From: an uncultured archaeon
Lineage (GTDB): Archaea; Asgardarchaeota; Lokiarchaeia; Sigyniarchaeales; SOKP01
Assembly: GCA_964486045.1 (NCBI GenBank)
Contig: CAZALK010000004.1
Span: 1-64,000 of the forward strand
Length of the DNA: 64,000 bases
Reading direction: 5' to 3'
The notes under the pieces are model-generated. The model worked only from the letters and a program-made list of their open reading frames with translations. It ran no database searches and was not told where the DNA came from. Below are positions 1-64,000 of the stretch, one piece after another (the stretch's first letter is position 1; every line of letters begins with the position of its first letter). The translations under genes were made by a program, and so were the position numbers.

Positions 1-1005
1 GCCAAAAATCATGAGTTTTTCGCTTCCTTCCTGCTCCACTACCATTTGAAGCAGCATTTATCAAATAATCAATATTACTGGTTCCAGTTGTATGTAAATC
101 AAGCAGAAGAACAAGGCGATAGGTTATTAAATACCTCAGAAATTGAATTTTTAACTAAATTTTCTGCTGAGAATGAAAGTTTAAGGACAATATTTAGTAT
201 TTATGAAGATATAGGATACTTAGATAAAGGGAAATTTGAAGAGTTTTTAAGCTTGAAAGCAGAGACGATGGGAGACTACAAGGAAGTAAAGGTCTCAGAA
301 AGTCTTTTTAAGCATAGAGTCGTTAAAATACCTTGCCCACATTGTAGTTATCTCTGTTCACCCCACATTCAGTTCTGCTCTAAGTGTGGTGAACCTTTAC
401 CTAAATTGGAAAAATTAAGTGAGTTTGCTAAAACCTCATATATCCCTGATGAGGATTATACCGAAAAAAACATAATTCATTCTCTGGAAAAACTGATTGA
501 TAAACCTATCCCCTTGGCTGAGGAATTTAGTAGATCTTCTACATGTTATATAAATGAGGGGGAGGAAATCACTGGTTTAAGCATTTTTAATTGTGGATTA
601 AAAGCCTATCCACACGAAATTCTAAGACTTAAATTTCTTAAGTCTTTAGCACTAAGGAGAAACAACATTGAGAATGTACCGAAAGAGATTGGATTTCTTT
701 TTAACCTTGAATACCTGGATTTGCGGTTAAATAAGCTTGAAACATTGCCAAATGCAATAGGACTTCTTTTAAAGCTGAGAAATCTAAATCTTAGCTCGAA
801 CAACTTAATGACAATTCCAGATTCTATTGGAGAGATGTTGCTGCTAAGAACCCTAAATTTAAGCAATAATAAGTTAAACAGTATACCCGTAACTATGGAA
901 AACCTACACTCACTTAAATCCCTAAATCTAAAAGCCAATCACTGGATAACAATACCAGAAAGCGTTAAGAAGTTAGAATCAGAAGGGCTTGAGTTAATTT
1001 TATAA
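1..1005 (+). CDS. Leucine-rich repeat protein with double Zn-ribbon (5' end probably outside window)
   Basis: CPHC..CSKC Zn ribbon followed by about five LxxLxLxxNxL repeats. The frame is open from base 1, so the TTG at 46 is probably not the true start. Confidence 0.85.
   Translation, partial: AKNHEFFASFLLHYHLKQHLSNNQYYWFQLYVNQAEEQGDRLLNTSEIEFLTKFSAENESLRTIFSIYEDIGYLDKGKFEEFLSLKAETMGDYKEVKVSESLFKHRVVKIPCPHCSYLCSPHIQFCSKCGEPLPKLEKLSEFAKTSYIPDEDYTEKNIIHSLEKLIDKPIPLAEEFSRSSTCYINEGEEITGLSIFNCGLKAYPHEILRLKFLKSLALRRNNIENVPKEIGFLFNLEYLDLRLNKLETLPNAIGLLLKLRNLNLSSNNLMTIPDSIGEMLLLRTLNLSNNKLNSIPVTMENLHSLKSLNLKANHWITIPESVKKLESEGLELIL
937..955 (+). repeat. 19-bp direct repeat, copy 1 (AATCACTGGATAACAATAC), within LRR gene 3' end
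   Basis: Identical to 4817-4835. Confidence 0.85.
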
Positions 1006-1050
1006 TACGTAATAGGTTCCTAAATCAAAATCATTTTTCTAAAATTGTAG

Positions 1051-1491
1051 TCATTCTGTTTTTTCAGCTTCGTTTTTAACGGGGTCAATCCTTATCAATT
1101 TTTTTATCTTGTCGAAGTCATTATCATGAGAATAAATCTCTTTAATGTTGTTCTCTAAAAGACTTGCACCAATTAAAGAGTCTCGACCACCTATTTTATA
1201 TTTCTCTGCGATCTCAAAAGCCAGTATTATAGTAGAAACAGTAATATTTAAAATGCTAATATTTTCAGAATCAATTATTGCAATTAATATTTCTTTTACT
1301 TTTGATTCACCAAATTTATAGGCTCTTACTAGAGCATGATAGCTTTCCATAAAGACAATTACTGGAATTGAAACTGTTTCTTCACCCATAGCGATTTTTC
1401 TAAGAAGATCTCTACAAGAAACATGCTCAGGTAAGTCTTTATTTACGGCATAAATAATTGTATTAGAATCAATCCCTCTCATATCTTCCAC
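1051..1491 (-). CDS. vapC: PIN-domain toxin (VapC family)
   Basis: IDSNTIIY...E...RDSLIGA...IYSHDNDFD PIN signature; overlaps the upstream small ORF. Confidence 0.9.
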   Translation of the reverse strand: MEDMRGIDSNTIIYAVNKDLPEHVSCRDLLRKIAMGEETVSIPVIVFMESYHALVRAYKFGESKVKEILIAIIDSENISILNITVSTIILAFEIAEKYKIGGRDSLIGASLLENNIKEIYSHDNDFDKIKKLIRIDPVKNEAEKTE

Positions 1492-1709
1492 ATACTTTTG
1501 GTTGCTGCTATAGCATTAATTCCTTTTTCCCCATCTGAAAGTGGATTATCCAATAAATGCAATAATTTATCTTTATTCTCTGATTTCTTCCTAAGTTCAT
1601 GACAAAAAATCAAATAATCTGCGATTTTCAAATTTAATTTAGAAGCTTCTTTTTTAATTTCCCACCATTTTTCTATTAGATTATCATCAATAACGATATT
1701 AGTTCTCAT
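1479..1709 (-). CDS. vapB: Putative VapB-type antitoxin
   Basis: Small ORF directly upstream of the PIN gene; MRTNIVIDDNL start (1709) is typical of VapB N-termini. Confidence 0.7.
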   Translation of the reverse strand: MRTNIVIDDNLIEKWWEIKKEASKLNLKIADYLIFCHELRKKSENKDKLLHLLDNPLSDGEKGINAIAATKSMWKI

Positions 1710-2050
1710 ATATGTAAGTATGTAATACATACAATATAAATCTATGTAGATTAGAGTCTTTGAGTATGTAATATCTTAATATTACCAGTTTGTATATCCA
1801 ATGTATATACAATAAATTACTCTTTTCTAAGATGATTTTGTACAGTCATCAATTTTATTATGAAATTTTGAATAAAAATTAGCTAAATCTTCATCATATT
1901 CTACCGACTCTAACTCATATAGCAACAGCTTCTTTCGAATTTAAGACAAATTCATGAACCTCTAATTTTTTCCAAAAAATTATTTTTTTATAAGTAAGAT
2001 AAGATGTAAAAAAGTAAGGTTTATAATCTTACTCACCGTATAAATATTGA

Positions 2051-2296
2051 TTGGATATGGAAATAAAAAATAGTAAAATATCAACAAAAGGTCAACTAAC
2101 AATTCCCAAAGAATTTAGAGATAAACTTAATCTTCATTCAGGAGATGAGGTGATTTTATATATTAAGGATGATAGAATGATCGTAAAGCCAAAAGTAGCC
2201 CATTTAGGAATGCTTAGAGGACTGTTAAGGAAAGAAATTGATATAGATAAAGCACATGAATTCATTCAATCCGAAAGAAAAAAATGGAGCACATAA
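2051..2296 (+). CDS. vapB: AbrB/MazE/SpoVT-family antitoxin
   Basis: SKISTKGQLTIPKEFRDKLNLHSGDEV AbrB motif; precedes a PIN gene. Confidence 0.9.
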   Translation: MDMEIKNSKISTKGQLTIPKEFRDKLNLHSGDEVILYIKDDRMIVKPKVAHLGMLRGLLRKEIDIDKAHEFIQSERKKWST

Positions 2297-2297
2297 A

Positions 2298-2702
2298 GTG
2301 GAGATTTATATCGTAGATGCAGTGGCATTTTTAGCATATCTAGCAGACAAACTTCCTAAGAAAGCAGATGATATTTTTAGAAAAGCTGAGAAAAAAGAAA
2401 TTAAACTATTGTTACCATCAATCGCATTAGGTGAAACACTTTATACAATATATAAAGGAAAACAAATCTTTGGGGAAGAGATTCCCTTAGAAAAAATTGA
2501 CTTGATTTTTCAGGTTCTTAAAAATGGAGAAATTTTTGAATTAGTCGATTTAAATTTAGATGCTTGGTTCATTTTTCATGGATTAAATATCCCAGAATTA
2601 CATGATCGAATGATTGCTGCAACTTTTTACTATTATAAAGCTAGTGGGCTCATCACAAATGATCCAGAAATATCTGAATCCTTACCTATGATATGGAAAT
2701 AA
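2298..2702 (+). CDS. vapC: PIN-domain toxin (VapC family)
   Basis: YIVDAVAFLAY...E...LHDRMIAATA-like...LITNDPEI; the GTG at 2298 just after the antitoxin stop is the likely start. Confidence 0.88.
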   Translation: MEIYIVDAVAFLAYLADKLPKKADDIFRKAEKKEIKLLLPSIALGETLYTIYKGKQIFGEEIPLEKIDLIFQVLKNGEIFELVDLNLDAWFIFHGLNIPELHDRMIAATFYYYKASGLITNDPEISESLPMIWK

Positions 2703-3174
2703 TGTTTTAGAATGACTCCTTGATTTTGATGTTTCATTGAACTGATTTCTTTATCAATATCCATGGATAGTCGAATTAATTTTTCTAGTGATTCTTTCTT
2801 AACATTAGGAAAGTACCTTTTAATTGAATTTTTAAATTCTTCTTTATCTTTTGTTAATATTAATTCAGAGTCATTTGTAGTGTTAATATAATGGGATAAC
2901 GGTTCATGAGGAGAAAATTCTAATGGCGTTATGCTTAGTTCCTCAAGCATTTTGTTTACTTCTTGCGGTCCAACAGTCAATATATTATATAATTAGGGAT
3001 AGCCCTCATTCGTAATTTTTATTGTATACCCTTTTTCCTTTTTATTTTTAAATCTAATTTTTAGCGTAGGATTATTGTATACAAAAATTATATCTGCATT
3101 ATTTTATAATTTTATTCATGAAAACTTTTTTAAACATGAAAAATATTATAAATACAAGTAAATTATAATTTTAA

Positions 3175-3435
3175 TTGATGATAAAAATGAAAAACGAAGT
3201 AACAGTTACAAGTCGAGGAATGGTTACAATTCCTTCAAAATTAAGGAAAAAATTAAATATAAAAGATGGGTCTAAACTCATCGTTAAAGAACATAAACTA
3301 GGATTATTATATATTCCAATCATAGAATTAGAAGATTTATTTGGAGCTGATTCTAAAGAATTAGGTTATGAAATGATACGAGAAATACATGAAGATCGAA
3401 GAAAAGAAAGAATAAAGAAAACTGAGAAAAAATGA
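3175..3435 (+). CDS. vapB: AbrB/MazE/SpoVT-family antitoxin
   Basis: VTVTSRGMVTIPSKLRKKLNIKDGSKL AbrB motif. Confidence 0.9.
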   Translation: MMIKMKNEVTVTSRGMVTIPSKLRKKLNIKDGSKLIVKEHKLGLLYIPIIELEDLFGADSKELGYEMIREIHEDRRKERIKKTEKK

Positions 3436-3457
3436 AAATGAGAATTATAAACATATT

Positions 3458-3859
3458 ATGAAAAGCATATTTTTAGATACAGGGATTTTTGAATTATTTT
3501 TTAGCGGTAATCAAACCATTAAAAAGATTTTCAACCAAATAAAAAATGAAACCATTAAAGCATTTACATTAGAATTAAATTTATGTGAGAATTTTTATAA
3601 GACATGTGAAAAATTAGGCAAAGAAACCGCCCAAATTAGAAATATTTCTCTTAGAAACAGTAAAATAAAAATTCTTGATATAAATAACCAATTAACAATA
3701 AGATCAGGAATTTTTAAATGTAAATATCCTCAAATATTATCACTAGTAGATGCTTATATAAGTGGATGTGCAGATCTAAATAATTTAGTAATTTATTCTA
3801 CAGATCCTGGGCTTAAAGATATAAAAGAAGCTAAAAATAACATTTTTCCTTTGGATTAA
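3458..3859 (+). CDS. vapC: PIN-domain toxin (VapC family)
   Basis: IFLDTGIF...E...LSLVDAYI...IYSTDPGL PIN motifs; downstream of the AbrB gene. Confidence 0.88.
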   Translation: MKSIFLDTGIFELFFSGNQTIKKIFNQIKNETIKAFTLELNLCENFYKTCEKLGKETAQIRNISLRNSKIKILDINNQLTIRSGIFKCKYPQILSLVDAYISGCADLNNLVIYSTDPGLKDIKEAKNNIFPLD

Positions 3860-3929
3860 TTATATAATCGTTGGTTATTCATTTGCTTGAAAAACTGATT
3901 GATAAACCTACCCCTTTGGAAGAAGTATA

Positions 3930-4751
3930 TTGGATCTTCTTAAAACTCTTCCCTTAACTAGTGATGAAATCGCAGATAAACTCATGCTAAACAAACAAGA
4001 TGCACATACTTATCTTCTACGCCTAAGACATGAAGGAAAAATAAAAACTCTTGGAAAAAGAGGAAAAAATTATATCTACACCTTCAATACCCCAATTACT
4101 ACCAGAAAAACGCAAATTGATACAAACACACTCGTCGATATTTTAAAAGATTATCTTGAGTCTGCACCAACTTTTAAAACTGAAATTAACAAGAAAATTG
4201 CGAAACTTGAAGCGAAACTTAATACCATTGCAACCCAAACACAGGAATATTTAATTCATGATGATGTTATTAAAATTACTTCCATAAGAAATATAGAAGA
4301 AGAGCTTGAAATGTTACATCACATCGAAGACTCGGATACACAAAAGGTAAAATCCCCAGAAATATTAACCAGACAAACTTTTGAATCCTCTGTTTTAGAA
4401 AATATTGACAATATCTTAGTAAATTTGATAGATACCGTTCCAGAAGTAAAAGCTGCTACCATTGTGTCTAATGAAGGAGAAATATTAGCTTCGGCTCTTC
4501 CTCAGGATGTTGATGAGATGACAATCGCCGTAGTGACCGCTGCACTTCTCTCATTAGCCGAAAACGTAATAACTCTAATAAAGAATGGTGATTTTGAACA
4601 ACTGTTTATTCAAGGGGGAATTGGATACCTTCTTGTTCTCCCATCAGGACTCAATGCTGTATTAGCTGTCTCTACATCGAAAAATGTAAAACTTGGTCTA
4701 ATATATCATGATTGTAAGAAGTTTTCTGAACAGATTGCAAAGTTAATTTGA
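3930..4751 (+). CDS. N-terminal winged-HTH fused to C-terminal roadblock/LC7 (MglB-like) domain
   Basis: PLTSDEIADKL...YLLRLRHEGKI HTH; C-terminal VKAATIVSNEGEILASALPQDVDE...LAVSTSKNVKLGLI is a canonical roadblock sequence. Confidence 0.85.
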   Translation: MDLLKTLPLTSDEIADKLMLNKQDAHTYLLRLRHEGKIKTLGKRGKNYIYTFNTPITTRKTQIDTNTLVDILKDYLESAPTFKTEINKKIAKLEAKLNTIATQTQEYLIHDDVIKITSIRNIEEELEMLHHIEDSDTQKVKSPEILTRQTFESSVLENIDNILVNLIDTVPEVKAATIVSNEGEILASALPQDVDEMTIAVVTAALLSLAENVITLIKNGDFEQLFIQGGIGYLLVLPSGLNAVLAVSTSKNVKLGLIYHDCKKFSEQIAKLI

Positions 4752-4816
4752 TTGCTGTTTCATGGTTTAATCTGATTGTAGTAAAAAAATGGAATTTTAG
4801 ACACAGCTTAAAAACT

Positions 4817-4835
4817 AATCACTGGATAACAATAC
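4817..4835 (+). repeat. 19-bp direct repeat, copy 2 (LRR gene 3'-end remnant)
   Basis: Identical to 937-955. The flanks translate LKTNHWITI here versus LKANHWITI in the LRR gene. Confidence 0.85.
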
Positions 4836-5205
4836 ATCAATTAACCTACATATAATACTTGTAATTTCAGTGAAAAAGTCATTTATCTCCCCCGTATCCT
4901 CATTCATGTAAAGTCCGCGATTTAGCTCAAATGATGTTTTTAACAATCTACGGTCAAATTTTTTATCTTTTTTTCTTAGTTATAATAATTAATATAGAAT
5001 AGTTCTTATCATAGGCTATAATAAATTTATTTTAAATTTTAAAATTAAATAGTTATTAATAAAGTATTTCTGAGACTAATAATGCATAACGCAAATTAAA
5101 TGAAATTGAATACCTAAACTGGCTTATTGGGCAACCTTACAATGTTTCGATGGCTATCACAATCGAAGGGAATTTAAATAAAGAAATTGTGAGAAGATAT
5201 TCTAA

Positions 5206-6318
5206 TTAGGTATTATTTTTAAGTACCGAAATGATACGTAGTAATACTGAGAATTTGTCTCCATAATCAAGGTATTCTTCATTCAATCCATCTAATTTGT
5301 TGTAAGATCGCTCACCCGTCTCTGGATTATATAGAATATCATTTATGTCATCATTAAATATTTTTACAGTTTCAAGCTTCACAGTCGTCTTATATTTTCC
5401 AAAGTTGTATGATGTCACGAATATTAATCCTGGATATTTCTCATCCAGAAAAGTAAATGAAATTGAATGAAAAGCCTTATTTTCATTTTTTGCAAAATCA
5501 ACTATTTCTTGGGGTTCTTCAAGCTCAAATCGTTTAAAGACTGTTTGTTGACTCCTATGAATTATTGATTTTGTTTCATCTCGTTCACCAAGCCTTAATA
5601 TGTTACCTGCAGTTAAATATAGAGCATCATATATTCTATCTATCTCATTAAAAGTTCTTTCTATTATATCTGGCTGATTAATATCTAAAGATATATTAAA
5701 TTCCTTAAAATCAAAATCATTAGGATTAAAATAATCATAACATATTTTTCTTAAACCATCTCTCATAATCGTAAAATCTCTATCGTGTTTAATTATTGTA
5801 AATATGTCAATCTTTGTTTTATCTCCATCTAGTTCCTCAAGCATAGCAATTCCATAGGATGTTAAATTTACATTTAAATACCTTTTTCCGCCCCAAAATA
5901 CAGAGGGGTAAACCAACTTGATGTGAACAAATCTATTACGTTCTATATGCACCGGACGTAATCTTGATTGGTTTTCAAAATCAATTATGTCTTGAGCTTT
6001 TTCAGATAATAAATGACTGAATTCATTTATATCGATTTTGCGATCAAGAGTTATTGAACAAATACCTAATTCAAATTTCCCTTTTGAATATATTTCATTA
6101 ATAAAATCAGATGCAAACTCAAGACCAAAATTAACCGTACATACCTCCGTAGCAAAGTTCTCTTTATTTACTGAAAAGTTAATTATTCCCTTGGATAGTA
6201 GAATTTTTCTATAATTTGAAAGATTTGCTTTATTCATTTTTAAAATAATATTAATATCACTAAAATTCAAATAATTTGGTTGCACTTCATCATAATCAAT
6301 ACTGGGAGGTTCACTCAT
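5206..6318 (-). CDS. Hypothetical protein, third gene of a 3-gene operon
   Basis: 370-aa ORF; 4-bp overlap with the upstream nuclease gene. Confidence 0.75.
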   Translation of the reverse strand: MSEPPSIDYDEVQPNYLNFSDINIILKMNKANLSNYRKILLSKGIINFSVNKENFATEVCTVNFGLEFASDFINEIYSKGKFELGICSITLDRKIDINEFSHLLSEKAQDIIDFENQSRLRPVHIERNRFVHIKLVYPSVFWGGKRYLNVNLTSYGIAMLEELDGDKTKIDIFTIIKHDRDFTIMRDGLRKICYDYFNPNDFDFKEFNISLDINQPDIIERTFNEIDRIYDALYLTAGNILRLGERDETKSIIHRSQQTVFKRFELEEPQEIVDFAKNENKAFHSISFTFLDEKYPGLIFVTSYNFGKYKTTVKLETVKIFNDDINDILYNPETGERSYNKLDGLNEEYLDYGDKFSVLLRIISVLKNNT

Positions 6319-7247
6319 TTTTTAAATATCACTTCAAAATCATTAATTCTTGAATCAATTATATCATCAACCCATATTTGAGATTCTTCAATATTGATAT
6401 TAACACGTTTTAAATTATTAAGATAAGTTTCCTTCTCGGCATGATTTCCTTTAAAGAAGAAGTATTTATTTACTTGTTCTGGTTTTATTGGAGTAGTGTT
6501 AAATAAAGATGTTATATACTCACATAAATTCATCGTAGGTTTCTCGAATGAATAAAAAATTAGAGAATTTTTCTCAATATCGTTATATCTATATAAATTA
6601 TCGTCATCTTTATCTCTAGGTAAAAGAAATCCAATTTCGGACTGTAAAAAGCTTGGGATTGGGGATTTATAGAAAAATGTGGAATAATTTGTCCCGAATG
6701 GAGGATAATACCAATAAAGAGGTTTCCTTCCTGTTTCTTGATATAATTCCGCAAATCTAGCGATTTGATAGTTATGAATAAGGAAAATAGTAGGAGGGTT
6801 ATATTTTCTTTTCTCTCCTAATGTTACTTTAGAAAGAATACGATCAAATTTCTCTTTAGAGAAATCTTCGAACCGGTGAAATAGAATACCTTTATTAATT
6901 GATTCCTCTAAAGTTTCAATATTTTCATAGACTTCGGGGATTTTATTTGTTTTATTACGAAATGATTCGATTTGTATCTTCAATTTTTCGATTTGCTTCC
7001 CTAATATCTTAGGTGATATGTAATCATATTCGTCATGTTTACTCTCTATTAAGATTAATTCATTTTTTTCGGTAAACAAATTAAAATACTTAAAAATAGT
7101 ATCAATTCCTCCACCCAATATATCAGTATTTGGAGCAACCAATTCCCAATTACAAAAATTTTTAAAAAATATATTAATCTCTTTTTCATTAATTCTTGCA
7201 ACTTTATTCCAATGTTCCCTTTTTGGTTTTTTACCCATTATTTTCAC
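6315..7247 (-). CDS. Putative PD-(D/E)xK nuclease
   Basis: N-terminal E..I..FF, then GIDTIF and LILIESKH catalytic-like motifs. Confidence 0.6.
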   Translation of the reverse strand: MKIMGKKPKREHWNKVARINEKEINIFFKNFCNWELVAPNTDILGGGIDTIFKYFNLFTEKNELILIESKHDEYDYISPKILGKQIEKLKIQIESFRNKTNKIPEVYENIETLEESINKGILFHRFEDFSKEKFDRILSKVTLGEKRKYNPPTIFLIHNYQIARFAELYQETGRKPLYWYYPPFGTNYSTFFYKSPIPSFLQSEIGFLLPRDKDDDNLYRYNDIEKNSLIFYSFEKPTMNLCEYITSLFNTTPIKPEQVNKYFFFKGNHAEKETYLNNLKRVNINIEESQIWVDDIIDSRINDFEVIFKK

Positions 7248-7921
7248 CTTATGAAATTAAAAAAAATTCCTAATATATCAGATAATATTTCATCCTTTTT
7301 CTTGTGGTAAAAAGTGCCATTCAAATACAAAATTATATCAAGATTTTTTACTCGCCCCTGTACGTTTATTTTTATCCAACTTAAGTATAAATCTTCTTGA
7401 TTCAATAAATCATTGAAATCTTCTTCAGTCAGATTTTTAAAGTGAAAATTACCAATGGAGTTTCCTTTTAATTTATGATTTATAATCATACCTTCTTTTA
7501 ATGTGTAATTAATGCTCGATTTCTCCAGTTCCTTTAAAAAAATCTTAAGATCAATACTTTTTGGAATATTAATTTTTGACTTAAATTCATTATTAAGATG
7601 TCTTATAATAGTTCGGACTTTATTAAGTCCAGAGTGAAAAATTATTAGATTTTCTAAACCATAATAATCAAAAGTAAATTTTTTCAAAATAGGTATTTTT
7701 CGCTGAATTAAACCTTCAGTTTCATCATAGGAATCAATTCTTATCCATATTTTTCTGATCGTCTCATATCGAATGAATTCATCTTCTTTTTTTTTCAATA
7801 TAAATATGTATTTCTTAATTTTTTCAGCTAGATCATCTACAATTTCTTTCTGATTAGTTAACTTAAGGTTTAAATTCTCACAATTGCAAACAGAATACCA
7901 ACCTTTTTTATAAATTATCAT
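7244..7921 (-). CDS. Hypothetical protein, first gene of a 3-gene operon
   Basis: 225-aa ORF; 4-bp overlap with the next gene. Confidence 0.7.
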   Translation of the reverse strand: MIIYKKGWYSVCNCENLNLKLTNQKEIVDDLAEKIKKYIFILKKKEDEFIRYETIRKIWIRIDSYDETEGLIQRKIPILKKFTFDYYGLENLIIFHSGLNKVRTIIRHLNNEFKSKINIPKSIDLKIFLKELEKSSINYTLKEGMIINHKLKGNSIGNFHFKNLTEEDFNDLLNQEDLYLSWIKINVQGRVKNLDIILYLNGTFYHKKKDEILSDILGIFFNFIR

Positions 7922-8229
7922 AAGAAATTATAAAATTTTTTTTTTCAATTAATATTATTTTGCTTTTTGTTTAGGTTATTTTTATCCCGGATTTTAGAGT
8001 TCTTAATTTAATTTGAGTTTTGGTAGTTACTTTTTGGAGACAATATTATATGGAAGTTAATATATTTATACTCGGAATTAGTTTAGTAAAAGATTAAAGA
8101 ATGATTGTCTTAGCTTCCGAGAGCTAACATAGCTAATATATTTATTAATACTAAACCTATAAATATACTATATTTAAAATTGTTATTGAGAGGTGCGAAA
8201 GGGATTTTTGTGTTTTCTCAATAAAAAAG

Positions 8230-8505
8230 TTGATAAATAATATGGTTGATCTATTAGAGGCTGAGTTTAAAGAAGTTGATGAGCAGATGAGATATCAACT
8301 AAAGGGCAATAAAATGTACATTGAAATTGATATCCCTTCTAACCTAAAAGAAGTTGCTAAAAATAGTAATCTAAGTAGTTCAGGTAAGACTTATAGAGTT
8401 TATTCTAATGGGACCCATAGAAAATTTATTAAGGAAGATGCTTATAAGTCTATACAAATTCAATTAAATTGCTACTTATCGGTCAAGGACTCAGAAAAAC
8501 TTTAA
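8230..8505 (+). CDS. Small hypothetical protein
   Basis: 91-aa ORF with SSSGKT segment, followed by a T-rich tract. Confidence 0.65.
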   Translation: MINNMVDLLEAEFKEVDEQMRYQLKGNKMYIEIDIPSNLKEVAKNSNLSSSGKTYRVYSNGTHRKFIKEDAYKSIQIQLNCYLSVKDSEKL

Positions 8506-8666
8506 TTTGATTTTTGGATTTAAAATTTACCTTTTTTATTTTTATATTAATTTAATCAAACTATTTCAGATTTCATTTTCGTCTCAATTTATATCTTAAT
8601 TCCTCTTAAATAAGATTAAAGTATAGGACTTTAAATCTACTCAAATATTTAAAATTCTGAAATGAT

Positions 8667-9104
8667 ATGGAAATTGGCTTAGTAGCTTGCACAAAAAGTA
8701 AAAGATTGCTCCCCTCAATTCCTAAAGAGCTTTATATGGAATCCGATCTTTTTAAAAAAAAAAGGAAATATTGTGAATCCTACCATCACAAATGGTATAT
8801 ATTATCGGCTAAACATCATCTATTAGAACCAAATGGTCCTAAAATCCGCCCTTATGATGAAAAATTAAAAGGTGCAAGAAAAGTAATTAAAGAAGAATGG
8901 AGCCAGAAGGTTTTTGATCAACTAAAGGAAAAGGGGCTATTAAAACATAAGCTAGTAATTCATGCTGGACAAGATTATTATAAATATCTCATCCCTTTGC
9001 TAAAAAAAGAAGATGCTGACTTTGAGATCCCTACGGTTCATTTAGGAATAGGAGAACAAAAAGCTTGGTATAAAAAAATGATTGAAAAAATATCAGAGAA
9101 TTAA
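8667..9104 (+). CDS. DUF6884-like protein
   Basis: IGLVACTKSK..PKELY.SDLF..WYILSAKHHLL.P..I.PYD..IHAGQDY..LGIGEQKAW pattern. Confidence 0.75.
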   Translation: MEIGLVACTKSKRLLPSIPKELYMESDLFKKKRKYCESYHHKWYILSAKHHLLEPNGPKIRPYDEKLKGARKVIKEEWSQKVFDQLKEKGLLKHKLVIHAGQDYYKYLIPLLKKEDADFEIPTVHLGIGEQKAWYKKMIEKISEN

Positions 9105-9185
9105 ACAGTACAATACATATTGGTATTTTCAAGCGAATTTTTTTTCGCTTACGGCTATAAATAAGAGCAATTAAAATTATAGTTT

Positions 9186-10559
9186 ATGGATAGTTTTGAA
9201 TTACAAAATATCCAGAAAATTTTCGATACTTTTTCTTTAAAGTCTGATTTTGAAATTAGATTACAGAAAGATTCTGAAACATTTGAATATAATAAATGGA
9301 GAATGGCCTTCCAAACGATCCCTCAGAATCTGATGAAAAGTAAGTTCATCTACATCATTCTTAAGTTTAAAGAAGACTCCATAATCAGCATGTATATCGG
9401 GAAATCAGCAATAAAAAATGTCAATCGTTTGATACAACATGCAGATGGACTAAAAGGAATACAAGAAGGAAAATCTGAACGTTCAGGATCATTTTATGAA
9501 AGATTTTATAATCGATTTTTTAATACTGAGAATAATTATCCTCTCTATCTTTTAATCTTTAAATGGAACAATATAAAAGTTATAAAAAATGTATTACCGT
9601 TTGATTTAGAGGTAAACCTAGCTAACGCGGAAGCACTCTTAATTTCGACATTTTCCTCCTTACTGGGGGGCGTATTAATTAATCATGAATTCATAACGCG
9701 TACTAAATGGGTTACGAAAGATGTTTCATTAGAAGAATTTAATAAAGTTGAATATATAAATATCAATGGCACCGATATGATTTCACTTTGGAATGAGTGG
9801 TGCGAGAAGTGGTTTCTTTCAAGTGGTTTAGTACCCAATACAAAAATAGACAAAAAATACACGCATATTCCATTATTCGAAACCGACAATACAAATTCTC
9901 TTGTAAATACATTTAAAACCAAAAGTGGAAAAATGATTCTTAAAAAACATCCTCAAATGATACAAAGAATAACCAATTCTGTGAAAATTGTTAAACAATC
10001 ATATGATTATTACTCGCAATTTAAACCAAATGTAAATCGTATTACTTCGGATACCCCTCTTTTTACTGATGGACTTGTATATTGTATTTATGCTCTAAAA
10101 TCTGATATTCAAAAACTCCCTGAATTTTCAGATGTACAATTTAAATCACGTACCATTCCGATATATATTGGAAAAACAGAAACTCTTGGTAGGAATGGAG
10201 GGTATTCCGCCAACTTGAAGGGTGTTGATTCTGGTACGAATCACCAATACTTTGCACGTTGGGGTAATGATGATGCAAGACACATAGGTGGATTGAGTTT
10301 ACGATTTTTTAGGATACCAAACGCATATCCTAGTACTAATTATGAAGCTTGGATTTCAATTATTTTTGACTCTAAAGAGAGAGATAAATCAATTCCTAAG
10401 CTTAAGATTCCAGTTTATTTCCAAATGAAACCCTGGTTCCCCTTTAATATTTCATTTTCAGAGAAGATTGGACTTTTTACGCCTGAATTGGAAACTATTC
10501 TTATTGCTCTATGTAGAAATTTATTTCCAGATATTCTAGTTAATAAACACAATCGCTAA
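9186..10559 (+). CDS. Protein with two GIY-YIG-like nuclease modules
   Basis: FIYII..MYIGKS..NRLIQH..AEALLI and GLVYCIY..PIYIGKTE..FARWG..H..LETILI. Confidence 0.6.
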   Translation: MDSFELQNIQKIFDTFSLKSDFEIRLQKDSETFEYNKWRMAFQTIPQNLMKSKFIYIILKFKEDSIISMYIGKSAIKNVNRLIQHADGLKGIQEGKSERSGSFYERFYNRFFNTENNYPLYLLIFKWNNIKVIKNVLPFDLEVNLANAEALLISTFSSLLGGVLINHEFITRTKWVTKDVSLEEFNKVEYININGTDMISLWNEWCEKWFLSSGLVPNTKIDKKYTHIPLFETDNTNSLVNTFKTKSGKMILKKHPQMIQRITNSVKIVKQSYDYYSQFKPNVNRITSDTPLFTDGLVYCIYALKSDIQKLPEFSDVQFKSRTIPIYIGKTETLGRNGGYSANLKGVDSGTNHQYFARWGNDDARHIGGLSLRFFRIPNAYPSTNYEAWISIIFDSKERDKSIPKLKIPVYFQMKPWFPFNISFSEKIGLFTPELETILIALCRNLFPDILVNKHNR

Positions 10560-10568
10560 GTGATTTTG

Positions 10569-10853
10569 TCATTTATTTTTTGCATTTTCAAAACATTCTC
10601 TACATATATTTAAAACATCATACCCTAAGTCACTTTTATGAATAAATGGAGGTTCTCGAAGATAATTGGAACAGGGGAGATTATCTATGAGAAATTCTTG
10701 ATTTTCAGGGTCCATATTCTTAAGTTTCTCATCTATTTTTAATAAATCCTCCAAATTAATAATCTCGTTGCAATAATAACAGTTGTATCCTAAACTTTTA
10801 TGTATTTTTCTCAAAAAATCACAGAGCTTTTTATCTTTTTGAAGTATCATCAA
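10569..10853 (-). CDS. Small Zn-finger protein
   Basis: CYYC...CREC. Confidence 0.55.
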   Translation of the reverse strand: MMILQKDKKLCDFLRKIHKSLGYNCYYCNEIINLEDLLKIDEKLKNMDPENQEFLIDNLPCSNYLREPPFIHKSDLGYDVLNICRECFENAKNK

Positions 10854-10980
10854 AAAGTTAAATATTAATAATATTTAAACAAAAATTCCTCGAAATTTAA
10901 TAATAAAAATTCCTTAAAAACCAGGCGAAAAAATATTCGCTTATTGTAAAATTTTAATTAAGCTAAAGCTAAATAACTAT

Positions 10981-11640
10981 TTGAAGATGTCAATCAACAA
11001 TTTTATTCGAAAGAAAGGAATTTTTAATATTCTGAAACAGCTTAAAATCGCCCCTCTGAATTATAACTCAATTAAAAAATACACCAATGAATACTTTTCA
11101 GCAAGGACATTAGACTTTAGATTAAAGGATCTTATTGAATTTAAATTAGTCAAGAATAACATTGTAGAACAAGGTAAATTTGTAAAATTTAATTATTCGT
11201 TGACGGGTAAGGGTATAATGATGTTAACATTATTAGAACTGATTGAACAACTAACCCAAGATGACATTAAAATTGATTCCTTCCAAAATTTATTCTCTTT
11301 AAAATTAATGGAAAATAGATGCTCCGAGTTTACCTATGTCTGGGAACAGTTAAAAAAGATAATCCGTGAAAATAGGACAATATATACGCTTAAACAAAAT
11401 AAGCCAAATACAATAATTAAAATGGATGATGTGGGAATAACGGTACAGACCGATAAAGGAGAGAATTTGATCGCAATTCATCAGATTAAGGACGCTTGGA
11501 ATTACTTTATTCGTGAGGGAACGTTGGAATATAATGCCCATGAGAAATCTACATATCGGAGTTCATTCATGCTAGCCTTATTTTCACAACTACCCTTTGT
11601 TAAGGTGGATAAAAGTTCACCTCTTTCATTAAGGATATAA
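10981..11640 (+). CDS. HxlR-type winged-HTH protein with C-terminal domain
   Basis: SARTLDFRLKDLIEFKLV...YSLTGKG HxlR-like wHTH. Confidence 0.7.
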   Translation: MKMSINNFIRKKGIFNILKQLKIAPLNYNSIKKYTNEYFSARTLDFRLKDLIEFKLVKNNIVEQGKFVKFNYSLTGKGIMMLTLLELIEQLTQDDIKIDSFQNLFSLKLMENRCSEFTYVWEQLKKIIRENRTIYTLKQNKPNTIIKMDDVGITVQTDKGENLIAIHQIKDAWNYFIREGTLEYNAHEKSTYRSSFMLALFSQLPFVKVDKSSPLSLRI

Positions 11641-11736
11641 ATTTATCAAGAGAGAATAGGCTTCATTTTAATAACCTCGAATAGTTAAAATTGCTTTTAA
11701 AAAGGATGACTTTATTCTGAGAAAAGAAATTTTGAT

Positions 11737-13002
11737 TTAGCAATTAATATCTTCTTCACTTTCATTCTTTGTGGGGTTAAAAATGTGCCCCGGAACTATT
11801 TCAAGGAGTTTTTTTCTTTCACTTCTAATAAAGCTGATAATTTCTTCTTCAATTAACGCATTTTCACGATCTATAACATCTAAATCGCGATTCTTCATTA
11901 TATTGTAATAATAATATTTCAAATCATTGCGAATTAATGGATGCTCTTTATGTGATAAGCATAACTGGATATGAAATCTGATATTCTCCTCCAAAAAATC
12001 CGTCCATTCGGGAATATTACTTGACTTCTTAATATTTATAGACGGTTCACTCGGATACAAATTCCAAAATCGGTTTATTGGATAATACGACCACGGTAAT
12101 AAGTGATCTATATGATAATCCGTTTTAGATTTGAAGATGTTTCCTGAATAAATACTTTTTTCTGCACCGATTTCTTCATATAAGTCTCGATATTGGGAGA
12201 TCAACAAAGGATCTCGAGATAGATCACTTGAATAAATATAACCTAAAAGTTTATAGAGCAAAATCTCGATATTAGTAGAATTATTTCTCCTGCTCTCACC
12301 TTCCAGACAATAGTTAAACCACCCCCTTAAAATGACATCTCTGGTCCAAAAACGATACCGCGCTAATTCTTGATACGTCAAATCATCAATTACTAATGAC
12401 GTCTTATCATGCTGAAGAATTTCTACCCAGGGTATTGATGACAGTTTTTTCTGTTTTATTGCCTCCTCACTATGCTCATCATATGATGCTTTAAATGGTA
12501 AATCGCTGTTTAATATGCTAAAAAACCGAATTATCTCACCATTAACATTATGTAGAAACTTTAGAGGTTGAGATAGTATTCTTTGCCGTACTTTCCATAG
12601 GAGCTTTACTAAATTTTCTGTCAATGAATCAGGCAGTTCATATTGTCTATTTATCCAAAACACACCCGCTTCTTTTAATGTACTGAATTTTTGATGGATC
12701 TTATCTGTAATATCTCCTCCTGAACGAATTTTTGTCTTAAACTCCTCAATATAATTCAACACCTTTAGAGACTTATCTGTCGCTAAGGAACCTTGATAAA
12801 AGTTATGAAATGAGAAGGGATAATAATAGGAAATGAATTGACGCGCTCAATAGACGATTGGAATGAAATGGAGATTATTAATTGCTTGTTCTGAAGGGTG
12901 TTCTGTAATGTAATCAAAAATAGCAAGCAATGTAGCATATTTATACGATGTGGTTTTCCGCCCGTATTCCAAAATGTTGTTAATGTCGCGAATTAATGTC
13001 AT
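11737..13002 (-). pseudogene. HNH endonuclease interrupted by an in-frame TGA at 12849-12847
   Basis: C-terminal HIDHLLPWS..WNLYPSEPSINIKKS HNH motif. In-frame ATG at 13002 encodes KTTSYKYATLLAI, typical of such HNH N-termini, with a single stop at codon 52. Confidence 0.75.
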
Positions 13003-13040
13003 ATATTACTCAACAATCTTTCACTGTCGACGACTACATT

Positions 13041-14390
13041 TTATTTATTTATGAAAATTTTTACGAACTTTTTACCAATCTGCTTTATACCCGTTTTTAT
13101 TAACTCTTTTTTGTTTATTTTACCATCCTTATAATCTTTCCATGCATATTTGATTTTTTCAAATTCGTTTGCTAAATGAGATTTTAAAAATTCTTCGATA
13201 TCTTCTGTCTTATCAAAAATATCCTCAATATAAGAGGTATAGTAAGAAATAAGCTCAGTATCATCTTTTATATCATGCAACACATCAACAGTCGCAAGAG
13301 CTATATCAATCAATGGATTTTCTTCGATAAATAGGATTGCATTTTTTCGAATCTTAGCCTTAATTTGACCTGAAAAGATTAATTCTTCAATTAATTCTTC
13401 TAGGTCATGAAGTTTAATCCCCGTTTTTGATTGAATTTTTGAAAAGCTTAACTCCTCGAAAACAGAAGACGCTTTTATAATGTATTCAATTGTAGAATTT
13501 TTAATTTCTTTACCTTTATTTTCATCGATTCTTTTATTTTTTATGAAATCTAATAAAGCAACAGCATTCTCGGGATTTTTTATTCCTACTTCTCTAAAAA
13601 GTTCCTTGGGAATTAGTGTTCCCGCTAAATTTAAAGCAGTTAAATTCTCAAAATGTTCTAAACCTTCTAATGAGTTAATAGGGTTATAACCTAGAACTAA
13701 ATCTTCTAAATCACCTAATTTTTCTAAACCCTTTATCTTTTTTATATTGTTCTTATAAAGATTTAAGGATATTAAGGAAGTAAGGTGATCCAATCCCTCA
13801 ATTTCTTCAATATTGTTTTCATTAAGAATTAAATATCTTAAATATTTTACCTTATCAAGCCCTTTAATATCGGTTATCCTTTTAATGCCTAAACCGGATA
13901 ATTGTAGTACTCCTTTCCTATTAACTTCATAAGTTTCGCCTTTATATTCTACAAGGGGTAGCCCTTTTTTTTTTATTTCCTCATCAAACCTTTTATCTTT
14001 AAGATATTTATCATGAAGTTTGATTAATGATTGCTTAACTAGTTTGATTTGTTCTATTCCTTGAATTGTAGCAGTATAATTAACATTTTCATTTTTGTTT
14101 TTTTGAGTAATTCTGAAATCATAATTATACGATTTAGTTGTATCTTTTACATAGCTTCTGTGAAATCTTATATATTCATTTAACCCAATGTACTTTTCAC
14201 TTTCTCTTACATCTTTAATCAGACTTAATTCATTTATTAGTTTAATTATTTTCTCATAATCCTCAAAATCTAGTTTTACGTGACCTCCTCCTGAATAAAT
14301 TTCAAATTCAGGAATATTGCGAGTCCTCTCCTGAAGCATTATGATTAACCTTGGATCATTGAATCTTATTTCATATCGATTAGCGCCCAT
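13041..14390 (-). CDS. SDS22-like LRR protein with PCI-like winged-helix domain
   Basis: LxxLxLxxNxIxxIEGL repeats; FEELSFSKIQSKTGI..LEELIEELIFSGQIKAKIR resembles a PCI wH. Confidence 0.8.
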   Translation of the reverse strand: MGANRYEIRFNDPRLIIMLQERTRNIPEFEIYSGGGHVKLDFEDYEKIIKLINELSLIKDVRESEKYIGLNEYIRFHRSYVKDTTKSYNYDFRITQKNKNENVNYTATIQGIEQIKLVKQSLIKLHDKYLKDKRFDEEIKKKGLPLVEYKGETYEVNRKGVLQLSGLGIKRITDIKGLDKVKYLRYLILNENNIEEIEGLDHLTSLISLNLYKNNIKKIKGLEKLGDLEDLVLGYNPINSLEGLEHFENLTALNLAGTLIPKELFREVGIKNPENAVALLDFIKNKRIDENKGKEIKNSTIEYIIKASSVFEELSFSKIQSKTGIKLHDLEELIEELIFSGQIKAKIRKNAILFIEENPLIDIALATVDVLHDIKDDTELISYYTSYIEDIFDKTEDIEEFLKSHLANEFEKIKYAWKDYKDGKINKKELIKTGIKQIGKKFVKIFINK

Positions 14391-14562
14391 TTTTTATTCC
14401 CTATTTAAAATATATTCCAAATATTTTATATTTTATCACTTGATAAATTTACCAAAACTATAAAGTTTTCACATAACTCCTGCTCAATTAAAAATCAGTA
14501 ATAATTATTTATTTTGAAAATGTATAAATATTATAAGAATTCATAAAGATGAGTGAACCAAA

Positions 14563-15646
14563 ATGAGTAAGTTAGCTTTTAATGATGAACCCGAATTAGA
14601 ATCATTTGTTTTTAAAAATCTTGATAAGTACTTCAGTAAAGACAGGATATTTATTGGCGATAAGAAAAAAATCATAAATCAAAATGGGCAAAGATACTAT
14701 TCCTGACGCTATTTTACTTGATATTGAAAACTCTAAGGTATGTCTTATTGAAAATGAGTTGATCCAGCATGGAGTGTTTGAGCATATAGTTAAGCAAATT
14801 ATTCGATTTGTTGTAGTTTATCAGAATGAGGAATCTAAAAGGAAGTTAATCGATCTCTTTTTTAATGTTATTAAACAAAATAAAGAAATGTATCTTGAGA
14901 TCTTTAAAAAATACTACTCAGATATTGAAGAAATCGAGATTCACGAACAATTAGAAAAAATTTTCGATGACTTTCCGGAATTATATATTTTTATTGATAA
15001 ACTAGATTCCGATTTGGAAGATTTTTGCTTAATATTAAAAAACAGTATTGAAATTAAAGCTGTCGAAGTTTTTAAGTTTGAATCTGATGGTAAGATAGTT
15101 TATGCATTTAATGACGAAGAATACATGTTTTCAAGAGAAGAAATTAAACCAATTAAGGAATCTAAAGCTTCTGAGAGATATCATATTATCTTTCATGAAT
15201 TGATTGAAAGATTTAAAGAATTAAAACCAGAATCAACGAAAAGGGGTACTACATCCGATTCATGGTTAACTATTCCTATAGGTACGACGGGATTCCATTT
15301 AGAATGGTTATTTAGGGGAAGGGAGCCTGAAAAAGAACTTTCTGTTGGATTACACCTTGAAAATGAAAATCCTGAGATAAATCATAAAATATACAATTTC
15401 TTTTTTGAAAAGAAAAATGAAATAGATGCTTTATTTGAAGAGACTGTTACCTATAATGAAAAATGGGTTAAGGGGGGAGATTGGTCTATTATATTTATAT
15501 CTAGGTATATTGGAACATTAGATAATTTCTTCAATGATGAGAAACTAAAAAAATGGGCACTGAATAGTATGCTTAAATTTTATAATTACTACATGGAATA
15601 TCTTGATGAAGTTAAGAGCATAATTAATGAAGTAAAATCTTATTAA
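14563..15646 (+). pseudogene. PD-(D/E)xK (NucS-like) nuclease with DUF4268-like C-terminus, frameshifted near 14680
   Basis: Upstream frame MSKLAFNDEPELESFVFKNL (ATG 14563) is offset by one base from the frame IPDAILLD..LIENEL..KQIIRF. The C-terminal domain resembles that of 43772-46327. Confidence 0.65.
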
Positions 15647-15655
15647 GTATTAATA

Positions 15656-16072
15656 TTGAAAATTTCACTCATAATGAAAATATATATATCCCACTGCTCA
15701 GCAAAAAAAGAAGAATCTTTAAAATATTCAAAAGAGGAAGTGTATCCTTTTAAACTATATACTGCAACTCCACTAAAACGATTCATGAAAGAATGTCAAC
15801 AGAAACAGGTCGATTGGGCGATCCTTTCAGATTTCTATGGTATATGGTTTCCAAATGAAAAGTATATTTGGTACGAGAAATCCCCAAATAAAGTATCAAA
15901 GGAAGAATTCAATCTTTTATTAGATAATTTAAATAAGAGATTAAGTATATATAATGAGATTTGGTTTTACTATAATCCTGGGAGATTTCATCAATTATAT
16001 AAAAAAATATTGAATCATACAAAATTAAAAAATAGAATAAAAATGTTTACCCATCTTAGAGAAATTCAATAA
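15656..16072 (+). CDS. DUF6884-like protein
   Basis: IYISHCSAKK..PFKLY..WAILSDFYGI.FP..I.WYE, similar to 8667-9104. Confidence 0.6.
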   Translation: MKISLIMKIYISHCSAKKEESLKYSKEEVYPFKLYTATPLKRFMKECQQKQVDWAILSDFYGIWFPNEKYIWYEKSPNKVSKEEFNLLLDNLNKRLSIYNEIWFYYNPGRFHQLYKKILNHTKLKNRIKMFTHLREIQ

Positions 16073-16265
16073 ATATCAAATTAAAAATTACTATATTCAT
16101 AAAAGACTCGTATGAAACCTTATATATGTAGAAAATAATTAATTTAATATAATTTTGAAGCATTAGGCGGAAATATGAAGAAATTATCAGTGCTATCTCA
16201 AAAAATTGAAGCACTTTCAAAATCAATGGAAATGACAAAAGATATCTTTGTAGACTAACCTCTTT

Positions 16266-16532
16266 TTGAATTTTTTTGTAAAGCCGACCGCGAAGGATAA
16301 AGTTGTATCCATGTTCTTGTCCGGAAATAAAGAAGACTTATTGGATAATTATAAAAAGACAATCTCAGACTTCGGGCACTATAACTTCTTCTTCGCGTTT
16401 AAACGGCATCTGGTACATTTAGGTGTCTTAAGCCAAGAAAATAGGACTTTTTATAAGAAAACTGAAGAACTTGATATTGAAAATGATGTCTGGATTCTGG
16501 GAAAAGATATCTTGATATTAAAATTAAGATAA
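16266..16532 (+). pseudogene. Probable gene fragment, function unknown
   Basis: Short ORF with TTG start and protein-like composition; appears 5'-truncated. Confidence 0.35.
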
Positions 16533-16690
16533 ATGGTAATGAAGGGGGAAAATTGCCTGATAATCACACCTAAATAATTACAAAACCATCTCATTTAGAA
16601 GTAATTTTTTACTAATATCAAGGGTGAGTGTAAGTTTGTCGTAACATATTTGTAACTTAACTTATTACACATTCATTTTTTTAAAAATGT

Positions 16691-17596
16691 ATGTGCTCAA
16701 AATTTTGGCGAGATAATAGTAAAACTATTGATATTGCTCAAGCAAAAAATTCTTTTATAGAAGATTTTAAATATATAATTTCTTTAGGTTTCATGCCTAG
16801 TCACCGCTCACATAATACTGGTATTGGAAAAACTTTTGAAGATTTGATAGAAGTAGAAGAAAACAATTTATCAGTCGCAGACTATATGGGTCATATTGAA
16901 TTAAAATCTCAAAGAGACTATACTAGTAGTATGATCTCCCTATTCACAAAAAGTCCAAGTTATCCTCCAAATGCAAATACTACACTACGAGAAAATTTTG
17001 GCTACCCCGATGTAGAATCGGGTTATAATATCATACATACAACAATAAAATATTCAAAATTCAATAATTTCAAGAATGAATGGGGATTTAAGCTTAAAAT
17101 TGACGTAAACAAACAAAGGCTTTATTTATTAATAAAGGAGCTTAAAACTAACAAGTTACAAAAATTGAGCCCATACTGGAATTTCGATGATCTAAATAAC
17201 AAAATAATTACTAAATGCTCAATGATTGCATATATTACTGCCGAGACAAAAATCGTTGATAATGTTGAGAATTTTCATTTCAACAAAGCAATTTTATTAA
17301 CAGGATTAACCCTAGAGAAATTTCTTGAAGCTATCAAAAAAGATTTGATTCTATTTGATATTCGAATTGGAGTCTACCGTTCTGGGAAATCAAAAGGTAA
17401 AAGCCATGATCATGGTAGTGGATTTAGGACAAAGAGGAGAGATTTATCAAATATCTTTGATATTGAAGAAATTGAAATAAAAGAAAGTGAGAAATTTCGA
17501 GGAGTAAAACATAATGAGAAAAAAATTGATGATTCAATAAGAAAAAGAGAAGAAGATTCTTCCCAAAAAAAAATAACAGGTTTTAAAAATTTCTAA
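16691..17596 (+). CDS. MvaI/BcnI-family type II restriction endonuclease
   Basis: NTGIGKTFED..EENN...D...IELKSQR...SLFTKSP and C-terminal HDHGSGFR. Confidence 0.85.
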   Translation: MCSKFWRDNSKTIDIAQAKNSFIEDFKYIISLGFMPSHRSHNTGIGKTFEDLIEVEENNLSVADYMGHIELKSQRDYTSSMISLFTKSPSYPPNANTTLRENFGYPDVESGYNIIHTTIKYSKFNNFKNEWGFKLKIDVNKQRLYLLIKELKTNKLQKLSPYWNFDDLNNKIITKCSMIAYITAETKIVDNVENFHFNKAILLTGLTLEKFLEAIKKDLILFDIRIGVYRSGKSKGKSHDHGSGFRTKRRDLSNIFDIEEIEIKESEKFRGVKHNEKKIDDSIRKREEDSSQKKITGFKNF

Positions 17597-17597
17597 T

Positions 17598-17858
17598 TCA
17601 TTTTTTAAACTCCCTAACTAGTGATATTCCTAATTCTGTTAAAGAATAGAGTTTTCCTCTATATAGTTTAGGCGTCAAACAAATAACAAGTTTTTTATCA
17701 GTTAATTCCTTTAAAGTATGGCTAATGTGAGACATGTAAAGCCCTGTCTCATCTTTTAATTCTTTTGGCGTTTTCTTACCTTCATCTAAAGCAATTAAAA
17801 CTTTTTGACGATATTGACTTGCTTTTATAAAACCTAGAAGATTCCAATCCATTGTCAT
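17598..17858 (-). CDS. Small winged-HTH transcription regulator associated with RM locus
   Basis: ASQYRQKVLIAL..KTPKEL..SHISHTLKEL..YSLTELG. Confidence 0.85.
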   Translation of the reverse strand: MTMDWNLLGFIKASQYRQKVLIALDEGKKTPKELKDETGLYMSHISHTLKELTDKKLVICLTPKLYRGKLYSLTELGISLVREFKK

Positions 17859-18158
17859 ATTTTTTAGTTTTATTACTAAGTTGTAATAAACTTTATATAA
17901 GATTTATTACAGTATAGTTACAAAATAATTACAATAGAAAATTAATGATATTAAAAGAATTAAAAATCCTAAATTGAATGAAATTCACAAAAATAAAGGG
18001 GTTATTATCTAAAATAAATAACAAGGGTTTTTACATCATTATTAAGTCATTGATTTTGAAATTATTTAAACAATTTTCTTTATATTTATACAGAATAATA
18101 GAAATGAATAATATTAAAAAATAAATCTAAAAATGAATTAATTGCATCTGGTTAAATA

Positions 18159-19817
18159 ATGGAGAAAAAGATCGATTATTATCTTTACAAAAATTCTGAT
18201 GATAAAAATTCCAAGAAATATGTAGATATTAATCGTAGTTTAAGTAATTTTAATGAAGATGATTGGACTTTTAAAACCGCTAATACAAAAGAATTAACCC
18301 ACTCAATATTTAATGATTATCCTGCTCGTATGATCCCCCAAATTGCGCGTAGATTAATAAGTTTGTATTACCCTAAATATAGGGATCCAAACAAGAAAAA
18401 ACCAATATTAGATCCATTTGCGGGTTCAGGAACAACGTGTGTAGAAGCAATGATAAGTGATATTGAATCAGTTGCTTTTGATCTCAATCCTCTTTCCCAA
18501 TTAATAACAAAAGTAAGAACAACAATAATTTCTTATGAAAAACTAAGAAAAAATTTCTTAAAATTTACAAAATTACTTGAAAAAAATCAAGATAAAATTT
18601 ATAAACAATATTTTCCTGATGATCCTAATTTAGATTATTGGTATAATGAGAAAGTCTTACAAAAACTATCTGTACTTTGTTATGTAATTGATGAATTATT
18701 CCCTAAAGAGGACGATCTTGATTTAAAATGTGTTAGAAATATTTTTCTATTGTGCTTAGCAAAAGTAGGAAGAATTTGTTCCTATCAACGTAGTGGAGAG
18801 CATAAATCTTACCGTATCCCTAAAAGTAAAATTTCTGATTTTGATAAAAATGTCGAACCACTTAGCCATTTTAAAAGGATTTTTAAGACTTACGTTCATT
18901 CTTTGGGGGATTTATTTGATTTATACAACAGCAACAATATTTCGGTATCCTGCAGAACAATTTTAGGGAATTCTATGGAATTAAATGGAATCGATGAAAA
19001 TTCTATTGATCTCATTATTACCAGTCCCCCATATGGGGATAGTCATACTACGGTTGCATATGGACAATTTTCAAGATTCCCTCTTGAATGGACTCAATCT
19101 AAATATAGCAAAATTAAAAATATTGATAGTAGTTTGCTTGGGGGAATAAAGAAGAATTTTAATTTTGTAGAGTCTTCACAGCTTTTGAATATTTCAAAAA
19201 AGATCTTAATTGAGGAAATGCAGCAACAAAATAATATTCTGACTCCTACAATTGAAAATATTAAAAATTACCTCAAAGCCGATTCAAACCTTGAGTTAAT
19301 CAATGCCTTACTATTATCCATAAATAGAATAATTAAATTTGAAAAAAAGGTTAGCAAAATCGACAATTTTAAAGAACTCGTTAAATTAAAAGATTATTAT
19401 TTCAGTGAAATTAAAAAAATTCGCAAATCTTTATTAGATATTAGAAATAAATTGAAAACTAGCGATAACGATTTAAAGTTTTTCAGATTAAAAGTCCTCG
19501 ATGAGCGATTACCGTTTGTCCTAGCTTTTTTTTCAGATTTGTATAATGTTCTAAAACGCTTATACTATGTTTTAGATTTTAATAGAAAATGTTGTATAGT
19601 TATTGGAAATAGAACTGTAAAACGAATAAAAATCCCTTCCGATGAAATAATAGTAGAAATAGGCAAGATCATGGGTTTTGAGCATATAAAGTCATATTAT
19701 AGAGAAATCCCTAATAAAAGGATGCCAAGAAAGAATTCTCCTACAAATATTAAAGGTGAAATCTTATCAACGATGAATTCGGAAACAATCATTATTCTAA
19801 ATAAACCAAAGCAATAA
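18159..19817 (+). CDS. DNA amino-methyltransferase (likely N4-cytosine) with internal helical insertion
   Basis: YPARMIPQIAR, ILDPFAGSGTT (motif I), IITSPPYGDS (motif IV), IVIGNRTV. Confidence 0.9.
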   Translation: MEKKIDYYLYKNSDDKNSKKYVDINRSLSNFNEDDWTFKTANTKELTHSIFNDYPARMIPQIARRLISLYYPKYRDPNKKKPILDPFAGSGTTCVEAMISDIESVAFDLNPLSQLITKVRTTIISYEKLRKNFLKFTKLLEKNQDKIYKQYFPDDPNLDYWYNEKVLQKLSVLCYVIDELFPKEDDLDLKCVRNIFLLCLAKVGRICSYQRSGEHKSYRIPKSKISDFDKNVEPLSHFKRIFKTYVHSLGDLFDLYNSNNISVSCRTILGNSMELNGIDENSIDLIITSPPYGDSHTTVAYGQFSRFPLEWTQSKYSKIKNIDSSLLGGIKKNFNFVESSQLLNISKKILIEEMQQQNNILTPTIENIKNYLKADSNLELINALLLSINRIIKFEKKVSKIDNFKELVKLKDYYFSEIKKIRKSLLDIRNKLKTSDNDLKFFRLKVLDERLPFVLAFFSDLYNVLKRLYYVLDFNRKCCIVIGNRTVKRIKIPSDEIIVEIGKIMGFEHIKSYYREIPNKRMPRKNSPTNIKGEILSTMNSETIIILNKPKQ

Positions 19818-19900
19818 TACCCTCTTCTCCTTAATAAATGCTTTTTGATAATTTTTAAAAATATCGGAGCTTTTAATCTTCTTCTTATAAATTAATTTAT

Positions 19901-20854
19901 ATGAGAATTAAGTTATCAGACTTGGAAAAAAATACTAGTGAAGATATTAGAATAGGAAGCTTAAAGAATTTTAATGAAACTAGAAATGAATTGGACAAAT
20001 TTGATTATAGGAACAAATTAAATGAATTATCAATGAAGGAATGGATACAACATACTAAAAGTATTCATAGTTTTAATAATAAAGTAAAAATGGACTCATT
20101 TAAGTCATACCATCCTGCACCCTTTGAAGAGGAACTTCCTTTTTATTATATCGAGTTTTTCTCCAGAAAAAATGAAATAGTATTTGATCCTTTTATGGGG
20201 ACGGGAACAAGTTGTATCGTTTCCAACTTACTTGGAAGACGGAGTATTGGTGTTGAAATTAATCAAAATTTTGTTAAGTTAGCTAAAAAAAGATTTCTGA
20301 TTAATAGATTAAACTCAAATAGGCATAGAATTTTTGAAGGTGATTGCTATAATCTTCTGAAAAGTGGTGAGATTGATTCATACTTAGCTAAAATGAATGA
20401 GAAAATCTCATTTACAATTACTTCTCCTCCTTATCATGACATTTTAAAATATAACTATAATAAAAAAAATGTAGGGATTCCTTTTTATAGAAACTATGGT
20501 AACCAAACTGAGAACTTAGAAAATATAGAAAACTACTCTGAATTTTTAGACCAATTAACAAATATCTTTAAAGATGTATATAAAATAATGCGGGATAAGA
20601 GTTATTTGGTAATAAATGTAAAAAATTATTATAGAAAAGTTAGATATAAAAATGGACGAGTCTCTCAAGAAATACTATTTTTTGCTTGGGATTTAGCAAA
20701 ATCTGTTTCGAATACAAGATGGATACCTTGTGGTGAACAAATATGGGCGAATCCTAACAAAGAAATTTTTCCTTTCGGATATCCTTTCGTGTATTTGGCA
20801 AATATTACACATAGTTATAATTTGATTTTTTATAAAGACATTTCAAAAAAATGA
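19901..20854 (+). CDS. Second DNA amino-methyltransferase (N4-C/N6-A)
   Basis: HPAPF, VFDPFMGTGTS, TITSPPY. Confidence 0.9.
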   Translation: MRIKLSDLEKNTSEDIRIGSLKNFNETRNELDKFDYRNKLNELSMKEWIQHTKSIHSFNNKVKMDSFKSYHPAPFEEELPFYYIEFFSRKNEIVFDPFMGTGTSCIVSNLLGRRSIGVEINQNFVKLAKKRFLINRLNSNRHRIFEGDCYNLLKSGEIDSYLAKMNEKISFTITSPPYHDILKYNYNKKNVGIPFYRNYGNQTENLENIENYSEFLDQLTNIFKDVYKIMRDKSYLVINVKNYYRKVRYKNGRVSQEILFFAWDLAKSVSNTRWIPCGEQIWANPNKEIFPFGYPFVYLANITHSYNLIFYKDISKK

Positions 20855-20873
20855 TATTTCGAATTTTTATAAA

Positions 20874-20886
20874 CGTGAAATAACCG
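20874..20886 (+). repeat. Half site CGTGAAA-TAACCG (leftmost copy seen)
   Basis: Exact; between convergent genes. Confidence 0.95.
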
Positions 20887-21072
20887 ACTAATGAGATAAA
20901 TCTCATAATTTTTATTTCACAGCATTACCCAATACGGGAAATTAGGATCTGGAATTATTCCTTCTTCAAGAATTTCAAATCTAAAAGCAACAGGAAAAGA
21001 TTATTATGAATTAAATTGATGTCGTTCTAGGGAATTTGTTTCCATATAAGCACTTTTTAAAAGAGCCCAATT

Positions 21073-22191
21073 TTATGAAAGAAATTTAGATAATATCGAT
21101 GGATATATTTTATCATCATCTAAAATTTCAAGAGATTTAATATTCCATTTTGCAAATAAAATTCTATTTATATTACCAAATTCTTTCTTTATTTCAATTT
21201 CATTTATCTCTTTTTTATGAATAAAGTATTCATGAATTATGAAATCAATAAACCTTAAATATTTTTGAACTAAATACGGTTTTTGTCGGAATTCATTTAC
21301 CTGTTCATTGATTTCTTCTGAATAAGAAGGAGTTAATGTATTTAATGGAATTGACGGTTTTTTTTCATGATTAATACCCTCTTCAATTATTTTTATTTTT
21401 GAAAAAATTTGTTTCTTGAATTCTATATTACCAATTAATTTCAAATTAACATAATTTTTAAAATGATATGAAGATAAATGAATAGTTAAGCTTGCGATTT
21501 CTGCAATTGTTATCAAAGAAAATTGAAATACTCGCAGAATTTGATAATATTTTAGTTCAGAAAATTTTTCTTCTTTTTGATGTTTTATGTCGTCTTTTAT
21601 TAAATTATAAAGATTTCTTAAAATCTTTATTCTTCTAAAAGGATCTTTTTCTAAATAACTATTTGATAAAGTTACTTCAAAAGTTTTGCTTACTTTATCC
21701 ATTAAATGGGAAAAATCTTCAATTCTTGAATATGTCTTTAGACTAAAACTTCCTTTCTCTCGTTTTTTAATTCGTTTAGAGAATTCACCTATATTAAGCA
21801 ATCGTATGTTGAAGCTATCAGCGAATTGCTGTACTGTTTCAGGTACGCTTTCTCTTAAAATTAATAAGTGATTGATTTCTAATATTGTTAAAATTCCTTT
21901 ACAACGCAATATCTGGGAAAAAATTTGCTCAGATCTATGTTTACAATCTATTAAAAAAGTATTTTTTTCCAAATATTTTCCAAATAAAATACCATATATA
22001 TCTAAATCAGTAACTTTTATTTTATCATAGCTTTCGCCATATTCACTAATTTTCTGTCTTATTGCATACAAATTAAGTCTGGAATAAACTAAATACCCTA
22101 AATCCCATAAAAATTGATGAGCATCTCGTTCAAGGGCAATTCCTTTATAATTTTCCTCTTTATCATTTTCAACTATTTTTTTTTGTAGCAT
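21073..22191 (-). CDS. Putative PD-(D/E)xK restriction-like nuclease
   Basis: KGIALE..LWDLGY...TDLDIYG...LIDCKH. Confidence 0.7.
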   Translation of the reverse strand: MLQKKIVENDKEENYKGIALERDAHQFLWDLGYLVYSRLNLYAIRQKISEYGESYDKIKVTDLDIYGILFGKYLEKNTFLIDCKHRSEQIFSQILRCKGILTILEINHLLILRESVPETVQQFADSFNIRLLNIGEFSKRIKKREKGSFSLKTYSRIEDFSHLMDKVSKTFEVTLSNSYLEKDPFRRIKILRNLYNLIKDDIKHQKEEKFSELKYYQILRVFQFSLITIAEIASLTIHLSSYHFKNYVNLKLIGNIEFKKQIFSKIKIIEEGINHEKKPSIPLNTLTPSYSEEINEQVNEFRQKPYLVQKYLRFIDFIIHEYFIHKKEINEIEIKKEFGNINRILFAKWNIKSLEILDDDKIYPSILSKFLS

Positions 22192-22194
22192 ATT

Positions 22195-23409
22195 TTACGC
22201 CATATCTCTTAATACCTTTTTTAAATCAATAAACTGGTTTTTCATAAAATTATTATCTCTTATTCTCGCTCTAAACTTTGCCGGTTCTGCTAACCAACGA
22301 GGTGGTGAAGATTCTGTTTCTAAATTTGTTCCAAATTCGTTTTCTAATAGGTCTTTGGCCCCTTTTAAAACATTAGGTTTCATTACTGTCATTCTATATC
22401 TTTCTGACGTACTTCCTCTAATTATCTTAACCACTCCTTTTACTTCTATAGGAAAATAATTATTTCCAATACTGGTTGCATCTCCAGCAATTCCACTTTT
22501 AATCAACTTATTTAGAAATAACGAGGGACTAAATAACTTTCCTTTCCATCTACTAGGATAAATTTCATTATATCTAAAATATGCCGCAGTTTCATATGTT
22601 AAATCCCCGCATTCCATATTCTTTGGATTAGTAAATATAAAATCTTTTTTATTTGTATTACTTAATTCAACTGTCACAGGTAATAAAACTCCTTTAAAAG
22701 CCCCCTCAATTGTTGCTTGTTTAATTCTATCATCTAAATGTTCTACTGGATATGCTTCACAATTTTGGATTTTTCCCATTTCTTCAATAATTTGGTTTGT
22801 TGTTATATCATATTCAGTTAAAATAGCTAAGGTATTTTTATCAAGGTTTTTAAACAATCTTGGGGAATAATAATAACCTGTATCGTGGTAATGCAACAGT
22901 GAAAGATCTTCACAAATTTTAAGGATATCTCTCAAATCTGTACTATTTTTACATAATTCCTGTAAATCTTCAATTTTTTTTGGTATTAATGAAGTATATA
23001 AAACTTTTATAAGATTTTTTTGCTTGTTGGTAATAATTCCTATTTTTTCAAATTCTTTCCACTTCTTTTCAAAATAACTTATCACTCTATCGTAAGAATC
23101 TATATGAATAATAATATTATCTTCCTCAATTGTAAAGGAGGGAAACTCAACATCATCTGAAGGTAATAAAGGCATAGTTTGATATATATTAAAAGTGGTT
23201 GCTAAACGGTTGAATAAATTCATAGGTATTTCATTATCCTCACCTTTTCTCATTAAAGAGCGAAGAAAGTAAGATATACGTCCTAATTCTACAATACCAT
23301 AAAATTCATAAGATATATCTTGTCTATTCTTTTGTTCTATAGCTGAAACTAAATCCATACACGATTCCATAATGATTCTAAAATCTAAATATTCAAAATT
23401 ATCATCCAT
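22195..23409 (-). CDS. Hypothetical protein, operon partner of nuclease
   Basis: 404-aa ORF ending 3 bp upstream of the nuclease start. Confidence 0.75.
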   Translation of the reverse strand: MDDNFEYLDFRIIMESCMDLVSAIEQKNRQDISYEFYGIVELGRISYFLRSLMRKGEDNEIPMNLFNRLATTFNIYQTMPLLPSDDVEFPSFTIEEDNIIIHIDSYDRVISYFEKKWKEFEKIGIITNKQKNLIKVLYTSLIPKKIEDLQELCKNSTDLRDILKICEDLSLLHYHDTGYYYSPRLFKNLDKNTLAILTEYDITTNQIIEEMGKIQNCEAYPVEHLDDRIKQATIEGAFKGVLLPVTVELSNTNKKDFIFTNPKNMECGDLTYETAAYFRYNEIYPSRWKGKLFSPSLFLNKLIKSGIAGDATSIGNNYFPIEVKGVVKIIRGSTSERYRMTVMKPNVLKGAKDLLENEFGTNLETESSPPRWLAEPAKFRARIRDNNFMKNQFIDLKKVLRDMA

Positions 23410-23590
23410 TTTCTTTCAACTTAGGCTTTAAATTTAAATAAAGGCGGCCAAATTTAAAAATGATTCTCTAAAAAGATTTAGTGAGTTTTCTTTTGTCAAG
23501 TAAACTAGGATTGGTTTTTGGGAGTAAATATTCTGAATTTTGAAAATAGATTTGTTTTTTGTATATTAAAGCACTTTTTGTACCAACCAT

Positions 23591-23603
23591 CGTGAAACGG
23601 TTA
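23591..23603 (-). repeat. Half site CGTGAAA-CGGTTA
   Basis: Exact; between divergent genes. Confidence 0.95.
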
Positions 23604-23823
23604 CTAAACTAATAAACAGAGAACTTAAAAGTAGTAGTTTAAGAAGAATCACAGACCAATGGGAGTTTTATAAAAACTTAAAACAAAAAAGGAAAAAAAT
23701 AGTAAAAAACGATTATCAAAATATAAATTGATAAAATAAGTTATTTATTTGTTGCATTAAAGTAAGCTTGCCATTAGGAATTAATTCAAAAGTTAGTATA
23801 AATATCACAACGGGTTATCAATC

Positions 23824-25353
23824 ATGAAGAAGTTGTTGCAGAAACAAGAATTTCAATGGGTAAAAGAGAAATTACTCCCTCTGTTTGGTTTGCTAAATAT
23901 CGGTAATAGAAGGATTAAGGGAAATATTGGTGAGTTGTTCATTTTTCCAATGAGTAAAGAAAATATAATCTTTAATTTAATGCGAATAACTAATAAAGAA
24001 AAAAATGAAGTTATCAAACTACTGAAACAATTTGAAAAAAAATTTCAAAATTTTGTAAATACTGAATCAAAGAAAAATGAGTTAATATATTACACATCTT
24101 CCCCACGAAAACATTTTTCCGTAAGTAGAAAATGCCTAAATTCTAATGATTTAGATTTCTCATCGGAGTATTATGTATTAAAGAAGAAACTAGAGGAATT
24201 ATCTAGAAAATCAATTGAAAATTTAACTTTTAATGCTGAAGAAATTTACCAGACATTAATTCATAATTCTCATACTATAAATCATTTAATAATCCTTGCT
24301 TTACTGACCAACATCACCCGTGTACTCTTTTATGAGAAATTTTATAAACTTGATACAACAAAATATGGACCTCAGAAAAAAGATATTATAAAAATTCTGA
24401 AAAAGGCTGAATTAGATGAAAAATTCATACTACGATATATTGAAGATTTCAACTATGATCTAATTTATCAAATATTGTCTTATGATAAAATTTTTTATGC
24501 TATAATTTATTCTCATGAATTTAACAGTGGTACTTGTTATCGAAGTGATAATCTATTAATAGTGAAGGATGTTGCTCAAAAAATACATGAAAAATTAGAA
24601 AAAGTCGATTTTATCGGAACAATAAGTACAAAATATAAAAAAATTAAAAATAAATTAGAAAATGAACTCGATAGATTACCTTTGTTTGAATATAAAGATA
24701 GGAAGATTGAATTCCTTACAGAAAATGGTAATAACTACAAAATTCTAAACCCAAATGAACCTTTCTTAACTTTCAATGCAGAAAATTATAAGGCAGAATA
24801 TCAATGGTTTGAAAAAAATGGTTTTTTCAAAATTAAAAATAATTTGATAACTATTAATCCAGGGATGGAAGAAAGCTTTAAGTCTTTTTTTGAAAATACA
24901 AAAAGAGTAGAAGATGCAAGAATAGAACAAAATATGAGAGATCTTTTGGAACTTTGGTTAAACTTAGATTTTAATTTAAAAGAAGAAAAACTCAGAATTA
25001 TAGATAAATCTTCTGATTTCGACACTATTAAAATAAAGAAAAAACCTTTTCTTGATAATTTAACACCTTTAGAAGATGAGTTAAAAATATCTGATGAAAT
25101 ACAAATAAGAGGTTATGCTCTTAAATTGTATGAGGTGTTTTTAAAAAATCCCAGTAAAAAAAATGTAGATAAACTGCTAGGGTCGTTAAATCAGCGTATA
25201 GAAAATTGGAAGCCTGAACAAAAGAATGTAATACTTAGTGAACTTAAAATACTTATTGAAACAGAAAAAGATATTAATCCTAAATGGAAGAAATATAGTA
25301 AAATACTATTGAAGAGCCTGTTTTCTATGTATAGCTTAAAATTTCCTTCGTGA
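23824..25353 (+). CDS. Hypothetical protein; stop codon lies within repeat site
   Basis: 509-aa ORF ending TCG-TGA in TCGTGAAATAACCG. Confidence 0.75.
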   Translation: MKKLLQKQEFQWVKEKLLPLFGLLNIGNRRIKGNIGELFIFPMSKENIIFNLMRITNKEKNEVIKLLKQFEKKFQNFVNTESKKNELIYYTSSPRKHFSVSRKCLNSNDLDFSSEYYVLKKKLEELSRKSIENLTFNAEEIYQTLIHNSHTINHLIILALLTNITRVLFYEKFYKLDTTKYGPQKKDIIKILKKAELDEKFILRYIEDFNYDLIYQILSYDKIFYAIIYSHEFNSGTCYRSDNLLIVKDVAQKIHEKLEKVDFIGTISTKYKKIKNKLENELDRLPLFEYKDRKIEFLTENGNNYKILNPNEPFLTFNAENYKAEYQWFEKNGFFKIKNNLITINPGMEESFKSFFENTKRVEDARIEQNMRDLLELWLNLDFNLKEEKLRIIDKSSDFDTIKIKKKPFLDNLTPLEDELKISDEIQIRGYALKLYEVFLKNPSKKNVDKLLGSLNQRIENWKPEQKNVILSELKILIETEKDINPKWKKYSKILLKSLFSMYSLKFPS

Positions 25354-25361
25354 AATAACCG
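25349..25361 (+). repeat. Half site CGTGAAA-TAACCG
   Basis: Exact; overlaps the stop codon of 23824-25353. Confidence 0.95.
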
Positions 25362-25481
25362 AAAAGTATAATCTTATAAGTAATGCTTAAAACAAGATTA
25401 AATCTGAATAGTGTGTTAGCTCTGAAATCTTTCTAATTGGTCGAATAATATGAAAAATTTATAAATCCATAAAAATAGATT

Positions 25482-26465
25482 ATGATATGGAGGAAATGCT
25501 ATATGGTTAGAATTCAATTAAATGGCAAAGAAATCAAGGAATTGGAAATTCCTGAGAAAGATTTGCATTCAATTGTAGAAAATAATTCAGAATTATTATT
25601 AAATTGTTATTTGATAAAATCAAAGTATAATTTTGAGGGGCGTTATGGTAAGACTGGGGGAGAATTAGATTCACTCATGATTGATAAAGAAACTCTTCGT
25701 CCAGTTATAGTTGAATATAAAATGGGTAAGTTAGAAAGGAATAAAACCGCCGTTAATCAAATTATTTATTATTATGATTGGATAAACGATCATAAATCTA
25801 AAGTTACCAATTTAATTTTAGATGAGATTAGACAAAAAAAATTACAATTTGAAAATATAAGTGAAGATGAACAAAATATTAGTATCAATTGGAATGAAGA
25901 CATACGATGCATAATAATCGCTAAAGAATTTAGTGATTGGGATATAGTTCTTCTAGAATATCTTAATATATATATTGAACTATATACTTATCGCTATTTT
26001 GAAGATAATACATTTGATCTAATCCTTGCTATCGATCTACAAGATAGTATAAAACACGAAAAAAAAATAAAACAAGATGAGCCTCAGAAAAGGAAAGATG
26101 ACAAAGATAATGAAAATTTAGTAGAGGATTTATATAATAGATCCAAATTTCAAGCAGTTAAAGAGTTTATTGACAAATGGAAGGAAAAGTTTGAATTAAG
26201 GGGTACAATATATTATCTGGCTTTCAAAGATCGGTCCGAAAATAACACAATATTAAGGTTATACATCAGAAAGACTATGAAGTTAAAGATCACTTTGTTA
26301 CCAATTCTATCTTTAGAAGAGTTAAAAGAAGGATTTCCAAATTTAAACATCAGAGAAAATCCATATGGACATGACTTGGCTATAGTAATTACAGAATTAA
26401 ATTCTGAGGAGGAGGTGAACAAATTCTTAAATTTCATTTCCGAGGGATTAGAGAACTATATATAA
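25482..26465 (+). CDS. NucS/EndoMS-like PD-(D/E)xK nuclease domain protein
   Basis: EKDLHSIVENN..GELDSLMID..PVIVEYK..VNQIIYY. Confidence 0.75.
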   Translation: MIWRKCYMVRIQLNGKEIKELEIPEKDLHSIVENNSELLLNCYLIKSKYNFEGRYGKTGGELDSLMIDKETLRPVIVEYKMGKLERNKTAVNQIIYYYDWINDHKSKVTNLILDEIRQKKLQFENISEDEQNISINWNEDIRCIIIAKEFSDWDIVLLEYLNIYIELYTYRYFEDNTFDLILAIDLQDSIKHEKKIKQDEPQKRKDDKDNENLVEDLYNRSKFQAVKEFIDKWKEKFELRGTIYYLAFKDRSENNTILRLYIRKTMKLKITLLPILSLEELKEGFPNLNIRENPYGHDLAIVITELNSEEEVNKFLNFISEGLENYI

Positions 26466-26471
26466 TTATTT

Positions 26472-26484
26472 CGTGAAATAACCG
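26472..26484 (+). repeat. Half site CGTGAAA-TAACCG
   Basis: Exact; between convergent stops. Confidence 0.95.
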
Positions 26485-26505
26485 ACGTTGCTTATAATAT
26501 ACGGC

Positions 26506-28686
26506 TTATTTTAAAACTTCCTTCAAGTAGTAAGCTAGGATTGGAATAAGTTCCTTAGGTTCTATGATTGATAATTTTTTATTCTTTAATTTAGCAATTT
26601 CAATTAGCATAACTCTAAGTCTGGAATCAATAATTCTTCCAGAAACAACTAAAATAAACCTAATTGTATCGTTAAAACATGCTTCGACGAACTGTTCTAA
26701 TAAATGGTCATTTTCCTTATATGTTAATTTACCAAATTGAATATCTAACAGTTCTTCTGATGTCTTTCGAGGTGTGTTTTTATAACTCTTTGCGATACCA
26801 TATAAGATTTCAGTTTGTTCTGAAAATTGTTGAGGAAATGCAAAATCACCGAATTCCATTCCGCTATGAGGGTGTGCTTGTCCAGTAGAAATTTTAGCAA
26901 AAATTTTTGATATGCAAATCTCCTCTTTATTTTCTGAAAGATCACAACTCCTGCACTTACCTTTGTAATCTTTACATTTCTCAAGTATCTGAGTTATATT
27001 TAGTGCTTGGGCTTTCTGAATTGTTGGATGTAAATCTTTAAGTTTAGGGATGTCTTTAAAACTGGGTAATTCGTCCCAGTTGTATAATATTTTATCTGTA
27101 TTAATACTTCTATACAATTTGTTTTCTCTTATGTAATAAACTTCATTTTCACTATTAATATTAAATCCTATCTTTAGAATATCAAAAATCTTATTTAATT
27201 CCATTTTAAAATCTAAATTGAAGATAAATGTGAAAGCATCATCTTTACTTAATTTCTGTTTATGATCGTCTAAACATTCTAGTTCAAGATCTTCTAATAT
27301 TTCAGTTTGACATTCAACACATCTTATATAGAGAGTATTTTCAGCAAATTTTCTGAAAATTTTAAAATTTGTAGAATCGCATTGTTCATTAGGACAAATA
27401 ATCATGGCATTACAATCTTCCTGATTACAGTTAAGGTTAGCAATACTCATAAGATAATCTTGAAAATTATAAGCAATATCTAAGGGAAATAACAATTCTA
27501 ATTCATCTAATTCTGGGTGATTTTTTAAACTGATGACTTTTTCAATTAATTCATACAATTTCTCTTGGGCTTTTTTGTTTCTAATATGATTATATAATTT
27601 CGTCCGAGCAATGTAATCGTGAGATTTAATATAGGATTTAAAATCCTTAGAAAGTAAAAAACTTTCCTGAATTTTCATTAATTTTATGAGAATTGTGATT
27701 AACCAGTCCCTACATTTATCAAGTTTAATGTTCTTACCTATTAGAGATATTTTACCGATTTCCGCAACACTAACTTTGATTTTATTAAGAAAACCTTCAA
27801 TATTCGTAAAATAACTACCCATTTTTCTCTCGTAATTTAATAAAAAATTATAAATTGGATCCTTTGACTTTTCTGGGTATTTTTTATCTATTATTGTAAT
27901 AGAATCTAAGAAAGAGTTGTCAAGTTCTTTTTTAGAAGCTAAAGAAATTTTAACCATTTCATTAAAATCAAAAATTTTGTCAACTATCGATTTCTGTAAA
28001 TTAAACTTCCAAACTGATGTTTTGAATATCTCCTCAAGGTATTTAATTATTGCTTCTACAATTCTGTATGATTGACATTTAATTATAACTAATTCGTTAG
28101 TAATATCAATCCAAAACAAACCAAATTTCAGAGAGTAAACATAACGAGGGACATATTTCGGATCTAGATATTTTATTATCTCTAAAAATTCGAATTTAAA
28201 TTCCAAAATATCTTCTTTGTGAATCACGTCATTTACAATTTTGAAATCTTTATATCGTAAAGCAGATGAAAGTTCTTTATCTTTAATATTTCCAATTAAA
28301 ACAAATTTCGCAAATTCATCTAATTCAGCTTTCTCAAAAGCCTTTTGAATCTCATTTTTTACCTCACCTATATTAGCAAAGGGTTGCGTTTTATACTTAT
28401 ATAAATAAAAAATAGGGTTAGAACTATCACGAAATTGGAAATACAATTCTCTCTCTTCCTCATTTGTGAGAATTTCAGATTTCACAAAAAAATGTATAAG
28501 TTTATAATGAGCAAGATTTTCTAATGCTGTTTTAGGATGTTCTACTTCCTTTCTAAATATCTCAAAGTATTTAGTTTTTAATCTTTCAGTTGAAATCTTT
28601 TTATTTTTTATAATCCCTAATAAATAATTTGAAGGAACTACGCTTAAAAAAAAAGTTCGTTGTAAAAGTTCTTCCTTTGACATCAA
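26506..28686 (-). CDS. Large hypothetical protein with Cys-rich Zn-binding segments and possible C-terminal nuclease-like domain
   Basis: CNQEDC, CPNEQC, CVEC, C..CRSC..C; C-terminal HPHSGMEFGD...GIAKS. Confidence 0.7.
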   Translation of the reverse strand: MMSKEELLQRTFFLSVVPSNYLLGIIKNKKISTERLKTKYFEIFRKEVEHPKTALENLAHYKLIHFFVKSEILTNEEERELYFQFRDSSNPIFYLYKYKTQPFANIGEVKNEIQKAFEKAELDEFAKFVLIGNIKDKELSSALRYKDFKIVNDVIHKEDILEFKFEFLEIIKYLDPKYVPRYVYSLKFGLFWIDITNELVIIKCQSYRIVEAIIKYLEEIFKTSVWKFNLQKSIVDKIFDFNEMVKISLASKKELDNSFLDSITIIDKKYPEKSKDPIYNFLLNYERKMGSYFTNIEGFLNKIKVSVAEIGKISLIGKNIKLDKCRDWLITILIKLMKIQESFLLSKDFKSYIKSHDYIARTKLYNHIRNKKAQEKLYELIEKVISLKNHPELDELELLFPLDIAYNFQDYLMSIANLNCNQEDCNAMIICPNEQCDSTNFKIFRKFAENTLYIRCVECQTEILEDLELECLDDHKQKLSKDDAFTFIFNLDFKMELNKIFDILKIGFNINSENEVYYIRENKLYRSINTDKILYNWDELPSFKDIPKLKDLHPTIQKAQALNITQILEKCKDYKGKCRSCDLSENKEEICISKIFAKISTGQAHPHSGMEFGDFAFPQQFSEQTEILYGIAKSYKNTPRKTSEELLDIQFGKLTYKENDHLLEQFVEACFNDTIRFILVVSGRIIDSRLRVMLIEIAKLKNKKLSIIEPKELIPILAYYLKEVLK

Positions 28687-28838
28687 ATACTCGTTTTAAG
28701 ATTTAAAAAATTAATAAACTTTAGTCTTTAATCAAGGAATGCTTCTTCTTCTATATAAGTTTTAATATCTTAATCCATTGATTTGATGGCATCTTGAAAA
28801 TTATAAGAAATCATAAAAGATTAAGCCTAATAAAACTT

Positions 28839-28851
28839 CGTGAAACGGTTA
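28839..28851 (-). repeat. Half site CGTGAAA-CGGTTA (extended family-alpha flank to 28884)
   Basis: Exact; between divergent genes. Confidence 0.95.
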
Positions 28852-28953
28852 GTTCATTTAAAATAATCTAGTTAATTCATGAAATGAAGAGAAAAATTTT
28901 ATCCTAAATTAAAAAATAGGAATAATATTTTAGAATCAAAATTTAATTCAATT

Positions 28954-30423
28954 ATGTTAAATGAAATTAAGCTTAGTATTCATCAAATAGTAGAATTACT
29001 AATAGACTCATATAAAACTATTGACTACAGATGTATTTTATATAAAAAACATGATAATTGGAATCGAATTTTAACGGTCTTAAGATTTTCTAATCAGTCG
29101 CAAGAAGAGATAAATCATAGATTTTTAGATCTGAGTTTGAATAAATTTAGTATAAAAAATTTGAAAATTGAATATGGAGTTATTAACATTTCCGAATGGG
29201 AATCTTTTCTCATAGGAATTTATGATGACTTAAATGAAGAAGTAGAAATATTTGAACCAAATGAATTCCATTATAATTATAAAGAGTATGAAAAATACGA
29301 AGAATCATTCCTAAGTGAATTTAAAGCATCAATTAACACAAAATCAGCAAGATCCTCTCTTCTAACTGAAAATGAGATTAAAAACTATAATATTATTAAT
29401 TATTATTACTGCCTTCACGATCTAAATGAACACCACAATAAATTTAGCGACTCTTTAAACGAGGAGGTGATGTTATTAGGAGAAGACAACATTTACGATG
29501 TTATCAATAGAGTGATGCAACTTGATGGATATAGTTCTCAAAATAGCCTATACATCTCAATCTTGATGCCCATTTATATAAAAATTAGAAATCTATCTTA
29601 TGAATCCAGTAAATTATCAGGTACAATAGAATTTCATAAGATCTTTAGTGGTTCAAAAATCTTTTTTAGGATTTTTTCTGAACCTACTTATAAGATAGCA
29701 TCATTAAAAGGAACAGAAGAGCTCTCAATTGATTTCGAGCATAAAGGAGCCAAGGCCATAAAACATGAATATTATGAAATCCCTATTTTGATTGACTTCA
29801 AAAATTATGATTGTGATCCCAATTTTGAGATTAGAGTTTTTTGGGAGAAATTCCACGAAAATTATTTAGTAACTTTTCAGAAATCTTTTGGTTCTCCTAG
29901 ATATATGCAACAATTTGAAGAATTGAAAGTAGATTTATCAGAGGGAATCCAGAATCTTGAAATATCAAATTATCAATACTTAATTGATCCTGGGATATCT
30001 ATAGATGATGATTATAAAAAAATAATTACAAATATTAATGAAGCATTTAAAAGAGGTTTATATGACTGTGTTTACATCTTAGTAAGAAAATTACTTGAAA
30101 ATTATTTAATTGATTGCTTAAGATTATATTATTCGATGAAGCAAACAGACAAATTTTACAACAAGGGTAAATTTCTCTCATTTAACACACTTAAATTAAA
30201 CTTCAATAAGATGATTAATGAAGATAATTTTAGAGCTGCAGTTAGTCCGATCCAGCAAGCAATTATAGATTATTTAGATATTTTTAGAGAATCAGGAAAT
30301 GCGAGTGCTCATTCATTTTTTAGTATAGATCACCAACAAATAATGGAAGATAATAAAGAAAGACTAAAGATTCTCTTAGAATTACTTTCGAAAATCTTTC
30401 GAGGATTAAAAAAAGTATCGTAA
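28954..30423 (+). CDS. Hypothetical protein with C-terminal HEPN/DUF4145-like domain (paralog of 42088-43566)
   Basis: LVRKLLEN...FRESGNASAH; alignable end to end with 42088-43566. Confidence 0.75.
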   Translation: MLNEIKLSIHQIVELLIDSYKTIDYRCILYKKHDNWNRILTVLRFSNQSQEEINHRFLDLSLNKFSIKNLKIEYGVINISEWESFLIGIYDDLNEEVEIFEPNEFHYNYKEYEKYEESFLSEFKASINTKSARSSLLTENEIKNYNIINYYYCLHDLNEHHNKFSDSLNEEVMLLGEDNIYDVINRVMQLDGYSSQNSLYISILMPIYIKIRNLSYESSKLSGTIEFHKIFSGSKIFFRIFSEPTYKIASLKGTEELSIDFEHKGAKAIKHEYYEIPILIDFKNYDCDPNFEIRVFWEKFHENYLVTFQKSFGSPRYMQQFEELKVDLSEGIQNLEISNYQYLIDPGISIDDDYKKIITNINEAFKRGLYDCVYILVRKLLENYLIDCLRLYYSMKQTDKFYNKGKFLSFNTLKLNFNKMINEDNFRAAVSPIQQAIIDYLDIFRESGNASAHSFFSIDHQQIMEDNKERLKILLELLSKIFRGLKKVS

Positions 30424-30697
30424 AATTAATTTTGAGATTGGTTATTTCTTCTTTCCAACCTCTCTTTTGCTATGGCTATTTTTCTCTCTTTTGCTAAACC
30501 TATGGCAGTAAGGGCAGAAAACAGATGCTTTGTAAGTCATTTTATACAATTTTCTTTCAAGTTATTAATATGAGTGAAAATTAATATTATAAAAAGGATA
30601 GGAACCCTAACAATTATTGATTTATAAATGGTGATTAAATAATTGTTTTGATAAACACTCTAACTGCTTAAATTTACAAGCTAACTACTTCAAGGAT

Positions 30698-30710
30698 CGT
30701 GAAACGGTTA
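30698..30710 (-). repeat. Half site CGTGAAA-CGGTTA
   Basis: Exact; intergenic. Confidence 0.95.
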
Positions 30711-30995
30711 TTCATTTATCCTAGCAGTTTTAGACTAGATACGTTAAATAACTGTTATATTTAGAAAAAGTTTATTATAACCTAAAAAGTATAAATTTAT
30801 ACATAATCTAATAATTTATGAATTTTTTACTTTTTGTTTTCTTGTAAATATTTAACTGCTTTCAAAAGAATGAGAGGATTTTACTAACATTTTCCTATGG
30901 GACGATTACAATTATGGCACATAATCCCTCTAATCTTTCCAGCTTTGTAGTTATGGTCAGTATCTCGCTTATAATCGCAAGAATAGCAAGAAATT

Positions 30996-32454
30996 TTAGT
31001 TAATTTGCTTAAACAAGCTTATTAAATAATTCTTCCAAGAGTTTCCATTCACTTTTTGATATTTTAACCATATTCTCAGAATAAATATAATTAAGTAGGG
31101 AAAATGACGAAAAATTAGTAATTCGAGCTCATGACTATCAGGAGCATTTGAATTAGGATGTTTAAGATATTTTGGTTCAAGACTCAATTTATCTAAGTTA
31201 CCAATATCTGCATGAGCAATTTTATTCCGATATCTAAAACAACTTATTATTAAACTTTTCAAATCCTCCTTTGTTTCAAATGTTTTCAAGGGAGTTTTTA
31301 ATGAATATTTACTTTAAAAAATATATTGCCAATAATTGTTTTCTTGTTCAGATAGTTTCACAAATGTCGCGGCTACAGGCCAACTATTACTATTATCAGG
31401 AGATTTAGTTAGTTTTTTCAAGTCTTTATGGATAAGCAAGTTTTCTAAAATGGATATTAAAAGAAAATTCTTGATATGGACATATTGAATATTTCTTAGT
31501 GTTCTTAGCACTTCAAGGGCATATCTAAAAATAATCGTATCATTTTCCATAGGATCTTCCATATAAAATGATTCATAAAACCAATCATAATTTTTACTCC
31601 ATAAATCAACCCAATCAATATAATCAGGTCTATCAAAAGATATATAGGATTGATCGGGGGGAAAACCAGAATAAGTGTGGAATCTTGAAATATCTTCAAA
31701 AGGTAATGAAAATGGGGGTATTTTTACAAAGAATTGATCACTAAAAGTACACTGATCTAAATCGTGTTGATTACCATAACATAAAAAAATTCATAAATAC
31801 TGACTACTTTCTCCTGTAATAAATTATGTCTTGAATAGGTAGAATAAGGCATTATAGGGTGAAATTTATCTTCATATGGATTGTCGTTCCTCATTCTTTT
31901 TGTTATTTCATATTCTGCGATTAAACCCCCATTTGCTTCTGAATGTTTTGATCGATCCCATGATTTGGGGATATCTTTGAAATTTGTCACTTCAAAAGGT
32001 TCATCTATCTCTGCTATATCTAATAATCTGTGTTTAGTATCAAAAATTACTTCTTTTTCTTCTTTAGGAAAATAAACTCGAAAAACTGGAATATATATTA
32101 TGTATTGAAATGAATCTGAAAGAAGAATATCTTTTTCTAAAACACTATATTGTTCCTCAAATAGTTTTTTAAGAATACTAGAAGAATCCATTAATGTTTT
32201 ATTTATCTTGTGGTCTACTGCAATTCTTGTCATTTTTTTTAAAAAAGTAGGTATGTAATAATGTCCTAATAGATTATGTATTCCATTGATTCATAATTCC
32301 ATTGAAATTTAGCGATATTGGAATTATTGTTTAATTCTATCAGAAATTTTTTTCCTCGAGATTCAGAAAAAATCCTCTCTCGACGATTTTTATTTTGATA
32401 ATAATATTGAAAAAATTCCCAAATAAGTTCTAATAATTCTTTATTTTTTGCCAT
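30996..32454 (-). pseudogene. Fragmented gene with C-terminal HEPN (Apea-like) motif
   Basis: Five consecutive short minus-strand ORFs; LLISILENLL and YRNKIAH motifs in the distal fragments. Confidence 0.6.
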
Positions 32455-32641
32455 TATATTAATACTGAATCTTTAATTAGAATTTTTTATCTATTCTATT
32501 ATTTATATACAAATTTTCTATTATTTTTTTCTTAATCCCTCAGTAGTTAGGAGAACATGTACCAATTATTGAGGAAACAGATATATTCAAAATGCATTTA
32601 TTATAGGAGTAATGACTGTTGGATTACTTTTTGTAGAAATG

Positions 32642-32661
32642 CGTGAAATAACCGTTTCACG
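32642..32661 (+). repeat. Complete central site CGTGAAA-TAACCG-TTTCACG (putative recombination site)
   Basis: The only copy with both 7-bp inverted arms around the TAACCG core; polarity of all half sites switches here. Confidence 0.95.
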
Positions 32662-32865
32662 AAATTAAAAATTGTAGTGAACGAGTTAGTACCGCGAGTA
32701 ATATTTTCCTATTATAAATCACAAGAAAAGAATATTTGTCATTTTTAGAATCTCTTCGCTAAAGCCAGAAATAAGAACAATATTATTTATTTTTAGAAAA
32801 ATAATCTTAATTATAAGAGATTTTAATTTAAAATAGAAATTTAAATAATAAATAGGTAAAAATCC

Positions 32866-33819
32866 ATGAAAAGAATAAATTCCACTAAAATTATTAGTAT
32901 AATCAATTGGAAAGGTGGAGTGGGTAAGACTACTTGTGCAGTTAACATTGCTGCAGAATGGGCAGATATGAATAAAAAAATATTATTAATAGATATTGAT
33001 GCACAAGCATCTGCTTCAGCTTATCTCTACACGGAAGAGAAATATAAAGTGGAATATTTTAATCCAATTTTAGAAGCTTTAAGAACGAGAAAAGAAGAAA
33101 ATGTGGCTAAAGATATAGCAATCAAGAAATCAATTTATGGTGTATTTTGGGATGCAATCAAGGATACAAATCTTTTTTCAAAAAACAGTGGGATAAAAAA
33201 AAGCTTAGGAGATTTAAGAACCCTAGATCTAATTCCATCAACATTTTATTTAAATGAACTTGAGCAAGAAATTTCTTCTGCTTCGAGTACTCAAGGATTA
33301 TCTCCCTTCAATATTCTTAGACTAGGTTTAAACAAACATGAAATTTTAGAAAATTATGATTATGTTTTAATAGACTGTCCACCAAACCTTAACTTGATTA
33401 CTTTAAATGCTATTTTCGCATCAGATTACTATCTTATTCCAACAATCCCAGATCAATTGTCAACATTAGGGTTACCTTTGTTAATAAGAAGATTGCAAAC
33501 CGTGAAAAAGCGGAGATTGGAATTAGATGGAAATGACCCAAAACTTTTAGGAATTATACTTACAAAAGTTTCTCATCAATTAAGGGGCATACAAACATCA
33601 TGGATTGAGGTACAAATTCCTTGGATGTTAGAGCGTTTTATTGAAGATAAATTAGTTTGGAATAAATCTAAAATATATGAAAATTACATTAAAGAAGCGG
33701 TAGATATTCAAAAAGCTATGGAAGAGTCTAGACCATTATGCACATCAAAAGAAAAATCTAAAGAAATTAGAATAAGATATCAAAATTTAGCGAAAGAAAT
33801 AATCCAAACCATCTCTTAA
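32866..33819 (+). CDS. parA: ParA/Soj/MinD-family ATPase
   Basis: NWKGGVGKTT deviant Walker A, LIDIDAQ, YDYVLIDCPPN, ASDYYLIP. Confidence 0.92.
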   Translation: MKRINSTKIISIINWKGGVGKTTCAVNIAAEWADMNKKILLIDIDAQASASAYLYTEEKYKVEYFNPILEALRTRKEENVAKDIAIKKSIYGVFWDAIKDTNLFSKNSGIKKSLGDLRTLDLIPSTFYLNELEQEISSASSTQGLSPFNILRLGLNKHEILENYDYVLIDCPPNLNLITLNAIFASDYYLIPTIPDQLSTLGLPLLIRRLQTVKKRRLELDGNDPKLLGIILTKVSHQLRGIQTSWIEVQIPWMLERFIEDKLVWNKSKIYENYIKEAVDIQKAMEESRPLCTSKEKSKEIRIRYQNLAKEIIQTIS

Positions 33820-33846
33820 TTAAGTATAACCTAATGTGGCTTAAAA

Positions 33847-34437
33847 ATGCGTGAACAAGAAGTATCAATCAATATCCTTAATGGTCTCCTAGATTTCTCT
33901 AAAAAATATCCAAATTCTATCGATTGGAAGAAATTTGAAAAAGAATCGATTAAGATGGAATCTAAATTTAAAAATTTAATAATTCCTTCAAATAATGTTA
34001 AAAATATATTTTCTAATCGAAGTTATTTTAAAAATTTGAACGAAATCAAGGGATTTATGAGTAAAAATTTCAAACATAACATTAAAGAACGAACTACAGT
34101 AGGGGTTTTATCTTATATTACATACATTACTATAAAAAACCCCAGTTTGATATTAAAAATCGAAAATATCATTAAAGCTAAGTCAAAAATTATTATTCCA
34201 AAAAAAAAGCCTCAACCAAGGATTAGTCAACCAAATAAATCATGGAAGGAATGGACTAAATATGAATCAGAAGAATTACATAAACATCTGGATAAGTTAA
34301 CACTTACTCAAATTAAACCCAAGTTGGGGAAATTACTATCTTCTAGTGAAAAAAAACTTAGAAAAGCAGAACTTATTGATGTTATAGTTAAAAAAATTAC
34401 AAAATTGAAAATTCATTATGAAATGGGACCCGGATGA
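33847..34437 (+). CDS. Basic hypothetical protein downstream of ParA (possible DNA-binding partner)
   Basis: Lys-rich 196 aa; C-terminal LDKLTLTQIK..KLRKAELID helical motif. Confidence 0.65.
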   Translation: MREQEVSINILNGLLDFSKKYPNSIDWKKFEKESIKMESKFKNLIIPSNNVKNIFSNRSYFKNLNEIKGFMSKNFKHNIKERTTVGVLSYITYITIKNPSLILKIENIIKAKSKIIIPKKKPQPRISQPNKSWKEWTKYESEELHKHLDKLTLTQIKPKLGKLLSSSEKKLRKAELIDVIVKKITKLKIHYEMGPG

Positions 34438-34934
34438 TACGACGCAAGAAAGTTATGTTCGAGGAGGATCTTCACGAAATATTTTATAGGTTTCCTTATT
34501 TAATTGTAAATAAAACAGCTTCTATTATTAATACAATTCATGAATACAGGCTTGATTCTGCTTCTATCCCAGATATCTACATTGAAACTCTTTTTAAAAA
34601 ATATTATTGTGAAGTAAAACTGGGAAATTTAAAAGAAATTGATCTATATCAAGCAATACGGTATTCAAATACGATTAAAACCCAAATTGATAACCATGAA
34701 ATTCAAGAGGATTCTAAAAAATCTATAATTATTCTTATTGGAATAAATATCTCAAGTAATTTAGAGGATATGGCAAAAAAAAAGGACATTTCAGTGAAAA
34801 TAATTGGCAGGAACATTCCTGAATCTATAACTATATGCAAAAATTGTAGAAAGGCATATGATTCTAAAGTATTTTGTTGTAGCTTTTGTAATTCAAATGA
34901 AATTCTCGAAGTCATAACTTTGAAATATAAGTAA
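34434..34934 (+). CDS. Small NucS-like PD-(D/E)xK protein with C-terminal Zn ribbon
   Basis: EEDLHE..IPDI..CEVKLG..QAIRY; CKNC..CSFC. Confidence 0.7.
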   Translation: MIRRKKVMFEEDLHEIFYRFPYLIVNKTASIINTIHEYRLDSASIPDIYIETLFKKYYCEVKLGNLKEIDLYQAIRYSNTIKTQIDNHEIQEDSKKSIIILIGINISSNLEDMAKKKDISVKIIGRNIPESITICKNCRKAYDSKVFCCSFCNSNEILEVITLKYK

Positions 34935-35072
34935 TTTTCTTTGCAATTGTAATGTGCTTTATCATTATATGTTGTAGGTGATAATCTCTCTTAACAAAGA
35001 GCAACAACTTAAATAATAATCGATATTTATACTTTTAAGTTAATAATTTTTATAAGGGTAAGGCGATATTAA

Positions 35073-35705
35073 ATGGTAATTCGCGTTGGGCTATGCTCTG
35101 ATATTGATTTAGAGAGCAAATTTAAACATATGACTACTAAAAAGAGGTTGGAATATGAAGAGGATCAATTAAGTGATTTTGACCAACTTATAAGAACCAT
35201 TATAAAGCAAAAAATTGATGCTATCTTTATAACGGGGAATCTTTTTGGAACAGCTAAACCTAAAAATCGAACAATTGAAATGCCTAAAGTTAAAGTTTCG
35301 GTTATAAGTCCTTTCAGAGTTCAAGCGAAAATACTGAATAACTTTATTAGTTCTAAAGTAGTTGACCTTCTGAACGGAACAGTTCATGTCATGCAAGGCC
35401 AAACAAGAGATATAGTTATTGGATCGATTGCTGCAACAAATTCTTCAATTTTTCTTGCACCACCTAAATATTGGATTTTAGATTTGGCTGAAAACATAGA
35501 AGAAATTTTCAAAAGATTAAATTACGATGCTAAGAAATGTCAAAAAATTTATAAATTTAACTTCAGACCGGTATTAGATGAGATAAAGCAAAAATGGAAT
35601 AAGTCTTTGAAAGAATATAGCCTAAGGAATTTTAATTATAATGAAAGAGAATTAAAAATGAGTACTTATGCAGGATATGAATATAAAGGGAATATAACAA
35701 ACTAA
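35073..35705 (+). pseudogene. Chimeric ORF: Mre11/SbcD-like N-terminal fragment joined to SF1 helicase C-terminal fragment
   Basis: SDIDL..IDAIFITGNLF...P (degenerate phosphoesterase motifs), then VISPFRVQ..GTVHVMQGQTRDIVI (Upf1/DNA2-like helicase motifs). Confidence 0.6.
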
Positions 35706-36309
35706 AAACTGTATCGATCAAATAGTTTTGCCCCAAACATATTTAATGTCCTTTTTAGTCGTGCTAGAAGATGTCTTGTATTGTTCTCTCACGAGGCTAT
35801 ATCCCGCAAAAATATAGTATTAAATTTAGCAAAGTTATGGATTGATACTTATCGTGAGTTCAAGATCCGTGGAGAAATATAAGCTTTTCAACCGGATTTC
35901 CTGATTTGTTTGGTAGCTTGTTTTCTTAATTTTGTATTTAATGGTTTAGAATTAGTTAAAATCCTATTTCATTTTCTTAACTTAAATCTTTCGATCCATC
36001 AAATCATATCAAGTAATTTGGCTTTAGTAAAGCAATATTTTGATTCTCTGTCCGTAGAGTAATCATATGTGTAGATTTTATTATTTGTTTTACCTTTAAA
36101 TTAGTGATTGAAATTTAGTACAGCCTTAATTATCTGATCCTGATATTCAAAATACATTTCTTGATTTTAATAAGAGCTTTTTTATTACTGGCTAAAATGC
36201 TTTAATACTTGAAATCCCAAATCTTATCCTTTATTTTGTTTTTCTTAAAAATGAATACTTAATCTCATATGTTGTTTCACGAATTAATTAGATTATTTTA
36301 AACAAACAA

Positions 36310-36322
36310 TAACCGTTTCACG
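36310..36322 (+). repeat. Half site TAACCG-TTTCACG (family-alpha element 36274-36322)
   Basis: Exact; extra arm GTTTCACG at 36274-36281. Confidence 0.95.
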
Positions 36323-36437
36323 AACTTTTTCAAGATATTAATTCTAGATAGTCTTCTTATTTTTAAGACATTAAGAGTTTAACTTACAAAATAGTTAAGA
36401 TTTATAACCTTTGAATAATAATCTGAATTAAAAATTC

Positions 36438-38702
36438 TTGAGGTTTATGCTTATGAGGATAAAATTGAGTGAATTTAGAATTCGTAATTTTAGATGTATC
36501 GATGATAGCGATTGGATAAAAGTTGAAGATATAACCTCCCTAGTAGGAGTTAATGAATCTGGAAAAACAGCTTTATTACAAGCATTATTGACTTTAAACC
36601 CCGGAAGTGGAGAAATAGACATAGATTACATTAGAGATTTCCCTAGAGCGAGATTGACTGAAGAGTATACTGAAGACTCTACCCTTGCTGAAGGTCGTTA
36701 TGTAATTCCTAAAGATTACCTAAATAAGAAATTAGGATTAAATAAATTAAATATAAATCCTAATAAAGAAATAATTTTAACCTTAAAAAGAAAATATGAT
36801 AAAAAATTATATTATAATTTTAATATTGAACTTGGAAAAAAATTTATCCCACAATTAAAAAAAGTATTACAAGAAGCTAGGAAAAATCTTTCCCGTAAAA
36901 ATGTTGATCAAATTCCTCAAATTCCTGAAACTCCCAAAAAAGAGGAAGAACAGGATACTCAGACTGAAGATATAAAAGATGATCAAATCAAAAGATTCAC
37001 AGAAAAAATTAAAAATAATCTTGTCGAACTTATCAATCTATACCTAAAGGAAATTGAGATCTCTTTTAAAGAAAAAAAGATCTTCAATACCCCAGAAAAA
37101 AGAGAAGAGATCAAACAAAAAATAAATATGTATAACCAAGCTTTGGGAGAATATTTTCAAACAGCAGAAAATGAGTTAAGAGATTTGCTTGATTATTTTG
37201 AAGAATTGTTAAACAATTTAGAAGGAAAAAGTCTTAGCGAGAAATTATATGACCTAGTTAAACAAGATCTTCCTGTATACATCTACTTCGAAGACTATAA
37301 TATCTTGGATGGGAGCATAATAATATCTAATTTAGTAAAAGCCATTCAAGGAGATATAAAATTTAAGGGATTTAAAATACAGGAAACTTTATTCAAACAT
37401 GTAAATTTGGATCCAATAGAAATTTATGAACTCGGGTCAACGAAACTTACAGATACACAAAAAATTGAACTTAATTCTAGAATACAGCAGAAAAATATAA
37501 ATGCGGACCAAGTTACGAATGATTTTTATGAAAAAGTGTCTAAAGAAAAGCAACAAAAATTAAAAAAAAGAAAGATCTTATTAGATTCTGCTTCTCAATT
37601 AATGACAAAGACATTGAATAAATATTTTCAAGAAAGAAACTATAAAGTTGAGTATGATACCGATGGTCAATTCTTACAAATTCTTATTTGGGATGATGTA
37701 AGACCGTCCAAAATAAATTTAGAGGAAAGAAGTAAAGGATTTAGATGGTACTTTTCATTTTTTCTTGTGTTTTTAGTAGAATCTGAGGGAATGCATAAGA
37801 ATGCAATTCTATTATTAGATGAACCAGGGATTCATTTACATTTACAAGCTCAATTTAATCTTATCAATTTTTTTCAAAAATTAGAAGAATCTAATCAAAT
37901 CATTTATTCTACCCATTCTCCATTCTTGATAGATGAATATCATTTAGAACAAGTAAGATCTGTTTATGAGGATGAAAAAGGTATAACCCATGTTACTGAT
38001 AATAACCTAATTCCAGATAAGAAATCTATATTCCCACTACAAGCGGCGTTAAGTTATAAAACTAGTCAGGTAATCTATCAAGGTTTAAAACAGCTTCTTG
38101 TAGAGGGTGATAGTGATTTTAACTATATAAAATCAATAAATTATATTTTAGAGAAAAGTGGGAAAAAATCACTTGATAAAGATATTGTTATAATACCGTG
38201 TAAAAGTGCTTCAAAAATTGATATGTATGCAAGACTATTTATTGATTTAGAGAACGTTCCTGTAGTTCTACTTGATTCAGATGCTGAGGGGAAAAGGGTT
38301 TTTGATGCTCTTACTGAAAAACTTTTTTCAAAAAATAAAAAAAATGTGTTAATGATAGGAGATTTTCTTAAGGATAGTTACGATACTGAAATTGAGGACC
38401 TTATAGGAAGAGAGCTCTTAGTGGATTGTATTAACAAAAATAATATTACTCAATTGCCTGTTTCATTAGATGAGATAGAAGATGGTACATTTGTTGATAA
38501 ACTAGTTGATTACTGTAACAAAAATAAAATCCCATTTAATGATAAATTAAATTGGAAATATGAAATATCATTAAAGTTTAAAAATAGTATATTAAGTGAA
38601 GATATTCATAAAATTATAGGTAAAATAACCCCTGAAAAACTTGGAGATTTTGAAAATCTAATTGGAAAAATAAATCGGAATGCTAAAAAGAAAGTCGATT
38701 AA
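36438..38702 (+). CDS. OLD-family-like ABC ATPase with TOPRIM domain
   Basis: IRNFRCI, GVNESGKT, RSKGF, LLLDEPGIHLH, YSTHSPF, LLVEGDSD, LLDSDAEG. Confidence 0.88.
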   Translation: MRFMLMRIKLSEFRIRNFRCIDDSDWIKVEDITSLVGVNESGKTALLQALLTLNPGSGEIDIDYIRDFPRARLTEEYTEDSTLAEGRYVIPKDYLNKKLGLNKLNINPNKEIILTLKRKYDKKLYYNFNIELGKKFIPQLKKVLQEARKNLSRKNVDQIPQIPETPKKEEEQDTQTEDIKDDQIKRFTEKIKNNLVELINLYLKEIEISFKEKKIFNTPEKREEIKQKINMYNQALGEYFQTAENELRDLLDYFEELLNNLEGKSLSEKLYDLVKQDLPVYIYFEDYNILDGSIIISNLVKAIQGDIKFKGFKIQETLFKHVNLDPIEIYELGSTKLTDTQKIELNSRIQQKNINADQVTNDFYEKVSKEKQQKLKKRKILLDSASQLMTKTLNKYFQERNYKVEYDTDGQFLQILIWDDVRPSKINLEERSKGFRWYFSFFLVFLVESEGMHKNAILLLDEPGIHLHLQAQFNLINFFQKLEESNQIIYSTHSPFLIDEYHLEQVRSVYEDEKGITHVTDNNLIPDKKSIFPLQAALSYKTSQVIYQGLKQLLVEGDSDFNYIKSINYILEKSGKKSLDKDIVIIPCKSASKIDMYARLFIDLENVPVVLLDSDAEGKRVFDALTEKLFSKNKKNVLMIGDFLKDSYDTEIEDLIGRELLVDCINKNNITQLPVSLDEIEDGTFVDKLVDYCNKNKIPFNDKLNWKYEISLKFKNSILSEDIHKIIGKITPEKLGDFENLIGKINRNAKKKVD

Positions 38703-38769
38703 TTTCTTTTAGAATGAATAATAAGAAGAAGCTATTTTGCGAAAAAAAGAATAAAAAATTAGATATCAT

Positions 38770-38782
38770 CGGTTATTTCACG
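38770..38782 (-). repeat. Half site CGGTTA-TTTCACG
   Basis: Exact; between convergent genes. Confidence 0.95.
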
Positions 38783-38791
38783 AAAAATAAT

Positions 38792-39559
38792 CTATTTTCC
38801 TTTTGAATTGCTTTTTTCATTATTATTCTTAGACTTAATTTTAACTAGTTTTCGCAAGGTTTTAGGATCATTTTCTATTAAATGAAGTTGTTTCTTACGA
38901 AATATTAACCTTTCATAATTATCTAAGTTATCTAGATATTTTTTGAAAATTTCGTTAGAATTATCAAAATTCTGGCTCCTTTCTATTGCTTCTAAAGCGT
39001 TCTCAAAATTATCATGGCAAATTTTAATTCTTTTTTTGATATTGAAAATTTCTTCTTCCAAACTAGCTTTAATTGAATCGATTTCAAGATGTTTATTAAT
39101 TCTTATAATTTTTTTAGAGATAAATAATATACTCATTAAGACGTAAATTACAATTGCTGAAAATCCAACAATGTATCTTCCAGGATATATAAGTAAATTA
39201 GGAATATAATTTACCAACATACCTGCGACAAAAAAAATTAAAGTACTTAGGATTTTAAAAGATTTAAGTTGTGAAAAACTAAGTTGTCTATACATTGCGA
39301 AATAATAACTTAAAGCTACAAATATAATACAACCCCCAATAAACAATAAGTAAAACCATGAAATAGCATTCATATAACCTATAAAAATAGATCCAAGGCT
39401 TAAAATTACGTTATAAAATAGAAACATACCTAATGAGAAAAAATATAAAATATTATACAAGAGAGAATGATGATTTTTGAGAATTCTTAATATTTTTACA
39501 CGATATGTATCATATCCTAATTTTTTATCAACCTTCTTATTTGGCTCTTTCATAGTCAT
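38792..39559 (-). CDS. Membrane protein (about 4 TM) with C-terminal coiled coil
   Basis: Four hydrophobic stretches followed by a charged helical tail. Confidence 0.7.
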   Translation of the reverse strand: MTMKEPNKKVDKKLGYDTYRVKILRILKNHHSLLYNILYFFSLGMFLFYNVILSLGSIFIGYMNAISWFYLLFIGGCIIFVALSYYFAMYRQLSFSQLKSFKILSTLIFFVAGMLVNYIPNLLIYPGRYIVGFSAIVIYVLMSILFISKKIIRINKHLEIDSIKASLEEEIFNIKKRIKICHDNFENALEAIERSQNFDNSNEIFKKYLDNLDNYERLIFRKKQLHLIENDPKTLRKLVKIKSKNNNEKSNSKGK

Positions 39560-39921
39560 CCTAAAAATTTGTGATTTTTTTTACTTTAACTCAACTTAAA
39601 ATTCTAAATTTTTTTAGATCTGCCCTAAAATACATAAGTACTGACTATATAAAACAGAGATATTAAAGAGAATTAATAAATCTTCCTTTAGATTATTAAG
39701 TTAAAACTATTCAAAAAATTTTTTAACATCTTATCTCTAAATTCAAATTAAATTTTTTATCTAATTTCTAAGAAATTATCCAACTCATTTTAAAAAACAA
39801 AATCAACACACAAATCAGGAATACAAGCTTTAGGAAAATTTGGTTTTACTACAAATCCATTTTTGAATTTCCAATCAGAAATTCAATAATTTGGATTTTT
39901 TTAGAGGAATTAATATAATAC

Positions 39922-39934
39922 TAACCGTTTCACT
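39922..39934 (+). repeat. Half site TAACCG-TTTCACt (12/13)
   Basis: One mismatch; between divergent genes. Confidence 0.88.
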
Positions 39935-40016
39935 CAGATAGTAAACCTTTAAAAAAAACTATAAATAATTACTAGTAGAATATCTAAATGAAAACTAATA
40001 AAATAGACAAATTCAG

Positions 40017-41270
40017 ATGAATAACAAATTTATTAGGAAATTATATTCTCGGGATTTTGGATTTTTTAAAGAACTAGGGATTGATTTTAATCCTAAATTT
40101 AATTATATAGTAGGACCAAATGCGAGTGGAAAATCTACGATTCTAAAATATATTGCACTAGCATTTACCACAAATCGTAATGATTTTAAGATTTTTAGAT
40201 TCGGTGATAATCCTGAAAATTGGATAGAATACTATGAAAATGAGCAAATCTATCGAATAGGATGGGGAGATAGATTTATTTTAGGAAATTCTATTTATAG
40301 AGAAAGAAGGGATTTAAGATATGTTTCTCCGCCTAAAATTAATGGTGTCCGCCCATTGAGACCTAATGATCTTGAAAATGATAACATTAGAGTTGCACCA
40401 TTATTTATAGGTGCTTACAGAAGAATCAATTATAAAAAAATTGAAGGGATGGTTAAAGAGCAAGATGCCCCCATGCAAAGAGCTGATTATCGGAATATTG
40501 GCATAAGTAATCTAGAAGGTATAAAATTACCTCAAGTAAAACAGTGGATGATAAATAGATATTTTCAAATTGAAAAAGATTGGGCAGAAATTGAACGTAA
40601 AAATTGGAAATGGCTAATGACCAACATGTTTAAAATCGCTCCAGAGGGGACCCAATTTAATTTTATGGAAATTAGAAAAAATTTGGAATTAAACTTTATA
40701 TTAGATGATGTACTTTGTTTTCTTGAAGAACTCTCTGCAGGATATCAAGCCTTTCTTTCGATGGTGTTACACATATTTGATTGGATCGAAGGGATTAATG
40801 AAATTGATGAGGAACGAATAGTTCAATTTGCAGAGGGAACTGTCATTATAGATGAATTAGATGTTCATATGCATCCTGAATGGCAATTAAATGTAAGAAA
40901 TTCGTTAGATCAAATTTTCCCAAAACTTCAATTTATAGTTACAACTCACTCTCCTCATTTAATTGCTACAGCAAATAAAAATGAAATAATTATTCTTGAT
41001 GGTACATCAAGAGAGCTTTTTACTAAACCTGTAAATAAATCTTATTCTGGATGGACTACAGATTTGATATTAGAAGATGTAATGGGTGTTAAAAACCTAG
41101 TAAATAAGAAATACAACCAGTTATTACAGAAGTGTTTGAGTGCTATCGATCTTAATGATATAGCCGGATTAGAAAAAGCAATTGCGGAATTTGAAGAAAT
41201 AACACATCCCAAAGATACTATAATTACTGAATTAAGAATTGTTTTATCTAAAATGATTGCTAACAAATGA
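40017..41270 (+). CDS. ptuA: PtuA-like (Septu-type) ABC ATPase
   Basis: GPNASGKS, LSAGYQ, IIDELDVHMHPEWQ, QFIVTTHSP; followed by an HNH gene. Confidence 0.78.
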   Translation: MNNKFIRKLYSRDFGFFKELGIDFNPKFNYIVGPNASGKSTILKYIALAFTTNRNDFKIFRFGDNPENWIEYYENEQIYRIGWGDRFILGNSIYRERRDLRYVSPPKINGVRPLRPNDLENDNIRVAPLFIGAYRRINYKKIEGMVKEQDAPMQRADYRNIGISNLEGIKLPQVKQWMINRYFQIEKDWAEIERKNWKWLMTNMFKIAPEGTQFNFMEIRKNLELNFILDDVLCFLEELSAGYQAFLSMVLHIFDWIEGINEIDEERIVQFAEGTVIIDELDVHMHPEWQLNVRNSLDQIFPKLQFIVTTHSPHLIATANKNEIIILDGTSRELFTKPVNKSYSGWTTDLILEDVMGVKNLVNKKYNQLLQKCLSAIDLNDIAGLEKAIAEFEEITHPKDTIITELRIVLSKMIANK

Positions 41271-42042
41271 TACTATGATTTATATTAATAAGCCATCGAC
41301 TCCACCAAGTTCTCTCTCAAATTTTAAAGCAATAATGAAAGACTTAATTCTTCGATTTGGATCATATGATAATATTCCAGAGGATGAGAAAAATAAATTC
41401 ATTAATGGATATCGTCATCCGGAAGTAAGAGAAAGATTATTTAGTTGTAGTTTTGGGAAATGTGCTTATTGTGAATTGATCCCAGAAGGAAGTTCACTTA
41501 GGGTTGAACATTTTCATCCTAAATCTATATATCCTGAAGAGATTCTTGATTGGAGTAACCTTTTACCTTCTTGTGAAAAGTGTAATGCTTATAAATATAC
41601 ACATGATACTAAAGTCGATCCGATTATTAATCCATGTGAAACCGATCCATCCCTTTATTTTATTTATGATACCTTTAGAATTCTAGCATCTCCCACAGCT
41701 CCTAACCTCTCTCTTGCTAGTAAAACAATAAATACCTGTAACTTAAATCGTCCAGAATTAATTAAAAGCAGATCCAATATTTTAGCAAAAATGACTGATT
41801 ATATAAATGATATTGAAGACAAAATTATTGAACTGCAGAGTAATCCTTCTGATTTAATTATCAGGAGAAGAGTTCTCGCAATTGAAGAATCTTTTGACAC
41901 TATTGAAAATATGGCGGAAAAAGATAAACACCATTCGGCCTTAATTAGATATCGGTTATATAATAGTTTAGATATTTCGCAAAAAAGAAATTTCTTGGAG
42001 AATCTTAAAACAAGCTATTCAAGAATATTTCAAAATTTATAA
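41257..42042 (+). CDS. ptuB: PtuB-like HNH endonuclease
   Basis: KCAYCE..VEHFHPKS..WSNLLPSCEKCN..IINPC..LNRPEL. Confidence 0.8.
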   Translation: MLTNDTMIYINKPSTPPSSLSNFKAIMKDLILRFGSYDNIPEDEKNKFINGYRHPEVRERLFSCSFGKCAYCELIPEGSSLRVEHFHPKSIYPEEILDWSNLLPSCEKCNAYKYTHDTKVDPIINPCETDPSLYFIYDTFRILASPTAPNLSLASKTINTCNLNRPELIKSRSNILAKMTDYINDIEDKIIELQSNPSDLIIRRRVLAIEESFDTIENMAEKDKHHSALIRYRLYNSLDISQKRNFLENLKTSYSRIFQNL

Positions 42043-42047
42043 TATCA

Positions 42048-42060
42048 TGGTAATTTCACG
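42048..42060 (-). repeat. Degenerate half site tGGTaA-TTTCACG (11/13)
   Basis: Just after the HNH stop, 32 bp before an exact copy. Confidence 0.7.
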
Positions 42061-42079
42061 AAAACTTCAGTAAATTTAT

Positions 42080-42092
42080 CGGTTATTTCACG
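42080..42092 (-). repeat. Half site CGGTTA-TTTCACG
   Basis: Exact; contains the stop codon of 42088-43566. Confidence 0.95.
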
Positions 42093-43566
42093 AAATTCCT
42101 TGAATATTTTTCAGTAGAACTCTATTGATTTTAAATAAAAATTCTAATAATATTTTTAATTTTTCTGCATTATCCTCCATTATTGGTTTATGATCAGTAC
42201 TGAAAAATGAATGAGCGCTCGAATCGCCCATTTCCTTAAATATTTCCAAGTAATCAACTGTATTTTGCGGTATAGGACCTACCAAAGCTTTAAACTTTTC
42301 TTCATTAATCATCCTATTGAAATTTAACCTTAATTCACTAAAAGGGAGAAATTTACCGTTTCTGTAAAACGTTTCTACGTTTTTAATTGAATAATATGCT
42401 CTTAAACAATCTATTAGTTGGTTTTCAAGTAATTTTCTTACTAATACATAAGCACAATCATAATAACCTTTATTATATGTATTATTGATAGAAGTAATTA
42501 TTTTTTTATAATCATCATCTATAGAGATTGAAGGATTGATTAAGACACGGAATTCTAACGTTTCGGAATCATGATCATCTTCTATTAATTCAGCCCTTTG
42601 ATCTTCAAATTCCTGGAAGTATCTTGGAGATCCAAAAGATTTTTGGAAGTCAACGATATAATTTTCATTAAATTTTTCCCAATATATTTTTATTTCAAAA
42701 TTGGGGTCACAATCATATTTACTAAAATCTATATCGAAAGGAATTTCATAGTAATCATTATGAATGATAGTAGCTTCTTTAGTTTCAAAATCAATTAAAA
42801 ATTCTTCCGTTCCACATAATGATTCATTCTCATAGTTTGGTTTAGAAAAAATTCGGAAGAAGATTTTTGATCCAAAAAAAATTTTATGAAAATCTACTTT
42901 TCCTGATAATATACCCTTTTCGGAATTAAGCTCTTTAATTCTTACATAAATAGGTAAAATAATAGAAACATATAAACCATTTTGGGAGCCATATCCATCA
43001 AGTTGCATGACTCGGTTGATAATATTATAAATATTATCCTCTCCTAGAAGTCTAACTTCTTCGTTTAGATAAATATTAAATCTATTATGATGTTCATTTC
43101 GATCGGGAGTACTATAATAATAATTAATGATATTATGATGTTTAACCTCATTTTCAGTGAGAAGGAGTCTTGCTGTTTTAGTGTTATAAATCGATCTGAA
43201 ATCATCAAGAAAAGATTCTCTATATTCTTCATATTTATTATTATCATAATAAAACTCATCGGTATCATATATTTCTATGTCTTCATTAATCTCATCATAT
43301 ATCTCAATAATTATTTCCTCCCATCCGGAGACATCAATAACTTCATATATGATCTTAAGATTTTTGATGTTGAATTTCTTTAATTCCAAGTCAATGAATC
43401 TTCTTTTAATGTCATCTGCATTTTCATTAGAAAATCTTAATACGGTAAGAATTCGGTTCCAGATTCCATCTTTTCTATATAATACACATCTGAAGTCAAT
43501 GTATTTGTAAGAGTCTTTAAGTAGTTCCAATGTTTGATGAATACCAAGTTTAATCTGTTTGAACAT
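42088..43566 (-). CDS. Paralog of 28954-30423 with C-terminal HEPN/DUF4145-like domain
   Basis: Shares WNRILTVLRFSN, INRVMQLDGY, YDCDPNFEI, FQKSFGSPRY, LVRKLLEN, SAHSFFS. Confidence 0.75.
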   Translation of the reverse strand: MFKQIKLGIHQTLELLKDSYKYIDFRCVLYRKDGIWNRILTVLRFSNENADDIKRRFIDLELKKFNIKNLKIIYEVIDVSGWEEIIIEIYDEINEDIEIYDTDEFYYDNNKYEEYRESFLDDFRSIYNTKTARLLLTENEVKHHNIINYYYSTPDRNEHHNRFNIYLNEEVRLLGEDNIYNIINRVMQLDGYGSQNGLYVSIILPIYVRIKELNSEKGILSGKVDFHKIFFGSKIFFRIFSKPNYENESLCGTEEFLIDFETKEATIIHNDYYEIPFDIDFSKYDCDPNFEIKIYWEKFNENYIVDFQKSFGSPRYFQEFEDQRAELIEDDHDSETLEFRVLINPSISIDDDYKKIITSINNTYNKGYYDCAYVLVRKLLENQLIDCLRAYYSIKNVETFYRNGKFLPFSELRLNFNRMINEEKFKALVGPIPQNTVDYLEIFKEMGDSSAHSFFSTDHKPIMEDNAEKLKILLEFLFKINRVLLKNIQGIS

Positions 43567-43649
43567 AATTATAGTAAAAATCTATATTAAAATACAATTT
43601 CCTTTTTTCATGAATGAGAGTATCAAAATTTGGTAAAATTATGATAATC

Positions 43650-43662
43650 TAACCGTTTCACG
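43650..43662 (+). repeat. Half site TAACCG-TTTCACG
   Basis: Exact; between divergent genes. Confidence 0.95.
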
Positions 43663-43771
43663 ATCTTACTTCATTTCTTTTCAGAATTGTAAAAATTTAA
43701 ATTTAAATAATTTATCATAAAATCATCATCAGATATGAAATCTTAGTAATAAATAAAATTGAGTAGATAAT

Positions 43772-46327
43772 ATGCTTCTAAAAGATATACCTCATGAATT
43801 TTTTAACATAAATGCCGACTCTGTAAAATTTAACGATATAAAAAAGTATATTAATATTAGCCTTTCAGAGGATTTAGTCAATAACATAATGAAAACCCCA
43901 CATGTAGTACTTTCTGGAACATTTGGTATGGGGAAAACAACCATCTTTAAATACTTGGAAAATAGATACATCAATGAATTCGAAGATGAAAAACTACTAC
44001 CTATTTTTCTGCAATTCACTATTCATGATTTTCAACAAATAGTTCGATTTAAAATTGAGCATAGTCTAAGGATTGAATATTTTACTAGAGCTCTATTACT
44101 TACTATTGTAAATAGAATAAAGAAGGTATTAAAAGTAAAAAATTACGCAATTATTCAAGAAAAGATTAAAAAAAAAGATCGAGAGAGAGTACTAGGAATA
44201 ATTGATGAATTTATTACTAAATCGAAAAAAAAATTAAATGATGTTCAAGAATTTATAAGAAAGAATTCAGCAAATTTGGAATTTGATGTAAAATTTTTCA
44301 AAGCTAACAAGGGTAAAAGTGATGTGGAAACACTTAACAGATATTCGGTTATACCAACAGAAATATTTCATGAGTTCCAAGAACTTATTGAAGAAGCCAT
44401 TGATTATCTTGAAATTGAAAAATTTATTTTTTTATTTGATGAAGCCTTTGCTATATATAGAAATTATGGAATGGAACTTTATACTTTATTTTTAGCTTCT
44501 ATGAAAGGGCTAAAATCGGCATTAGCTGAATATATTGAATTGAAGATATCTATTTTACCATACCCTAAACCTCCTAAAAACACATACTTCAGAATTAAAG
44601 AAGATTTTTATCAATATACAATTCAATATATTAATTTATATAAAGATGATCAAGGTAAAATCATAAATTTTTATAAAAAACTATTATTTGCGAGATTCGA
44701 ATATTTTAAAGATAATTTAGATATAGAAAGTTTACCTTCTTCACCTGATGAATTAATCAATCAGATTTTTGAACGGGATGCATGGTTGGCAATAGTATAT
44801 GGAAGTATGGGTATACCACGTCACTTTTTCTTATTACTAAAACAAATAAGAGATGAAAATTTTGAAAGAAAAGTCTCTATAGAAGATGTTGTTGAATCTA
44901 TGTTTGAATTAGCTAATACTTTAGAAGATGCTATAGAGTCGGAAACTAATAAAAAAATTTTAAAAGATCTACGGAAAGATCTTGATAATACTAACAAAAG
45001 AAGGAAATTGCCAAACTTTATCTTTACTTTATTTATTGCTTATCCTAGAAAAATGGAATTTATTGGAGGTATAGAAGAACTAGTCAGAAATAATCTCTTA
45101 ATATTATGTCAAGAAAGAATCTCATTTGATAATAAAGAAACTAGGGAAAAATTAGGAGGGGATAACTATGGATTGCTGTTTGCTCTTAATATTTGTTATG
45201 GTTATAAGGAAAAACTATTTAAAGGTCGTGGTGGTGGACCTATAGGTTTAAGGAACTTGACTAACTATTTCCAATATTTAAATCTACATTCATCCTCCAA
45301 AAAATATCGATCAAAAATACGAGATTTTATTCCAGGTCAAGAAATTATTGATGAGGATGAATTTTTACCACTTCCAAGAGATAGTAAAGATGCGATTATT
45401 AAAAAAGCAAAAGAAAGTTTAGAAGAATTATTAGCTGAAACAGAAGAGATTAAAGTAAACAATATTGAGACTAAAGAGATTATAATAGATTCAGAGGTTT
45501 CTCTTCCAGCGGGATATAAAACTACCTATAAAATAATCAAGAAAATAGTATTCAAGAATGGAGTAAATAATAAAAGTCTTGATGATTTACAAGATAAACT
45601 GCGTTATCATAATGCCCAAATGACATCTGATATCGAATTAGCACTCAGATATTTAATGTTATTATATGAAAATGAATATGAACTATTCTCTTCTCTTTGG
45701 TTGAAAAATGAACTTCAACATATGGCTATGAATATGGGATTAGCAAAATCAGGTAAAAAAAGTGATATTTCGTTTAGAATAATAAAAAAAATAGAAAAGA
45801 ATGAAGTCAGTAAAGAACTCGCAGAAAAAAATCAAAATAATGAAAAAGATAAATTAAAGACAGTAGACATTAAAAGGGATCATTCTAATATAAAAAGCGA
45901 ATTTCAAGAATTCTGGATAGGATTATTAGAAAAATGTATAAATAAAACAGACATATTTAAAAATCGAAAAACGTCAAAAGATATCTTTGTTTGTACAAGA
46001 ATTGAAGGTTTCGTATATTGTTATGCTGTTCAAAGAAGCAAAAAAACGGTTTCTGTTGAATTGTACATCGATGTTGGTGATAAAAGCAAAAATAAGGCTA
46101 TTTTTGAATACCTTATAAAGAAGAAAGATGACATCGAGAAACAGTTTGGGGATTTTTTGATTTGGAAGAGATTAGATGAGAGGAGAGCATCAAGAATAGT
46201 ATATAGCATAGAAGAAATGAATTGGAATGAAAAAAAGAATTGGCCTATTATTCAAGATATTATGATTGATAATATGATTAAACTTAATATTGTCCTACAG
46301 AATTATACATTACAAATTGAATTGTAA
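43772..46327 (+). CDS. P-loop ATPase with C-terminal DUF4268-like domain
   Basis: GTFGMGKTT, FLFDEA, GIPRHF; C-terminal QEFWIGLL..VELYID..IEKQFG..LIW.RLDERRASRI..WP. Confidence 0.8.
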   Translation: MLLKDIPHEFFNINADSVKFNDIKKYINISLSEDLVNNIMKTPHVVLSGTFGMGKTTIFKYLENRYINEFEDEKLLPIFLQFTIHDFQQIVRFKIEHSLRIEYFTRALLLTIVNRIKKVLKVKNYAIIQEKIKKKDRERVLGIIDEFITKSKKKLNDVQEFIRKNSANLEFDVKFFKANKGKSDVETLNRYSVIPTEIFHEFQELIEEAIDYLEIEKFIFLFDEAFAIYRNYGMELYTLFLASMKGLKSALAEYIELKISILPYPKPPKNTYFRIKEDFYQYTIQYINLYKDDQGKIINFYKKLLFARFEYFKDNLDIESLPSSPDELINQIFERDAWLAIVYGSMGIPRHFFLLLKQIRDENFERKVSIEDVVESMFELANTLEDAIESETNKKILKDLRKDLDNTNKRRKLPNFIFTLFIAYPRKMEFIGGIEELVRNNLLILCQERISFDNKETREKLGGDNYGLLFALNICYGYKEKLFKGRGGGPIGLRNLTNYFQYLNLHSSSKKYRSKIRDFIPGQEIIDEDEFLPLPRDSKDAIIKKAKESLEELLAETEEIKVNNIETKEIIIDSEVSLPAGYKTTYKIIKKIVFKNGVNNKSLDDLQDKLRYHNAQMTSDIELALRYLMLLYENEYELFSSLWLKNELQHMAMNMGLAKSGKKSDISFRIIKKIEKNEVSKELAEKNQNNEKDKLKTVDIKRDHSNIKSEFQEFWIGLLEKCINKTDIFKNRKTSKDIFVCTRIEGFVYCYAVQRSKKTVSVELYIDVGDKSKNKAIFEYLIKKKDDIEKQFGDFLIWKRLDERRASRIVYSIEEMNWNEKKNWPIIQDIMIDNMIKLNIVLQNYTLQIEL

Positions 46328-46366
46328 ATCTTTAATTTTTTATTACCGATGTTCTATCTTAATATT

Positions 46367-46379
46367 CGGTTATTTCACG
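46367..46379 (-). repeat. Half site CGGTTA-TTTCACG
   Basis: Exact; 40 bp after the ATPase stop. Confidence 0.95.
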
Positions 46380-46579
46380 AAAAATTATTCAATATCTATT
46401 AGTTTTTAATAATTCTTTAAGATTTTACTGTGAAATTCACTCATAATTTATAATGTCTTGTGTATTAATTTCTTGTTTATTAAAAACTTATTTTAACCTT
46501 CTTCTCAAATTTGATTAAGATGATTATAGCCTATTACGTTTTGGTTTCACGAATTAACTAGATTATTTTAAATAAGCAT

Positions 46580-46592
46580 TAACCGTTTCACG
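46580..46592 (+). repeat. Half site TAACCG-TTTCACG (family-alpha element 46544-46592)
   Basis: Exact; extra arm at 46544-46551. Confidence 0.95.
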
Positions 46593-46624
46593 AATATAAT
46601 TGAATTTTATATTTTTGAATATAT

Positions 46625-47734
46625 TCAATTAGATTTATCCAATATCCGTTTTATTCCATCCTGTGTTGATTTCACATTAATAAATTTATTATAATAGTTT
46701 ACAAACTCATTATTATTCAAGACTTCATTCAAAATTTCTTTTTCTGTTTTATTATTAAACCATTGAAAAAATTCTTCAACAAATTCAAAAATAAGATCTT
46801 TATCTATACTAATACTTAATAGAGCAGCATCTACAGTTTTAATTAAAAGAATAATTTTCAGAAAATTCTCAAACACATCATCAATAGTCCATTCAACGGT
46901 TTCATAATTATAATTTTTAAACAAGACTTTAGTTTTATTGAAATCAGGTTTATATTCAATTTTAAAGTTTGAATGAAAAATTGAATTTCTGTATTCTTGG
47001 AAAACAGGATTTTGCCTAAGAATCCAAAACAGTTTACCTAATGTATAAGAATCTACGTCAAATTCTTTCCCCTGCAATAAGTTATCCAGTTTTAATATCA
47101 ACCTTAACACATTTTTTACATGACTTTCAATTATAAAGCTAAGTTTAATCAATAAATCAAATATAAATATCTCAAAATTTCTTTTATCATATTCTTTTAG
47201 AGAAGTCTTAAATTCCTCAAAATGCATCTTAAATAGAAGAATTGAAAAACTATTGGAATCGTCGTTATGTTTAACAAAAATTTCTCTTACAACTAAAAAA
47301 GAATTAATAATTTTCTCTATTTCAAATAAGTCTTTACTAACTCTTGAATACTCCTCAAGAATATTGCTTGAAATAACAGAATTCTTTTCTCGGGACTTTA
47401 AAATATATCCTACCAATTCATTATATAGATTAATATCAATTTCCCCTGATTTAAAAATGATCTTTTCAACACTATTAACTAGATTAAATATGAATTTATT
47501 TATCGAATCTTGAATATTATTATCCTTAAAACATCTAATAATTGCATTTATTTGTTCTCTGTTATTTTTAGAATTCATAAAATTAGACCAATAATTGAGA
47601 AATATTTTTTGTAAATCTGGATCTCCAAGAGTTTTTCTCCAACTATCAATGATATTTTCGATTATAGGATCCATTTCTTTGGAAATTTTATTTAAATCAA
47701 AGGTTACTAACAGTTTTTTACTCTTATCTAACAA
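46625..47734 (-). CDS. Hypothetical protein with HEPN-like motif
   Basis: IIESHVK..TLGKL..YRNSIFH (RxxxxH). Confidence 0.65.
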   Translation of the reverse strand: MLDKSKKLLVTFDLNKISKEMDPIIENIIDSWRKTLGDPDLQKIFLNYWSNFMNSKNNREQINAIIRCFKDNNIQDSINKFIFNLVNSVEKIIFKSGEIDINLYNELVGYILKSREKNSVISSNILEEYSRVSKDLFEIEKIINSFLVVREIFVKHNDDSNSFSILLFKMHFEEFKTSLKEYDKRNFEIFIFDLLIKLSFIIESHVKNVLRLILKLDNLLQGKEFDVDSYTLGKLFWILRQNPVFQEYRNSIFHSNFKIEYKPDFNKTKVLFKNYNYETVEWTIDDVFENFLKIILLIKTVDAALLSISIDKDLIFEFVEEFFQWFNNKTEKEILNEVLNNNEFVNYYNKFINVKSTQDGIKRILDKSN

Positions 47735-47783
47735 TTCAGTTAGAGACCTTATTTAAACCACCTCAATTTCTATGTTGATTTTC

Positions 47784-48452
47784 CTAGAGATACCATTCAC
47801 CTTTTTCAGTAATATTGAAAAACCTATCTTTTCCTTTTATATTAGTGGAGATTTTTATTAACCCGAGTTCTCGTAGATTTTTCAGATACCTAGAAATCAA
47901 ACCTTTGCTGAATTTAGTTTGCTCAACTAATTCTCTTTGTGATATCTGTTCTATCTTTAAAATCAATAATAATTTCTTAAGGGGTGCAGATATAGGGATA
48001 GGTAAATAGATTTCCAATGGTTTTATCGGAAAATCCAATCCAGTATCCGTAGGGATATAATAGAATTTATCAATTAAATTCTCTGTAGCTGCGATAAAAT
48101 ACGAAGCAAATTTCCAAATCTGTATACCTGATGTTGCATTAAAATAAACTTTATATCCTTCTTTTTTAATCTCCCTTAATTTTTTTTTTAGTTTTTTTAT
48201 AAAACCTAACACATTTCTAGTTTCTATTCTTATTATTTCAATATTCTTTATGATTTTCAAATCTAGTTTTCTTTTTTCAGACAATTGAAAACCTAAGCTT
48301 AACTCGTTTTTTAAGCTATTAGCTAAGTCTAAATATTCCATATTTGGAGTTGTTAAAATTATCAGATAATTCCAATCATAGTATAACAAACCTTCTTTAA
48401 TCCAATCTGTATTTTTTCCTAACGCTGTTATATGGCAAAATAATTCATCCAT
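47784..48452 (-). CDS. CARF-like (Csa3/DUF6293-type) domain with winged-HTH regulator
   Basis: HITALG..LIILTT..VYFNATSG Rossmann-like pattern; SQRELVEQTKFSKGLISRYLKNLRELGLI..ITEKG HTH. Confidence 0.75.
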   Translation of the reverse strand: MDELFCHITALGKNTDWIKEGLLYYDWNYLIILTTPNMEYLDLANSLKNELSLGFQLSEKRKLDLKIIKNIEIIRIETRNVLGFIKKLKKKLREIKKEGYKVYFNATSGIQIWKFASYFIAATENLIDKFYYIPTDTGLDFPIKPLEIYLPIPISAPLKKLLLILKIEQISQRELVEQTKFSKGLISRYLKNLRELGLIKISTNIKGKDRFFNITEKGEWYL

Positions 48453-48578
48453 ATTAAATCAATAAGTTTATAATTAAGGTGAATCTTTACATTATTAGTA
48501 AACTCATGTTATAAATAGTAATACTAATTTAAAAAGATTTTGAATATATAATTATATCAATGAAATCGGGTTCTACAA

Positions 48579-49868
48579 ATGAGTAACCAAAAAAATAAAG
48601 TAATAATATTTACGGCACCCCCCTCTAAAATAACTAATATTATCGGTGTTTCAGACACGAATTTTGTATCTTTAATAAATGGTGACAATCAAAATATAAT
48701 TTTTAAATTCATTAATCCTAAATCTAAGGACAATTTTTGTTTTTACATTGTAAAAGAGGGATTTTGCTTTCGCACCAACGGATCTCCTCTTGAAGATTTC
48801 CAACAGTATTCTGATACCGTTAAATTAGCAAGTGAGAAAGGTTTTGACTATTTAGAATTTTATTTTCATTCACAAATTTTAGAAATTGAAAACGCAAAAG
48901 ACTATAATGATTTTCTTCTAAGTGATTTTTATTCTCAAGATTATAATCATGATTATGATAGTGGTTATGATAATGATTATGATAGTGATAATATTCGTGT
49001 AAATGATGGATTTAGCCTTTATAAAGGTAGATACAAAGAATTTGCTGAAGCGAGGAGTAAAGGATTCATTAATAGAAAAGATTATCATTATGCAATAGAA
49101 TTAGGAATTCAAAATCATGTTTTTTTTAAAGAATTTATTGATAGTGGTTATACAGGGACATCCCGTGGAATTCGAGAAATGAAAAGAGATTATAAAATAT
49201 TTTTAAAGGCTAAAGAGAAAGGATTTTTAGATAAAGAAGATTATGAACTTGCAGAAGAACTTGGGATTAAAAATTATCAGGAACTAGAAGCATTCATGCA
49301 AAGTGGATTTTATGGTAGTGACAATTATTATAATACAGATAAATATGAAGAATTTAAAGAAGCTAAGGGATTAGGTTTTGACACTAAAAGTAGTTATGAC
49401 AAAGGCATGAATTTAGGATTAGATAATTATGATGCGTATAAAAACTTTTTAGAAAGTGGGTGTAAAACAGTTGAAGAATATCAATTTAAAATCATATTTC
49501 CACCAATACTCACTCAAAAAACAAACAAGATCAGAGAAATTTTAAATGATTCCAGTATAGCTTTCGATTCAATGAGCTATGAAGAATTTTTTCGACTAAA
49601 GTATCTATCTGTCGAAAAAATGGCAGAGATAGCCTATATGAAAATATTCAAAAAGGAATTAAACAAAGATAATGAATTGAAATTTGATGATATTATTAAT
49701 GAGTTAGATAAAAAGACAGAAAGTAAGCTTGTAGACTTAGAGGAATTAAGATTTTGGCGTAGATTGCGTAATAAAATTATACACGATCATTTTAAATTAG
49801 ATAAGGATAAGACAATTAAAGGTAAAGAATTTCTTGATGAGTTGTATAATAAATTAAACGAGTTATAA
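48579..49868 (+). CDS. Internal-repeat protein with C-terminal HEPN-like domain
   Basis: Repeated EAKxxGFxxKxDYxxAxELGI..Y..F..SG units; C-terminal VEK..RRLRNKIIH. Confidence 0.7.
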   Translation: MSNQKNKVIIFTAPPSKITNIIGVSDTNFVSLINGDNQNIIFKFINPKSKDNFCFYIVKEGFCFRTNGSPLEDFQQYSDTVKLASEKGFDYLEFYFHSQILEIENAKDYNDFLLSDFYSQDYNHDYDSGYDNDYDSDNIRVNDGFSLYKGRYKEFAEARSKGFINRKDYHYAIELGIQNHVFFKEFIDSGYTGTSRGIREMKRDYKIFLKAKEKGFLDKEDYELAEELGIKNYQELEAFMQSGFYGSDNYYNTDKYEEFKEAKGLGFDTKSSYDKGMNLGLDNYDAYKNFLESGCKTVEEYQFKIIFPPILTQKTNKIREILNDSSIAFDSMSYEEFFRLKYLSVEKMAEIAYMKIFKKELNKDNELKFDDIINELDKKTESKLVDLEELRFWRRLRNKIIHDHFKLDKDKTIKGKEFLDELYNKLNEL

Positions 49869-49898
49869 ATTAAAGCAAAAATCAAGAGATTTATTATT

Positions 49899-49911
49899 CG
49901 GTTATTTCACG
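49899..49911 (-). repeat. Half site CGGTTA-TTTCACG (family-beta flank to about 49978)
   Basis: Exact; flank homologous to 32601-32654 (reverse) and 63766-63845. Confidence 0.95.
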
Positions 49912-50037
49912 TATTTCTACAAAAACTATTCTAAAAATCATTATTCCCTGTATTTTAATGGTCACAGAATCAATTTATGTAAAAATTAGTTCTTAATTTT
50001 CAATAACTAGACGTTTAAATTTTAACTTTTAGTTCTG

Positions 50038-50050
50038 TAACCGTTTCACG
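50038..50050 (+). repeat. Half site TAACCG-TTTCACG
   Basis: Exact; contains the stop codon of 50046-50759. Confidence 0.95.
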
Positions 50051-50759
50051 ATAAAAAAGAAGCCATAATGCAAATTTGATCTTCAATAATTTCTGTTCTA
50101 ATTCCTATAGAATTTAATTCATGAATCAATTTTTCTATATCTTGTTTTAAAATAATTGAGAATGGAGTATTCGTTCTTTTTATAGTTTTATAAACCATCA
50201 AAACTCTTTCTAAATTATAAAGGGTAAATACTAAATCACCAATTTGCTGAAAGAACTGTGCCCAATTAGTGTATAGCTCTATTTCTTCGTCATAATATTC
50301 AATATTTTTTAATTGATTACTACTTTCAAGATACCATATAGCAGAGTTATACATATCATTTCTTTTCCGATAAACAGTTCCTAAATTAGTTTTGATCTCA
50401 ATCTCTTTTCTAACATTATTTAAACCACTAGAAATTTGTAGAGCTTTTAGTAATAGTTCAAGAGACTCATCAGTTTCACCTTTTAGAAGTTTTACTCTTG
50501 CGAGATTATTCAAATGATGTGCCATGCTCACTAGAGACCCAGATTTGGCATCAAATCTCTTGATTTTATTTAAAAGTTTTTCAGCTTCTTCAATATCTCC
50601 TGAAATAATTAAGGAATCAGCTAAATTATTTAAAAATGTGGATTTATCCATGAAATCTCCTGAAATTTCTGAAATTCTATAAGCTTCATCAAAATCCTTT
50701 TTAGCTCTGTCGTACAATTCTAATCGGCTATGTATTAATCCCCTTGAATTTAATACCAT
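50046..50759 (-). CDS. Tetratricopeptide repeat protein (possibly 5'-truncated)
   Basis: LNSRGLI, LNNLA, TNLGTVY TPR helices. Confidence 0.75.
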   Translation of the reverse strand: MVLNSRGLIHSRLELYDRAKKDFDEAYRISEISGDFMDKSTFLNNLADSLIISGDIEEAEKLLNKIKRFDAKSGSLVSMAHHLNNLARVKLLKGETDESLELLLKALQISSGLNNVRKEIEIKTNLGTVYRKRNDMYNSAIWYLESSNQLKNIEYYDEEIELYTNWAQFFQQIGDLVFTLYNLERVLMVYKTIKRTNTPFSIILKQDIEKLIHELNSIGIRTEIIEDQICIMASFLS

Positions 50760-50908
50760 TGCTTTTAATTTGTTGTTTTTATGATGCTTCAGAATATTGA
50801 ATGCTATATTTATGTATTTCTTTGCTTTCCTTAGATATCTGTAGAAAGTTCATTCCTCGTTTAAATTAAATGATAGCATATATACCGCTTTTGAACTCTT
50901 TTTATTTC

Positions 50909-51748
50909 TTAACTTCTAAGAAATTGGAAGAAATTTATAAATTCTTTAAAGATTCCTTCATAATTACCACTAAAGGTTGATATAGTTGATTTCAATGATA
51001 CAAAAATTTTTGGATCAATAATGTCTAAATAATAAGAAGACATAAAGGAATCCCATCCTTCATCAATTTCGGTTTCATTAATCTCCTGAAAGCCTTTCCA
51101 GTATCCCAAATATTTAAAAAAATCAATAAATCCGAATTTAAAAAATATTTAAATTCTATTCTTTTCAGAGAATGATTTAATAGCGTAGGACAACTTCCAA
51201 TAAGTTTGGTTAAGTTGATCCTTACATTCAGATATTAGAGTTTTCCTAAGATCATCATAGTTTGCTAATTGTTCCACTAGCTTTTTGCATGAGGCAAATT
51301 CATTAAGCACGTTTTTAAAATGCAGTTCCAAGAGGATTTTCTGATTATCAGGATTGTTTTTTAGTTCTTTAGATAATTTACTTAAATCAAAAGGATTGTT
51401 AAAATGGTTTAATTCATGAAAGACAGTTACAATAGTCTTATTAATGCTTGAACCATAAGCGCAAAAACAAGTTTTAGAATCCTTGAAAGAATCCATTAAT
51501 TCTTCTTTATTAATTTTTTTCCCCCATGCATATTCTTCGTGTTCCTCATAAACCAAGTCTTTTCTAATCTTAGGATGCTTTTTCATTTCTCTTACAATGG
51601 TACCATGTTTTATGATGTTAATTTCGATGACATCATCAAAATTAAAATTATTTAACATCTCAACTAATGTTTCTCGTTCCTTTTTAGGTATATCCAAATA
51701 ATTACACTTTTCATCAATATGACTGCCATTCCTATAATGGATTTTCAC
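50909..51748 (-). pseudogene. HExxH-motif protein, apparently split into two ORFs (51149-51748, 50909-51109)
   Basis: TVFHELNH..E motif; two short tandem ORFs separated by homopolymer-rich sequence. Confidence 0.45.
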
Positions 51749-51766
51749 GTTCCTAAAAAACCTTTT

Positions 51767-52762
51767 TTATATTTGATTTAAAAAATTTAAGAAATTCTCC
51801 ATTTTAGAGAATAAGTTACATCCATATAGTTCACCTAATTTTGCTTGCTTTGCAATAGTAATAAAATAATTTTCTCCTAAAACAACATCCAAATATGAGA
51901 TTGGTACAACATAACTTACTATATCAATAAGATCATTAGGATCAATTTTTCTTTTAAGGTCTCGGTCTCGAAAACTTACCAGAGTCGAATGTGTAAAAAT
52001 TAATGGGAATTCTTGCATAAATTTGGCTTGCTTTCTACTATTTGTCATATCTTGTTGAAATGTATTTTTATATAATAAAAGATTTCTCACATCATCGGAC
52101 ATAGGTAACATTTTTTCCTCAATTTTATTTAGGTAATTCCTAATTTTTTTTATGAGAGCTATGAAATCATGTTTTATTAAATATCGCTCTCTTTCTTCAT
52201 CTGAATCCATTTGGAATAAGTCCTTTCTAGCTTCTTCTGCGTTTTGAACGTATTTTAATTGGAATTTATCATCTTTTTGTTTATATCTTTCAAATTCAAT
52301 TTTCATAAGATCAGGATAATATTCTTTTAATTTCTTATTTATTAATATTAAATTATCTGAGGTTATAGAATCAGATGTTACCTCTGGAGTTTCACCCATC
52401 ATAAATGGAAATCCCTTTCCGATGGCTATTTCTCTAATACTATTCTCGGGCTTTCTTAGCTTTCTCAAGAAATAGTTTTCGATTTCTAGTTCCTGTAAAT
52501 AAACCCAAGGAATAACAAAGAACTCTTCAGAAAGAGAGAGCATCAATTTAGATAAATCTTTTCTACTATCTTCATACTTTCTTTGTGAGGTTTCTATAGC
52601 TCTTTGGAGGTCTAGAACGATTTTAATTTTATTCTTGGATTTTAAGTCATTTAGCTTTTCTAAAACATCTTGAACCAAGCCATCCTTTAATTTTTTATAA
52701 AATACCTTCTCGAGTTTATCCCAGTGATTTTGGTCAATGTATATTATTAGAGGATCTATCAA
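51767..52762 (-). CDS. PIN-like fold hypothetical protein
   Basis: IYIDQNHW...E...NDLIDIVS..PISYLDVVLGE acidic motif spacing. Confidence 0.6.
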   Translation of the reverse strand: MIDPLIIYIDQNHWDKLEKVFYKKLKDGLVQDVLEKLNDLKSKNKIKIVLDLQRAIETSQRKYEDSRKDLSKLMLSLSEEFFVIPWVYLQELEIENYFLRKLRKPENSIREIAIGKGFPFMMGETPEVTSDSITSDNLILINKKLKEYYPDLMKIEFERYKQKDDKFQLKYVQNAEEARKDLFQMDSDEERERYLIKHDFIALIKKIRNYLNKIEEKMLPMSDDVRNLLLYKNTFQQDMTNSRKQAKFMQEFPLIFTHSTLVSFRDRDLKRKIDPNDLIDIVSYVVPISYLDVVLGENYFITIAKQAKLGELYGCNLFSKMENFLNFLNQI

Positions 52763-53091
52763 TTTATTGACTCATTTTATGGATTTGGTACAATCTTTTA
52801 CCAAGTAAAGAATATTGTACTTTTTTAAAAATCTTTTGTATTAATTCTTTAATTTAAGGTTTAAACACACAAAATCCTGAATTTTTAATAATTAGAACTA
52901 ATTATATTTTTCTTTTTTTGTTTGTAAAATACCACACAAATAATAGCTAAAATTGTTCCTGTAAATCCTAATATCCCGATAGTCCATTCGAATGGAAGAT
53001 CTTATTTAGAAGTGAAAATCGAAAATGAGATTAAAAAGTTGGTAATAATGATATTTTTATGCAGTAACTGTTAACAATTACCAGTTAATCT

Positions 53092-54138
53092 CTAAACTAA
53101 ATTTATCCTCAACCTATCTCTCGTATGAATTTTCAAACAACTCCTACAGACAATTTCTGTGATGTGGGGTGGAAAATATACTTTATATGATTTCCCACAT
53201 GAACAGTTTAATATTATTACAAATCTAGTATCATGGTCTCTTAATCGAAAGAATAGATCAATATATAGTGCAAAGACATCTATACCTCTATCAAGAAATA
53301 TCAACTTATGGTAGAATTTCCATAGATCTTCCTTAGGAATTGTCTTATCGTAGGAAAGTGTACCGTTATGTGTTCTGTCTCTTATCCTAACATTATCCTC
53401 ATCAACAGGGATGATCCCACAAGTGTCTTTATGTGAAGGAGCATTTCGAATATGTATTAATTCAATTAGGGTATCTTTGACTATATCTGGGGGAGTTCTA
53501 CTATTGTTATCTCTCAACTGATATATTAAAGATAAATTATTTCCATAGGTTTTACCTTCATGTTTACCCCATTCATCCCCTAAATGTTTACACCTTGATA
53601 AGAAAATAGCATAATGATTAATATAATTATCTTCAAAGGATTCAATTATATCGACAATATCTGATTCATCTGAATCAAATGCATCCATTAAACTTCTTTC
53701 TGAGTAAATTCTATTTAACCTTTTTATCTGGGCTTCATATGCAGCTTTATCTGACACAGGAGCCAATGTATGTAATAACGTGCAGAAATTACTTGGCAGA
53801 TTAGTTAGGTGCGGGCTTGTTCTAGATATAAGATAATCGAACCATCTACTAGCAAGTTGGAGGGTAGAATCTTTTAATATACCTACTTTATTTAAAATAA
53901 TATTAGTAAGGGCTTCTTTAATCAATCTGATAAATAAGAATTCCCAATCGTATAGTTTAGGTTCACTCTTGTTTAATACCGTCCATAATTTGTCTAATAA
54001 AGGATCTACATCAATCCAATAAAACATATCTTTAAAGCTATTTATTAATTCAGAAGCCCGTTCGTTAATGAAGTCTCTAATCTCATTAGGATCTAAGTTT
54101 TCCCACCAAATATTAAAAAGATTATTAAAATTAGACAT
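53092..54138 (-). CDS. Hypothetical protein with HEPN-like motif and C-terminal Zn ribbon
   Basis: HIRNAPSH; CSCG...CRSC. Confidence 0.65.
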   Translation of the reverse strand: MSNFNNLFNIWWENLDPNEIRDFINERASELINSFKDMFYWIDVDPLLDKLWTVLNKSEPKLYDWEFLFIRLIKEALTNIILNKVGILKDSTLQLASRWFDYLISRTSPHLTNLPSNFCTLLHTLAPVSDKAAYEAQIKRLNRIYSERSLMDAFDSDESDIVDIIESFEDNYINHYAIFLSRCKHLGDEWGKHEGKTYGNNLSLIYQLRDNNSRTPPDIVKDTLIELIHIRNAPSHKDTCGIIPVDEDNVRIRDRTHNGTLSYDKTIPKEDLWKFYHKLIFLDRGIDVFALYIDLFFRLRDHDTRFVIILNCSCGKSYKVYFPPHITEIVCRSCLKIHTRDRLRINLV

Positions 54139-54311
54139 AGTAGTATTTGGATTATTACTTTTTTCTAAATTGTTAATAATAATTAAGCAACAAATGTGCT
54201 TTAAATTTTACTATCTAATAAAAGAGTCTAACTTGTTTAATTTTTTCAAAGGAATTTTCATTGAATTCAGACTCTGAATTTACCTTTCCGTCCAAACATT
54301 TAAACAAGAAG

Positions 54312-54335
54312 TGCGTGAAAACTACGTTTCACGCA
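54312..54335. repeat. Second complete palindrome TGCGTGAAA-ACTACG-TTTCACGCA with variant core
   Basis: 9-bp perfect inverted arms around a 6-bp core that differs from TAACCG. Confidence 0.9.
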
Positions 54336-54379
54336 GAACTATACATTTAGTATAGAGTTTATACCATTTTTTACCAAAA

Positions 54380-54392
54380 TAACCGTTTCAGA
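54380..54392 (+). repeat. Degenerate half site TAACCG-TTTCA(-)GA
   Basis: One-base deletion relative to consensus; next to the stop of 54397-54969. Confidence 0.75.
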
Positions 54393-54396
54393 AAAA

Positions 54397-54969
54397 TTAA
54401 TGTCTCTTAAATTTTTTTGCTTTCTTTCGAATTTCTTCTAAACGTTTAGATTCTTTAAAACCTATATGCAATTTATGTCTTAAAAAACATAAACTAAACT
54501 TAAATCTGTTCTTTTTAAATCCTTCACAAATACTATTAGATTTGCGAGTACTAAACAATTGAATCCACATTCTTTTTGTGGATGGTTCTCTATTTTGAAA
54601 ATAAAAATCATCTTCAATTTTATAGTTAAATGGAAAACAGTGATACATAAGAGGATTATATGGGTGTATAGAGCATTTTCTATCTTTATAATAATAGCAT
54701 TGATAACTATTATTATCTTTTCCCTTCATTTCAATGCCAATAACTTGCCCTGTTTTTTCATATATATTCAAATTTAAACCAGATAAGTCAATTTTATTTT
54801 CTTTCATATAAAAGTAATCATAAATTGTCAGAGATCTCAAATTAGATGTACAACATGTGTTTTCACACATTTTACATTTAAAATTACAACTTTCTTCTAT
54901 GTTTTGGACAAATTCTCTAACTTTCTTATAATGTTCATAATCTTGTTCTTCAATCTCTTCTATTTTCAA
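54397..54969 (-). CDS. YkgJ-family CxxCxxCC cysteine-cluster protein
   Basis: FKCKMCENTCC...CYYY...CSIHPYNPL.HCFPF. Confidence 0.8.
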   Translation of the reverse strand: MKIEEIEEQDYEHYKKVREFVQNIEESCNFKCKMCENTCCTSNLRSLTIYDYFYMKENKIDLSGLNLNIYEKTGQVIGIEMKGKDNNSYQCYYYKDRKCSIHPYNPLMYHCFPFNYKIEDDFYFQNREPSTKRMWIQLFSTRKSNSICEGFKKNRFKFSLCFLRHKLHIGFKESKRLEEIRKKAKKFKRH

Positions 54970-55084
54970 ATCATCTCTTATTTTTAATTATAAATAGTCT
55001 ATAGAATTATTATTCTTTATTTTAGAATTCTAAATGTGTTATAAAAATTTTTAGATTTTACTAAATTGATGCTAAATTTCAAGA

Positions 55085-55819
55085 TTAGGGGAAAATTTGT
55101 GATATATTGTTATCTAAAAAATTAGTATCAAACTCAGGCAATTTTTTTGCAACATTTTCTATGAACTTTAATATTTCTTTATGATCATCAGCTCTTCTAA
55201 TACTATTAAATTTGTCCAATTCCAAGTTCAGTTCTTTGAAGATCACTTCAGTATAAGAAGGATTTTTATTTAATATATCATATTTAACTGATTCAAGACC
55301 ATTTTCAATTTTACTTTTTAATCTTTCCCTCTCCTTAATTCTCAGGATATAATTTAAACTAGGAAAGAATTTTAAATAACCTTCCATTAACTGGTCAGTT
55401 TGAGCGTTGGGAGGAATTTTCATCATACCGGCTAAAATTTCTGTGAGATAATTCAGAAAGAGATTATAGAATTTATCATAAACAGCTATATTATAATCTA
55501 CAAAACAGTCAACTAATGAATTACAATAATTAAAAAGTAGCAAGAAGCGTTGATTTCTGCTTTTTTTTATGTTATCTGGGGGAATAGCAAAGTAATTATA
55601 TTTAGTTTTAAAACAAAGAAAAATGTGACCTAATTCATGCACTAGTTCATATTCAGGATGGTAAGTGTTGTATTCAATTTTCCAAATATCATTTTCTATT
55701 GAAATTGCGCTAGATCCATTTGATATTGGAATTAGTAATATTTTTTCCTTATGAAGATTTAATATCTTTTTAAATCTTTCAAATTTAGCATTCAAATCTG
55801 GAATTCGATGAACTGACAT
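55085..55819 (-). CDS. HExxH metallopeptidase-like protein
   Basis: ELVHELGHI...D..VD. Confidence 0.6.
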   Translation of the reverse strand: MSVHRIPDLNAKFERFKKILNLHKEKILLIPISNGSSAISIENDIWKIEYNTYHPEYELVHELGHIFLCFKTKYNYFAIPPDNIKKSRNQRFLLLFNYCNSLVDCFVDYNIAVYDKFYNLFLNYLTEILAGMMKIPPNAQTDQLMEGYLKFFPSLNYILRIKERERLKSKIENGLESVKYDILNKNPSYTEVIFKELNLELDKFNSIRRADDHKEILKFIENVAKKLPEFDTNFLDNNISQIFP

Positions 55820-56201
55820 AGATATCTAGAATTTATTTTTATGGATTTATTAATTTTTCACAATCAGATTTCCAATTTAGAAGCATTTTTTTTTTGAAAT
55901 TCCTTTAATTTTTTCAGCTAATACATTTAAATTTACTTCTTTAAGATTTTCAATTTTAACTATTGATTCCTCATAAAGTTTCTTTAACCTTCCCTCTCCT
56001 ATCCCTGAAATTTTATTCATAATACTTTCTAAAGGTTACTATCTGAAATTCCTATTTTTTCTTTTCCTTCTTAATAGTCTCAAACTTTTATTTTCCATTA
56101 AACTAGCTCTCCAAACTTCTTTAATTTCATACATTTTAATTCGAATATTTCATGAAATTGTGATTAGACAAGTATAAACTTTATACTTTTTTTGTGCGAT
56201 A

Positions 56202-56214
56202 TAACCGTTTCACG
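56202..56214 (+). repeat. Half site TAACCG-TTTCACG
   Basis: Exact; intergenic. Confidence 0.95.
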
Positions 56215-56265
56215 AAATAATTAATCCTTTTAATCTATGATATTACAACTAATTTAGTAATAATT

Positions 56266-56835
56266 TTATATATTTAGTGTCTCTATTGGTCGACTCTTTG
56301 AAGCAGATTCCCAAGAAACATATTGAAAAAACCAGATAAATTCTTGATCTTTTGATTTAATTCCTGTTATTTCTTTTATGTTATCGGTAACTGGAGCTAA
56401 AAATATTTCTTCACTGTCTTTTAATACTGCAAAGTACTTTAAAGTCTGATTTAGTTGACGAAATTTAATATTACCAAGTTTAGTCATTAGTTTTATTATG
56501 TGATTAAAATCCTCTGTATTATTATAGTATGTTATAAAAAATCTAGCATTTTTAATAGTAAATGATAAATCCGAAATTACCTTTAATAACTCTGGAATAA
56601 TCATTGGCATAATTAGAATAACTGAAAATTTAGTCTTTGATAAAATATTTGCAATGCAATCCAATACATCTTCTATCCCCTCATATATCTCTATAGAACC
56701 CGTTACTTTCGGAAGAATTCTATTCAACATGAGTGCATAATTATCCCCAAGATGTTGTTTTAAATCAAGTGATCTACTTCTTTCCACAAAGAAATCAATG
56801 ATTTTCTTAATTAAAATAATGTTAGCTTCTTTCAT
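56266..56835 (-). CDS. Hypothetical protein (TrmB sugar-binding/PLD-like fold possible)
   Basis: KFSVILIMP...LGNIKFRQ..FAVLKDSEEIFLAP pattern. Confidence 0.55.
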   Translation of the reverse strand: MKEANIILIKKIIDFFVERSRSLDLKQHLGDNYALMLNRILPKVTGSIEIYEGIEDVLDCIANILSKTKFSVILIMPMIIPELLKVISDLSFTIKNARFFITYYNNTEDFNHIIKLMTKLGNIKFRQLNQTLKYFAVLKDSEEIFLAPVTDNIKEITGIKSKDQEFIWFFQYVSWESASKSRPIETLNI

Positions 56836-56937
56836 TTTTTAGTTTACAAGATTTTCACGAAGTTGAATAATTTACGATTATTATTTGAATTTAAATTTAC
56901 TCGGTCTCTTTTTTAGAATAATATTCCCTGGAGTAGA

Positions 56938-59259
56938 TTAGCTTATTAGGCTTGGTAGTTCAATAAATTTAATTTTGTTATTATCAATATCTTCTCTTAG
57001 ATTTAGAAGAATTTCATCTTTACTAGTAAAATATAATACTTGCCAACCAAGTTGACATATTTTTTTTAGCATTTCAATTTGCCGTTTTAGTCTTTCTGAA
57101 TCTGCTTTTACAAAAGGATCGTCTAAAATAAAGAATCCAGTTTTATCTTGAAGAACCTGTTCACCCAAAGCAAGTCGAATAGTAAAATACAGTTGATCAT
57201 ATGTACCTCCAGAAATTTGTCCGACATCAAAAATTTGATCATCTTTCCGTATCACTTTAATTTTTCCAGATTCCATCTCAAAAATAACATTTTTATAAAC
57301 TCCATTTGTGACTTCCCTGAAATATTCAGAAACATTACTTTTCTTACTTAAAAGTTTTGAAATTTTTTCTTTTTCTTGAGTTTTTATATCAGAAAAAAAA
57401 TTGATTATATCAAGTATAAGATCTCTTTTATTGTAGTTTTGAACCAAAAATTCACTTAATTTCTCTTGTATTTTTTCTAAGTCATTCGAAGTTGTACAAA
57501 AAATGTAATCTTCTTCAGGCTCTAAAATACTATTAACTCGTCTCTCAATATCGTTTAGTTCTCTTCTCAGTTCAGTCATTATGTTATTTAGCGTGGCTAA
57601 ATTCTCTTGTATTTTACTTTTTTTCTCTCTTAAATCATTAATTATCTCCTCCTTATATGTCAGCCCAAGTCCTTTGGATTCGTATTTTTCTAAATTTTTT
57701 AATTCAAGAGTCCAATAGGATATAAGATCTTCAACTGATTCGCCTGCATAGCTAAATAAATTTCTTAAAATCTTTCTTTGAGTAGTTAAATTCGTCTCAT
57801 TTTCCTGTTTTACTATTAATTTTTCCTCATATTCTTGAATTGTCCTAACCATTGATTTCTTTCTTAAATCTAAAATTTTATTTTTAAGACTATCAATCTT
57901 TACTTCAATCTCAGGAATTTCTTCGTCTCTCATGTCTTTTATCTTTTCTTCTAATTTTTCTGTAGATTTCCTTAAATTATCTAATTCAGTTTTTTTAATA
58001 ACGTAATTATTTTCAAATTGCTGGATGTTTGAATAAACTTCTTTAAATCCCTTACTTGGTAATCCAATCTTTATAAGTTTGAGATTTAATCTTTCAATAA
58101 AACCCTCAAGAAAAGCCTTATTTTTAATATATATCAATTTATAGACTACTGTGCCTAAAGTTAGAATGGAGAATAACACAGCAAGAATGTAACCTAATAA
58201 TAGTGACGCTATCATCCCTCCTAACAAAGAAATTCCTAATAAAAAGGAAGATATAATTAAAATGAAAGTAAAAAATTTACTTCTTTCTGCTTGTCCGGCA
58301 ATTTCACCTCTTTTTATTTCATATGTTTTTAATTCTGGTTTAATGTCATCTTCTAAGATTTTATTCTCTCTATCAGGAATCTGAAAATCTAATTCTTTTT
58401 TCTTGAGTAATTGATTCTCTTCAATTAAATTCTTTTTGTATTCATCAAGACTAACCAATAACTTTTGTCGATTTTCGGAGTTTCGATTAAGATCCTTTTC
58501 ATAATCTTTCCAATTTTCTTTATCACTCTCACCAAAAATCATCAAATTTTTGATTTTCCTGGCACTTTCATTTAATTCATTTAATGCTTCATTCCCTTTT
58601 TCATAGATTTCTCGTCTTCTCGCGTCCTCATAATTTTCAATCTCCTGTTCTATTTTTTCTAATTTTTCTTCAAATAGTAATGATTCCTCTTCTAATTTAT
58701 CAAATTGTTCGTTTTCAATTTTATCAGATAATTGTTTGATGAGTTGTATACAGTTATCTGCATTATTTATTCTTTCATCAAATTTTTCCGGTTTTGTGTT
58801 TCTAAATTTGCCAGTAGGGGTTAACTTTCCTATATCTCTTAAATTATTTACAATTAGCTCAACATCTTTTATCCGTAGACCTAACAATCGGTCAGTAACA
58901 GTATTATAGAAATCATCCTCACTAAATAAGGTCAAATCACTATCTCTAATTATAAAAAGGTTGTTGAATTCGTTATAAGATAAGTCCACTATATTACTTA
59001 TATTTTTTGGACCCTTTAACTTAACTTCCCTACCTTTTTCATCAGAAATGATAATATAACCTTCTGGTTTTTCTTCAACACGGTTAATATTTTTAAACTG
59101 AGAAATATTCCTCCCATTCAAAATTTTTAATAGGGCATCAATTGTTAATGTTTTTCCACTTTCATTTTTACCATAAAACAAATTAAATTTATCTAGAGGA
59201 GTTCGCCCTCTATCAGGCAAAGGTCCGTATTCTCTTATTGAAAATTCTTTTATTTTCAT
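56938..59259 (-). CDS. SbcC/Rad50-like (YhaN-type) coiled-coil ATPase with two central TM-like segments
   Basis: YGKNESGKT, long coiled coil, ISGGTYDQLYFTIRLAL, ILDDPFV..D..R, QVLYFT. Confidence 0.88.
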   Translation of the reverse strand: MKIKEFSIREYGPLPDRGRTPLDKFNLFYGKNESGKTLTIDALLKILNGRNISQFKNINRVEEKPEGYIIISDEKGREVKLKGPKNISNIVDLSYNEFNNLFIIRDSDLTLFSEDDFYNTVTDRLLGLRIKDVELIVNNLRDIGKLTPTGKFRNTKPEKFDERINNADNCIQLIKQLSDKIENEQFDKLEEESLLFEEKLEKIEQEIENYEDARRREIYEKGNEALNELNESARKIKNLMIFGESDKENWKDYEKDLNRNSENRQKLLVSLDEYKKNLIEENQLLKKKELDFQIPDRENKILEDDIKPELKTYEIKRGEIAGQAERSKFFTFILIISSFLLGISLLGGMIASLLLGYILAVLFSILTLGTVVYKLIYIKNKAFLEGFIERLNLKLIKIGLPSKGFKEVYSNIQQFENNYVIKKTELDNLRKSTEKLEEKIKDMRDEEIPEIEVKIDSLKNKILDLRKKSMVRTIQEYEEKLIVKQENETNLTTQRKILRNLFSYAGESVEDLISYWTLELKNLEKYESKGLGLTYKEEIINDLREKKSKIQENLATLNNIMTELRRELNDIERRVNSILEPEEDYIFCTTSNDLEKIQEKLSEFLVQNYNKRDLILDIINFFSDIKTQEKEKISKLLSKKSNVSEYFREVTNGVYKNVIFEMESGKIKVIRKDDQIFDVGQISGGTYDQLYFTIRLALGEQVLQDKTGFFILDDPFVKADSERLKRQIEMLKKICQLGWQVLYFTSKDEILLNLREDIDNNKIKFIELPSLIS

Positions 59260-60320
59260 AATTTTATCCCCATCATACTTTTAATAACAAGATTTTTCAT
59301 CTCATCCTTTATCTTTTCATCATATTCAGTAGCATCTAATTTCTTCAAAAATTTTCTAAATAGCTCATCCTCTAGAATGATACTAATATCCCGAAAATCA
59401 TAATCTATTACTTCGCATTTATCCGCTACACTGTTATTAATTTGATCAACGAGTTCCTCTTCACTAATACCTAATACATTGTTATCTAAATATCCACCAA
59501 TCTTTAAAATTACACGCGCTTGCGGGTGAAGATTTAGAAAAGATTTTTTAACTACATCTAAGGGATCTGTTTCTGTAAATGGATTAAAATCAATATGTAT
59601 TTCCTCAAAATGAGGTGTATTCAGTGGAAATTCTTGGGGAGGTTTTCCTACTTCAAATAAATTCACTTTTCTAATGCCAAGCTCCTTTCTAGTTATTGAA
59701 ATTGGTGAACTAGGATAAACAAAGAATTGCTGTTCACCAAATTGCCAAACTTCATATCTTGAGTGAAAATGACCCGCAAGTATATAATTAATATTTAAAT
59801 CTTGAAAGTAGGACAATTTAACTGGCATATATCTTTCCTCACCCTCTTCCCCGAAATCCTTTCTAGAAAAAAAAGCGTCTAGCAATTCACCATGGTAGAG
59901 TAAAATATTTGTTTTATCCTCTGTCAGGTTACTTCTTATGATGTGAAGCTTTTCAAGTACTTCTTTTTCACTAAGTGACTCATAGGGTATTCCCCATATT
60001 CTTACGGTATCGTACTCGAACGGTACTGTTATCTCATTCAGGATTGTTACACCTTCACCGTAGTAAAGACCACTTCTATATGCACCACTATCGTGATTTC
60101 CTGGTAAAATAACAATATTGAAACCACAATCTGAGAAAATTTTCCTCAAATTTGGTCTTAAATCTTCCCCAACATTTTCTTTATCGAACAGATCTCCGCT
60201 GATTGTAAATACATCTATTTCTTGTTCTTTTCCAATTTCAAGTAGATTAACAAGAGCATCCCATCTTTCATCTTGAAAAGATTGTAAATGAATATCTGAA
60301 GTATGAAGGATTTTCATCAT
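59256..60320 (-). CDS. SbcD/Mre11-like metallophosphoesterase nuclease
   Basis: LHTSDIHL, SGDLFD, PGNHD, LLYHG, LAGHFH. Confidence 0.92.
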   Translation of the reverse strand: MMKILHTSDIHLQSFQDERWDALVNLLEIGKEQEIDVFTISGDLFDKENVGEDLRPNLRKIFSDCGFNIVILPGNHDSGAYRSGLYYGEGVTILNEITVPFEYDTVRIWGIPYESLSEKEVLEKLHIIRSNLTEDKTNILLYHGELLDAFFSRKDFGEEGEERYMPVKLSYFQDLNINYILAGHFHSRYEVWQFGEQQFFVYPSSPISITRKELGIRKVNLFEVGKPPQEFPLNTPHFEEIHIDFNPFTETDPLDVVKKSFLNLHPQARVILKIGGYLDNNVLGISEEELVDQINNSVADKCEVIDYDFRDISIILEDELFRKFLKKLDATEYDEKIKDEMKNLVIKSMMGIKL

Positions 60321-60503
60321 ATAGCCTTAAGTTTAATTTTAATATATAATACTTTTTTGTCAATTAGATTTCAACGATAAATTATTTAAATATTTTGATA
60401 AACTGTGAAATTATCCGTTATTTATTGTTGTATTTAACCAAATTCTTTTCATATATTTGGCTTAAAAAAATCTAATAAATTTTTACAACAAGAATACTTA
60501 TGA

Positions 60504-60516
60504 CGGTTATTTCACG
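60504..60516 (-). repeat. Half site CGGTTA-TTTCACG
   Basis: Exact; intergenic. Confidence 0.95.
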
Positions 60517-60641
60517 AAACCCTTGAATTTTTAGGCATTAAAAACTCTCTTCTAAAGACTTGTCCTAACTTTCATTATTTATTATTAAGAAATCTCATAT
60601 TTTACTATGACTATAATGAAGAATTATTATTTTTAATTCAG

Positions 60642-60654
60642 TAACCATTTCCCG
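60642..60654 (+). repeat. Degenerate half site TAACCa-TTTCcCG (11/13)
   Basis: Same spacing from the preceding site as the 49899/50038 pair, and a similar 5' flank. Confidence 0.65.
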
Positions 60655-60713
60655 TAGAAAAATTCAAGGTTGATAAGATTAAATGTAATTATCATATTAA
60701 TAAAAAATCAAAA

Positions 60714-61352
60714 TTACCTTCCAGAATGGTAAGTACACAATCTAGGACGACCAAAATTATCTCTCCACTTTTTTTCAATTAAATCCAAATATGAAACAGA
60801 TTTTAACCCAGCAATATAAAATACTTTAAAAATATATTTGCTATGTTTTGCATTAAAATTCTCGTCAAATACATTTATTCCATTCCTAAAATAAAAATTT
60901 TCAAAATCATTTAATTTTACAAAGCTTTTCTCTTCGATTGATAAATTTAGTTGAAGCAATTGTTCTTTAGTTCTTATTTGTTTGCCATGTAGGTAAGGTA
61001 CTTTAGTGTTTTTTATTGTAGACATAGCTCGTTTTCTATGAGATCCTTCATATTTTATCGGTAGGATATCGATACTAATCGCAGACCAGCCGGGATCCTG
61101 TTTATTTATTAAAAGATGGTATTTAATCCTACTCTGAATATCATCTTTAGCTATTCCATTATATATAATATCAAAATCTCCTATTTTTTCTGGTAACTCA
61201 CGTCTATGAAATGTATAGTTTATCGGTTCATTTGTTAGAAACCAATAGCATCCACCAGTTTTAGGAATTTTTTCAAAATCCTTTACAGATTTTAATTCAA
61301 TATTTTCAACATTATCTAAAGTTTTATTTGGGATTTTTATATGTTTTTCCAA
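60714..61352 (-). CDS. GIY-YIG-like nuclease
   Basis: IPKTGGCYWF...IIYNGIAKDDIQSRIKYHL...IEKKWR...P. Confidence 0.65.
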   Translation of the reverse strand: MEKHIKIPNKTLDNVENIELKSVKDFEKIPKTGGCYWFLTNEPINYTFHRRELPEKIGDFDIIYNGIAKDDIQSRIKYHLLINKQDPGWSAISIDILPIKYEGSHRKRAMSTIKNTKVPYLHGKQIRTKEQLLQLNLSIEEKSFVKLNDFENFYFRNGINVFDENFNAKHSKYIFKVFYIAGLKSVSYLDLIEKKWRDNFGRPRLCTYHSGR

Positions 61353-61574
61353 CTCAATTACTTTGTTGTCCTCGTTAATCCAAATATTTTGATTGTTTAT
61401 TTTCTTTTGTAATAATTTTTCTCTAAATTAAATATATTCGAGGTATCCCAATATTTAAATTTAGACTTTAAAGTTGAAATTTAATTTCACTTCATTTCTT
61501 TTAAAATAATATTTTATTATGACAATATGAGAATAATATTTTGATTTATTAGCTAATTTTAATGGGTCATATAT

Positions 61575-64000: not shown

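Follow-up and report, generated by a model that had tools for sequence, protein, structure and literature searches.

Integrative mobile elements exploiting Xer (IMEX) comprise the CTX, TLC and VGJ phages of Vibrio, the gonococcal island and LME-1 of Legionella. When these elements integrate, the complete recombination site is restored and a partial one remains at the far end of the insert, and elements therefore stack beside the complete site. Xer/dif sites in general consist of two inverted arms separated by 6-8 central bases, and dif is present once per chromosome, at the replication terminus. The attP of TLC-type elements retains only one good arm, and completion of strand exchange by replication or by a resolvase is found in CTX phage and in integron reactions (PMC5357621). 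On Acinetobacter plasmids, adaptive modules are bounded by pdif (xrs) sites, which are complete two-armed XerC/XerD sites, and plasmid Xer sites with shared arms recombine there only if their central regions match (bioRxiv 10.1101/2024.04.09.588662). Integrons combine one privileged site with a row of mobile cassettes, and defence is a common cargo of the chromosomal ones. In the R64-type shufflon (Rci, sfx), asymmetric sites with a conserved core and one conserved arm adjoin rci and alternate in whole-site orientation, and inversions between them reshuffle segments and switch the C-terminus of one gene. The locus described below resembles each of these systems in part, and its layout points to an undescribed gene-capture platform.

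The locus lies in the first 64 kb of the 300-kb contig C4 (CAZALK010000004.1, assembly GCA_964486045.1) from an Asgard archaeal MAG of 5.18 Mb in 45 contigs; these 64,000 nucleotides, the whole stretch of DNA that was analysed, are called the window, and positions without a contig name refer to it. The assembly is rated 7.8% contaminated, and two short contigs, C40 and C45, with a G+C content of 58-59% compared with 31% for the genome, are probably foreign. G+C content is 27% in the window and about 31% in the genome. A scan of the window for tRNAs and Rfam families found none. Near the middle of the window, at 32642-32661, stands a complete site composed of a CGTGAAA arm, a 6-base core TAACCG and the inverted arm TTTCACG, and this site with its TAACCG core has no second copy in the 5.18-Mb genome. 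The arm 7-mer CGTGAAA occurs 28 times in the window, compared with 4.4 expected and a maximum of 12 across 100 shuffles. The 13-mer of arm plus core, in either core orientation, has 20 copies genome-wide, and all 20 fall within C4:20874-67261, a stretch of about 47 kb. Arm followed by TAACCG is called type A and arm followed by its complement CGGTTA type B; the complete palindrome contributes one of each to the 20 copies. When base frequencies are compiled from about 130 half sites and 89 complete sites, the arm lengthens to about 9 bases, TTCGTGAAA. From its sequence features, the locus is probably a Xer-type site-specific recombination platform which stores and shuffles modules, most of them for anti-virus defence.

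Each half site is the left or the right portion of the complete site, ending at the far end of the core, and both core orientations occur among the half sites. All module borders except one are single-armed. To the left of 32642 there are six exact half sites with the arm on the plus strand in 6/6, and to the right there are 12 with the arm on the minus strand in 12/12, ten of them inside the window and two past it (C4:65141 and C4:67249). The first-pass annotation had counted six left and ten right exact half sites in the window with arms always pointing away from the complete site; the same counts were recovered, and the two sites farther out follow the rule without exception. Copies with one or two mismatches obey it as well, namely that at 30742 on the left (plus) and those at 39922, 42048, 54380, 60642, 63766, 65971 and 67386 on the right (minus), which agrees with the five degenerate right copies first reported in the window and adds two beyond it. 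The sole exception is an intragenic two-mismatch match at 47367 (plus), in keeping with the genomic background of about 1.2 such matches per 47 kb. For random orientations, with any switch point permitted, a perfect split of 16 exact sites has p ~5e-4. The strand of the arm tracks the side of the centre, while genes run both ways on either side; no gene is split by the array sites, and the arms do not alternate along the array. A switch of polarity could in principle follow a chromosome-wide skew switch, which the annotation had named as an observation that would speak against its reading. The 13-mer is absent outside the 47-kb stretch, so the switch does not reflect origin or terminus skew, and the cumulative skew of C4 has no clear turning point near 32.6 kb in this assembly of 45 contigs.

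On the left arm of the array, the outermost exact half site is of type A (20874-20886, plus). It is followed toward the centre by a type B site separating divergent genes (23591-23603, plus), a type A site overlapping the stop codon of the ORF at 23824-25353 (25349-25361, plus) and a further type A site (26472-26484, plus). A type B site (28839-28851, plus) forms the outer border of the module carrying the ORF at 28954-30423, and the last exact left site, again of type B (30698-30710, plus), precedes the two-mismatch type A copy at 30742-30754. Outside the outermost half site, positions 1-20800 of the window hold defence-type genes up to the contig end, including an MvaI/BcnI-type enzyme with methylases, DUF4268, HNH and LRR proteins. 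No copy of the 13-mer with up to two mismatches is present in positions 1-20800, and the defence island therefore exceeds the site-bounded array.

The half sites to the right, listed here, have the arm on the minus strand. The module adjoining the complete site carries a ParA-like ATPase operon (32866-34934), which includes genes of 196 and 166 aa without a family match, and its outer border is a type B site at 36310-36322, with a core-less arm at 36275-36281, 41 bases ahead. An OLD-family nuclease, alone in its own interval (36438-38702), is ended by a type A site at 38770-38782. Next comes a Septu pair, PtuA at 40017-41270 (3e-145) and PtuB at 41257-42042 (8e-67), with a one-mismatch type B copy at 39922-39934, a degenerate copy at 42048-42060 and an exact type A site at 42080-42092 which ends the module. 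The type B site at 43650-43662 is the outer border of the gene at 42088-43566, a mirrored paralogue of that at 28954-30423. Farther out are a type A site at 46367-46379 and a type B site at 46580-46592 with an extra core-less arm at 46545-46551, followed by a pair of sites at 49899-50050 (type A at 49899-49911 and type B at 50038-50050) with a gene-less unit of about 138 bases inside. At 54314-54333 the same arms form another perfect palindrome, around the spacer ACTACG; this spacer is carried by no half site, and the two-mismatch half site that follows the palindrome at 54380-54392 is of the TAACCG kind. A type B site at 56202-56214, a second pair at 60504-60654 (type A at 60504-60516 and a two-mismatch type B copy at 60642-60654, enclosing a second 138-base unit) and a one-mismatch type A site at 63766-63778 complete the window, and the array runs on past it to C4:67398. 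In this window type B sites are often at gene starts and type A sites often at gene ends. A block of about 49 bases, found at 36275-36322 and 46545-46592 and inverted at 28839-28884, consists of two co-oriented arms 41 bases apart with a conserved AT-rich spacer and a core after the inner arm only, and could be an accessory binding site.

The intervals between sites contain one to six genes each, in both directions. Beside the systems named above, the cargo includes a PDC-S11 candidate defence protein, an ATPase/phosphoesterase pair, DNA methylases, restriction enzymes of the MjaI and MvaI/BcnI types and a CARF-HTH protein, and many cargo proteins are without a family match. The modules are hypervariable and consist mostly of defence genes. 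A ParA-like operon is also found beside the complete site in locus L096, where it is mirrored, and at about 19.1-20.0 kb of G018:C57, which amounts to two or three of about 90 arrays, and no ParB was found alongside the ParA-like gene. This operon looks like cargo rather than machinery.

The same layout is found in other genomes. A scan of 185,579 species-representative genomes detected the same 20-mer complete site in 9-10 other Asgard MAGs. It is also present on 93 metagenome contigs, 80 of which were retrieved. When about 90 independent contigs are oriented on the complete site, all 45 left half sites are on the plus strand and all 52 right ones on the minus strand (97/97), and the MAG arrays inspected over longer range follow the same polarity rule. 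The annotation had named half sites that break this rule in other arrays as a second observation that would refute it; the half sites there uphold the rule. Numbers of left and right sites are unequal in most arrays, as they are here (6 and 12 exact). Gene content is nearly unshared, the largest family among the 607 clustered ORFs of about 90 arrays being present in nine loci, and no recurrent recombinase or transposase is among them. Flanks of the arrays in eight genomes have almost no synteny within 20-70 kb and so gave no chromosomal anchor. Two single loci may be mentioned here. On a 75-kb contig of a MAG labelled Patescibacteria (L019, JANBVM010000001.1) there is a full array that agrees with the others in site and polarity; the G+C content of the contig is 26% across the 8-kb stretch retrieved, and it is probably a misbinned Asgard contig. 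At G062:C61:321-415, two half sites with identical plus-strand cores, one left (type A) and one right, lie 82 bases apart, and the pair can be read, from coordinates only, as a complete site with a 69-base insert and a duplicated 6-base core.

Comparison between arrays locates the breakpoints of this variation. Loci L114 and L083 are about 97% identical over 300 bases through flank, arm and core, and diverge exactly after TAACCG. Past this point L114 has the right arm, and hence a complete site at the junction, and L083 reaches its own complete site only after four more half sites and about 7 kb of modules. Such a pair is what integration of the IMEX kind would produce, with a complete site restored and a partial one left behind. 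Modules are also found mirrored. The ParA module in L096 shares 90% protein identity with the one here and lies mirrored on the opposite side, its core being inverted relative to the module, and a two-gene block which adjoins the complete site in L084 is mirrored and one module away from it in L090. The paralogues at 28954-30423 and 42088-43566 mirror each other across the centre within the window, with homology starting from the arm of the outer type B site. Of 24 pairs of homologues with 70-95% identity from different arrays, 22 have the same orientation with respect to the centre, and opposite-side close homologues are mirrored in 8 of 9 pairs; the two pairs that break the orientation rule count against this reading. 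Distant homologues (<70%) obey no orientation rule (46 versus 38). The suggestion in the first-pass annotation that the complete site behaves as a movable cursor on a bidirectional array gains support from the sequence comparisons of L084 with L090, of the L096 ParA module and of L114 with L083, and recombination at the array sites may continue to the present day.

Cores of neighbouring sites tend to be opposite. Among the 61 neighbour pairs that include a complete site, 52 have opposite and nine the same cores, and half-half neighbours are opposite in 40 and the same in 17 pairs. Same-core half-half pairs are spaced farther apart, which is expected if a decayed site lies between them. About 14 of the opposite-core pairs are copies of the recurrent gene-less unit, 134-139 bases long; without them the bias is 47:9 beside the centre and only about 30:17 elsewhere. 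Addition of cassettes next to the centre, as at attI, had been proposed for this array: the accounting by which a complete site is regenerated holds, but the same-core neighbour state that such addition predicts is rare. The gene-less unit, bounded by a type B and a type A site, is present at 49899-50050, 60504-60654 and C4:67249-67398 in this genome and elsewhere at L004:65-216, L019:2600-2750 and 4825-4975, L025:2763-2914 and L011:1627-1778. Its copies share recognisable internal similarity and are often directly beside a complete site. The single-strand fold of the 138-base unit is no better than those of shuffled sequences (z = -1.24), and the consensus fold is weak (-5.9 kcal/mol). Possibly the unit is an empty module, or else an accessory element.

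The arms are not confined to the array. CGTGAAA-N6-TTTCACG has 11 copies in the genome, with a spacer of always exactly 6 bases that is different in each, and copies with a single arm mismatch number only two. Besides the TAACCG site and the ACTACG palindrome of the window (54314-54333), these are located at C1:397464, C2:296668, C5:254597, C7:89001, C9:189559, C10:38457, C13:58254, C20:71493 and C23:20516. The ten other palindromes are intergenic beside ordinary metabolic genes, some of them 8-40 bases past convergent stop codons. Same-arm palindromes are present in all 54 genomes of the genus, with 3-11 each, and in 27 of the 29 family genomes sampled, with 1-14 sites in nearly every one, and most of the other Asgard families sampled have none. 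Different species share spacers although the flanks change; the GGATGG-spacer site is a single-copy site in 31 of the 54 genus genomes. Sites that share arms and differ in spacers suggest a natural set of orthogonal recombination sites. In this genome only the TAACCG site bears an array. At the GAGGTG site (C9:189559), one same-core half site with correct polarity lies 1.6 kb to the right (C9:189559-191208), and the pair encloses a 309-aa ORF which is terminase-like by eye; the locus looks like a one-module array at a second docking site, and its flanks have nothing in common among three species. The GATGCG site (C1:397464; loci L145-L148) is a variable slot in an otherwise syntenic backbone. 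Two genes are found on either side of it depending on the species, without inversion, half sites or core remnants, and the recombination rule given below leaves this change of position unexplained.

Which enzyme acts on these sites can be narrowed down by elimination. The genome contains no serine recombinase and five tyrosine recombinases, none of them on the 300 kb of C4, and a tblastn search of the array loci with these five gave no match. Four are sporadic in the family, and among these the one on C29 is absent in all relatives searched. The protein encoded at C18:67235-68182 passes the NCBIfam equivalog recomb_XerA_Arch (247 bits, cut-off 220), and its best solved relative is XerA of Pyrococcus abyssi (4a8e, 5e-39). 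A single copy of xerA is present in 28 of 29 and in 53 of 60 family genomes. Since no other tyrosine or serine recombinase is conserved across the archaeal family, the enzyme is presumably the host XerA. The array arm ends in GAAA beside the central region, and arms of the single-recombinase Xer sites difH and difSL likewise end in GAAAA at this position (PMC5357621). Several observations speak against XerA. Homologues with 36-39% identity occur in families f17 and f26, whose searched genomes yielded no same-arm palindrome, and the published archaeal dif has 11-base arms with TAA-N6-TTA (PMC11840125), where the array arms have AAA-N6-TTT instead. Moreover, the 1.5 kb around xerA contains no palindrome in any of 30 family genomes, so that enzyme and site are not genetically linked. 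Two cases at 1.6-2.3 kb (G198 and G012) were considered as linkage and are too few to count.

Geometry of the complete site, with two inverted 9-base arms and a 6-base central region, fits a Xer-type tyrosine recombinase. Strands would be exchanged in the 6-base central region, and the two core ends would be the cleavage positions expected of such an enzyme. A simple rule is proposed, in which alignment of the cores would have to place an arm of each site on the same side for the two sites to react; in practice this amounts to identical 13-mers, and the complete site would count as either type. Sites of type A would not react with those of type B, since the bound monomers would be on non-equivalent arms. 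Matching sites in the same orientation would act as direct repeats for excision or integration, and opposed matching sites would invert the DNA they enclose. A circle with one half site could therefore integrate at a matching site, a complete site with a same-core neighbour would excise the module between them, and a complete site with an opposite-core neighbour would invert it, by which the complete site would cross that module. Every allowed reaction would preserve one complete site, outward arms and the orientation of modules relative to the centre. Same-core neighbours would be excisable and become lost, so surviving arrays would show alternating cores, and in this generalised form the rule can account for all four regularities. 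The recombination bookkeeping of the first-pass annotation comes out right with the proviso that only shared arm-plus-core 13-mers recombine. As a one-armed site allows only one pair of strand exchanges, completion is assumed to need replication or a junction resolvase. The ten other same-arm sites would be mutually non-reactive docking or binding sites for the same protein. A fuller version, offered tentatively, would have lokiarchaeal-type Asgard archaea run two-sided capture on their housekeeping XerA, with a dif-like site that wanders by inversion through the one-armed defence modules, taking up and releasing circles, and with about ten insulated docking sites per genome. If true, the locus would be an analogue of the integron with its recombinase in trans, and no domain of life has a described system of this architecture.

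Several other readings of the sites have to be weighed with this recombination platform. Strict polarity about a centre is also a property of Ter sites and KOPS, 11 same-arm palindromes are scattered in the genome and conserved across the family, and archaeal dif regions form SMC boundaries (PMC11840125). These points would suit arms that are polar protein-binding sites for chromosome organisation, among which defence genes merely accumulate; in variants of this idea, the arms would be Xer half sites that stop or unload SMC complexes, a replication-fork trap, or guides for a motor toward the complete site. We regard polar binding as improbable, since it does not explain the presence of the full 6-base core in half sites in exactly two cut forms, nor the end of homology between L114 and L083 exactly after the core, and the sites match the borders of modules that differ between genomes and are restricted to 47 kb. 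Ter, KOPS and Chi as such were rejected as candidates, because they need a spread over the replichore or terminus and all 20 copies are within 47 kb. The parS site is a 16-base palindrome of abutting TTTCAC and GTGAAA half sites bound by ParB. It was rejected too, the arms here standing in reverse order with a 6-base spacer and the opposite arrangement being absent from the genome.

Half sites might instead be the 13-base terminal inverted repeats of nested transposon-like elements, the complete site being the innermost empty target. Left and right type A sites are indeed perfect inverted repeats, and the half sites 82 bases apart at G062:C61 321/403 have their core duplicated like a target-site duplication. 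Nesting would nevertheless have to be perfect in every array to give the 97/97 polarity, left and right sites are unequal in number here and in most arrays, no transposase family recurs in about 90 arrays, and cores alternate rather than pair, all of which makes transposons quite unlikely. A transcription-factor regulon, with palindromes as operators or terminators and half sites as promoter- or terminator-linked remnants, draws on the intergenic position of the sites, on the frequent location of type B sites at gene starts and of type A sites at gene ends, and on a perfect dyad symmetry suited to a dimeric regulator. This is very unlikely to be correct: the arm strand tracks the side of the centre and not gene direction, some palindromes stand 8-40 bases past convergent stop codons, spacers are conserved across species while flanks change, and the recurring unit folds no more stably than its shuffled versions (z = -1.2). 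Archaeal MAGs are reported to contain integrons (PMC9668308), and a row of promoter-poor cassettes separated by short repeats recalls a classical integron or an integrase-less attC cluster. That the array is one of these can hardly be believed, for no integrase is near it (no Phage_integrase match on C4 or in the array loci), XerA reaches 100.7 versus 265 bits and 65.5 versus 435 bits on integron-integrase models, the 13-base sites have no folded palindrome of the attC type (attC being an imperfect palindrome of 60-140 bases which folds as a single strand), and the array is two-sided with mirrored polarity rather than one-directional. The classical integron was accordingly rejected as failing every defining feature tested. 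Aloposons, tRNA-integrating elements with giant genes (PMC8813620), were also compared and gave no match.

As a Xer-type platform, the array would be a new gene-capture architecture, with one complete site, one-armed borders, two-sided growth and no dedicated integrase. No description of this two-sided layout was found in the literature searched, which covered the motif, Asgard integrons, defence hotspots, archaeal IMEX and lokiarchaeal cassettes. Its setting is the archaeal group closest to eukaryotes, in which the biology of mobile elements is barely known. The 13-mer and its polarity furthermore provide a simple sequence rule for delimiting defence modules, and many of the single unknown genes between sites are therefore candidates for new defence systems.

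Among known systems, the integron is comparable in its privileged site, its row of mobile cassettes and its defence cargo. Unlike it, the array has neither IntI, folded attC, a common promoter nor a single direction, and its sites are 13-base duplexes. The shufflon has asymmetric sites with conserved core and one arm, as here, and inversions that reshuffle segments, but it has no complete site or centre. The pdif modules of Acinetobacter are closer, being adaptive modules between Xer-type sites with neighbours mostly in opposite orientation; they lack a centre and polarity, whereas the array sites are all one-armed but one, chromosomal, archaeal and of a single central region. With Xer/dif and IMEX the array shares inverted arms around a 6-base central region, a host recombinase acting in trans (here the candidate XerA) and junctions as expected where integration restores the complete site and a partial one is left at the far end. 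It differs from IMEX in accumulating up to 12 or more modules, which are single defence systems and not phages, in partial sites that stay exact rather than decaying, in about ten further complete sites per genome with other central regions and in an arm distinct from that of archaeal dif. Should XerA prove to be the enzyme, the locus would represent the exploitation of Xer by mobile elements in archaea, for which the literature searched contained no example. Because the arms of the array are identical, stacking on both sides of the complete site would be allowed, unlike in IMEX, and the array would then show how a symmetric site of a single recombinase permits bidirectional stacking.
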